A stretch of 61,558 bases of DNA, counting the filler, from Porpidia crustulata (lineage: Eukaryota), in assembly GCA_964255105.1 (NCBI GenBank). It is 6 parts of 6 records of this genome, joined end to end, with 100 filler letters (N's around TTAATTAATTAA, not from the genome) between each part and the next. Parts side by side here need not be neighbours in the genome. Positions count along the whole stretch, not along the records: positions 20,579 to 30,763 come from CAXUWE010000819.1; 5 more parts are not named here. The stretch is one strand, 5' to 3'. The translations under genes and the position numbers were made by a program. Numbering within the stretch: position 1 is the stretch's first letter; each line of letters opens with the position of its first letter. Of this stretch, positions 1 to 61,558 are shown piece by piece. The notes under the pieces were generated by a model. It saw only the letters and a list, made by a program, of their open reading frames with translations. It made no database searches and was not told where the DNA came from.

Positions 1-1078
1 GGTTGATACCGTTGGGAAGGAATCGCTGGTCGTCGATTGCGGAGGTATCGAAGTCGTCCATGATGGGGGGATCGGGTATTAAATTGCATCTCTCGATTAT
101 GGATGCAACCGCTTTCTCCAGGTTCAATGTGTAGAAATGGAAACCTCTAGGACTCTTGGCCTTCACGTCCCTGATACCTTCGATGATCTCGCTGAGGACA
201 TCTACGCCTACGCTCTTGACCGCTTCATCATCCCCTTTGACCGGTTCTAACCGTTCCAATAATTCAGGAGGTAGCTTTGCGTGACTGAGTTTTGTCGTCC
301 TCTTCAGGATAGAGTAGCTCTGTATAGGCATTAATCCAGGAATGATAGGGATATCCGCGAAAACGCCTGACTCGTGCTCCCTCAGCATCTTTTCGTACTT
401 CGTGTAGGCACCCAAATCGAAAAATAGCTGTGTCATTATGAAATCTGCTCCCGCCTTCGTCTTCTCTATCAAATATGGCAGATCGTGTTCTGGACTCTGC
501 TCCGTTGGGTATGACTCGTCCGCATGTCCTTCCGGATACCCAGCGACCCCAATGCAGAAATAATCTCCGTGTACGCGCCGTATATACCTGACAAGATCAA
601 TTGCCCAGGTGAAATCAGCATTGCTGTCCTCTTCCCCATTTCCATGTACACTCTCAAGCCCGTATTCCTCTTCCCTAGGTGGGTCACCTCTCAATGCCAA
701 TATGTTCCTCACACCAAGTATCTTTGCCTCTTCCAAGGCTTCATCAACTATATCACGCTTCATGTTTGTGCATGTCAGATGCAGACATGTCGTAAGACCT
801 AGCTGTCGCTGACATAGCTCTGCTAATTCGAGAGATCTCGAAGCGGTGCAGCCGCCGGCGCCCCAGGTCACATTTACGAAGAGTGGTCGCAGAGCATTGG
901 ACATGCGCGCCAGACGGGCTTGGAGGTTTGAGAAACCCTACGATGCGTCAGTAAATTGAGCAAGCTAAAGGAGAGGAATTGGAGGAGAGACTATTTGAGT
1001 CTTGGGAGGGAAAAATTCCAGTGAGAAGTAGTTGGCGTCATGAGGAAGAGCAGCTATCTTGTCGGTGATTTTTTCCAT
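1..1078 (-). CDS. MET12: Methylenetetrahydrofolate reductase (Met12-type), 3' part runs off the window/contig edge
   Basis: Manual translation from ATG at 1078: MEKITDKIAALPHDANYFSLEFFPPKTQ, intron ~938-991 (CTGAC branch, TAG acceptor), then GFSNLQARLARMSNALRPLFVNVTWGAGG and later KTKAGADFIMTQLFFD. These are hallmark MTHFR motifs (EFFPPK, VTWGAGG, GADFIxTQLFFD). Met12 versus Met13 is judged from the N-terminus only. Confidence 0.9.
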
Positions 1079-1512
1079 CGTAGCTGAAGTGAAACTTGAA
1101 GTTGTATGACAATGGGAGCTTATGATATTGAGCTCGATAGTTAAGCTTGGGGACTTTATTGGTGAAAATGAAACTCAGAGTTTATAACAGTGACACCAGG
1201 TATATTTTGCCATTTGTTGCATACATTTCTCAGGCCTCATTGGATAAAAAACTTTAGTATTTGATACACAATCGATTCATAGAGCTTGATAGGCATTGTA
1301 GGTTTTCTTAACTTTGCCTATTAATTTTATGAGTGGCATGGTGGCGAGGTTGTCTATTTAAGGTAATCGTCTAATATCTAAGACTTAAGGAAAATAGAAA
1401 ATAGTAATCCTCAAGTCTATCCTTTGCCAGCGTGCCAGCTTGTTCCTCCCAGTCCGTGGACACTCCGATCAAACACAAGTCAGTTCTCAAGCGTAAGAGG
1501 ATACCAACCAGC

Positions 1513-3033
1513 TTATACTATCTTTGTGGCAAATCCAAGTTCCTGTAGCTCACCAGCATCAGCAGCTGAGCCTGGAAGTAAAGCCTCTGCAAGCTTTCCA
1601 TTTCCATCGTCTAGGGATCGATACGGCCGCGGATTACGTTTTTGTTCCCCCTTGCTCTCTGTTTTATACTGATAGCCTCTGACCCTGTGAAGTGTAAGCA
1701 AAACCATTTGGAGGTTACGGATTCCAAACCCTTTACCTTGGACCTTGCCCAGTTCTTGCGGGTAGCTCCTCCTCATAAGTATGGGCAAATCGGGTTCTCT
1801 CTTTGGTGAATGATCCATCGGCTATACAGCGGCGCACTCCGGCAAAAAACTTGTCTATAATGTGATGATTGTGCAACTGTAAAAGAACCCAGCCAAGCAT
1901 TTCTTTCGCACTTAGAAGATGCTGCAGATACGCTCGGTGATGGTTCTTACAAGTATAGCAGGCGCAATCTAGTCCCAACGGTTGTAATTCCGTAGCAAAT
2001 GCATCTGACCACATATCGATTCCTAGTGGTATCGGCGTTCGATTTGTATCCTGTTGCTCAGCTGGGAACGAAAAATTGAGAGCGATGCCGGCGTCTGTAG
2101 CTGCACCAATGAAAGGTATCACGAAAACATCTATACCAAGAGACACGTCATGCAGCAGCTTGTGCGGACTATTTGGTTCTGCAAGAGACAGTCGCGGTAA
2201 CTGGCGCAACTCATCTGGTATGGCATCGAGGGAGCTAACGTCGTATACAGCCAGTCCTGATATGTTTTCTCGAAGCTCCTCCGTGAGCGCGTTCAGATAA
2301 TGGTTCTGTTGCCCTGCATCGATAGGTAGAATGGGCGCAAAAAGACTAACCTCTGCTGGCTTGGTACCCCCGGACGTGATTTCAGATACGAGCTCCTCAA
2401 TCCAAGCAAGCGTCCTATCGCCCATGATTTCTAGCCGCTTCACCCCCGGTTTCTTACCAAACATTATATCGCCTACTCCTATGACAATATCAGGTCGCAG
2501 CTTCTGTACAGCCTCTGCATAGTCTTCTGACTCAAGCATGCCGAATCCGACAGCAGTCAAAATCGAGATGGCGGTATGCGTGTTAGGGACTGAATTGGCC
2601 AATGGAGGCACCCGACGTGGACTAAGAATGAGTAGCGCATCTTGTTGAAGAGCTATAAAGCTTCGCAGCGGCGATTCGGTATGAGAGGGAAATTGTAATA
2701 CTGGAGGCACTTGTTTAGGGGCTTTCTCTATGACTTGCTAGCTCCCATCAGCACCCCTTCCTTTTTCAGAGTAAAATGACTCATGCAGCGATACTGACAG
2801 TCCTCAAATGCAACATATACGCCTCGTATAGCAGTATTTTCTCTCATCATATCCTGGGTGATGTGTGGTACTATGCCGCGAGAGCTCAGTGCAACATAAT
2901 GAGGTGTGTGTATGGTTGTTCGGCCTTGGGTCATGAGTGATCCAGTCCTGTACTCGCTATCGGAAGCTTCATGCGCATGCAGTTCAAAGACCATTGATTT
3001 CCCAGGTGATTTTTCGGGAAGTTGAGCAGCCAT
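1513..3033 (-). CDS. QTRT2: Queuine tRNA-ribosyltransferase accessory subunit (QTRT2/QTRTD1-like), 3 exons
   Basis: ORFs 2728-3033, 1733-2710 and the tail of 1513-1818 are joined by GT-AG introns. Motifs: TPHYVALSSRGIVPHITQD; Zn site CACYTCKNHHRAYLQHLL...LLQLHN; C-terminal GQGPR|VRGYQYK typical of the fungal accessory subunit. Confidence 0.88.
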
Positions 3034-4868
3034 AGCTCGATCGATCCATTTGCAGTCAATCAGTGCATTCGATCAAGGTCTAGCCTCCGCAACGCACTGC
3101 TAAACATGGGGCTCAATTAATGTCTTCGGTCACATCTCCGTCTAGAATTGAGGAAAGAATGATTATAATGCGTAGGCTATTCAAGATCTTTAATGGACGC
3201 ATGGAGTACTCTCATTGTTGATGCTAGTCGGGTGAACCGAACTAATCCCGAAACAGACTGAACTAGCATGCTCCTCATCTGCCGAAAGAAATCCCACACA
3301 AAAACTCCGTATTGTCCATAAGTAGAATTGGAATCGATAGATATCCAAATATTGAAGAGTCTACATTTCTGCTTTTGAGCACTCAATAGTTTAAGCTGTA
3401 CAACAGGTTTAGTTGCTTTGCTTGAGATCTCGTATGATCTTGACATTGCTATCGTTCTTTAGTACATTTGGATGAAACCCAATCGCTACATCCAACATTG
3501 CTTACCCCAGCAGGGCTCAAATTAGGCACAAAAAGTAGAACTTAAGGGAAGTGGTCTTTTGAGAAATGGGTAAACCTACAAGCCACAGAAAAAAAGGCTT
3601 CCTGGCCCTGTAGAACCTGCGATGAAGTCAGAATCAGCCAAGATTCTAGGTTGCACCAGGGCCAGGGACAGTCATCCAGCCGTATGCAGAAGACAATATG
3701 GAGACGATGGAGAAGGCTACTTACCGATAGTACATGACTTGTGAAGTGCCACACGTAGGCTGCTGATATGGCTGATACATGACTCCGTGGCCATCACCAT
3801 CACCTTTCGATTTCGACACCTTTGACGGCGGATCACTCCAAATTTGGGTCGCTCTCTCTTATCCGTCTATCTATCAATAGTCTTGATGTTGACAATATTG
3901 ATGAACATAGCGAAGAGAACGTCGCGAATGAGGCCGCCTACGATTTACTGAGGGCTGGCTGATGATGCTGACGATTTCAAAGATAACTAGCGATATCTTC
4001 CTTTACATGATGATATTTCAATTTATACTGATCGAGTTCTTGCTCGTGTGTCTACCAATCTATGGGGATCAAACCATAAATTTGATTTCGATTTCGAAGG
4101 CGTAGTCTCATACTTCGTTTTGGTCTCCTTTGGTGTGTAGTCCCCACTGACTATGTGCTACATCAGAGTATGGTTCAATTTCACTTGGCGGTAATGATTC
4201 AATATGCGCCGATACGTTTGTGTCTTTGTGCAAACATTCTCGTAGCAAGCAATCACTTCACATCCTGTAGTCAAACGCATGCGTCAATGCGAGGACTCCG
4301 ATTGTTTGTCATATAATGGTCCATGGTCTACTGCTTCGAAGCTCTATGGTTCGATCTGTCGGACGAATTGTCGACAATCAACTCTGATACGAGCTGCAGT
4401 CCTAGACATAGACCAAGGCTGTTCTTCTAGTGGCCGTTGCAACTATTTCAGACGTACGAGCGTGAAGAAGGGCTGGCTAAAGTCACAATCCTCAGGCGAG
4501 CGAAGTCGACATTTATTCAAACTCCACTCAATTTATCAGTGAGTGATTTGGTCGTTTCACTTTTTAGTATCACCGCTCCTCTCCAAACGTTTCTATAAAT
4601 CTGAGGCCATCGCCATAGATAAATATCCAAGCTCTGAAATCTCTTACTCAGAATCCTCTCAAGGTCGAAAACAACTTCTCAATAGCCATGTGTTGGCCCC
4701 TGTCTATCATTACAACTTGCGTTCAGAGGAGCAAAACTGTAGTCAACTAGCCTAGTCCCCCACCACCTTCACCTACATGTTAGTGTTCATATCATCTTTC
4801 TTTCCATGTATATCGGGTTTGTCAAAAACAATGTCACGGGGCTTGTCGTACCGGAACGCTGATCCGAC

Positions 4869-6275
4869 ATGCCAGTTCGTATTCATATCCTTTGTGTTAT
4901 TGCGTCGGTACTGCATTCTACCTACAACCTCTACGATCTAATCAAGGGCATTCAAGACCCTCCACAAGAGATCAAAGATGTATCAGCCCACTGCAAAGCT
5001 ATCTGTCATATACTACACGTACTCAGACGGTTTTTTGCGGAGAAACGAGATCCTGAGCTTCTCATCGAGATCGTTGACAGCTTATATGTTCCTCTAGAAA
5101 AGATCATTCAAATAGTAGAGGAAATGATCAAAAACATTAAGCCTATGGTTCCGAAGAAAGGCGAACTAAAAAAATCTTAATATGGTTCAAGAAATGGTCG
5201 TATTTCCGTAAGTGCGTAGAACAGCTGGGGCTTCAGCTAAGCGAATGCAAATCAGCTCTGACTGTGACGTTAGCAGTTGTCTATATGTGAGTTCATTCGT
5301 GTTGCCTTGCCCCGGCTCAGTCTGGGCCATCCATGTTCACCGTGAGGGAGCTGGCCAGTAATCGGAGGCAGGACACTCCCTATTGATCTTCACACCAGTT
5401 GGATTGCTCATTACTTGAAGAAATTAGACCTGGATCTAAGACCGGGACACAAAGCTCTTCAAACCCTCGCTGTGGCGAAATATACCAAGTCTCAGAACCT
5501 TGATCCAGGGGTCAACGACGCCTCCGGTATTGGTAATTGATCTCCCGTAATCGTAGTGACCGCTACGAATCGCCGCCATTGTTTTCCAGGGGCTTCAGCA
5601 ACAGCTCTCAGGTGACCGTCCTAAGATTTACAAGAAGATCAATAATCGAGCCTCGGCACTACGCTAGCATCGACAGCATGCGGAGACTCTGAGATCCAAG
5701 ATGTACTTACCAAAGAGGATGCTCATACGTTCACGAATGAGATTGAACAGACAGCGTTCTGTCTTACGGGGCGGCTACATAATACTAAAAATTCTAGAAT
5801 ATGGCTTCGACGTCAACATCCGTCGTCTCGGTAGGAGAAATCCACTCATTTGTGCAGTCAATGGCGGGAACATTGAGACTGCCATGTTGCCACTCAAAAG
5901 CCATGCTGATATCAAGGCCGTGGATGAGAGGCAAGGAACGTGTCTCCATCTAGCAGCAACAAAGGATGATTCTAGCTCAATGACCTCGCTACCTCATAAG
6001 CATAACCCAGATATAGATGTGATGGATAATATAGGGATGGCGCGAAACATCAAGCAAGTCAGTCCGGTGGCTTCACCGCTCTATACTCTTCTATGGTGGA
6101 CGTCGATCGCGCTCTCATGGGGGGCAACATGCATGTTCTGGATGAGAATGGTAGGACGCCGCTGGAGCGCGCGCACGACGCGGGGTATGTGGACGTTATG
6201 AGGTTGCTGAAGAGAGAGAATTAATGGAGACGGAGGGATGGAAAACATTGAAGTGAAAGGTAGGAAGCCCACTTG
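4869..6275 (+). pseudogene. Decayed gene: fungal STAND-type N-terminal helical domain plus ankyrin repeats
   Basis: ORF 4869-5180 (LYDLIKGIQDPPQEIKDVS...) resembles fungal N-terminal/HeLo-like domains and ends at a premature TAA. A GTGAGT donor lies at ~5287. ORF 5701-6201 has ankyrin-like units (GFDVN..NPLICAVNGGN; ADIKAVD..GTCLHLAA). Stops and frame breaks lie between the two parts. Confidence 0.55.
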
Positions 6276-8813
6276 AGATAATAGGTAGGTATAAGTTTCG
6301 GTTGTGCGAATATTTGAAATCTATCTTGGATCTGACTAGATCTTCTCTCTGGCATGCTGGAGTGCATGTTTTTGTTGTATCAAGTGAATTAGCAACTGTG
6401 TTCTCCTAGGTTTTCTCATTCACTGCGAGCCTCAGCCAGATATGATCTTCAACAATTGTGGTGCCTTGCACCCAGTCTTCCTTGATCATAAGGTTGAGCT
6501 GCCCACTACCTACCATCACAGTAGCCTCCATAGGCTATTATGAACATCTTGAGATGTAAAATCTCCAATAGGACCCAAGTATCGACTATTAGATTAGTTG
6601 GAAAAGGGGCACCATACTTTACTCAGCTTGTGTTACGCTCGGAATACCCCTAAGCGCGCTTGTGGGCCCAGGATTATAGCCTTATGATAAGGAGCAAGTC
6701 GAAAGTCACAAACCTTTCCACATCGCCACAAGACCTTTACCTTCACGCCGCAACCTTTCAACCAGACGCTGGCTGTAGTGCCGGTATCGTCTCCACCCTC
6801 GCCAGTAGTTACCCAGCTTCTGGGAGCCTCTGGGGGCTTCTGCTGCACAGGGATCTTTCAAAAGCGCTATCATTGCTCTTGTACTAGAGATTACTCCGGG
6901 GCGGGGGAACTGGACGCAGGCAGCGGCAACAACAAGCGCTTCTACTAAAACGAGCATCTGGGTATAGCTCGGAATTTGCCCCTTCGACGATATAGGGAGG
7001 CTCGAATCTCTTTAAGTGCCATTTGCAAGCTACTTCTGTGCGTCGGATTTGCGACAATATCTTGCTTTCTCATGCAGTGCCTGACCTTGTTGACAATTTG
7101 TTCCGATGAACGATTGAAGTAAAGCACTCGCACGCCGATAGATCCTACCTTCAAGTGTGAAGACGCAAGAAAAAGTCCCGAAACATCAGCCAATGACCAT
7201 CGAATCATGAGGAAGGCTTTGCCTGCCAATATCTGGTGTCTGCGAGGCAGCGATAAGCTACCATCAAAGTCTTCATTGGACAATGCCTGGACAGCTAGCG
7301 CTTGATCCATAGTGCTTGAGTCAGAGACGAGGGTTGGACGGTGGCGGGTCAGCCGATACACCCAGAAGAAGCTTCTGCCTACTGGCCGACCTTTGCATTA
7401 ACAATATCGTAGGAAAAATCTTGTTTGACACCATAGTGATAGGATTAGACTAATTACCTTACAGAATCCTCAAAAGCTACGATGAGCATGGTAAGCAGAC
7501 CAAGTATGATGGGCTTTCGTACGCTGCATAATGAGAACAAAGAACTCGAGACTCACATAATCCCTCTAGTTGAACCAAAAGCACTATAGAGACAGTTGGC
7601 GTGTGTAGGTCTGACTGACGAAGCAAGAAGTACTTCTGATTCTCGAAATCTGGCTGTGTCTCTGTACCAGGATGCCATCAAAGGTTTAACAATTTGAATA
7701 AGGAACTTAGATCCAACAAACAGGCTCGGTGGTCGAGTGGGAATGTGTCCAAGCCTGCCTTCTCAATCGAGGACTCAGGTTGAGCAAGCGAGCTTTCAAT
7801 ACGCAGGTAAAGTATGTATTGCTCTCTCCTTGCTTTATCATCACAGTCGTTATATTTGTTCGAGGATGACAAACGGCTGAAGCTGCAAGCTGAAGGTAAC
7901 AGAAAGGGAATTCCCTTTCCTCTTATAATCCTCGGTGAATTCAAAAAAAAAAACCTTACTCCAGCGAAGGGCTATAACCCATGTGATGTAAACCCAACCA
8001 AGACAGGGAATTATCGCAAAAAACCATGTCTGACAGAGCTAAATGATCCAAAAACGTTACCAAACTTCGTTACCGCACATCGGCTGACCCAGTTCGAGCA
8101 GGTTGTTCTCCATCTCTTTTTTTCGCAATTTGACCCTGTATAGTTGTGATCGAAAAACATGATTCTACTTTTTACCTCTTTACCATGGTAGCCTGATCAT
8201 AGCACTTTGATGGTACATTTCATTGCGATTTTGAATAGTTGAGAACAATTTATCACATACTACATCACTGTTCCTCTCACAAGGCGCTCCCGACTCCATG
8301 GTCTCGATAATCAAAGACAAGAATGTTACTCATGTACGTTGTTCCTTTACGGAGAGAGTTTGAGGTATAAGAAAATAGCGCATTAATGGATGACTACGTA
8401 CCGTGGTAACAACTGCCTCTGCTTCCGAAATTTTGAATTTCCTATACTTTAGCGATAGCTGAATCTAGGAGTAGATGCAGGAAGGGTAGAGATAATTGGC
8501 ACCTGAGCCATGGAGATTAAAGAGGAACAAGGCTTGGAAGACAAGAAAGAAAAGAAAGGCTAGGAGGAAAATTCCGCTCTAAAACAAAGGTAGAAAGTTG
8601 CTTCCAAGAATTCATTTGTAGAAGTTAAAATTGGCGCGATAATCCTGCCGTCGCTAGGTACTGACACCACCGCTAACGAGATGGGTAGTCTTCAGTACGA
8701 TTTAAAGAGGTTAGAATGGACTAGTAGCTCTTGCTTGAAAGTAAATCTATTAGGAATAATAACAATAGCAAGCTACTGACAGATTACGATATTTACGACG
8801 ACTCACTACATAC

Positions 8814-9753
8814 TCACCTAATCTCCCCATTCATCCACATGACTTTTCCTTGCTTACCACTGTCGACATTGAGGACTTGACCTGTGACACGACCGCTCCA
8901 AGCTTCACTAGCTAGGTAGATGATACTTCTCGCCACGGCGCTTGTCGGCACTGGTTTCCCAAGTGCCGTTCTGGACAGTATCAGTATTGATACAAGAGCA
9001 GGGTACATGAACATACGTGGCTTGAGAATCGAGCCAGAATTGTTCCGGGTTTTCGGCACATTCCTTCCGGAATTGAGGAGTATCGACTGGGCCAGGGGCG
9101 ATGGCGTTCACCCTCAAGATGGAACATCAGAACCAAGCGGAACAAACACTGAACAGGGCCAATCACCTAGCACCCGGATGAATCCTCGCAACATCCCCGC
9201 GAAGACTCTGCACCAAGCCGATTTGTACAGCGCTCTTCCCGCTCGCATAGTCCGGGTTCGACCGTTCGCCAAACCATCCACTCTCGCTGCCCACAATCAC
9301 AAGACTCACATTCCCCAGATCAGGCTGCGCGTGCGCCTTGATCTGACGCAGCCACGTCCGAGCCGTCAGAAACGTCCCTTCCACATTCACCTGGAAGGTA
9401 CGGCGCCACTGCTCGACGGACATGTCGACAAGGGATTCATGGTGAGGCAGAACGCTAAGATCCAGGCTGGCGAGCGCGACGCAGCACTGCACCACGCCGA
9501 ATTTCTGCCGGGCATCCTCGAAAGCCTGCTCAAGCACCGCTTCCGAGCTGATGTCGACCACGTCTACGCGAAGGTTCTTGAGCAGCGCTTCGGGCAAGTA
9601 CTCCCCAAGCTCCTTCAGTTTTCTCTCATTGATATCCAACGCCGTGACCTTCGCGCCGGCGGTCAGAAACGCTTCGACAGTAGCGGATCCGATGAAGCCG
9701 GCGGAGCCGGTGACGGCGACGTGTGTACCCTCCAAGCCGAGTCCTAGGTCCAT
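8814..9753 (-). CDS. Short-chain dehydrogenase/reductase (classical SDR), 3 exons
   Basis: VTGSAGFIG Rossmann motif, catalytic YASGK, VNAIAPGPVDT and VTGQVLNVDSG; two GT-AG introns at ~9116-9166 and ~8971-9016. Confidence 0.92.
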
Positions 9754-10192
9754 GATAGTCGCTGTCGAGGAATTGTCGATAGCAGTTATGTTGTGATTGA
9801 TAAGGTATCTCAGACTTCACTACCATGTGAATTCTATACGCTAGTTACACATAGAATAGGTACCAAGGGCGAATCAATGATTGAGAAAATCTACCATTCT
9901 ATATAGCTAGAAAGGATAACTACACCAAGAGCTTCAAGTCTTCAGGACAACATGTAGATCTGCTAAATTGATCATAATACTTTTCAGAGAAAATTGAGTT
10001 GCAGCATACACCCAGTTATGCTATAGATATATCCGTCATCCATTGGACCCAGAGCATACAGTCACATGGTATTAGAGTCTAGATCAAGCGCCAGCATGCA
10101 GCCCTGGCGCTTGGCGCGACTGCCTTTCCGGTACTCGAAAACTTAAACATCAAATTATATGACCACTTCTTTTATGCAAACACTCCCATCCA

Positions 10193-10292
10193 NNNNNNNN
10201 NNNNNNNNNNNNNNNNNNNNNNNNNNNNNNNNNNNNTTAATTAATTAANNNNNNNNNNNNNNNNNNNNNNNNNNNNNNNNNNNNNNNNNNNN
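10193..10292. other. Artificial contig spacer (44 N + TTAATTAATTAA + 44 N)
   Basis: Identical 100-nt linker with stop codons in all six frames, occurring five times in the window. Confidence 0.98.
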
Positions 10293-13200
10293 CTTCCCCT
10301 CTGCACAGCATCTCGACCCCGGATCGCCTCGACATAAGCGCCTATCCCTGCTTCTAGACTTACACAATTACTGCCGCTGCCATTCTTCTCAAGTTCCATG
10401 AGGACGTCATCATCATCGTCATCAATCATGGTGCTGCCCTGACCGAAAATCAATTTCCCGTCTACATTGGTTTTACCAACTTTTCTACTCGGCGCCGATT
10501 TGATGATCACGGGTTTGCGGGAGGATATATTTCCCATCGAGGAGCGAGAGAGGAGATCTAGTGGCTCTTCCGCGTCTTCAACAATATAGCTTTTTGATGG
10601 GCCATTGTTGATGTCGCTACCGGCAGAGACGGAAGAAGCGTCCGAGTCGCTACCATAGACGGCTGCGTCGTATTCGCTTTCGAAGTGGGATTTCCGTCGT
10701 TGAGACTGCCCCTTGTCTTCATCGTCATCACCACCGGCGTCCTTCTTCCTTTTGCGGCGCTCGCGGGCCTTACGAATGTTGGATAGGAATTTCTTATCAC
10801 CTTCGGGACAGTGTTTGTCTACAGCATCACTGCCGAAGCGGCGAACCATGCGTTCGAATATATGCTTTACCTTTGCGCGGAAATGTGCTTTATGTTCTCG
10901 TGACCAGGACATGAGGCCAGGTACTAGCGTTTCAAGGCGTGGTTTCACGATTGTTTCGGGCAGGCTGATGACGACGACTTTGACGAAGCCAAGAACACTG
11001 CGAACAATTTCGCGATTGGCGGATGTAAGGAAAAGGTCCATCGTTGATACGAGATCTTCGATGACGGACTCGGGGAGCTGGACGCGGAATTCGTAGAGGA
11101 TGCGTGTGAGGGCTGTGATACTTGCTGAGACCATATGGGGGGTTGCGCCAACGAGACCAGCAGAGACCATGGTAAAGAACTCCTCAAGGGAGGCTTCTGC
11201 GTCCGGAGCATCTTCGGGCATGTGTGGGATCTTGGATTGAGCGATTGTGCCACCTTGGTCCATTTTGTGGGCCATGAGGACTAGGAGATCAAAGGCAGCA
11301 GTGCGAGCCTTTTCATTGACTTCTTTTGCAGATATGACAACCTCCGACAGAATCGAAGGGATGAAGTGGAGATCGGAGGGGGGAAGATGTTCGATTACAA
11401 CGGCGATTGCGGCAAGGCGGTCGCGGCGCGACGGTGCTGAGGCGGTGGGAGCGGAGCTAAGGAGGAGATTTTGGAGTTCTAAGTTGCGATCTTTCAGAGC
11501 AAGGGTACCGGTTGGTGAGGTAGCCAGACGAGGGAGTAGTTTATAAGCTTTCTTTTGGAGCTGGGGATCCGAACCTTGCGGTAAAATGAGAGCAGCGGTG
11601 GAAAAGAGGGCTGGGAATGTTGACCTTGGGAGGTAGATGGACAGCGTGATAATCAGGTCCATGAGGGTATGGCTTGTAGGGGGCATCTTGTCCACCGATT
11701 GTTTCTGCTTCTGCTTATCAGCCTGAGTTTGTGATGTAGCTTCTGCCAGAGCGGCCTCAAGCATGGTGGTAACGCGGGTAAAGGTTTCGAGTAACTCCTG
11801 CAATCGTATCAGCAAACGTACGTGCTAATTTCAACAGGTCTCACATACTTTTTCTGGGGTGATGCTAAGATAGGCATTGATGCATTGCAGTATACAGCCT
11901 CTATGATGTGGAAGTGTTTGGCTGTACACATTGAATAGAACAGCCAGCAGATTACCTGCGAAGCTAGCGAGGTGGTCAAGGTTCTCTTTCGCATTTCCTT
12001 TTGACATTCGCGCCCGCAAGAGTAAATCATTCTCAGGTACCTGGAGCGCAAGGATCTCTCGATTCGATTCTACGAGAATTTGGAGAGCTCCGCAAAGATC
12101 CACACGTAGTTCTGTCTGCTTGTAAAGTAAGTTGGCCAGCAATTCGGCAAAGCTTTGATCAAAAGCTTTGATCAGATCACGAGGTAGATTAAAATATCCA
12201 GGTAAAAGCGCCCAAATCTGCTTTATTATCGTTTCGAATATCTTGATCTCCATGGTCTTTTCTGAATCACCGCCGTCAATGACCCTTTGGAACATTACTT
12301 CGCTCAAAGGCACCAATTCTGATCTGAAATGGGCAAGCTTTGCATTGAATACGTGGTCTCTCATGATAGGTAAGAGCCATGCTCTGCCAGACTGTCCTGG
12401 TGGAGGTTTGGCCAGGTTCAAAGGCAGTATCCTAAGCACCGTGTCCGGTCCCATAACTTCGACGGCTTTTCCAAGGACGGCGTCAGCTTCTTTCTTCCCG
12501 TTGAAAGATTCGTTGCCTCTGAGTTCGCCGACTGCACGAACGATATCCTCGGCTAGGGGGTCAGATCTCCACTTTAGTGCCCCTAAGAGAGTAGATAGTA
12601 CGTGGAAGACCTCCATCCAAGCTGCCTGATATTTTACGTTCAGTAAAGCTGCTATCGATTTGGTCACCTTCTCAAGCGTCTTCTCATCGTATATTGACGG
12701 TTCAAGAATAATGTTATCCGGTATACAATTGACTAGGAATGATATCAAACACTCTGAGGCTGATATCCTTATGTTGTGCGAGGACGATGCAAGATATCCG
12801 GAGATCAATTCTATCAGTTCGGGCAGTTTTTGAAAGATGTCCTCTGGCTCTATCTGCGCAGAGACATCATAGCCTCTAGATAGGACGGCAATCCAAGGCG
12901 GTAGCAACTGCGAGTCATTTTGTGACGGGCGTAGCTCCATGATTGCTTCCAATAGTCTTGGGAGTTTTGAGGAGGAGGATTCTTCTGCCATTCCTTTGAA
13001 AATGATTTCGAAAATTTCAAATGCCGCCATTGTGAGATACTCGTTGTTTGATTTCGAGATGTTCATCAGTACCTCGCACAATGGTTCGATCTTCTTGCTC
13101 GGCCAACCGCTCGATGCTGATGCAATGGATTTCACTAACTGCAGAGCATGCATCAGCCCCGGCTGGTGTTGATCCTGCGCATGACCCTTCACTTTCTTCA

Positions 13201-13878
13201 TCTGATTCCCGTTGACAGCCACAGCGTCGCTCAAACGACGGAGTGACATCTCGGCGCACATATCCGCTGCAGGGTGATCTAACGACGGGCTGGGGGGGGG
13301 GCTCTTTAGCACCAGTGCAATTGCATCTTGAGCCCGCTTCCGTACCTTTGGTCTGTGATCGGCGGCAATTGTCAGAAGCCCAGCAATTGCCCCTCGAGGA
13401 CCAGTTTGTGTTTGTGTTAGCGCCCATGCTGGAGCGTCTTGGGAAACCAGTAGCGACTCCAGGCACCCAATCGAGGATCGTAAGAACGGCGCGTCAACGT
13501 CATGGTGAGTGAGGGTAGGCGCTAAGCTTGTGAGAATTTGGGAGAATCTGGATCGAAGGAGAGGAGCTGGGACATGGGGCGTAACTAGGTCGAGAAGATA
13601 CACAACGGAGGTTGCAAGCTCCTTATTCACTATGCCATTCGAAGGAGTGACAGATTGACTAAGAAGTGCCAATAAAGCTGCAAAATATGCTGTTGGTGAG
13701 GATCCGACATTCTGGTCCTTCAAAGTATCTTCGACAGCTGATAGAATAATGGCAGTCTAGAATTTTATTTAGCCGAGTGCACCGAAACACTACATGCATC
13801 AATATGCGACTGATATACCTCGCGTTGGTTCTGCAGTTTTGGCGACCTTATCTTGTCTAATCTCTCGTTCAATGACAT
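10293..13878 (-). CDS. RRP12: Ribosomal RNA-processing protein 12 (HEAT/NUC173), 3' end truncated by gap
   Basis: Exon 1 MSLNERLDKIRSPKLQNQRE starts at 13878, followed by the 630-aa and 524-aa ORFs (PTAYFAALL, DHRPKVRKRAQ, GRAWLLPI, QLQKKAYK, EHKAHFRAKVKHIFERMVRRFG), with an intron at ~11799-11846. Confidence 0.93.
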
Positions 13879-14320
13879 CTTCCAGAGAATCAGGTCAAGT
13901 GCTTCCAGAAAATCTTGAGGATATTTTGCAGCTCATTGGGACCATCATTATCGATAGCGCTAAGTGCGGCCCGAGGTACTTAATTAAGCGAGATCCCATC
14001 ATTGAAATTGACTGTCAGACTGGAAGCTAGGGCTAGGTTCATGCTGCACTTTCAAAAGATAACTATTAAGTCGGCACATATGTAGTTCGTCTAATCACTT
14101 CAACCGTCAAAGCAGCATGCCGAAAAGAGGACTCGTAATTGGACGGACGATAATACGGACAGCAGGGCACATTATAGGTGGAAGATTGCAGCAGAAGCAA
14201 ATATATTTGATAGCGCTATCATCGTATAGTCCAATCTTTAAGGAAAGAAACCTCTAATTGGACACTGCGAGCTGCACATAGCCAAGTCACATCGTGGGCA
14301 CGACAAGAGCCACCCTGAAA

Positions 14321-14622
14321 TCAAGATCCTCCGCTAGCGAAACCGCCTTTGCGTCCTGCCTCCTTAGCAGCTTCGCTTCCCTTCTCGAAAGAACCGCTGG
14401 AAGCTTTTCCTCCCTGGGATGCAATTTCTTGCTAGAAGGTCGTCTTTGTTAGTACAATTTCGTCATCGCGTTTTTTCGAAGAGTAAGAAAGTAAATAATG
14501 TCATGGATGCGTACCACTTTCTCCGTGGGCATGCTGGCGAACCCTCCGCTCTTCTTTGCCGCCGCGGCGACCTCCTCCTCGGGACGGTTCGCAAAGTTCC
14601 CGGGGTTGTCGTTGCCGGACAT
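14321..14622 (-). CDS. con-10: Conidiation-specific protein CON-10-like (KGG-repeat stress protein), 2 exons, 72 aa
   Basis: Exon 14515-14622 MSGNDNPGNFANRPEEEVAAAAKKSGGFASMPTEKV, intron GTACGC...CTAG (14432-14514), exon 14321-14431 QEIASQGGKASSGSFEKGSEAAKEAGRKGGFASGGS*. Matches the CON-10 pattern NPGNFANRP...EIAS.GG. Not in the ORF track. Confidence 0.9.
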
Positions 14623-15155
14623 TACAGTAATGACTTGATGTAGGAATATGGACTGAGGGAAATTTGTTCGGAAGTGATGCTTGGATTTGAGTATGAGGAA
14701 ATTTGCTGAAATTTAAGATTACAAAGAGAAGAGATGAGTATTCATATTGCCAGCTCAGGCACTGAATGTTGACGTAATGTTGGAGGTGGGGGGAAGTCAA
14801 TATGATGATGTAAATTTTCTGCCCATGAACGACGCTGGAGGATGAGGGGCTCGCCTGTCTTGAGCCAATAGCCAGTCGGACTAAACATTCATCGCATTGC
14901 AACTGGATGCTCAAAGAGAGAAACCTTTTCTTGATATTGGACAATGCTTGTCTGCGCATGGAGTGACCAATCGTGAAGAAGTGTCGTGGCTGTAGAGAAT
15001 ACGTAGATATTCGAAACAAGATGAATGGGTATTGTGGTAGTACACCCTGGTGATCTCTTGCCATTAAATGACAATAGCTAGAAAAAGCCCTGCGATGGAA
15101 CGCATGAAACTGGCCGCTACGGACAAGTAGCGACAACATGCTCAAGATCTTGTTT

Positions 15156-16246
15156 TTATATCTGGCTACTCTCCGCTGAAGGCTCGCTACTGGCAGGAGC
15201 TACCATGGCTGGAGTAGAGATGGGCGTTGATACCGCAGCAGGTTGTTGTTCCTTCGAAGTTGCGGCGTGTAAACGTTGATCCAACACTTTCAGCGCCAAT
15301 GCCCGTCTGCGTTCTGCTTCTTCTCTCTTCCCGGCCCCTCCCCTTGGGCCACTCTGATTCAATAGACTTGGCAGTCCGCCCTCGTTCCTCGTCGTCGCTT
15401 GCTCGTTACTCGATTCGACATCCTCAGCGGAGAAAGGGGTACATATGCGCAGTGCAATCAGTGCATTGTAGATCCCGTCCGCAACAGCCGCAATTGGAGG
15501 CTGTACAACATCTGGCCAGAAGTATGCGAATGCAAAGGTCTCACTTGCATCACCTTTTATACCACCTCCAGTACTAGTGCTCGATAGATCTGGCTGCCTC
15601 TTGTAGAATCTTAAATATATCCAGCTAACAAAGAAACCTAACCAAGCCAACACCAGAGCTGTATCCGTTCCCAGAATGATCCCGGAGAGCGTGTTCGCAA
15701 CAAGGAAAATCGAAACAAAGTGTTTGACACGAATCTTGATCATCCCTTTCAGGATAGTGACTGTATGCTCCGGCACAAGCTGTTTGAAGGCCACAAGGAA
15801 GGCACCTTGAAGAGAAACGGAACCTTGGATTCTTGCCCAACTGGATCTTATATCAGCTCTGGGTGATTTTTGTTTGAAGTGTTGAGAACTTACGAGTGTG
15901 CATCCGTCCGACTAATCGCAAACCAAAGCAAATAGATGATAGCAGATGCGACGTATGGGATGATTGTCACAACAAGGACGAACTTCCCAAACTCCTTAGT
16001 TCCCCAAGCACGCTCGAGGTATTTCCCACCATAGAGAACGGTCGCACCAGTGACGAGCAAGGCAAGAATGTTTTGTTCAGCGAAGGTGGCAGTGAAGTAC
16101 ACCCATGGATAGAGCAATGATAGTTGCGGTATGAGCGCCAGGAATTCCGGATGCCTGGCGCGCGTGACCTGGTAGGCAGTGAAGATTCCAAGCAGCAAGA
16201 CCAGAAGGACCCGGGTTAGCGGGGGAATATTAATACGGAGTTGCAT
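15156..16246 (-). CDS. Rhomboid-like DUF1751/TMEM115 integral membrane protein
   Basis: MQLRINIPPLTR..., GGKYLERAWGTKEF, AFKQLVPEHTV, SWIYLRFY, GDASETFAFAYFWP and EAERRRALALK; one intron at ~15840-15893. Confidence 0.88.
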
Positions 16247-16993
16247 GGCAATGAGAACAGTATCGCCGTGGTACTACTCTGACCGAAAGTGACCTGTTGT
16301 ATATCCGTTGACGGGTAGCGTCTTTCCCGTTTAGGTGCCACGGTGTGTCAAGATCCACGAGCTGCGGGGCTAGCCGAGGCGCTAAAGACAAATCAGGCCT
16401 GGGCGTTCCGAATGGACGATCTTCCATTCCTTGCAGGCTGGTGGGCCAAACCTGCAGTTTGCAGATGTAGGTGTCTGCCGCAGCATCTCAGCCTGAAACG
16501 GAAAAGCAAGAGGGATCCAGAAGGCAAGAACTAAAGTCCATGTCTTGATACATTCCAACTGTACTCCAGGCATACGGTGTCTTCCGATGAACACGATAGT
16601 CAACAAACATTGGCATGCTCCGCTTTCCGGTTGGAAATTGGGATAGATCCAGTGTTTCGTCTTAGGCCGCAAGAGCCACTCATCCATTGTCAAGGATCCG
16701 GTAGGGCCAAGAGCGAATCGATAGGACGCCATCCGCGCATCATTTGTCGGGCACTAATGTAGTCCATGGCCTTCTCCAAAAGTCTCTAACGCTTTCATGT
16801 CGAGATTCCAGTGGTCCACATGATTGAAGCTACTAACTCCAGACACCAAACGCTGTAACCCGCATCTTCAGTTCACCCTTCTTCCCACACTTCCAACATT
16901 CACCAATTGTCATCACAATATCTTCGTACCCCATCGCAGTAATAACCAGTGTCTCTTGTCGCATGTGCACGTTGATGCTAGCCCGGATCGAAC

Positions 16994-19307
16994 ATGTCTG
17001 CTGTGCCTTTGAATTCGGATCATGTCAATTATCTGATATGGAGGTAAGTCGCCCTGTCTGTTTGGAACAGATTGGCAGGTACCGATGAGTAAGTCGCTAA
17101 TCTTTCACGGGACAAAGATATCTCCAAGAGTCAGGTAAGATCCCAGGACGTGACCACTGTTACACCTCAACAAAATAAAGTGGTTGAGATTAATTACGAT
17201 CGCAGGCTATGGCGACGCAGCTGTCAAACTTGAACGTGACTGGAACGTGGATCCACGCTCACTACCTTTTGCGCAATTTATCAGGACCCACGCCCTGGTG
17301 TTGTTGGTGCAGAGAGGGCTGCAATATTACGAAATCGAGCAATCATTGAATCAGGTATGTCGCAAAAATGCCAGATCCTGTGAACTACATCTTAGACATG
17401 TTAGCATGGCGAAGGAACTTCATTATCGTCGCCCGTGCCATTTTTTGGACCCGCTTCTGAACTTAACACATCATCACTCAACGGGGATGCAAGCGAAGAT
17501 GAAGCGGCTTACAAGTCGCGAAATTTCCTACGAACTCGCAAACATGGTCGAGAAAACACAGCAAACGGGCTTGGACTAGAGCTACCAGCAACAGGTTCGG
17601 CGGCTAAGAGAAGTCGCAGAAGCAATGGCCTGGAGAACACGACTACGGCAACGACCACGACAACAACGCATGGCAACCACAGTATTATTGATACCAAAGA
17701 TAGCGACAGGATGGAAATCGATCAGAACGGATATTCACGACCGGATGCAGCAGAACCACGCTCAGCAACTAATTCTAATTCCCCGGCAGCAGATAATTCA
17801 AGGACGATGATTGGTGGAACAGCAGAAGCGGCTGGCAACGGCATGGATGTGGATGTGGAAGCGGATGGGGAAGGGGAAGGGGATGTGGATGGAGAGGGGG
17901 ACGATGATAATGATGATGCGCCAGTGCCCGAGCATGCGAGTACCAGCAGCACCACCTTGAGGACGAGGACGAAGACGCGGACCCTGACGAATGGGGAGAG
18001 CGTGGGTGTGCAGAGCGACAAGGTTCGCGAATTAGGGCCCGAAACAAGCCTGCTGTGTGTGCCGGGTAAAAACGTGATGCATACAGTTTGGAATCCGCGA
18101 GATTCCCAAATCTTGGCCACCGGAGGCGAGGCGCTATCCCGTATCTGGACCATCTCGACAAAAACTGCTGCCCTCGCCGACACCGACACTACAATAGATG
18201 CGTCCGACACTGACAAATACAATGGTGCTCAACAAGAACGCTATGTTGATACGTTGGATCCATCGAATAGGTCCTTAGTTACCGCAATGGCGTGGAGTAG
18301 TGATGGTGATGTTCTCGCCGTTGCGACAAGAAGCGATACCTCCGGCTGGATTGGAGTTGTTTCGCTGTGGGACAAACATGGTGAATGGCTTGACGAACTT
18401 ACTACAGCAGAAGATATGATTCTAATGTTCCGATGGAATCCGTCGGGTACTCATCTTCTGGGTATCACGTCTTCTGGGAGAGAAAGCAGTGCCTTGGTCG
18501 TCTGGGATACCCGATCTTTAGACGCCATGCCGTCCTTCCAATTAGATGATGTGGTCACAGACGCAGCTTGGTCTGATGATCAAAAGTTCACAATATGTGG
18601 TCACAATACTATTGTCGATATGGCGCTTAGTGTCCAAGGCGTCATCGCCGTTCAGAATCATAATGAACAGGAGAAGTACCACAATTGGACACACATTCGC
18701 TTCGATCATGCAAGCCGTACGACTGCCATGGCGGCCGAAGAATCTGCAGTACTCGGGATCATCGAGGCTTCGGGTAATTTGAAAACCACGACAGCACATG
18801 ATGCAGAGATTACTGCCCTTGCGTACCAGCCAATCTCCAATCCTTCATCATACCTCCCGAATTCTCCCCGTCTGCTTGTAACCTCATCTTTGGACGGTCA
18901 TATAAGAATCTGGGATGCCACTCAACCATTCTCTACCATCCACACTCTCAGCCTAGGCCGCAACACTCCCCCAATGACCATCAGCTTCACTCCAGATGGC
19001 TACCTCGTAGCAGCAGCGAGCTGGCATCGGGTAATGATCTGGAATGCCGACATGGGTGGATTTCCAAAAGCAAGTTGGAAAGGCGAACCCGGGACATGGC
19101 AGAGTCTGACGGTAAATGGCGTTGATCAGGATAGCGGGATTGGAGAAGAGGAAGAAGGACCCACGCACTCGTTGAGTTGGGACGCTGATGGTGGAAAGCT
19201 CGCTTATGGATTGGGGAGCCAGGTATGTTGATTATGCTCCTATTCAAGCCATTTCTGGAGCATAGACTGATTTGACAAAGATTGCCATCATCAACTTTCG
19301 ACCCTAA
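16994..19307 (+). CDS. SIF2: LisH/WD40 protein SIF2/TBL1-like (Set3C/NCoR subunit), multi-exon
   Basis: MSAVPLNSDHVNYLIWR|YLQES|GYGDAA...LVLLVQRGLQYYEIE LisH region spread over short exons; WD40 repeats in ORF 17435-19231; last exon IAIINFRP* at 19281-19307. Confidence 0.8.
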
Positions 19308-20478
19308 TACAAGCTTTCAGATTGTCAAACTTCGAGTTGACACTCTAGCCTTCGAAATGGCGAAGCTATCAAATTCAATACGGTCGAGAAACGGTACAGT
19401 AACAATGCTGTCTGGATGAGAAGTATCCGGCATGAGGTTTGGTACAATACCATTCCAGATCGTTGCCTCCATCCAGGATCACGGCCACGCCTTAAAAATT
19501 CTTCAACGCGTCTGTCAGCGCCATACAAGCATCGTCAATACGTACCCTAGAATCCAACGAACGCCATAGAAGCTGAACAATACCACAAGATGGCATAGAC
19601 GCCGTTCTATCATGCGTCGGGCATGATCCTCCCCGAAGCCGCAGCTCGCCGTGGATCCACCACAAGCAAGACGAAACGTTCACCGTACCCAATCAGCAGA
19701 CATCGGAGGAAAGCATGCCGTGCGTTTTCAATTCAAAGATACCAAGATCAGCGAGTCTCTTCCTGTCATTAGTGTATTATGGCGTAGAATAGCGCCGCGA
19801 AAGATGTCTTCCTACAGCTTTCGCCTTTTTCTTCGAGTCGGCGGAAGCACGGGAATCACGAGGGGAGGGCAGATTGGTCCGTGAGGCTGGCAGCGGGAAG
19901 TTTGTACTGTTATGCAGCGTAAGATATATAATTGTAAGCTAGGGTAGATACTCGGTGTGTTCAAGACCATTTAGGGAGTTTTCTCGAGGCGACGAGACGG
20001 ATCTTGTAGAGATGATATCCGTGTAACGTTCGCTTAGTGATCATGTCCATGTCACATTAATCGCGGACATGATCTCAATCATCCATTTTCCACCACCACC
20101 GTCATCCTCTATCACACGCATCGCTAATTTTCATTGCCTCCCAGCCTATGCCAAATATCTAGTCCAGCTTTGTGGATAGGATTGCGTGTTCTCCGGGTAT
20201 CTAACCTGAAAGGTACGTAGATAAAACGCGCCCTTACCTGCACAGACGTATCTGCATTGTAGCATTTACATTTCTCATATCTTTTTCTTTTCAGATTTTT
20301 TGAGGCCGTATTTCGATGCTGCAACACATTTCTATCGTTTCCCCACATTGACAATATCAAGTCTTTTTCTTCTTCTCATTTACGTCTATCAAACCGATCG
20401 ATAATTTTCCGTCTACACATCCCTTACTCCTGTACCTCACAAACCCCGCAGTACTTTACATTCATATCTCCTAATCAT

Positions 20479-20578
20479 NNNNNNNNNNNNNNNNNNNNNN
20501 NNNNNNNNNNNNNNNNNNNNNNTTAATTAATTAANNNNNNNNNNNNNNNNNNNNNNNNNNNNNNNNNNNNNNNNNNNN
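20479..20578. other. Artificial contig spacer
   Basis: 44 N + TTAATTAATTAA + 44 N. Confidence 0.98.
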
Positions 20579-20841
20579 GATTGTGAGCTGTTGACGCTGG
20601 GGATGAGGGATTCTTGGGGAATGAAGAAGCTGCTGATTCTACAGGTTCATGCGTCGTTAAAGCCGTTTTTCGTGTTGTTGTTTTTCGTTCTATGCTACTA
20701 CTACTACTCCTACTACCATTCAATTGTTGGCGGTTAATATATATAGTGGATTAGCAATGGATAGGTGCGATCGCATTTTGTCCAACATCAACATCTCTCT
20801 ATCAATGATGCTTTGGTGTGATTTGATGGGAATAAATCTTT

Positions 20842-22366
20842 CTACTCTTCATGTCGGTGCTTGGGCATCCGCGGAAACGACAACCATATACCCAGCAATA
20901 TGCACAAGAACGCCAGGATGACAGGCTGCAGCGTGGCGACGCCCTTCGCCGATACGATTGCTCCGACCATGAACGGCAATCTGTGTGAGTTAGCTCTAAG
21001 ATCAATGATCCAACGCAAATAGGAGCACCGCTTACAGAGCAGCTCCGCTTCCACCGAGCGCGGCGCTGAAGCCAATCGTGGCGACATGCAATCTCCGCGG
21101 CAGGATCCGCGTCACCAGGACCACCAACGACGGGAACAGCGGGCCCATGAAGAAGCCCACGAGTGCGATAGCGACGGCCGAGACGATGAACTGCGGGACG
21201 AGCCAGAACAGGAGCTCGGCGCCGATGGCGCAGAGGGTGTAGATGATGACGGCCAAACGTTCGCCGATTTTGGGAGTGACGAAGCCGAGGAAGATGCGGC
21301 CAGCGGTGATGCCGAGCCAAAATCCTGTTGCTGTGAGACCGGAGGGGAAGGGGTTGCCGTGGCGGACTTGGGTCATGAAGACGACGATGTAACCGCCGGT
21401 GGAGACTGCATGAGGTTAGCGAAGTTCCGAGGGAATCAGCAAGGCAGCTTGGACGGACCTTCAGCTCCCATGTACATGAGTACGAAAAAAGCTGCAACCC
21501 AGGTGGTCCGCTTCTTGAGAGCTTGCCTGGTCATGCCGTTCTCCTCGCTGTTGTCCGCTCGTGCGCCCTCCCGGTAGACTTTGCTGTTGTCTTCCCAAAA
21601 GGCCACGGTGGTGAGGACTAATTCCGTCACGAGCAGTCCAATCATGAGGTAAAAGAACTGCCACCAGTGCAATCCGTACTTTGTGACCATGGCCGTGGCA
21701 ATTGCCGGGCTGATTACCGCTCCAGCGCCATAACATCCGTGAAGAAGCCCGAGGATCTGATTTGAATGATCCAGGGATCCGACCCAAGCGTTCCAGGCTC
21801 CGTCAAGCAATCCGTTTCCAAATCCCGCAAACACTAGAAATGCGACAACAGCGGGATACGGAGGATGCACGGCAACGACGATAAATGCGAGAATCTTGCT
21901 GGTCGGGGACATTATGGCAATGCCTCGTCGGCCAAACCGCATATGCAGTCGGTCACTGACGAGTGCGGCAACAGCATAGCCCGCGAATGGCGCGAGAAAG
22001 ACAAGGGAAGCGACAGTATAGGAAAGATGGTAGTCGCTTTGTATCTGCATTTTTGTCAACTAAAGGCTCATACTGGATCGTTTCATGGGATCATGGGCAC
22101 ACATATGGTAACAGCGGCCCGTAAGAGGATTCATTCATGCCTAGATTGATGAATGCGAAAAAAATGACCGCGAGTCGCCTGGTGTTCCGGCGGGGTTCAT
22201 TCCATTTCTCAAGGACTTCGACCTCATTTTCCGGTTCTTGACCTTGGGTACCGGAAAGTGCATGGCCCTTTTCGGTATTGTTTTGTATGGATGATTGATC
22301 TTTGGGAGAGCTCGAGAGAGGAGGTTCAGTTAAGGGTAGCTCAACGGCGCTCGTTTGGTGCGACAT
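20842..22366 (-). CDS. Major facilitator superfamily transporter (BSC6/TsgA-like), 4 exons
   Basis: LGMNESSYGPLLPY; motif-A-like SDRLHMRFGRR; GFGNGLLDGAWNAW; GLLHGCYGAGAVISP; YMGAEVSTGG; GFWLGITAGR; GFFMGPLFP; LPFMVGA. About 12 hydrophobic segments; canonical introns. Confidence 0.9.
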
Positions 22367-22856
22367 GATGATATTCTCGTCTGAGAAGGAGAGGCGTCAA
22401 CTGATGTTGCGTGGGCGACGTAAGCTGGAAGGAAGGGGCAGATGGAGATAACATGCTAGATGTGCAAAGTGGAAACAAGACGTAATCTTCTAGATCGTTG
22501 AGGGTCGTGGAGGACGGCAGGAAGAGACTTTTAGGCGGGGTTTGGCAGGCATACGCAACGGATGCATCTGAGCATCGCCAGCTAGGAGGAGAATGAAGTT
22601 GGAGTTGATTGCGAGGGAGCGGTCGATGACGCCAAGCATCGCTTAACGAATGCGGTAAGGGCTCGGTTATGCAGGGGACGACAGCTCATCAGGATGAAGA
22701 AAAGGAAGAAGAAGAAATAGGGAATCCTTCGAGGTTCGGTTAGACTCCAATGAGCCTATCACAGATAAATACTCTTGGGTGTGCCCAGATCTAGCGGCGT
22801 AGATGGATAGATAGTCGAAGATCGATGAGACGGGTAGGATGCTAGTGAGATAGGTC

Positions 22857-24394
22857 ATGTCAGAATGCTGCAGGCACGGAGATGAAGATTCCAGTATTCT
22901 TCCTCCCTCCAAGCGAGCTCACGTGTACCGCGGGACGAGCCTTGCGGGGTGAGGTATGTCCTAAGACTTGTAATTCAGAAGACAGCTTAAGCCTAGGGAA
23001 CTAAGTGTGCACAGAAATACTTCGGTTACACACAGGGCAGATGCTTTGACTGCGGAACACTAGTACAGGTACGCAGTACATGGCGTGATCCCGTGAGAAG
23101 ATTGACATTGGAACTATACCAGGCTTAATGTTGGTGGTGGAGGCGGAACGAGGAAGTGGGGTTGAGGGCGGAATTAGCGCTAGAGACAGAGTTCGTGGAG
23201 TCGCTTCCGCTAGACGGACGACGGAACACGGGCACACGGGATGACGGGAAATTATTAGCCGACGTTCCCGAGACAGAAACCTTAATCCCCGAGGAAACGT
23301 CTTCTCGAGGAGTCAACTACTGCAGTAGCAAAGCGTCCTTCATCAACTACTCACTCATGGCTTGTTCGATATCTGCATACACATGCCTGGGCATCCTTCG
23401 CGACATTCACGCCATCATCAATTCCATGCGCGTATGACTCATGACAATGATAGTTCTCGCTTCGACCACCGCGTACTGCCTGTCCATCCCAACGGCTCAT
23501 CTCGCCCTCCTCCAGCATCTAGTATGTATGGATCTGTCGAAGGGGAAAGACGGCTCGCAATCACGTCAGTATGTGGAAACAAGATCGGCACACTCGACAA
23601 GTGTTGGGGCTCGTACAGCCGCATGGGCTCAACAGAAGGATAAACTTTCTTGGACGGAATCCTGCCCTGCTAGATCTTTGTCGTCTTCAGTTTGTCACAG
23701 CTGGCATACTCCAACGGACGAAGAAGATCGTCCGGTCTCAGTTACACATTTTTAGTGGGGGTGATAGTTCAAAATTTGGCAAGTATTATCAGCTTTCTCG
23801 TGTAATTCAGTGGCATGTTCCGTTTCAAGGCTCTGTTTTGATGTTTTCTGGCTGTATGAAATACTCGTAAGGAGAAGATAGCGTCCTGGAATATGAAATA
23901 CGGCATCTACTTGTCTTCCAGTCGATCTTTCCTTCGTGAGCGGCGATCGAGGTGCACATCACCCGCCCCCAGCTACTCAGCTTTTAGCTTTCTTAGCACC
24001 GAAGATGGTGATGCAAACGCCGTAGTGTTGGCGTGGAAGGATCTAACTTTCCATCCGATGGCTCCTCGTGTTTGCAGATCTTGCATGAAATCTCTTGGCA
24101 TTCGACAGATGCATACGAGGCTGTTGCCATATCTGTTTGGCCCCAAGAACTAGAAAGAACTCGTATATTGTTACGATACGTACTAGGCGTTCCGGCTGCT
24201 ACGAAGATTGTGTAGAGCAATGTGATGGGCAATACCTGAGAATTCCAAAGTGGGACCGAGGATTGGATGCAAATGTCCCTGTCAGTTTTCAAGCAGAAGC
24301 CACCAGCACCGCTTCACCAGAATATGAGCAGTCACCTCACAGATTGAGAGATGATTACGTCTGTTTGTTGAGAAATTTTCCGTTTGTCAAATAA
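22857..24394 (+). pseudogene. Probable decayed Zn(II)2Cys6 fungal transcription factor
   Basis: PPSKRAHVYRG/xEPCGVR, intron GTATGT, then TKCAQKYFGYTQGR. This looks like a mutated RxxxACxxCRxRKxKCxxxxPxCxxC cluster with Cys codons changed and frameshifts. Downstream 1.4 kb holds broken ORF fragments only. Confidence 0.38.
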
Positions 24395-24734
24395 GATGTT
24401 TATAATCGCTTTGTAACGATATGTCAATAAGCAATACATGAAACAAGCAATGCAACCCTGGCGTTTCTGTCGAATCGCTCGAACTTTGAACTCGGCGACG
24501 ACTCCTATATCCGACCCTCGGACGATACAAGTGTGCATCGAGAGCCTGTCCACGTTTTCAATAATTTACCGCTATTGACGGACTTGTCCTCAGCTGTGGG
24601 CTAAGTAAGATATGAGTAGCAATATAAATATGCATTCAGAGCCCCATAGCAAAGACATTAGGTGAACATCTCACATTATTTACTATATACTTTTACGTCA
24701 AGACTTGAATAAGAAGGAATAACGGTCTAAAGAC

Positions 24735-27700
24735 ATGCCTGTTTCCGAGGAGCAGTATTATGGTACCGCCAGGGAAGATTGGCTCCAACTTAAGCGATGG
24801 AACCAAGATGTTCCCGAAGAATACCACGCATGTGTTCATTACATATTTGAAAACCAAGTCGAACTTCGCCCAGAAGCACCAGCTGTCTGCGCTTGGGACG
24901 GTTGCCTCTCCTATGATAAGCTCGACCAATTATCAGCTAGACTGGGAAGTTATCTCGCGACTTTGGGAGTACGAAACGGGGTCTACGTGCCATTCTGTTT
25001 CGAGAAGTCGCTTTGGGCTGTGGTCGCTACCGCTGCCATCTTGAAAGCAGGTGGTGCTTATGTACCGCTTGATCCGTCACATCCAAGTGACCGTCTTCTG
25101 GGTATCCTTGAGGATGTAGGAGCGAAGATAGTTTTGACGTCCAGCCTGCACGCGGAATTGTTATCTGGATCGACGGCACAGATTGTACCAGTATCATCAG
25201 AATTCCTAGACAGTCTCCAAGATAGGCCTATGCCGGAAGCATTCCATCATCACTCTAGTCCTACCGACCCAGTTGTTGTCCTTTTTACCTCTGGAAGTAC
25301 CGGTCGGCCAAAAGGTGTAGTCTTACAACATGCAGCGATAGCGACGCATGCAAGATCGCATGGTGAAGCTCTGCTGATGAATCAGGATTCCCGGGTCTTG
25401 CAGTTTGCGGCACATGTGTGGGATATTGCAACAATGGATATATGGACAACATTGATGCATGGCGGGTGTGTTTGTATACCTTCGGAACAAGAACGCCGTA
25501 GTGATATTGCTGGAGCAATGGAGCGGATGCAGGTAAATTGGGCGCTACTTACCCCATCGTTCGTTGTGGACCTTCTTCAACCGGACGATGTTCCAGGACT
25601 GAAGGTGCTAGTATTGGCTGGGGAGCCAATGAAGCAAGAAATTATTTCGAAGTGGAGCGAGAAAGTCCGCTTACTCAATACATACGGCCCTGCTGAGAGT
25701 GGATTATGCACAGCCATTGAATATGGATCGAAAGAAAGCAAGGCCGAAAATATTGGAAAGCGTATGCCCGCGAGTCTCTGTTGGATTACTGACGTTGATG
25801 ACCATGAAAAGCTTGTCCCCATTGGTTCAGTTGGTGAGCTTCTCGTGGAGGGACCCCCTTTGGCGCTTGGGTATCTGGGCGATGAAAATAAGACCAAGAT
25901 GAGTTTCATCGAAAACCCGAAATTCCTTCAGAGCAACCGTTCTACACGACAGCGGAGACTCTACAAGACCGGCGATCTCGCACAATATTGCCTCGATGGG
26001 TCTTTGAATTTCAAAGGACGCCGCGACAACCAGGTTAAAATCCGAGGTCAACGAGTGGAGCTCAGCGAGATAGAAAGTCACGTGGAAATCTACAGCGGAG
26101 TTTCAAGGGCTATAGTCTGCTATCCTAGAAGTGGGCCATTCAAGGACCAACTCGTGTCTATTGTGCAAACCTCGAGCATTGTCCTCGAAACTATGGCGGA
26201 GTTGAAAGTCCGCCCAACAAACCAGGAATTGGGAGGAAGTTCAACTTTGACTTTGCAAAGCCAGCTCTTGCAGTGGCTAAGCGACCGACTACCGGTCCAT
26301 ATGGTTCCCAACATTGTCATTTTAATTGAAGCATTACCTCTGACATTGTCTGCGAAGATCGACAGGAAAAGAATCGAGGATTGGCTACTTTCCATGTCCC
26401 CCGAAGAAGTGAACGCTTGCTGCCACAACGTTCGAGATTCCATCTCAAAGGAGCCTCTGTTCCAGAGTGAAGAAACCGCGCTCAAATTAAGCCTCAAGAT
26501 TGCCGGTATTGTTGATGAGAAGCGTGTAGGATTTGGAAAGGCACTCTTGGGCCATGATTTCATTTTACTTGATCTTGGTATTGACTCGATACAGTACATC
26601 AAGCTATTGACGTTTGTCAAGCTCATATGGGGGACCAGTATACCTCTGGCCATGTTGACCGGATCAAGGACGACCGTGCGATTGCTAGCGCAATTTATCG
26701 ACTCCGCTGGAAGCCGCGATAAGGTCAAGATACAACAGGTTTCAGCGGCCGCTTTGCTAACAGAAGTTGCTACCTTTGTCAAGCAACTAACACCGAGCAT
26801 TAATCCTTTGGCACCGTGTAACTGTACCAACTGTCACCGTGATTTCTCTACAGTCTTACTCACTGGGACCACCGGCTTTCTCGGAACGCAGATACTATGG
26901 CATCTGCTCTTACAATCAACGGTGAAGCGAGTTATCGCCCATGTGCGCGCGGAGAATGCACATATCGGCCTTGAACGGATTATTGACATAGCCAGAAAAT
27001 CCGGATGGTGGCAAGAGAAGTATGTGGAGAGAATAGAAATCTGGGTCGGTGACCTGGCGGTAGAGCCGCACCTGGGCTTATCTGCGGAGCAGTGGGATCG
27101 GATTCGAGGCTTTGGAGAGAATCCAATTGATGCCATCATCCACAATGGTGCCAGAGTGCATTGGATGCAAGACTATGATACTCTCAAGCCTACGAATGTC
27201 AATTCTACTGTGCACTTACTTCGAGCAAGCCTCGAATCCAGTTCGCTATCTAGATTTATCTATGTCTCTGGAGGACAGCAACTTCGACTTCTTGAGCAGA
27301 ATGACCAAGAGCGTGCCGAGGAAGCGATCAAGTTCAATGGATACGCTCAAACCAAGCTCGTCTCGGAACTTCTGGTCCGGGAAGCTGGGCGGCTTGACAG
27401 TGTGGTTAGAGAAAGACCGAGCCGTTTCCAGGTGGTCAAGCCTGGCTATATCATTGGAACAACTGAGAAAGGCATCGCTAACCCAGACGACTTCTTATGG
27501 CGATTAGCAGCAGGAGTAATTGAAGTGAAGGGATACAATCTAGCCGATCAAAAATCCTTCCTCTTCATATCGAGCGTTGATCGAGTTGCCAATATCATCG
27601 CCAATAGCTGCTTATCCGCAAACGATATGGGATCAGACAGCAACAAGATTAGCGTTTTCGATGGACTGACCATGGAAGAATTTTGGGATGTTGTCCGACG

Positions 27701-27959
27701 CTGCTGTTTCAATCTGCAACCTATGGAGGAAGCTGCATGGCTTGGATGTCTCAGAGAGATTACGATGCGCACGGGAGAAAAACATCCACTATACCCCTGC
27801 TTACACATGATGGAGACGGAGAAGATGAGGATTGCATCGCCGAGCCATCCAGTCAATCTAGTATCGGCTGAGAGAAAAGCCCAGATCAAGGCCGCCATCT
27901 GGAGCAATGTCAAATACCTCGTGGACACGGGATTCTTTTCCCAGATAGCGTTGGTCTAG
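24735..27959 (+). CDS. NRPS-like A-T-R enzyme (adenylation, thiolation, terminal thioester reductase), 1074 aa, intronless
   Basis: A-domain cores LKAGGAYVPLDP, FTSGSTGRPKG, NTYGPAE, GELLVEGP.LALGY, YKTGDL, GRRDNQVKIRGQRVEL and PLTLSAKIDRK; PCP motif LGIDS; R domain LTGTTGFLG, IIHNGA and GYAQTKLVSE. No C domain. Confidence 0.95.
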   Translation: MPVSEEQYYGTAREDWLQLKRWNQDVPEEYHACVHYIFENQVELRPEAPAVCAWDGCLSYDKLDQLSARLGSYLATLGVRNGVYVPFCFEKSLWAVVATAAILKAGGAYVPLDPSHPSDRLLGILEDVGAKIVLTSSLHAELLSGSTAQIVPVSSEFLDSLQDRPMPEAFHHHSSPTDPVVVLFTSGSTGRPKGVVLQHAAIATHARSHGEALLMNQDSRVLQFAAHVWDIATMDIWTTLMHGGCVCIPSEQERRSDIAGAMERMQVNWALLTPSFVVDLLQPDDVPGLKVLVLAGEPMKQEIISKWSEKVRLLNTYGPAESGLCTAIEYGSKESKAENIGKRMPASLCWITDVDDHEKLVPIGSVGELLVEGPPLALGYLGDENKTKMSFIENPKFLQSNRSTRQRRLYKTGDLAQYCLDGSLNFKGRRDNQVKIRGQRVELSEIESHVEIYSGVSRAIVCYPRSGPFKDQLVSIVQTSSIVLETMAELKVRPTNQELGGSSTLTLQSQLLQWLSDRLPVHMVPNIVILIEALPLTLSAKIDRKRIEDWLLSMSPEEVNACCHNVRDSISKEPLFQSEETALKLSLKIAGIVDEKRVGFGKALLGHDFILLDLGIDSIQYIKLLTFVKLIWGTSIPLAMLTGSRTTVRLLAQFIDSAGSRDKVKIQQVSAAALLTEVATFVKQLTPSINPLAPCNCTNCHRDFSTVLLTGTTGFLGTQILWHLLLQSTVKRVIAHVRAENAHIGLERIIDIARKSGWWQEKYVERIEIWVGDLAVEPHLGLSAEQWDRIRGFGENPIDAIIHNGARVHWMQDYDTLKPTNVNSTVHLLRASLESSSLSRFIYVSGGQQLRLLEQNDQERAEEAIKFNGYAQTKLVSELLVREAGRLDSVVRERPSRFQVVKPGYIIGTTEKGIANPDDFLWRLAAGVIEVKGYNLADQKSFLFISSVDRVANIIANSCLSANDMGSDSNKISVFDGLTMEEFWDVVRRCCFNLQPMEEAAWLGCLREITMRTGEKHPLYPCLHMMETEKMRIASPSHPVNLVSAERKAQIKAAIWSNVKYLVDTGFFSQIALV

Positions 27960-28724
27960 GGATCTCTAGGATTCGTTAGTACGCCACTCACAGTCGACGC
28001 CGTCTTATGAAGATTAAAAATTTCATCCCGTCTTGTTCTCCTTACTTCTCATTTCTTTCAAGTAAGAGGCTACGCTAGCGTATAGATTACAATATTGAAT
28101 ATAAAAAACAAGTCTATATAATACGATACAGCAATATCAAGAGGAAGTACCTCGCTTAGAGTAGCGCTGCTGCCGTGTACCGCCCGGATCGGAAAGTTAG
28201 ATTCTCTAACGCGTCGGGTCGCACCACTAGTGATACTATTTCGATGATCTGAAGATTCCCTCGTGACGATCCTTCGCGTGGACATTGGACAGATGTGTGC
28301 CGCTCCAGATGCCAAGAGGGGTTACTCCACCTCGAAACGGGTTGTTTCCAAGATACGATGATCGTACTCGGCAGCGATGGTGTACCTTGCTGGAAACTAT
28401 GCCAAAACCCCTGGTCAATGCAATGCAGCCAAAGAACAGGCCGTGTCCGTTGAAGATGACGTGATCGTTCTGTACCTTTTGCGCTGCGCCATGGGCTCCA
28501 CTGGCAGAACGATGGTGTGAAGATGTTGAGCCGGACAAACCAAAGAATAGTCCACGTGCCCCTTTTCAAGCCAGCTGGGTTGTCCATAAAAGGAGCTCGA
28601 GATGAATCGTACTTGACCCGTATAACTGCTTTGAATATCAAAAAGGCACGCCCAAGAAAGTATCAGACAATTCGATTGACACAGTCGTTGCACATTTGAC
28701 CTCTCAATCCAAATATAAGCAACG

Positions 28725-30492
28725 ATGGGATCTTTATCAGACACGCCTACGGTCAACCTACTCGAGTATCTACGCTCAAAGTCTCGGCTCGATGTTGATA
28801 GTCTTGACATCAAGGGTAACATTCGAGGCGTCGAACCATGAAACTCAATACTGACCTCTATAGTGTCGACCACCAGGGCTCCCTTTGTCGACTGTACTTC
28901 AAATCAGGTGGGCCTATTCCAGATCCAAACTGCACAATGTACAGCCGAATAACCCAACTTGTATAGGCTGAAGGCTATACAGAGCTCCTCAACCCTGAGC
29001 GAGCATCTCTACTCAATCGATCCCTGGTTCTCGCACGTAATATATTGCCTGAGTATCCCAATTTGACCTTTGAAGAGCTGGCATTTGAGATATCTGTATG
29101 TTTCTCCTTTTGACCATCAGACTAGAACCATCTACTTATCCACCCTGCAGATGGTCAACTTGGCCTTGACCATAGCTCCAAACATCTCAGGCTCCATCCT
29201 GGTGATGACGAACCCTCGATACGCCGGTAGCGTCATCAAAACTGTCGAAAACGCTCAACGCAAGTTCCTCTTTTCTCAGGACTTGGTGAAGGTGAAGTCA
29301 GCAGCAGCTAATAAAACAATAGGTTTCGTCGATTTTTGCCACATCCTCGACCCTGGTTTTGACAAATCAAGGCTCTGCCTCAAGGTCCCTGCGACATGGG
29401 AAGGGCTGCAAGCCTGCCGAAAGCTGACCGGCCGAGGCATCAAAACCGCGGCGACCACGCTCTTCACAAAGGAGCAGGCAATTCTCGCCGCTGAAGCGGG
29501 ATGCGAGTGTATTATTCCCTTTATACATGAACTCAAGGTTCTTTTTGACAAGAAGTACGTTTATAATCTACCATTTATGCCTTTCACCCACCTTCCACAA
29601 GCTCATTTCACAAAACTTCTTCACGCTCTCTCCATCATCTACCTCCATATTGTCTTCATCTTCTACCTCCACGTTTCTCCATCATCCACACACCCATCAT
29701 ACACACCAACACCAGTAAAGTCAACACTAAAACACCCCCCCAGCTTCCACGGCGCCCCCCCAATCTTCAACCTCTGCCTCCACGCCCAGCAATACTTCGC
29801 CCACCACGCCTACCCCACCCACGTCAAAGCCGCTGCCCTCCTCACCGTTGATGACGCCATCCGTCTCTCCGGCATCACTGCAGTGACGCTGGAACCCCAC
29901 TTACTCGAAGCCCTCGCCGCAGCCCACGAGCCCGAAGCGGCACTAGCTCAGCGTTCCATTTTCAGCAGCTCCGTCAATGATAAAAGTAATGGAGATGGCT
30001 GGGAGGAAAAAGTCAGTTATATCGACAATGAGGCGGGGTTCCGAGCGGCTATGCGCAGGGGGCATGGCGATAGGCAGACGGTTCAGGTTAGTTTTTATTT
30101 AATTTTTCGCTTTCATCCAACTATTCTTCCTCTTCGCCTCCTGTACAACCGGTTGGATGTAACATGGCACTAACCATCACCAGGCCCTCAACATCTTCAG
30201 CGACTTCCAAGCAAAAGCCGAAGCCATGATGCGCGACGCCGATCAACTCTCCCTCTTCCCCGGCGCAGCACCCCTCAAGCCCGTAGACACCAAAAAAATC
30301 GATTTCTCCCGCAACGACCACCAGTCCCCGAACCAGCCCAGCCAGCCGCCTGTCTTGGTGCCTGAGTCACCAGTCGAAAACGGCACGGTGGAGAATAAGG
30401 CGAAAGAGAATGGTGGGTTGGCGGAAGTCTCGCCAGAGATGAATGGGACCGGAATTCATGGGCAAGCGTCGGGCTCGTCAATCGTTGTTTGA
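28725..30492 (+). CDS. Divergent transaldolase/FSA-family (class I aldolase) protein, ~7 exons
   Basis: MGSLSDTPTVNLLEYLRSKSRLDVDSLD|...FVDCTSNQ|...; Schiff-base motif LCLKVPATWEGLQACRKL; TTLFTKEQAILAAEAGC; C-terminal helix ALNIFSDFQAKAE. Introns include 29260-29322 (GC-AG) and 29555-29743. Confidence 0.88.
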
Positions 30493-30763
30493 TATAAACA
30501 TGCTAGATCTAAGTTCCACAAATATTTTGCCTGGGGGCTCGATAATTCCCATAGACTTTCCGCGCCAAGGAAAAATCGGGGGCTCGCGCATGGCTCACTG
30601 TCCGAATCATCAATACAAATCATTCTTTTCCCACTTATTTTATTTGATTGTGAAATTTGATCTTTTCATCGGTTCTATTAAACTCCCTTCTCATCCACCC
30701 TTCTCATCCACCCTTACCATCCATCCTTACCATCCCCCTTCTCATCCCCCCCACCTTCTTTAC

Positions 30764-30863
30764 NNNNNNNNNNNNNNNNNNNNNNNNNNNNNNNNNNNNN
30801 NNNNNNNTTAATTAATTAANNNNNNNNNNNNNNNNNNNNNNNNNNNNNNNNNNNNNNNNNNNN
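30764..30863. other. Artificial contig spacer
   Basis: 44 N + TTAATTAATTAA + 44 N. Confidence 0.98.
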
Positions 30864-31151
30864 GGGGACCGATGGCTAGGTAAAGTGAGATAGGGTGTGT
30901 ACGATTGATATGTGCGATTAGCGCGGCGTTCATGAAAGATAGCCAGGCCAGGTGTCTCGGAAGGAAAATGTTCCGTTCTAGGATTGGATTAAGATACTGG
31001 GGTTGGTTCCAACGATTTTCGAGCGCTATGCTGTTATATCCACACGTTTTGATCTTTGTGTGCTCCAATACAAAACGCCGTAAAAGCATATTGGGTATCT
31101 CCGAACACGATGAATGCACAATAATACGGAAAACCCTGATGGTGAGAACAG

Positions 31152-32682
31152 CTACAACGCTGCAGTTTGAACTTTCTCAGTCTCTTTCCCCCCCATAATG
31201 ATCTCACTAGCTTTCTCCTCTCCGCTAGCTACGTCCTCCTTGTCCGGCACCGAAGATTCGGACTCTGTGTCTTCAATCACCGATGTGAGCTTTCCCTCAA
31301 GTGAAGAGTCTTTGACCGACTTCTCTGGCTCTCCTGTCTCCTTCGAGACATCTGGTTCAACTTCGGGTGCGGGCGTGAATCTGACCGGGGGGGCTTGCGA
31401 CTGGGCTTTGGGGGCATCGGTATNNNNNNNNNNCCCCCATCGCGCCCCCCCCCCCCCCCCCGCGCCCACCCCACCCGCGCGCCCCCCCCCCCCCCCCCCC
31501 CCCCATCGGTATCTGGCAGCGCGCGTAGGGCAGAGCTTGTGTCGGTTGGTGGATCTTTTGATTTTTGTGGCGATTGCTCGTGATGGTCGTCTTCGTCCCC
31601 TTCGGCGATGGTTGGGACCAGAGAGCCTGTGGACGGCGTGTGCTTGTGCCTTCTGGTGGTGGCGCCGGTGGAGATTGTTGTTGTTGTATCGTCATCACCG
31701 CGACTGGTCTCTTCCTCGTCGGCTTGTTTCTTGAGAATGGCCATCCCAGCTTCAGGCACGTCATCTTTACTCGAGGCGATTCCTTCGGCCTCGGGCGGTA
31801 TCGTGTAATTATCTTCTTGGATCAAGTTGTACACGTCACATACTTTCTTGAACAGAATGTAAAGTCCCTCGTTCCCCTCAACCTGCCAGAATACCTGCCG
31901 GTGCTGGAACCAAGCGTGCGCAAATATACGGTATACCCGTCTGAAAATATTCGTCAACTGCCTAACACTTTGCTGCGTTCCCCCAGCTGCCTCTGTTCCT
32001 AGTGTCAACCGACTTGGAAAATGTTTCTGGCTTGTCAGAACGTTCGCAGCCCAGTCGAGCGTATGACAGCAGTAGTCAATTGCGCAACACGCTTTTGGTG
32101 GATCGTGCACAGCACATAGGTACTGCCACTCGCTGGCGCGCATCTCGGGGCATGTCTTTGAGGAGCAAGGCGGTTCTTCAGCGAAAAAGGCCACAATGAG
32201 GTTGTTGGCTTTCTGAACGAGGAAGCGGCAGAGCTCGTAAAGCCAAAGAGATCGGTCCACATTTTCCGGAGGAGTTGCGAGAATGAGAGCTGTGTCGTGG
32301 TTGATGGGAACGGTGGAATTGGAAGAAGAAGATTTCGTGTGGTGGTGATACAGAGCTTTCAGATGCTCCTGCAGTTGGAAAGGGGAATCTAGCTAAGAAG
32401 ATTTGTTAGTTGAGATAGTCACAGGCAAAGGATTTGGCGACTTACCTCCGCTAAGGGTACTAATGGAGGACCAAATGCCATGTCGGCAGCTTTTGTTCCT
32501 GGTCGAATACGTCGCATTGCACCACTCTCGAGCTTTGTAGTATCATTCAATTCTGGAATAGCGGCGGTCTGCTCAGCATTGAAGCTGGGAGATGGAGGGC
32601 CGATCTGAACCTCTGGAAATGGTGGAGGACTTGGAAGACGCGGTGATCTCGAGGGGGACACACCGCCCATTGCAGCAGCCAT
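31152..32682 (-). CDS. MOB3: MOB4/phocein family protein (fungal STRIPAK subunit MOB3)
   Basis: RRIRPGTKAADM, LDSPFQLQEHL, LWLYELCRFL, TCPEMRASEWQYLCAVHDPPK.CCAIDYCCHTLDWAA and RRVYRIFAHAWFQH. The C-terminus crosses a poly-C/N10 assembly defect at ~31424-31505. Confidence 0.9.
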
Positions 32683-34074
32683 TTAAACAGTCGGAAAAGT
32701 AATCTTGTTCTTCTTAGTTCTATGATATGGTACTCTGTTGCTCTCTGGATTTTTGCCGAGAGGGGTGAAGTAATTGTAGGTCAAGGTAGCGTGGCACGCG
32801 TGGGTAGTAAAATGCGCGGATCGGTGGCTCGGTCCGACCCGAAGTCGCTTCGTCAAACCAACGTGCCATTTTACCTTCTCACCATCTCACCTTCGCATGT
32901 ACCACGGAACCATCACTAAAGTAGGGACCAGCAACAGTCCCCTCTCAAGAAACGTAAAGGATCCATTCAATCTTCCCCTAAACGATGCATGCCTTTGACT
33001 GCGCTACCCTGACTACGGCGCCTCGAGGACCTGGAGGGACGATCCCTCTGGATTTCCTCACACTGCAGCACCCTTCCCCCCGCTACGCCACCAAGAGGCA
33101 TTCTAGACATCAAGGCTTTCAAATGACTGTATTGCTACGTATATAAACCGAAGACCTCCATTATTTCTTCCAAATAACGGCTTTCTTCTCACTTTTGAAA
33201 TCACATCTGAGCGTTTTGGGCTTCGGAAAATGATAAGCTGTAAAGTCCAGACTTTGCATGGGATGATCCCTATGCATTAGCGAAAGGGCTGCTGGCCATT
33301 GAGCTTAGAGATATTTTGAATTCACAAAGGCCAGGCGAATTTGTCTTTACATCTAAGGCGCTGTTGTCAAACAGTCCACCCGATTTGCAGGAAATGACAA
33401 CGCCTCTCTTGAAGTCTCTTGGCCTAAGTCTTTCGGAGTCATCAAGACGATAATCTAATAATAGGTTTCCTGTACAGTGTTAGCCAGAACATAAAGCGCG
33501 GAGAGCGACTCACCATGTCTTTCTCCCCGCGAGAAGGCCGAACACTTCGTCTATACAGTGTACTTTCTCTTACGTCGAATAATGATGAAAACATCTACTT
33601 GATATTGTCTCATTGCATTTTCCGAGCAGGATGCGCTTGCGGTCCTCGAAGTTCTCGTTCAGTCGTCGGCCACGTACCCTCTTTTTGATGAATGCTTCCT
33701 CCCTAGTTCTTCCCTTATTTATTACTTGATCAGTATCTCGCACGAAATCATCAATCCACGGTCACGCATTTCAGAAATTGAAGCTAGACTGTCTTCACAT
33801 ACAAAGTGATCCTCGAGATATCTAGGTTAGCGGGCACGGCTGTTATACACGCATTTACAGTGAAGACCCGGAGTAGACGACTATATCCAGGTCCATAGAC
33901 GAAGAGACAACTATGGTTGGGTAAATAAACGTCTTCGAACCCCTGTAAAATGTCAAGCGGAAGCCTTGTTCTGATTCCTCCCAACCATTAAACCTTCAGA
34001 AGGGCTGTTGGACAGACTGAAACGGAATACGGTGCTACATGGCTGTAAATGGTCTTCCAGTGGACGGCCGAGTA

Positions 34075-34754
34075 CGACAGTCCATATCGAGCAAAGGGAA
34101 ATCGAAAATCGAAAAACGGAATTTCGGAATTCGAATAATCAAAATCAAAGTGGACACCGCACACTCATCGCACGTCAGCCCATATGATAGTTCAATGTAT
34201 CGATAGAAAGATAACACTAAGTGCTTCATGTAATGATCCATTTAATGCCCACTCAGTGCCCCATTCAGTGCCCTATCTAGTGCTCCATCCAGTGCTCCAT
34301 TCCATGCTTCACTTAGTGCTCTAATTGATGCACATTCAGTGCTTCATTTCTTCTTTATACAGTGCTTCCTTTAACGCTCATTAATGCTTCACGCGTTAAA
34401 TAATAAAAGCGTTCAATTAAGCACAATATGAGTATACAATGAAGCATTGAATGGAGCACTGGATGGGGCACTGGATGGGGCACTGGATGGGCATTAAAAG
34501 AAGAACTGGGTGGGCATTAGATGAAGCATTGGGTGAGAATTAAAAGAAGCACTGAATGGAGCACTGAATGAAGCACTGAATGGAGTACTGAATAGGGCAT
34601 TGAATGAAATCAACATATCTAATTTCATCTTCATATCAATACATTGAATTATTATGGGCGCTGACTTGCGATCAGTGTGCGGCATCCTTTGATTTTGCTT
34701 TTTCAAATCCCGATTTTCGATTTTCGATTTTCGTTATTTCCCTTTGGACTGCCG
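34075..34754. mobile_element. Non-autonomous foldback/MITE-like element with long imperfect TIRs and internal 12-bp subrepeats, TA-flanked
   Basis: The left end TA-CGACAGTCCA...AAAGGGAAATCGAAAATCGAAAA...CAAAATCAAAG...CCGCACACTCATCGCACGTCAGC..TTCAATGTAT mirrors the reverse complement of the right end (...TGGACTGCCG-TA). Arrays of CAGTGCYCCATY on the left (~34251-34323) appear inverted on the right (~34447-34610). No transposase. Confidence 0.78.
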
Positions 34755-35294
34755 TAGGACTATGGTCAAGAGACTTCATAGCCACTTTATCGTGTTCGAT
34801 CCCGAATCTCTGTATGAGTGTTAACCAGGACCCTCTGCGTATCCGCTTTGCCTCCGAGTATCTCCATCTTCAACTAGATGCCGTGAACGTGCATGAGATT
34901 GTACGTAGTGTGCGTCTGTCTTTATTTTCCGGGATATCGTAGGTCCCTTACTGAGACGCCTGGTTGACAAGCGGGTGACAGAAAAATCCCGACCCCAAAT
35001 GCGATCCTCCGCCCATATCAAATTTACTACTGAATTTTTGAGCTACGATTTCGATCAGAGTGGAGGGTTCGAGGGTCGGGGGCACCAAATTAAGCGATCC
35101 CCACGAAACCCCTAATATTTACAGAGCAATTCACGGGGAAAACAGTCAATTTTCTACTATTATGTCTACTGAACTTAAGTAGAATATTCATTTCGGTTCT
35201 AGAACTGTTTTATTCGATCGTGTCAACTAATCCCACGACTTTTCCCCCGACCCTCGGTTGCTATTGGCGGCATAGCAGCAGGTCTTAATTTCTT

Positions 35295-36743
35295 TTAAGT
35301 AGCATGTCTCATTCGCTTCGCGGTCGGCGGCCCAGCAGCGAGCTCGTCGGTCGAAGTATCAGATTCATTTTCCTGGAGAGATGATAGAGACGTACGGCTG
35401 TCCGTCAATGTGGTTGACGGAGTACCAGCAGGTGCGCGTCGAGCTACCTGATTTGCATGATCAATGAAATCATCTCGATGGGTTTTGGCCAAGTCACGGA
35501 GATTACGCAAACTACCAGCTCCTTTCTGGAAGGCTTCCCTATCGTGCGTTAATGCATACGAACCTAGCTGTGTCATATGATACTCGGAGGGTCCTCCAGG
35601 TGATTTGGGCGTTGTGAGATGATGGCCATAGAGTTGCAGCAGTCCAGTACCTTGCTGGTAAGTGCCTGAGTAGCTGTTAGCGTTATCTTCGTACTTGGGT
35701 TCTGCCAATTGGTAAATCTGTAGACTGTGCATCGCCCGCGCACCCGCCGCCCCATCGTGACAGGCTTGCCGCTGTGCGACGTCAGCGCGACCACCCTCAC
35801 CCTTTCCCTCTGGGAAAAAGTTGGTGCCGCCGGAAGAGAGGTGTTGTTGCACGGGATAATCTGCTTTCCAAGATCACGGCGGACACGCTGATCAATTTTT
35901 TGGGGCAAAGCACCGTCATACAAGTCTGGTTTCGGATAGGGTAGGTCATCTGCGAGTGGCTCCAGGTGGTTGAATAGGCGATCGGATGCGTATTGATAAT
36001 GTTTTCTTCCTTCGCCCGCAATGATAGACATAGCATCGGCTCGTGCATTCGCTTCATCACCTGCCTTGTCGCAAATATTCCTAAAGTCTTCAAAATCCTC
36101 GTCACGGAACTGAGAGGGGGATAAGGAAGCTCGAGATCCGACCATATAGTCTCTAACATCTTAGATATTCTTGGGCTTTGAAACTCGGTTGTGCGGATAT
36201 ATTCCACCATCAATCAAGTTCTGCTCGAAATTGGGATCGTAAGACTTGCACTTTCGAGTTGAGTCGCTGCCGCCAGACGTGGATAAGCGCTCTCGCTTTG
36301 AATTGGATTGGCTCATGGTGACAACCTGATCAGCCAGAACGGCAAACTACAAGAGCACTCCTTTAGTATCAGACTCCAGCAGGCACACGAACTGAACTCA
36401 CCCCTCGAATATGAGTCAAATCAGGTCCGCCGTGTCGTGAAAATCGCTTCACGTTTTTGGTCCCAGGTCCGGATGTATTGTTAATGCTAGAACGGGGTGT
36501 CAACACTAGTTGTTCGGTCCTCGAACTCCTGCGGTCAAACTCTCTCAATGCTCCTCGAGTTAGATGCACCTTGGAGAGCCTATTCCAGAGGCTTGGAGGA
36601 CGGTGCCACCGGTATGTTTCAGCTTCTGAAGTGCGTTTCTCTCTTTTGGCCGAGGGCGAGTCCTCAGGGGAGTCTTTGGGGAGAGATTCAAGTGTGTCTC
36701 GTTGCCGCTTCTTCGCAGAAGGTTTATTTTCAAGTCCAAACAT
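35295..36743 (-). pseudogene. Pseudogene of a fungal hypothetical protein with a PD-(D/E)XK-like motif
   Basis: Exon 1 ...KRFSRHGGPDLTHIRG, intron, SYDPNFEQNLIDGGIYP, in-frame TAA at 36161-36163, KPDLYDGA, a 1-nt frameshift at ~35820, then NFFPEGKG..RQACHDGAAGARAMHSLQ. Confidence 0.7.
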
Positions 36744-37150
36744 AGGGCACTAGCAGAGGGTATTTGGTAGATGGCGAGGAATGAGTAGGCGGCCCCTTAA
36801 AGGGATCGTGTTGAAAGGAACAGTAATGTCACACGCTTCGAAGAATCCATGTACCGGCATGGCCTGTATCGGAGTTGATCAGAGTAATGCGCGTGTGCGC
36901 CAAGCCCTTAGCGCACTGATACTCGTTCCCACCCCTCGCCCCCAAAGGTCCGCACCTCCCAACACTCCGCCAAACCTAGGGTTAGGGTTATATCTACTAG
37001 TTTTGATCGGGGCGGACCGTTGGGGGGTGGGTTCGACACGTTCGAGTAGATAGAAGTGGAAGGTTAGCCGAGGAGCATCTTTCACACCGTCTGGAGGGCA
37101 CGGAGGGCAAGAGGGTTAGGCTTAAGTCAACTCTTCATGTTTATCACACC

Positions 37151-38048
37151 ATGGACGACCCGTTCATCCAACACTTTCTCGAGATACGGATAGGCGGGTG
37201 CTACCAGGTTTGTGAACGTTTAGGGTCAGGCACGTTTGGAGAGGTGTACATCGGTACGTTAGCTTTTAGTGATACCGGGAAAGGCCAATTATTGATGAGG
37301 CGGAAAAGGCCGCGATGTTTCCAACGGCCAGAAGGTGGCAATCAAACTCGAGCACTGTTCGGTCGCACCGTCGCTCCTGAGCCAAGAAGTCGAGATTTAC
37401 GAGTGTCTCAATGGACGACCTGGCATACCTCGAGTGTTCTGGCACGGGTTCAACTGTGACTATCGGGCAATGGTCTTTGATTTGCTTGGCCCCAATCTGG
37501 AGGATCTCTTCCGATACTGCGACAACAGATTCTCCCTTAAGACTACCTTGATGCTAATGGATCAACCCCCGGATTGCCTTGGTTGGAACTTGCCACTATG
37601 CAAGCATTAACGGCCATTTGAATGTCAGTAAGTCCCATGGTTTAAACATCCATCATTAATTCGAAGGCTGACATGGCCCTACACAGCTCCATCCTGGCGT
37701 GACGACCTTGAGTCGCTGGGGTACATGGCCTTGTATTTACTCCGTGGGTCGCTTCCCTGGCAGGCTTTGAAAGCGCCCAGTCGGCAAGAGAGACACCGCC
37801 TTGTTTTGGAGCGGAAGCAGACAATTCCTGTGACTGAGCTATGCAATGGTCTGCCTAAGGAGTTCACTACTTACATGAATTACATTCGGAAACTGGGTGA
37901 TCAGGATCGGCCAGATTACAAGTACCTCCGGAACTTATTCGATCGTCTCTTTCGCGCCAAAGGGTTCGAGCATGACAATGTTTTCGATTGGACGACCCGA
38001 GAGTTCGAGAGGCTATCTCGTCTGGGTCAAGAACATTCCGTATCGTAG
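37151..38048 (+). pseudogene. Casein kinase I (HRR25-like) paralog with an internal deletion
   Basis: LGSGTFGEVY, VAIKLE, DLLGPNLEDLF..C..RFSLKTTLML, then a direct out-of-frame jump at ~37566 to LVGTCHYASINGH|..RDDLESLGY..GSLPWQ, RPDYKYLR and VFDW. The HRD catalytic loop and DFG motif are missing. Confidence 0.85.
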
Positions 38049-39499
38049 GCTACCGTTGTAGGGCGCAACATACCGCGCGATTTTGCAGGTAGACGCGACC
38101 GAAAGAGAAGGCAGTGCTTAGGCAAAAGGTTGACAGTCAGGCCTCATTTGTTCTTTCAACGTTTCGATTGAAGGCTTCAGAAACCCATCTAGCTGGCTGC
38201 AGATGTAGTCTTGATATGTTTATGGTTTGGCCATAAGCTAGGTTGGCCCCACAACCCACAAATCATTGATAGCCACTGATCCTCAAGATCAAAGCAGCGG
38301 CGCGCAGGTCACAGTACTTCCATCTGCTTTGAGTGTGACACAGACTATTCGCGGCAGGGATATGGGACTCTAAAGGCCATCCGGGGGCGATAATTTGACG
38401 TTGTGTATGCATTACTACTGAAGATATGATACCATGTTTTAGCTGAAATGCAGTCCATGCATCGGTCATGAGATAACCGTGCGATCACACTGTCAGGTCT
38501 GAGGTGATACTGGGGATGCGAGAGTCAACCATTCACGCGAGTCTACTTGGTGATTATGGTATAATATTGACGAGCGCCAGGCAAGAAAATACGGTCCGAC
38601 TTAGTTGATAGCCACTTCAAATGCTAGGCGGAAAAGACTCTGAAGCGCATAGACGTTTGTGCTGGAAATAATCCGAAGGTCAGCGAATTGCGCAAGTTTA
38701 AGCCATCCTATGCAAAACTTTTCATCGAGAGGCAGTATTAGATAGTGACTTAATGGAAAGTGAGATAACTGTTGACCATTTCATTACGCATTAGACATCT
38801 GCGACTATGGTTCTACAACAGAAGAACAACTTCAGGAATAGCTCCAGTACTCCAAAGACACCCAGTACTTCAAAGACACTCAAAGATTTCTATAGCATTG
38901 CTCTTCTACTCTACCCACTATGTCCAAGGCGCTTCAAAATTTCAAGAAGCTCACGGTTGAACAGAGATAAGTGGGAGAACTCTGGCAAAATCATACATCA
39001 GGGTGCTGTATTGCGCCACCTAGAGCTGCTAAGAACTATAATAATTGGTAGCTCCCCCTGTTTTGCTGGGGAAGTGAAGAATGACAAGAAGTGGGTTTGT
39101 CTTCAAGCCAATTAGTAGGCCACCAATCAGAGGCTCAAAGACTGGGTGACGAATGGGACCGACGTAAACTTGGCCTTTGCAGACCTTGACGTAAATGTGA
39201 ATGACAAAGAAAAATCGACATGTAAAAATTCAAAAACAATTCAGACTGAGCTGTCTACACTGGGACCGATTCTGTTGCTACGCAATTCAATCTATTTCTA
39301 TGTTATCAAGCATCAAATCTAAACCCTGTTTATAGAGGGTCAATTGATTGTTTGCCCCACAATGAATTCAGTCTCCTAAGTTCAAAAGATAGGATGCCAG
39401 TGGGACGAGGAGCATTAAATAGTCGAACGTTTGCACAATGTATGGCCTTCCCTAATCCCTTTCCATTGGCTACGTGTGCCTGACATATTCCTATCGTCT

Positions 39500-40260
39500 T
39501 ACTTTATGGAATCAAAGCATCCTCGCTTCTTTTTCCGAGGTGTCTGGGACTTGTCTGTGGAGATGATGCTCAATGAGCTCCTTTTCTTGTGCCTGTATCT
39601 TCTCAAAATTCCATCCATCTGAGAATTTACTCTCTTGCGTATGTTTCCGCGGCTTGACCCAGACTTGATATCCAGTCAGTTGCATCCCGTGTGCAATCAG
39701 CTCCTCTTTCTATTCTACAAATGGACAGCCCCACTGAGTCCAATCCTTTGCCAATTGCTGGAAAGCTGGATTAGAAGATCCCTAAGTGGTACCACGCTGT
39801 CTTTATAGGTTTGCTTGCGCAATATGAATAAGCGACGTATAATATCATGAACTTTTGTAATAGCTAAGTATGAGTTACGATGACCCTAACTAGAACAACT
39901 TCATAACATTTCGCTTGCATGGCCTAGTGTCTCTATGAGAGTGCGAAGGCCATTCCGTCCGGGTCCATTGTCTCAATGTCAGATGGGAGTTCTGGTTCAA
40001 TTACGCCTGTCTCGTAGTCTTCTGGAGATTTGAGAAAGTGTGGTTGCCGCACCTGTGTACGACCTGGCAAGATTGAGATGAACTGCCAGTCGATTACACC
40101 AACGATATCAGTAGGATCATCTTCTGAAACAATGATATTACCCATGTGTAGATCTATATGCCAAAGACTCGGTCAAGTATAACGTCGTAGAAGAGGAGTT
40201 TTGGCTAAATTAGGGATAGTCTTGACTAGATGTTGTAGATGCGAATCAGGAGACTTAAAG
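39500..40260 (-). pseudogene. Decayed APH/choline-kinase-like phosphotransferase (AIM9-like family) fragment
   Basis: LWHIDLHMGNIIVSEDDPTDIVGVIDWQFISILP (HxDLHxxN...IDWQ), followed by TAG at 39933 and further broken fragments (DSVVPLRDLLIQLSSNW). Boundaries are approximate. Confidence 0.65.
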
Positions 40261-40570
40261 TGTGGTCTCCTCCGAGCACCAAGTTATGACGTTTAATTCG
40301 TATTCTTAACGTGCCACGCTCTTTACCGAACCCTAGCTAAACCGAAAGCACAAAAGTCAACCCCTAAACTGTGTAACCAGACATGACAATTGAGAGTATT
40401 TTTGATCGTGATTTATAACGACCCGCGTCCCTATCTCGGTGTCCTGATTGTTGCTTTCTTAGAAGCTGATCTCTGAATGGTGGGAGTGCTATAGTATCGA
40501 TGCTAAAGCTGCTAAGATTTCGTCTCCCTCTAATACCATCTTCAGATCTCCTGATCTTCAGATGAGAGAA

Positions 40571-41033
40571 ATGGATCTGGATGAAGACGCTGCGCCAGCC
40601 CTCGTAGACGTAGATGAGATAAAGAAAAGCATACAAGATGAAAGAGACACGACGGCGTCAGAATTTCAAGACTTGAGCCTGGTCAAAGTGCCTATAACAA
40701 TCGTCACTGGTAAATTTCGCCATCATTACATTTGATTAATTTTATATCTATCTTACCCTAACATCAAACCTATAGGTTATCTGGGAGCAGGCAAAACCAC
40801 ATTAGTCAACTACATCCTTAAAGAGCAGCATGGCAAGAAGATTGCAGTAATTCTGAATGGCTTGTATTCACTGTCATGCCTAGATTTTGCCCACCACTGA
40901 TATGCTAACAGCTTTCTAAGAATTCGGTGACTGTGGGTCCTCCTCATTCGGTATGCAGAACCACTGATTGTTAAGAATCTATGGAATAGCCGCCGACGTC
41001 GAGAAAGCCCTCACCATCTCCCAAGATGGCGAA
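40571..41033 (+). CDS. ZNG1: COG0523/CobW-family Zn-chaperone GTPase (ZNG1-like), 5' part only
   Basis: [13 protein letters not shown] (PxLV motif)...[46 protein letters not shown], truncated by the gap. Not in the ORF track because the exons are short. Confidence 0.88.
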
Positions 41034-41133
41034 NNNNNNNNNNNNNNNNNNNNNNNNNNNNNNNNNNNNNNNNNNNNTTAATTAATTAANNNNNNNNNNN
41101 NNNNNNNNNNNNNNNNNNNNNNNNNNNNNNNNN
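41034..41133. other. Artificial contig spacer
   Basis: 44 N + TTAATTAATTAA + 44 N. Confidence 0.98.
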
Positions 41134-43465
41134 CCCTCAACCCTCTCCCCACCCCCCGGCTGATCCAATCACTAATTGCCATATTCGTCACCATCGGATT
41201 CACCCCGCTCGCGCTCGGAAACACGCTCGCGTCCGCAACATACAAGCCCTCGGTGCCCCATACCTGACCCGTCGGATCAACCACGCTGTTCCGCTCCTTC
41301 GCGCCCATCCGACAAGTGCCCATCTGGTGCGCGCTGCCGTACATCGTGTCCGGTGCGTTGGCGCCTTTCTTCCGCAGCAGGTCGAGCCAGGCTTGAAAGC
41401 GGGCGTCGTTGACGCCTTGGCCTGCGTCAGCGACAGCGGTAGCGTCGTCGCGCGCGAAGATGGGGATGCCCGCGGTGGTGACGATGATTTCCGCGGCGCC
41501 GGCGACGTAAAGGATCTTGGCGGCGGCGATGACGCCCTCGAGCGCGTGGCGGGCGTCGAAGGCGCTAGGGGTGTAGGCCATGCGCAGGCGGCCGTCGACG
41601 GGGTCGGGGTAAACACGGCCACTGTCGCGGTCGCGGACAAGGGAGATGTAGCCAGTCATGTGGTTGGTGCGGGAGCAGAGCAGTTTGTAGTCAAGGCCGG
41701 AATTCCAGCGCATAAAGGGAAGGATCCAGCCGGGGATCATGGTCATGGCTTCGATCTTGGTGCCGTGGCCGTGGCCGTCGAGGTTTTGGAACTCATCGCA
41801 GACGGCGGTGAGGATGCCTCCTTCCCAGGGGCGGGTTTCTTGAGGGAAGGTTGCCGCGATGAGGGCAACTGGTTGGGCTAGGTTAATGAAGGGGGAAGGT
41901 ATGGATGCTGGAGCGTAAACGTACCGGGATGTAGGTGGAGGTTCCGGCCTATTTGAGGGTTTTGGATGCCGCTTCGGAGGAGGAGCAAAGGGCTTTGGAG
42001 GGTTCCGGCAGAGACAATGACGCGTTTGGCTTTGATGACGACTTGACGAGTAGTTTTGTCTGTGCCATCCACACCACCATGGCTATCTCTTGATGTCCAA
42101 GTACCTTTCACACCTACTGCCACTTTCTTTCCCTTGATAATGTCGAAGATCACCTTGTCTGCCTGGAAGCCTTCGATGAACTTGGCTCCAGCTCTTTCGG
42201 CGTCTGGTAGGAAAGAAACGACCGGGCCTTGCTTTTCAGCGGTACCGCAGCCAAGGGTACAATAGCCACAATAATGTTTCTTTCCGGCCGTATTTTGAGG
42301 GACCGCTTTGACACTGAAACCGAGTTTCCTGGCTCCTTCAAGAAGAACTTCATTGGTCGGATTATGTTCTATGTGAGCTGCTGAGACTCCCATGCGATGG
42401 CATATACGATCAAGTGAATTTTGGAACTCAGACGAAGTGAAAAAAGGTAGTCCGCCATCCGCCCACTCTTTCCGTACAAAAGCTTGAGTCTGTAACGAAG
42501 CAGACCAGTTGACGGTTCCGCCACCACCCCAAGCCTGACCTGCCAGTACGGCGATACTACTATCGTCCGAAACATCAACCCCTCCATTCATGTACAGATG
42601 AATGTCGGCATCAGCTTTTGACATTGGTAGATGTTCTGGAGGATAATGGTATGCCTTCTCTACCACAATGACTCGATGGCCTGATTCCACGGCAAGATTC
42701 GTCGCGCACACACCAGCACCACATCCACTACCCACGATGACTACGTCAGTTTCGATCACAGCAGGTTCTGCCCCGGGCGGGAACTGCATAAAGCCATAGT
42801 CAAACCCTTTACCAGGTTTTCCATGTACTGGTGCTCGGGGGAATCCAATTACAGGACTGAGAACAGCACTCTTTTTCGTCCAGGTTGAGGTCATCATGGC
42901 CTGCAAGGCTCTGGCACTTTGATTGAGGGGCGGTAGGTACGATTTCTCCCAACTATGCAAAATCTGTTGGCGGATTTGCACAGGTTGAAGGTGGAAAGAG
43001 GTCGTGTAGCCGGTAGTCAAAAGACATCCAGCCCGAGTACTAAGATAACTTTAGGCTTGATGCTTATGCGATATTAACTGCTGCTGGCGCTCACTCTAAG
43101 GCAGATAGAATAACTCTTATTCCTTTCAACGCGTCCTGCCTCACATATTCTCCAAGCTGCCTGTGTAGCGTCTCTTTAAACCCTGGGGTAGAGCTTGCAT
43201 TTTCTTGGAGGTACTGATGAGGGATATCATCAGCGGCGTCTGCAGGTAACGTTTCCTTGATTTTGGCTATCGCTGTAGTATATTCAGAGGCCGAGACAGA
43301 GAGATTGTTGCTGGATGGGGTTGAGGATACGACAAGGGAGGGGATTATGGTGTCTGCGATTGCCATTAAAGTAGCCCATTGTGAGGCCGTAAGGACATCT
43401 CCCTCGGGCGGTGGAGGTAGAGGACTGTCAAGTGGCGCGAGCAGGTTCAATTCGGTGCTGGTCAT
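41134..43465 (-). CDS. Long-chain fatty alcohol oxidase (GMC oxidoreductase, FAO-type); last codons lost in the gap
   Basis: DVVIVGSGCGAG, GGGGTVNWSA, HYCGYCTLGC, GRNLHLHP, SAHQMGTCRM and VADASVFPSASGVNPM; three exons. Confidence 0.93.
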
Positions 43466-44246
43466 CGTGAGGAGATTCCGCAGCTGTTGCCACTCCTGTC
43501 CTTTGCGGTCTGTATTAGAATTTCTACGAAGACTGAAGCCCCAATGAAGCTATGGCGAAGGCGGGGCGACATGATGTTCTGGACTGACAGATCGACCGGC
43601 GTCCTCAGTGGCCTGCACCGTCCAGGCACGCAGACCTCGGCTGTGTGGCACTGAGGGGCCGCTTTCTTGTTACGTACCTAGATGGATACGTTAACGCTAA
43701 AGCACTCAAGGCGGGAGACGCTGTGAACAGTCTGCCATGTCGCAGCAGACCTAAGAAGCTGTAGGGTATTCATCTTATCAAAAGATCGCGAGGAAAGGTG
43801 CACACCGAAATAACAGATCTCTGCTCCACTGGTATGCTGCCATCATAGGGATTGGTGTGCCATCGCTGTCGAAGAATAGGTGTCTCGTACCGATATCAAG
43901 CGCTGATCCGTATTAGGTCTTATGGTTTGGGTGAGCTGATTGGTTCGCTGTGGGCGAGCCGATTGGTCCGCGTTACTCAATGGCTCGGTCCGATCGTGGA
44001 GGTCAGCTCAGCCTCGTTGCGCACGCACAATATGACGATGAGCATAGGTAGGGTGGTAGGTTGGTAGGTCATCTCACGGAAGGCATTACGCCTTTCAACT
44101 ATGGATATATATAAGGTCATTTGCTATCTAATTTGCGGTTCTAACCTGCTATTTGAAAGTTTACGGTTTTTTCTACAGACCAGCGTTGATCATGGTAATT
44201 CATTCTGCGCTCTGATTTTCAAAAGTCTTCCTCTCGTTATCGCATA

Positions 44247-46594
44247 ATGGCACTAGATTTTCAATCTTCAAACGATGTTCTCATAAGTGTACTACGAGTG
44301 CTGGAACGCATTGAGGTCAAATTGGACAGGCAAGAGCAACGCGCGAACGGCCTTGAGAGACAGACAAAATTAGAACCTGATCATTTCAATCCCGCCAAAA
44401 CATCTAAGCGCAAGATCAGAGCTTGTCTGCTTTCTGAGAAGCCGGACCCTGTTCCTCTTTCGCTGCCACTCACTATTCCTTACGATATCTGGCGATTGGG
44501 CGTTTCAAAAGCTCACCAAACCCTTGATTTGGATTTTCTGCGGGTCATTGAGAATCAGGTCGGGGATTACTGGAAGATTCCCGATGACGGTCGACTGCCA
44601 CTAAAGTCCTTTAATATCACAGCCGACAGTCAAAATGCCGAAGCCGATCAGCCTAAGCTGTACACGAGAACAAAGCGCCAAATGGAAAAGGATTCAAGAG
44701 AGGTGCGCCGATTTGACGATGCCCTAAGAATCCAACCAGGCAATGATTTCCTCATCGTCGATCACGATTCGAAGAATAATGCCAGGCTGTACAGGGTTGG
44801 AGCGAATGCTGTTGGAAGCCAGCTCATAGTGGAGAATGAGCATTCGCAGCGGGCTCCGTGGTCAAGAATAATGTAATATAGATTTGTTGGCCCACTTTTC
44901 ATCGTGCGTTGATAATAACGCATACATCAGATTATATCAGGGCATGACGACAGGCGATAGTATAGATCCTCAAAAGAGGCAGTATATCGGTGGCGTTCAA
45001 GACCCTATACCATATTTTCAAAGAGGTGTTGCAGGTAAAGGATTATGGATGCACATATTCTCTCACCTTCAACTAAAGCAGCGTAATACTACGATCAACC
45101 CCTACGTTGACCCCGGAGCTGGCTTCCATACAACTTTCTATGACATCCGTGAGAGTAAGGATATCGCCGTCAATGAGTTATGGAAGCACGGTCCACTGTA
45201 TGACCACCCCTTAAAATGGTCTTTTAGGAAATGCGCATATACTGTAAGCATGATCTCTAGCAGCCGATCAGATCGATTTAATTATTGACGAAAAAGTTAT
45301 ACACCCCAACGCCACCACAACCCGTCCCGATGGGTGGCGATGTTACCAGTGCTTCAATCCAAAACTGGACCATACTGGTGCTCGCACCTGATCATTTCTT
45401 CAACGAGCATAATACATCTTTTCCAACAAAGGATATTTCCGCCGAAAGGGCCCAAAGCCTTGGCCATTGCCTTGGCCGGCTCACTCAGCAAGGAGCTGAA
45501 ATGAACCTTATTGGTCAAGGTCTCGAAAGAATTAGCGAGCGATGGGCGGATTTTCAAAGTTTCTTTGATTTTATACTAGACAACGGAGACTCCTTGATGC
45601 AGCCCAGCGAACACGACAATTTGCTTTTTGATGACGGGGCATTCTCGCGGTCAAGGAAATACTTCTGGGCAATTGACTGCTTGTCCGAGTTTGATCTCTG
45701 CATCACCGATAATCTTGTCCAATGGGAACTATATAAGACAGCACGCATCCAGCCGTTATTAGATGCTGGAAGTCTCCCAGATCTTGACCGAACCCAGTTG
45801 AGGAACGCGGAGAGACAGTACCATATCTTACAGAATCAGCGTGAGTATTTCCGACATAAGCTTACAGCTACAAAGGCCTTGAGAGATGCCGTAAGTCAAC
45901 TACTGCCATTCTTGAAGCTATCTAATTGCGAACCATAGCTATTTACTGCAAGCGCCGTTATTGAAAGCAGAGTATCGACTAGACTGAGTCAAAATGTGAA
46001 GCTCCTCACCTTTGTTAGCGTATTCTTCCTGCCTATGGCATTCTGCACAGTACGTATTCCCTTTTGCAAGTGCCTTGACAGCTTAATCACGACGAATTAT
46101 TATCACGCACTAATGTTATGTAGTCCTTGTGGAGTATTAATGACAAGTTTTCATCATCAGCTCTAATTTACGTTGTCATAATTGTGGCTCTATCAACTTA
46201 TGTTACTGTATTCAATATGAATAGCTTGGTCCATACTTTCAGCCTTCTATACGAGGCTAGGAAAAGGAAAGTAGTACGTGCGATGCACTCTGATCCAGGC
46301 GAGACGTGGAAACAGCGTGGCCAGAGATTTGAAGCATTTCGTCCAAAGCATGAGAACCCCCAACCTTCGGAATGGTATGTCTTGCTCTATGCTATGTTGA
46401 ATCCTGCAGCCTTTCTGGGGTTCCGTCGACACGGGAACTGCGACGCTTCTCGATTAGGGACGGAGACACATACTAAACCCCCATCCTCGGGCTTCTTCAG
46501 TATTTTGAGCCGCTTCAGCAGGCAGAGGGATAAAGCAAAGGATTCCTGGCGAGAAGACGAAGGATGGGTGATTGAAAGTCGTGCCCCTCCTTGA
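44247..46594 (+). CDS. Fungal CorA-like transmembrane-domain protein, multi-exon
   Basis: HDNLLFDDGAFSRSRKYFWAIDCL, KALRDA|LFTASAVIESRVSTRLSQNVKLLTFVSVFFLPMAFCT|SLWSI with two C-terminal TM helices; canonical introns between the ORFs. Confidence 0.75.
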
Positions 46595-46974
46595 TACCAT
46601 AGACGACAGCTCGAATTTTTGTGCTCTAGAAATTGGGCAAGCCGACAGAGCAAGCATCGACTGAATCGAGAAAGCTATTCCTTAGTTGAGATAGGCGACA
46701 TCTTTCACGGAGACACACATCAACCTGACCTATTTCAGAAAAAAAGGGTTTTCTGCCTCTTACCGATTCCAATGGGTCCAATCAGCTCGACCAGAAAATT
46801 TTCACATGGCCGCCGCTGGGATATGAAAGGTATTTTGTCATTAGTCTCATGGATCTAGCGCCTTCAGATGATATGGACATAACTTATTCTTGCGCAGATT
46901 ATCTCAAAAGAAAGAATCGTAGTCAGTAGGTTTTTCCCTGCCGCGTACGAACACCGCAAACCCCCAAGACATTG

Positions 46975-47265
46975 CAGCTTCAACCGCCTTTCATGTCTTC
47001 TTGTCCGCAGATCTTCCTAGGGCTTCCGTCCAACGGAGTCCCACTTTTGCCTGCGCCGTCAGTTTGGCCTTCTCCAGCGGCTCCCTGACCGCCCGAACTA
47101 CCATTTCACTCCGCCGCGGACTGGAAACGAGCTGCGAAGCTGGTTGAAGACATATCTTTACCACCCATGGTCTTCAAGTGTGACAGCATAAATGTTATGG
47201 GGAAATTTGGACCTTGAGGGAATTCAACTTGAGAAGACCGAATGAACGCCTTGTCGGCTTGAGTT
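46975..47265 (-). pseudogene. Possible relic of a small SMP/LEA-like hydrophilin gene
   Basis: TQADKAFIRSSQ, intron, then TMGGKDMSSTSFAARFQSAAE* followed by a Gly-rich tail. Resembles fungal ..DASRIQS.QA.GG.....FAARAQSAA proteins. A poly-A run sits where the start is expected, and there is a premature TGA at 47106-47108. Confidence 0.4.
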
Positions 47266-50200
47266 TTTTTTTTTTGAAGCTCGCCCCCCAAGTTACACTT
47301 ACATATTTGGTTTTTGAGACGTGGAAGCGGAGTCTGTATATTGTACTTGAGTGAGAGAGTGGGATTTTGATGAGGGCTGAGATGCCCGCGGACAAAGAAG
47401 ACTTCTTATACGAGACATCCTTGCAATATCAGGTGGTGTGTCACGTTTACTCAATTTTTTGCTCAGCGTTGGGTAAGCAGGCAACTATGCAACATTCCTT
47501 CTCGCCTGATCGCGAATCAAGGCATTCTCGTGGACTATCAGTGGTCAGTCTGCTCAGATTATGGCCATGACCATCCAGGACCATAGTTTGGTATTCAGAA
47601 GCCCGAACAAGCAATATTCATGGATCCCAACTTGCCAATATATTAGCTTCGCTTAGTACCGCATTCAAGGATCCTCGCTGCAAATTGCCTGATGACACAG
47701 TCTTTCTGGCTCTGCTTACTCGATTTCAACCGATACCTCGGTCTATGTGACTTTCATAGCAATTTTCGACAGGCTCTACCGGAACTCCTCAAAAAATGGG
47801 TTCTTTCAGCTTTATTCCAGGAGGCTGCCACATACACGCACCACGGCATATCAAGATATCTTCTACGAGTCATCTACATGGCTCATTCGGTGAGCGAGGC
47901 CTCAATCCAAACCCAATATCGATCGTTGTAGTTGTAATTGTCTGGCTAGCTTGATTACATCTAGGCATCATGGGAGTCTGCCTATCTAGGATATTGATCG
48001 TGGAATCTTATTTCTTCTAACACGTACTAGAGTTCTAATGGGTTTCCCGAGGAATTTCGAGCTTGGGTATGAACAGCCCAAAGAAGGTTACTCAGCAACG
48101 TAATGGATCATCATATCACTGGGCTGCCTAGTCTACCCTTAAAGCGCGGAGAATGACCCACAAGTGCGCCAAAGCGGCCAACCCATGCAGTATTGATCGA
48201 TCCTCTTCCTTATTATCTACATCTCAAGATCAAATTCTATTAGTCTATACTTTTCATGCAATTTCTTTGGTAAGGCGAACAACTACGATGTTCGACAACA
48301 ACAAGGGTACGGGACGAATCCTATGGCTTGCCATTGGTCGCACCCTGCAGGCGCCATATACTGTACAACCCCAACAGTCAACTTTCTACACATTACCTTT
48401 TTTCCTTATCTCATGAATTGACTCGATCGCTTCTAGCTCATGTATGCACACGATATGGCAATGCGGCACCGATTCGAATAACCTTTGGCTTCCGCACGTC
48501 AACCCTTCCAAGCAAAAGCTTCTGTAATATCATTTGTATGTAATATAATTATCTCACTATCTGAGAAATCGCTCGCAATTCATGGGCCCCTTGAGCACTG
48601 CAGCAAGCGGGATTGCAGCCATTCAATGGCGGTCCAACTCGCCGGTTCGATTCAGGATATTCAACGCTTTTTCGTGATCTCAGCGGCGCGACATGTTATT
48701 TGTTATAGCCATCCATAATTGCGCTATATTGATTATCAAAGCCATCAGCAACGTGTCCATTACTTGTATCAATTGACTTTGAAATCCATCGATGTCCTTC
48801 GTCTTCTATGAAAGTTACAATGAAGCCCATGTCTTGGATATCTTGCCCGGCCTGCTCAAACCACCCTTGGCTCCTTCGAAATACTTCTCCTAGGACCTCC
48901 AAGTTGCTTTGGTAAGTTTTAAGGCTCTCATGACCGAAGGATGCATGTCGGGTACGCTCTCCTGTCCCTGCTGCTCTGGATGGAGAGTTTGGAAAGGATG
49001 CATGTTAGCAGCTCGAGGCGGTCGATAAGCCGCTCGATTTCCTGCGATGCAGGTGAACTGTTACGATACAGTTATCCTGGCTGGTCCCATTCCCCCGGCG
49101 ACTGGCACTATGACCAGCCTTGTTGGTTGTCCTGCGAGTCACATATAAAGTAAAGTATATTCTTCAAAAATGAGAAGGACACTACAGAGCGCACAAAAAC
49201 TGTAAAGCGTGCGGAAGAGCGTTTCGATCGCCGCATGCAAAAGAAATATCGCAAGAAATGCAAGCTCCGAACTTTGACAGAGGGCCCTAGCCTTGTGCCT
49301 AGATCGATTGATGAACTTCGTCCACAAATTGGCGAGTTTCGATGACAGAGCTTATATAACTTTGGATATTCTCTTTACTAATTGCTGCACGAATCAGATG
49401 TAGAATATTATAATGTGGCCAATATGGACAATGTTGGAGAGTTGAGATATATATTTATGGCTCATTGTGGTTGAGTTCGTGGGTGCTTTAGTATCACTTG
49501 TAAAGAGAGTATCTTTAGAAGTTTATAAAAGACCACCGAGATAGTTCAAAAGTGATATACTGCCTTCAAGTATGTCATTTCACTTGCTCTCGAGTAAAAT
49601 CTCTGGTATACTTGGTTACTTTTAGTTCAGATATTCGAACATACCAATCAAGTCACCCAAAAGTCAGGTGATCTTTCCAGGTGCCACAGACCGGTCCTTG
49701 GCAGTATGTAATAGCTACAAGAAACTATATCCTCAAAAAGGGCAGAGGCTTCAGGATACCCTATTGATGGAGTATTGCAGATAGCCGGAAAAAGAAATGT
49801 TGTTGGGTGAGGCGGTGAAGGTTTAAACATCAGGGGAACTCTCGGAATCTATGGTCCGGAAAGAGTCCATGAGGGAAATCCAAGGTTCTTTAAGAAGGTC
49901 TCAATATAGAACTTAGAAGAAGGAATAGGAAAAGGGAAAGGAGTCAAAGAAGAAGGCCAAAATACAACACATCCTTCATAAAATCCTTCAAGAGAGTACA
50001 TCACCAAATCACAAAACCCTTTCCAGTCGACTAGCTTGCTGATCAAGAAGGTCATCATCGATAAAGTCCTTCAGTAGAGCCCAAAGATCGATAGAAAGAA
50101 GAGAAGGTTCAAAGACATGACGTCGAAGAACAGCGCAGAATCAAAAGGATCAAGGAGATAGAAAATAAGCCTATTAGCTGAGGAAGAGAACTTTTCAGAG

Positions 50201-51302
50201 GAAGATCCAATCATTTCACACTTAATCCTCTTAGAGGACTACTACAAGTTGAAACCGGAGTATAAGGCACTTATGAAGAATATCTTGAAGGGCAGATCCG
50301 GAACTGCAAGCTGCCGTTGAGATTGACCGCATTGATAAGTTGAATTTGTTAGATGGACACGTCCTTTTCATGAGTGATGCAGCGATTGTCTGCATCTGCA
50401 CCGTCGCCAGACAGTGGTGATTGGGCGCAAACTTAGGGCGATTTGTTGGAGCAAGTATTGGATGTGATAGCTTCAAACTTTCTCAGCAATTTTATGAGGA
50501 GCCTGGATAGTAGTCGATGTCAGACAACGTCCAGACAAATAATTCAAACCTGGCGTTAATATTCAGGGACTTAGAAGAGCGTCTTCATACGTCGCTTCAA
50601 GTTATATAAAGCACTTGTGAGATTATATATCAGAGTCAAAAAGTGATGATCTGCTCCATATACAAAGATCAAGCTTGCTCAAAAGCTTTACAATCCTGTG
50701 ATCGGAAGGCCTTGGGCTTTGTTATTGCCTGGCTGCAGGGCCCTCTAGCAGCAGGATAGTCTACGGTCTGTCAAGCCCTAAGAGTTTAGGACAGCCCAAA
50801 ATCAAGATTGAATGAGGTACGTAACGAATCAACAAGTCCGCTGCAGCGCCATCACGTTCCATTGCCTGTCTCGAGGCGTCGAAGGCGTTGAACCTTAGCA
50901 TCATCAACTGCCGAGAGTAACGTGACGCGTCACATCTTCAAAAATCCTATTAAATCACTCATACAAATAAATCGTGGCAATTTCTTATCCTCCGCAAGTG
51001 GAAGGTAAATAAAGAGATCAATTCTACAACATTAATCTGCAGATAAAAACATAAGTAACCGACCGTACCGAAAAGCGGAAGTATCTCCGCACCAACCGAG
51101 CACTAGCGCGGGACGGAATTCTCCCGACCTGCCTGAAGCCGCTGTCCAAGATTTACCTATCCATGATTCTCATCTTCAAGATGCCAGACTAACAGCACCC
51201 CCAGCAGCTGCCGCCCTCGCGTCAGCTCGCTCCTCTTCCCAACCAAGCCCATCCTACACACCCAAACTATGTATCACCTCGCCAAATCCCTCTACCTCCA
51301 TG

Positions 51303-51402
51303 NNNNNNNNNNNNNNNNNNNNNNNNNNNNNNNNNNNNNNNNNNNNTTAATTAATTAANNNNNNNNNNNNNNNNNNNNNNNNNNNNNNNNNNNNNNNNNN
51401 NN
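51303..51402. other. Artificial contig spacer
   Basis: 44 N + TTAATTAATTAA + 44 N. Confidence 0.98.
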
Positions 51403-51799
51403 GGTGGGGCGCGGGAGTGATGTTGGATGGAAGCTGGTATTATGTTAGATTTTGAGACGAGCAAGGAGTCAAGTTCTGCGGGCTCCGCCGATCAGATGGA
51501 GACTTGTGTGAATAATGTTTCCCGCGTTAGAAACATGCACCATGATAGAATCGTCGTGAGGCAGAACGAATCATCTGGTAGGTACAAAATCATGTTCGAA
51601 AACTCTCAACGCCACAGCACGTTTGAAGAAACCCCATCGATCACGACCTCGTTGGAAGCCGTTCACCTTCGCAGAATCGTCACGATTTCAAGATTCAGAT
51701 CGAAAACCTCGCTCCCGTTGACGATTTCCCTTCCAATCATCTGATGAATCTACCATTGCAATGGTCCGCATTTTCCGCAAAAGAAAAACCAAAACTCCA

Positions 51800-53200
51800 T
51801 CAAGCCAACGCCAGTTCCATCACCGTATCCGCACTCCCGACCGGCGTCCTCATCCCCATCATCTTCAGCGGCGGATCCACGAGCTCGAACAGCGCGGTCC
51901 AGTCCTCCAGCGTGCGCTCCTGGCTCCCAAACTGCACCATCATCTGCATGTCGAGCGCGTGCATGATCTTTTCCGTGCGGTTGGGCAACGTCCCCGCCGG
52001 CGCCAGGATCTGCTCCGCCACGAGGATGCGTGCGCCTTTCTTCATGGTCCCGCTGAGCCGGCGCAAGATGCGGAGGCAATCCTGCTGGGGCCAATCGTGC
52101 AGGATGTGGCGAAGGAGATAGACGTCGGCGTGGGCGGTGGAAACCGGCTGGGGGTCGAAGAAGCTGTGGGGGGTGAATCGCACACGAGCTTGGAGCTCGA
52201 CGGGGATGGCCTTGTGAGCGGGCACTTCTAGGTTTGCGGAATCTTGGATGATCACGTGGAGGGATGGGAATTTTTTCGCTATTATCGTGGCGACGAAGCC
52301 ATCAGCTCCACCGATCTGAGGGATGAATTTAGCACCGGGGTTTGTACGGGGACCTGCTTGGCAGTTGCGAAGATGGATCGACTCACATCAATGAGGGTGG
52401 CACAGCCCAACTCGGCCCAGTCGTACCCGTTTATAACGTGACGAACATCGTGCGCGCCTCCGCTTATTATCAAAGCCATGTACCTACCGTAAATTTGAGT
52501 CCACGTTGGGAATTTTTCGGCATAGCTCCACCACGTATCGGATGTCGAATGAGCAATTTGAAACGGTGACCTGCGCTGTGCAGAATCATGATCTTGGAAT
52601 TCCTTGAGTGACTCAAGAAGCTTGATGGTTGACGGTAAACAGATCTCCAATTGATAGCTCAGCAACGGCGAAAGCGATGGAAGTAACTTGGAGGCTTCGG
52701 TATGCGCAATGAAGCCCAGCTCGGGTTCACGGAACACATTGTAAGTCATTGCTTGGCGGAGGACTCTGACTAAGATATCCGCTGGAAGTTTAGAGGCTTG
52801 GGTGAGATCGTGCAGGGAAAGCTGTCCTTCTGTAGGGATCATCTCAGCAATGCGATAATGATTGATGATCTGGAGGGTAACGAGGTTATGCTTATCCTAC
52901 ATGTTTCTTAGTATAGTTTCAGTAGGCCTCCAAACTTATGCATCATACAATCAAGACCATGTTCTTCAGCATCTCAGAAGGCCCGGCCACCACATTCAGC
53001 AGCGTTGTACATTGGTCAATGATATCCAGGCGTGCCTTCCGAACTCTTTCATCAGCAGATGCATCGGCTTCAATGGCTATTTGGTCTCCAGATGGTAAGC
53101 CATCAATGCCTAAAGACTGCTCGAGGATGTAGGCGGTGTTTGCTATCTGTCCTGCCAGTCTACCGATCGTCGGATTTTCGAAAGAGAGCATGGCAGTCAT
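51800..53200 (-). CDS. SAM-dependent O-methyltransferase (Methyltransf_2, secondary-metabolism type), 3 exons
   Basis: RVLRQAMTYNVFREPE.G.IAHT dimerisation region; SAM motif LID|IGGADG split by an intron; HSFFDPQP; catalytic YLLRHILHDW; QERTLEDW. Confidence 0.92.
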
Positions 53201-53794
53201 CTTGTGTATTAATATTTCGAGTTGATAATTATAGGAAGGTTCTTAAGAGTTGGGTACTAGAGTAACGGGGCAGTCTGATTTTTAATAGAAAAGCACTTAG
53301 TGAGACTCGTGAGAAAATTGTAACTGTTCTGGCAGCTTTGCACCACGACGTAGTCTTTCCCCTATATGTCACAGCGGTCACAAGTAGCGCATCAGCAGTG
53401 TACTCAATGTGCTCCCGATCTTTATAATTTGCCAATATCTCATGGCTTCTCCGAGAAAGACTATGACGGCAAAAGGTAATAAATTTACTCGAAAGAGAAA
53501 CGTTCTTCAGTATTCGATATTCTGTTTCCGAGGTGAAATGTAGTTTCGACCAGGCGCATTAGCCGAAAGAGGAAGCCATGGAGTTCCCCTTGCGTCAGGG
53601 ATGCTACAAATCATCAATCGGGGCCCCAACTTAAGCCTGTTCTGTAACTTATGTTGTGCTCCGAACCCGATATAGGCCATCGGAAACGCAGGAGCCTTTT
53701 GATACCACTTTGTTATCATGTAGCTTCAACGTCATTGTACAGTTCTGACTGTGGTTTGGATATTCTTTACCTGTAAAAGCCATTATTCTCTATC

Positions 53795-55450
53795 ATGATC
53801 CGTTGTTTTGAAAGTATGGAAATCGCTTCACTGGTTTTATCACTCGATATGTTAGGAATACTTTGTGCCATTGTGGCGGGCATCTCTGTGCTAATTTATG
53901 TCGTGATTGGACCGGTCATCAAGTATTTTCACGACCCCAAAGGCCTGAGAAGATACCAAAATCTAGATCTACTCGCAGGCATCACCAACCTGTCTTTTAT
54001 GATCGAAGCTCATAAGGGGTTTCGCTCGAAAAGACTTCTTGAATTGCACAGTAAAGGTAGCCCAGTCATTCGTATTGGTCCGAACTCGCTTTCCTATGGA
54101 GTAGTTGGTGCTATCAAGGTATGGTATTGCAGTATACTAGATCACTATATGTGTCCTTTGTCTTTATGCTGACCATTGGAACCATAGAATATTTATGGTC
54201 ATAGTACCTCACTTACCAAGAGTGGTGAGTACAACGCTGCCGCAGGCACACACTTCCATCTTGCAGACGTGGTCGATAAGAAAGATCACGCTCGTAAGCG
54301 TAAAGTCCTTTCATCAGCATTTGCCTCCAAAAATCTCGAAGAATGGGAATACAAAGTTGCCAGCAAAGTTGAACAACTTCAAGCTCAATTTGATAAACAT
54401 TGCAAGTTGACTCCAAACGAGCTGATCGACTATCGCATGTGGACAAATTACTTCACCATTGATACTCTCGTCGACATCAGTCTTAGTGAACAAACTTCCT
54501 GTCTCTACGATGGCAAGGATCGTGTGGTTGCCGAAAGTATAGATGGATCGACTTGGGAAGTTCCCTTCCGGGACTGCCTTTATGGTATCTTCCACGCACA
54601 GTCTGGCCTTGTCTGGGCCTATGACTGGTTTAAGACTCTTGTAACCGTCACCAACTTGGTCAGCCCACAGTACAATCGTCTTTGGAAATGTAGTAAGGGT
54701 TGGGGCGGTATCGTGAATCATCTGGCCCGCAAAAGATGGGACCGATATAAGAAGGGCGAGAAGGTGGACGATCTGTTTCAGTCTTTGATGGAAGGAAAAG
54801 ATGGTGACCCACACAACCTAGAATGGGGTGAGATAGTCGCCGAAATTGGGCTTATGATTTCCGGTTCATCCTCCGTATCGAACGCCATTGCCAACACCAT
54901 GTTCCAGCTGCTTAAAACCCCGGACTGCATGCAGAAGCTTCAACAAGAAGTTGACATGGTTTTGGACGTAAATGATATCGTTGCGCCTTACGACAAAGCC
55001 AAGCACCTCCCATACCTTCGAGCATGTTTAGATGAGAGCTTGCGGATGTATCCGCCAATTTCGCACGGTCTACCCAGAGAGACCCCTCCTGGGGGAGCCC
55101 AGATATTGGGAGAATGGATTCCAGGCAAAACTACGGTTCCGATCAGTGCTTTTGTTGCACACAGAGATCCAAGCGTTTACCTTGAACCAGAGGTCTTTAA
55201 TCCAAGCCGTTGGCTCGGTGACGAAGGCAAACAGCTTCAACCGTTTTTTATCGCTTTCTCTGCTGGAGCCAGGGGCTGTATCGGGCCCCCCATTACTTAT
55301 CTCCAGCAAGTCACACTGTTAGCTAGCCTGGTGCACCGTTATAACTTTGAGCTGGTCTCTTCCGAATGGAAACCAGACAGACGAGAGACAATGAACTTAA
55401 TTCTCGGACCAGTGCCAGTCAAGATTAAAAGAAGGAAACCGACCGAGTAA
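53795..55450 (+). CDS. Cytochrome P450 (benzoate-4-monooxygenase/CYP53-clan-like), 2 exons
   Basis: N-terminal TM anchor, VIRIGPNSLS, HARKRKVLS, ExxR (ESLR), PSRW and heme motif FSAGARGCIG; intron ~54119-54187. The exact start ATG is uncertain. Confidence 0.93.
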
Positions 55451-56270
55451 GGTACAAAGACAGGTTGGGATCGCGGGCCATGGCCGACATGGTCTTCGAC
55501 GGGCTCCTGCATAGTTATCGTATCATGTGTTCAGAGTATTGTATCTTTGATCGATCATTCTTTAGCAGTATACGTAGAATTACAAAGCTGGAAGGTTAAA
55601 AGATTAAAAGAAATACTCACAAAAAACAGAAAGCTTCCAAACGAAGACACACCCTTGGTTACCCTTTTTTCAATACAGCACCTTGAAACATACAGTACGG
55701 TTCCTGGAATAACAAGCCTTGGGGAGAGCTGAGTGATATCATGGCTCTTAGACTGTCTCGATATATACGTAATCACATATCAAGATTGAACATCGAACCA
55801 TAGAAATGGCGCTTGTGGTACGTTAGCACATGCCGACAATTCGACTGCTAGATATATCGCACCGAGTCGAAATCAGGGGTATCTAGATACATGAGAAGTG
55901 ATATCAACGCGGTGGCTTTGTTTGAAGGGGTGCCACCAATTTCCCCAGCGCCCACACGAGAGTTATTTGCAGGTTATCCTTTCTTTCGACTTACTCGTAG
56001 GCCACTATACACGGGCCTCGGTGTGTTAAAGATTTGCAATGCTTTATTTGCCCACATTTCGAGGCGATAGCGCCACGGAGGCCGGTAATATCTGGCAATT
56101 ATATACAGAGACGGTATGTGTAGATGACCGTCATTCGCCTGCGTGTCGACCACAACTCAGGACAATAGTCAATCTAGCGGGGTATCGACCAAGATATGAT
56201 ACACTCTACTAACAACCAGGAGACGGCTGAATGGACCCCCGCAAATAACCGATCGCTCTTTGTTCCGAAA

Positions 56271-57758
56271 CTACTCGCTATGGGTCCTCCTCCTTTGTGT
56301 CCTTTCGAATTTCTCTTGAGCAATTTCCCGCCGCCTCTTCTCTTCGTACGCTTTTGCTCGCCGCAACTCGTCGGGACTTCGCCCTGGTGTCTTCTTCTTT
56401 TCTTCTTGGTCCATCGACAACGCAGATCTCGCGCTTTTCACTGCCTGCCCAGCCGCACCTTTTAAATCGGATATCGCGCCTCCTATAATGCCCTTCTTCT
56501 CGGGCAGTGGAGCTGTTTTGGCTGGACGCTGGTAGGTGTTCATAGTGCCTGTATATGGTCCTTTAGGTGGCTTATCTGACACGGGAGGTGGTAGCGGTTG
56601 AATCTTCAAGAATTTTCTTACACCTGGCTGTCGTAGTACCCATGCCTGTGAGAGCGACATCATGGACGTGCTGAAAAAGGTGAGTTGCATACACCCAGGC
56701 CAAGCCAACATGAAAGCCCCAGTCATGATGGGAAATCCGTATTGGAAGACATTGCGCATAGTTGGGGTCATCGCGCCGGCGGAGCCTAATTCTCCGCCTT
56801 TCTGTGAATTGATATTTAGAGCTGTGCTATACTGTTCAGCGAATTACACGCACCTTGAACGTATAATAAAAAGCGCCAGCAGTGGCTAAGGGCAAGATGA
56901 AAAAGGGATCCGAAAGCGTCAAGTCTTGTAACCATAATATCCCCTGCTCGTCTAGTCCAGGCACAGGTAAGGCTGCCATCCCACGCATGAGTCTAAATGT
57001 ACCAAAGCCTAATGGGATTTGCAACATTGGTACGCCCAATCTCCAGAGTTGGACGTTCGCAGATCTGTAGATGGTCTGCAGTTCAGCGCTGGCGGCCATC
57101 ATCGCCTGCTGGTCTCTGGCCGCTTTTGCAACACTGATTTTGGCCTGGATGGGTTTAAGATGTGGTGTGATTACGGCTAATCTGGCTGACGTATCGGCTG
57201 CACCTATGTATCCTTTGAACATTGTCAAGCGGACAAGTACCGCGGTCAATACTATCGAAGCCCACCATGGCGTACCAGTCCATACGTGGACGTGCTCGAG
57301 TAGAAATTCCACCAGAGCAGTCGGACCCCAGCCGTAGTCAAGCCCCAACTCTTTAAGAAAGCCAATATGTTCTGTTACGGTGGTAGACTGGAGAGTGGTG
57401 ATGCCATCGAACGAGGCAATGAAATCATCTGGAAGAACGCCAACAGACTCTGTATTCACAAGCGGAGGGGGATCGGGTGCGGTCGAGGCGAGGCGGACCA
57501 CGGAGAACTTTATCGAAGGGTGTCTAGCATTTATTGAAAATAGCCACGGTGACGAGGGTTGTGAGAGAGAATGAGCCCGAATGGAAGGTTTGAGAAATCG
57601 TCTCGCGTTGCTTGAAAACTATGGACAATTTAGCAAAGCTGCAGAGAAGGGCGCTTCCACATGCACACATGTCTATGTAAGCTCGGCCACTCCGCCAGTA
57701 ACTTCTTGTTCAGTCGAGGGAAAGGTAATGGCCGTGCGAGATCTCTCAACGGTATCAT
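56271..57758 (-). CDS. OXA1: Mitochondrial inner-membrane insertase Oxa1, 3 exons
   Basis: Arg/Ser-rich presequence; IGFLKELGLDYGWGP, GTPWWASI, QIPLGFGTFRLMRGMA.LPVPG and WLQDLTLSDPFFILP; basic C-terminal tail. Confidence 0.92.
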
Positions 57759-58159
57759 TGCATTGACGTTGAGGGAAAGTGTGAAGACCGCTAGAGACGC
57801 GATGTACCAATCATTTCCTTGTTTCGGCAGGTTCTACCGAAGTCCTCTCCAAACGTCTGAACATATGAGAATTGATCAAGTACATGTAGTTTCTATGTAC
57901 TTTGATATTAAAACTATCTTCCATCTATCAATAGTGCTGTGATCACTTAGAATTCCCCATTTGTAAATATCCGAGCTGTTTCGTGCGCCCAGGGCAATGC
58001 TGTGCAACGCTTATATCCACTTCCAATTTTCAACCCTACAACCCATCATAAGAGCCCACTTGAGCCTACATGGACTCTACCGCTGGAGACCCCCTTATAT
58101 ACAGACGACAGTTTGGGTAGACTAGATATTGAGAATTTTGCCATGAGAGAGATATCATT

Positions 58160-58698
58160 TCACTCCAAAGACGTTAGATCGTGCAATTGTCCATCCCTCC
58201 GTCTCCTTTCCACAGGATCATCACGCATCTCTATGCCCGGGCCTATTGACCTCGACGAGCGCCCACTTGGGAATATCTAGAACACAATAGACATAATCAG
58301 TCCATGATATCATGCAATTTATTATGATCCTGAGAAGAGACAAAGAATAATGTTTTCATTGTAGGGCCCTTACGCAAAGTCGAAAGGGTGCTAACGAGTA
58401 GACTGGAAAAATATACCTTTGTGCCTGACCACCCTAACCTGAACGCCGCTTCATGAGCAAAAAGTTCTCCAAATCCTAACATGAGACCGTTGATGAAGGG
58501 CAATAGCAAATTTATTGCCGCCCCTCGTAAGAGACCCCATACTGTTGGTGGCGAGTAAAGGATCATGGGAGAGCTGGAAGAGGATGGGGGAGAAGGTGAG
58601 AGATCATTATTTGCCGAGGAGTAGTTCTCGCTGTCGGAGCGAATGGTCATGGAGGATCCAGTCAAGTCCTGAGGATGATCAGGAGGCTCAGAGGCCAT
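58160..58698 (-). CDS. MIM1: Mitochondrial outer-membrane import protein Mim1 (Tom13), 2 exons
   Basis: RGAAINLLLPFINGLMLGFGELFAHE signature; second exon IFPSGRSSRSIGPG...LTSLE* ends at 58160. Confidence 0.92.
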
Positions 58699-58978
58699 GA
58701 TTGATTTGCGGTAGTCGCGTATGATATTGTATATAGTCTGTCACCGATTCATGTTTAAGACTTGGGTGGATGGGGAGCTGAAGGAAGGTCCAACCGGAAT
58801 ACATTTTGAAGCTTGGACCCTGAAGTGACGTTCGCCGCTGTGTCATGCATGTTGAACCCGAATACCTTTCATCTCCAACCGTAAGAACCATTCTTCTCCT
58901 CAACCATAATCATTTACTTTCAACAGCAGCTACCTGGAGCATAAAAATCTTGAGCTCGAGAATTAAAAGCAATAGGTC

Positions 58979-60373
58979 ATGGAAGACAACCCAGGAGCTC
59001 ATGACACTTTGATTGCACAGCTTACAAACCTAACGGGTATTGCGCCTCACCAAGTAGGCCGTTGTCCTTCGCAGCATTTGCCATTTTCATGAGCTTACAA
59101 TGATCGTAGGCTCAGCAGTACCTCGAAGCAAACCAGTGGGACATAGCTGGCGCTGCTGCCGAATACTATGCATCACAGGAAGAGGCTGAATCCCCCGAGA
59201 ACTCGATTCCTTTGACCGACGACCAAGCAGAAATTGACTCTGACTCGGAAGACCCTGTGCCAGCTCCCCAATCATCTGTTGGAAGGGGCCGAACTTTAGG
59301 CAGTGAATCTAGCCCTCAGCCGATTCCCACAACCTCCAGCATGCCGCCAAAACCAACATCGGGAGCACAACAGCCGCCGAAGAAGAAATTTGCTACACTA
59401 GGGGATCTCGGTGGGGGATCAGCTGGTGGGCATGCGGGCCATGGCCATGATAATGGAGATGATGACGATGACGATGAGAACCACGATTTATTTGCAGGAG
59501 GAGAGAAATCCGGATTGGCTGTCCAAAATCCTGACGATATAAAGCGCAAGATTATTGAACGGGCAAAAAAGTGGGTCGTTGATTGTTAAGAGAACTCGTC
59601 ATGAGCAATACTAATAACCAACTAGAGATGCCGCCAAGGGAGGTAATAGTAGCGACCCTACACCGCAAAGCTCACGTTTTACTGGTACCGCGCGAACCCT
59701 CGGCGGCGATGACACACCAAGCCAAGTCATCGAAGATCCTAGGGCAAAACTCCGACAGCGCGCACCCAGAGTAGATCGTCACCTTCATTTCTGGCAAGAC
59801 GGCTTTTCAGTCGATGATGGCCCATTGTATCGCTCGGACGACCCAGCAAATGCACCAATACTTGCGATGATCAGGGAAGGCCGCGCCCCGATGGCCATCA
59901 TGAACGTAGAGAAGAACCAAGAAGTGGAAGTCAAACTCGAGCAGCATCAAGAAAAGTACAAGGCGCCAAAGAAGAAGTACGCCCCATTTGGCGGCGGAGG
60001 TCAGAGATTAGGTAGCCCCACACCCGGACCAGCCAGCTCACGCGAGGTCAATACCCCATCTGATTCCAAGACCGCTGAACCCGCCTCATCGATTACCGCT
60101 GCATCACCTGCAGTCCAAGTGAACGACTCTGAACCCATCATCTCACTCCAGATTCGCCTCGCGGATGGTACCCGCCTCGTTTCCCGATTCAATATCACCC
60201 ACACCATTGGAGACGTGTACTCTTTTGTCGCAGCATCGAATGCTGCAAATGCTACGCGGGAATGGGTACTAATGACGACTTTTCCAAGCAAAGAATTAAC
60301 GGAAAAAGGTCAGGTTCTTGGGGATCTGACAGAGTTCAAGAGAGGAGGGGTGTTAGTGCAGAAGTGGATATAG
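58979..60373 (+). CDS. SHP1: Cdc48/p97 cofactor Shp1/p47 (UBA-SEP-UBX)
   Basis: UBA-like start (LIAQLTNLTG..|AQQYLEANQWD), FAGGEKSGLAVQNP, SEP domain LHFWQDGFSVDDG, SHP box FGGGGQRLGS, UBX domain LQIRLADGTRLVSRFN..TTFP. Confidence 0.93.
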
Positions 60374-61558
60374 CGTGTGGATCATGATGGCATTGTATCT
60401 GTGGTGTCTGGAACAGCCAGGGTAGGTTCATGGCATTTACAAAATCCTAGAGTTAGATTTTTTCGAGTTCTTCTTTAGTGAGGGCACCAAGTGGCTAAAA
60501 TCGATATCCTCGAGCTAGCTGAACCGATATTGTTCGACTTTCTGACGAGAATCAATCAATGCAAGATCCCTTCAACAACAGGGTCGCTCATTCATCACCT
60601 GCGCTAGAATTAGAAGGCCGGAAAGCTCCAAAGACTAGCTCTTCCATAGAACTCTTGGGGCGGGTGTCTTACTTATCTACAGGAATGGTTCGCATAAACT
60701 GACCCAATCAACAGCCCAGGCGAGGAGATTTGTACAACAATGACACCCTCGCAATGTAAATAATCGACATCGTCACGTAGCCCATACTCTAGAATTACCA
60801 CGGATTGCGAATGACGATTGCAATCATTTGACCATGTAGATTATTCGCATTATAAGTAACAAGTAGGGGCAAACATGATGCAAGCGCGTGTAACATGATT
60901 CCGCAAAGAGCAAATAAGAAATTTGACAGATCATGGTAGCTGCCAGCAGAGAAGGGAATTTGGGATAAGTATACGAGTTCTTCGACGTTGGATTCAGAAT
61001 CCTAAAGCAAGTACAGATTGAATTGAGAGATATGATTGAACCCCGAACGCTCCAAGCCTAGCCCACGACAAGGAGGCCCAATCAGCTAGCCAGCCAGCCC
61101 AAGCATCAAACCCAATAAATATAACCCTGAATATGAAACGCATTGAATCGTGGAAACATCGATTACATGCGCGATTAACGACAGGTGCTTCCCTCTCGAA
61201 ACCTCATCAAACACCCGACGGAATGCCGAGCGTACGGGGCCACCTGACACATCATTCCGTACGGCGGTAGGCAGGTGGGCGGAATTGTTCGCTGAGGTTT
61301 CTGATGATAATTGTGGAAGGAAGCGAGAAAGCGGATGGGAAACACATCGCTAGCGCGAGTCTGAATGGCCCGAGTCCTTGATTGGCTGGAATTGCCGAGG
61401 CGGGCCCTTTTCTCCGCCCGGGGCATCATTATCATCGGAACTTATAGCCAAGCGATTCTGATTGTAAATTGCAAGACAGATACAATGTCACTTCACAAGA
61501 TCACGCAGACGTCAGCGAGCCGGCGTAAGTTTCTCATTGTCAGAGCCTGGCATTGGAT

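Follow-up and report, generated by a model that had tools for sequence, protein, structure and literature searches.

A transaldolase-fold enzyme with a remodelled active site in Porpidia crustulata belongs to a fungal clade often encoded beside NRPS-like A-T-R reductases

The pair Glu96/Phe178 versus Gln/Tyr is the standard rule that separates transaldolases from FSA aldolases. In the Fub8/Fub7 system of fusaric acid, an aldehyde passes to a carbon-carbon bond-forming enzyme, Fub7 being PLP-dependent. According to the accessible part of PMC13259622, FSA chemistry runs via the Gln59-Thr109-Tyr131 water, and FSA variants without Arg134 and Ser166 accept N-Cbz-aminoaldehydes; the accessible part of PMC8097096 describes a wider donor scope for FSA L107A/L163A. 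Reductase-terminated NRPS-like enzymes are described as releasing aldehydes (PMC9605436, accessible part), and in the LnaA and HqlA piperazine pathways this aldehyde serves a later step (PMC9605436 and PMC8403587, accessible parts). The locus described here resembles these pathways in its reductase-terminated NRPS-like enzyme and differs from LnaA, HqlA and Fub8/Fub7 in its transaldolase-fold partner, which is reported for none of them in the literature searched.

We analysed a stretch of 61,558 nucleotides, filler included, from Porpidia crustulata (GCA_964255105.1), hereafter the window. The window consists of separate contigs joined by spacers, so adjacency across the spacers is no evidence of neighbourhood, and the P450, O-methyltransferase, GMC oxidase and other genes beyond them were rejected as cluster members. 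The features of the locus are as follows.

10193-10292, 20479-20578, 30764-30863, 41034-41133 and 51303-51402: N-run/TTAATTAATTAA/N-run spacers, at about 10-kb intervals
20579..30763, no strand: contig of 10,185 nt with three genes (MFS, A-T-R, transaldolase-fold), bounded by N-run/TTAATTAATTAA spacers
20806..22366, minus strand: MFS transporter, divergent from the A-T-R gene, PF07690 on two exons, ATG at 22366, ends approximate
24735..27959, plus strand: single-module NRPS-like A-T-R reductase, 1074 aa, one exon, PF00501 and PF07993, TIGR01733 and TIGR01746 above cut-off
28725..30492, plus strand: transaldolase-fold gene, 7 exons, 418 aa plus stop, CDS of 1257 nt, open spliced frame
28725-28815, 28864-28907, 28967-29095, 29151-29259, 29323-29554, 29744-30086 and 30184-30492, plus strand: exons 1-7 of this gene
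29260..29322, plus strand: its intron 4 (GC-AG), 63 nt, stop-free in frame

Eleven short frames flanking or separating the three genes yielded no further gene, only the second MFS exon. The public gene models P0002 and P0307 sit on a contig of 10185 nt, and one public contig, which may be the source sample, matches the window over 21218-29527 with zero differences and without joints. On another contig of the window, an O-methyltransferase gene (PF00891, minus strand) lies beside a cytochrome P450 gene (plus strand) at 51421-55450; the two may mark the border of another cluster. A GMC oxidoreductase gene, which we take to be of the long-chain alcohol oxidase type, lies at 41078-43549 on the minus strand.

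Five introns of the transaldolase-fold gene are GT-AG and intron 4 is GC-AG; the three homologous loci compared (L001, L006 and L014) have a GT donor at the intron 4 site, and the exon borders of L014 coincide with those of the window gene. All motifs named in the original prediction are in frame in the seven-exon CDS. The public model P0002 reads through exons 4-6 without splicing, and its predicted structure was set aside, as the retained introns are of low confidence and the N-terminus is missing. The closest full-length relative is P0003 of Endocarpon pusillum, with 55% identity over 340 aa. The C-terminal region of about 80 residues (30244-30492) is rich in Pro, Ser, Asn and Glu and does not align with relatives.

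The neighbouring A-T-R protein has A, T and R domains and no C domain; its T domain is identified by the carrier Ser motif here and by PF00550 on close relatives. It has an Asp235-type amino-acid pocket, and the NAD(P)H and YxxxK motifs of the R domain are present, this R domain being the only reductase of the window cluster. The pocket residues of the A domain are DIMLVATLC, and the pocket varies among linked clusters, with no substrate call; the amine-binding Asp is kept in all 12 linked A domains. Relatedness between the window MFS and the MFS of the homologous locus L001 was not detectable, and the other L001 neighbour proteins (DHBP synthase, 2OG oxygenases, sulfotransferases), searched against the window, gave no match.

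The window protein matches PF00923 with 84.5 bits (cut-off 27; E 1e-23), and ESM Atlas matches were confined to clusters named transaldolase. A TIM barrel with the Schiff-base Lys on strand 4 and the Asp/Asn pair was found, the residues by alignment and the fold through the relative P0003, whose predicted structure (pLDDT 95.6) matches TalB/TAL2 with Z 39-40 and rmsd 2.3-3.1 A over 304-315 residues, in agreement with Foldseek, and FSA with Z only about 20. The window protein, 55% identical to P0003, is accordingly taken to have the TalB fold. Among the features of classical transaldolases, Phe178 is found (88 of 88 members of the clade described below), and Glu96 and the phosphate site are absent; against the TIGR00874 cut-off of 396, P0003 scored 116, the unspliced P0002 71 and the control P0216 402. 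The FSA triad Gln59/Thr109/Tyr131 is replaced by Met/Thr/Phe. At the C1-pocket positions of FSA (Leu107, Ala129) the window protein has Ala and Ile and the clade Leu and mostly Ser, with Lys at the adjacent position 223. In its mode of action the enzyme would come closest to FSA and engineered TalB, but it lacks defining residues of both, so that its sequence places it in the TAL/FSA superfamily and no further.

Residue equivalences were taken from HMMER alignments to solved TalB chains, with numbering counted on the 3KOF chain (itself Tyr178/Glu181); they rest on sequence profiles and on the fold match of a relative. The positions in the window are listed below with their state in the clade.

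28797..28799, plus strand: Asp25, equivalent to TalB Asp17, kept (85/88 clade rows, 3 gaps)
28902..28904, plus strand: Asn44, equivalent to TalB Asn35, kept (85/88 clade rows, 3 gaps)
29205..29207, plus strand: Met107, at TalB Glu96 and FSA Gln59 (Met in the clade, Gln in 55/55 other fungal paralogs)
29382..29384, plus strand: Lys145, equivalent to the TalB Schiff-base Lys132 (87/88 clade rows)
29448..29456, plus strand: Ala167 at Asn154, and Thr169, equivalent to Thr156, kept (Leu at 154 in the other 87 clade rows)
29514..29531, plus strand: Ile189 (Ser176), Phe191 (Phe178), His193 (Gly180) and Glu194 (Arg181), by alignment
29826..29843, plus strand: Lys230 (Met223), Ala233 (Ser226) and Leu235 (Arg228), by alignment

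The original prediction had described a kept Schiff-base Lys and N-terminal Asp/Asn, a change of Glu96 to Met and of Arg181 to Glu beside a kept Phe178, and the loss of Ser226 and Arg228 and with them of the phosphate site. The alignments to TalB chains bear this out: Lys132, Asp17 and Asn35 are matched, Met stands at 96, the Glu181 of 3KOF itself aligns with Glu here, and the phosphate site reads Glu181, Ala226 and Leu228. The protein also has, as proposed, neither the Glu/Phe signature of transaldolases nor the Gln/Tyr signature of FSA, its pair being Met96/Phe178. The TalB Thr33 equivalent is kept as well. Two further changes, Met223 to Lys and Gly180 to His, had not been noticed. Position 223 (codon 29826-29828) lies in the donor pocket, on the barrel strand 229-233 of the P0003 predicted structure, and presumably corresponds to FSA Leu163, by motif spacing. 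This second active-site lysine is a clade marker, found in 2/55 of the related Q/Y paralogs and 0/4 true transaldolases. Ala154 and Ile176, also overlooked until now, are unique to the window protein among the 88 clade members (at 176, Ser in 82 and Ala in 5).

Compared with E. coli TalB (PDB 1ONR, 1UCW) and yeast NQM1/TAL2 (3CQ0), the protein is alike in full-length fold and in Asp17, Asn35, Lys132, Thr156 and Phe178; it differs in overall identity (about 25%), in Glu96 to Met, Asn154 to Leu/Ala, Arg181 to Glu and Met223 to Lys, and in the loss of Ser226/Arg228. It shares with E. coli FSA (PDB 1L6W) an apolar residue at the Leu107 position, and differs from it in the absence of Gln59/Tyr131, in the Lys at what would be the Leu163 position and in the long TalB-type chain. 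The loss of the Arg134/Ser166 equivalents parallels the FSA variants made for aminoaldehydes (PMC13259622, accessible part). The engineered TalB F178Y/R181E (PDB 3KOF) likewise has Glu at 181, but has Tyr178 and keeps Glu96, Ser226, Arg228 and Met223; R181E is, as the original prediction stated, an engineered TalB change, one that improves affinity for non-phosphorylated glyceraldehyde (PMC3962226, accessible part).

To place these changes in the family, homologue sets of 68 proteins, the best 120 of 274 and the best 150 of 4075 were gathered. Nearly full-length sequences numbered 162 among 304 proteins plus the query; leaving out 21 that were gappy, mis-spliced or close duplicates and adding 6 for the linkage test gave 147. 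The tree of these 147, rooted on 4 true transaldolases, contained 55 Q/Y paralogs and 88 M/K rows. The M/K rows, defined by Met96 and Lys223, form a single clade (88/88, support 1.0, no other row inside) nested among the Q/Y paralogs; this monophyly and Phe178 (88/88) are independent of the definition. The Q/Y paralogs have Gln96 and Tyr178 in 55/55 and Leu154 in 51/55, so that by their aligned residues they carry an FSA-like signature on a TalB-length chain, and they are probably aldolases for non-phosphorylated substrates. Such paralogs (e.g. P0064; loci L003-L050) are annotated as transaldolase and lack the phosphate arginines.

The Q96/L154/Y178/N180 paralogs, the parent family, share with the clade the SNQ motif, Leu154, a frequent Glu181 (70/88 clade rows, 35/55 Q/Y rows) and the loss of Arg228 (54/55 Q/Y paralogs). 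Unlike the clade, they keep the Gln/Tyr pair and mostly Ser226, with Lys223 in 2/55 and A-T-R neighbours in 0/10. The loss of the phosphate site was thus early, and a later branch dropped the Gln/Tyr pair and fixed a lysine. Lys132, Thr156, Asp17, Asn35, Phe178 and Lys223 are almost invariant over the 88 sequences, at roughly 40-60% identity. The window protein lies inside the clade as sister to E. pusillum P0232 (support 0.76), with a long terminal branch (0.565); this branch and the two unique pocket changes could reflect relaxed selection. Judged from these alignments, the substitutions are not specific to the window locus, and R181E and the loss of Arg228 derive from the wide family of fungal paralogs.

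The named clade members among the matches listed are all ascomycetes and carry the annotation transaldolase, aldolase or hypothetical protein. Penicillium fimorum and Talaromyces proteolyticus each carry two divergent clade paralogs two genes apart (P0036/P0238 and P0033/P0234). P0074 (AFT91372.1, Aspergillus rugulosus) and P0285 (AN9443, A. nidulans) have Ser at 181, and AFT91372.1 and AN9443 presumably border the echinocandin cluster or its remnant. We found no characterised clade member or cluster in the literature searched, mostly non-subscription articles without supplements, in which a mention in a cluster table could be missed. The accessible parts of PMC7203126, PMC8140973, PMC8403587 and PMC7230286 hold nothing on the clade, and a term search of PMC8788816 returned nothing on it. 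An ortholog group 'NRRL3_04473_like', named without function in the accessible part of PMC6231085, may correspond to the M/K clade, judging from its taxon range.

We then compared locus tags, accessions and contigs of clade members and A-T-R proteins (the best 120 of 907 A-T-R matches). Thirteen genomes, each with a listed clade member and a listed single-module A-T-R, were testable; CDD83, with a condensation-domain NRPS only, was left out. A clade member lies within 3 genes of an A-T-R in 9/13 of them among the matches listed, a count that covers a minority of the clade members and hardly any from Aspergillus and Penicillium. The linked pairs are:

Endocarpon pusillum: GJ744_006874/006875
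Hymenoscyphus fraxineus: HYFRA_00002207/6
Seirophora villosa: LQ345_002804/3
Gyalolechia ehrenbergii: LQ343_004428/9
cf. Caloplaca: Q9219_006930/1
Wetmoreana brouardii: Q9181_000571/568
Lepraria neglecta: KAK3172570/573
Toensbergia leucococca: MMC12_007056/053
Aspergillus carbonarius: OOF98065/066

In the other 4/13 genomes (Q9166, Q9174, Q9202 and Q9220) the genes are apart, among the best 120 of 907 A-T-R matches. The linked genomes, which we take to represent about five lineages in three fungal classes, are not independent: four are Teloschistales, and Lepraria and Toensbergia are 89-92% identical. The crude chance of 9/13 linkage would be about 1e-20 if the genomes were independent, which they are not. 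A correlation of pairwise identities between aldolase and A-T-R (rho 0.55, 36 non-independent pairs) was not taken as co-evolution.

Of 80 metagenome loci, the first 51 are fungal paralogs, and 5 of these belong to the clade (L001, L002, L006, L014 and L051). The A-T-R gene is present in all three long clade loci, L001, L002 and L006 (L001 and L002 about 97% identical), and in none of the 10 Q/Y loci with at least 5.5 kb on both sides, several of them redundant. The link to A-T-R is conserved, in 9/13 testable genomes and 3/3 long metagenome loci. The order in L001/L002 is 2OG oxygenase, sulfotransferase, arylsulfotransferase, DHBP synthase, aldolase, MFS, 2OG oxygenase and A-T-R. In L006, a distant A-T-R is head to head with the enzyme gene, and an aldo-keto reductase lies behind. 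Since its A domain is only 23-25% identical to the other linked A domains, the L006 pair hints at selection for the aldolase/A-T-R pairing. Locus L014, too short at 1.3 kb, was left out of the linkage test. L051:3264-3766 holds a clade copy with an in-frame stop, probably a pseudogene, and no A-T-R in 3.2 kb upstream.

Tailoring genes near clade members include 2OG oxygenases, sulfotransferases, an aldo-keto reductase, MFS and an NAD(P)H-binding protein; fused gene models set MFS or an NAD(P)H-binding protein beside two other clade members. A DHBP synthase gene (ribB/RIB3 family, TIGR00506 above cut-off; L001:7881-8564, minus strand, same in L002) is head to head with the clade gene and, in this one lineage, may supply a methyl-ketone donor or be a housekeeping copy. 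In five Q/Y loci, a Pfam scan of 53/94 listed frames found mostly housekeeping genes; one of these paralog loci, L041, has a transketolase gene and a short-chain dehydrogenase (SDR) gene nearby.

The substitutions track the A-T-R linkage in part: Met96, Phe178 and Lys223 do, and R181E and the loss of Arg228, which belong to the wider paralog family, do not. The original prediction had also read Glu181 as a fit to a cationic amino-aldehyde from the A-T-R. Glu181 occurs in 35/55 Q/Y paralogs, whose long loci carry an A-T-R in 0/10, and is absent from 18/88 clade members. As Glu181 is older than the linkage and variable within the clade, it gives no pointer to a cationic substrate, and this part of the proposal is not supported.

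The best explanation of the fold, residues, clade and linkage described above is, with moderate confidence, that the enzyme is a biosynthetic Schiff-base aldolase which joins a ketol donor to the aldehyde released by the A-T-R, Lys223 replacing the acid/base or binding the donor; the aldol chemistry, the role of Lys223, the donor, the acceptor and the product are what we infer from it. The transaldolase-fold enzyme and the A-T-R together probably build a nitrogen-containing natural product. In a small secondary-metabolite cluster made up of MFS, A-T-R and aldolase genes, the aldolase would form the carbon-carbon bond as partner of the A-T-R. The A-T-R would activate an alpha-amino acid and release its aldehyde; a small ketol donor, bound as a Schiff base on Lys132 and held by Asp17, Asn35 and Thr156, would be added to this non-phosphorylated aldehyde, and the free amine could cyclise with the ketone, yielding a hydroxylated imine ring of the pyrroline type. 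The imine may be reduced or oxidised in other cluster types, and the MFS would export the product. Residues for holding a ketol donor are retained in the enzyme, whereas those for a distal phosphate are missing. Because both Glu96 and Tyr178 are absent, the invariant Lys223 is the likeliest substitute acid/base, or else it may bind an anionic group of the donor; no precedent was found for proton transfer with neither Glu96 nor Tyr178.

Linkage shows a common pathway but no order of steps, and the enzyme could serve the A-T-R pathway through another Schiff-base step: making or cleaving a sugar-derived precursor, retro-aldol cleavage, dehydration, a step of Amadori or Mannich type further along the pathway, or disposal of a reactive aldehyde. 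A different reaction may be why both acid/base residues were lost and a second Lys was gained, the DHBP synthase stands head to head with the enzyme in L001 and L002, and the two clade paralogs kept two genes apart in two fungi would be unneeded for one aldol step. However, the A-T-R is the sole source of a second substrate in the minimal window cluster, and the enzyme retains the donor-binding Asp17, Asn35, Lys132 and Thr156 of aldolases; we regard such a step as rather unlikely, though a serious candidate.

We consider it improbable that the enzyme serves catabolism or housekeeping, as an aldolase acting on non-phosphorylated sugars or sugar acids, and owes its adjacency to the A-T-R to inherited synteny, because the link spans three fungal classes in which gene order and spacing vary, holds with an unrelated A domain in L006 and is found in 0/10 long Q/Y loci. 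A similar role is nevertheless probable for the Q96/Y178 paralogs, the loss of the phosphate site is older than the clade, the five Q/Y loci hold mostly housekeeping genes, one with transketolase and short-chain dehydrogenase, and A. niger talB, assumed here to be a Q/Y paralog, is reported to be XlnR- and xylose-regulated (PMC8140973, accessible part). That the window copy or the whole clade is catalytically dead or decaying, a binding protein at most, seems very improbable: the seven-exon frame is intact, Lys132, Thr156, Asp17, Asn35, Phe178 and Lys223 are almost invariant over 88 sequences, and the Leu-to-Ala and Ser-to-Ile changes look like a size swap within one pocket. Such decay would agree with the absence of Glu96 and Tyr178, the terminal branch of 0.565, the unique Ala154/Ile176, the unaligned C-terminal tail and the in-frame stop in the metagenome copy L051.

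If the biosynthetic aldolase reading is extended, the clade may, as a tentative possibility, represent undescribed and widespread ascomycete pathways in which an NRPS-like reductase delivers an amino-aldehyde to an aldolase of a third catalytic design (Lys132 plus Lys223, no Glu96/Tyr178), with hydroxylated pyrrolidine or iminosugar-like alkaloids as products. Lys223 would then act on the C1 side of the donor, possibly switching the attacking carbon or admitting anionic or methyl-ketone donors, for example 3,4-dihydroxy-2-butanone 4-phosphate. These pathways, if real, would parallel in nature the engineered FSA route to iminocyclitols.

Databases label the clade proteins as plain transaldolases, and they are thus taken for primary metabolism. 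Yet this clade of at least 88 fungal proteins fits neither the transaldolase nor the FSA rule and has a new active-site lysine fixed, so that a third solution for proton transfer or donor binding becomes testable, and the three-gene cluster of the window offers a minimal case for heterologous expression. If the biosynthetic reading is true, these enzymes would be natural aldolases for non-phosphorylated amino-aldehydes, which have so far been built by mutation, and as carbon-carbon bond-forming partners of A-T-R reductases they would point to a cluster family as yet unexplored, spread over lichen fungi, Helotiales and Aspergillus.
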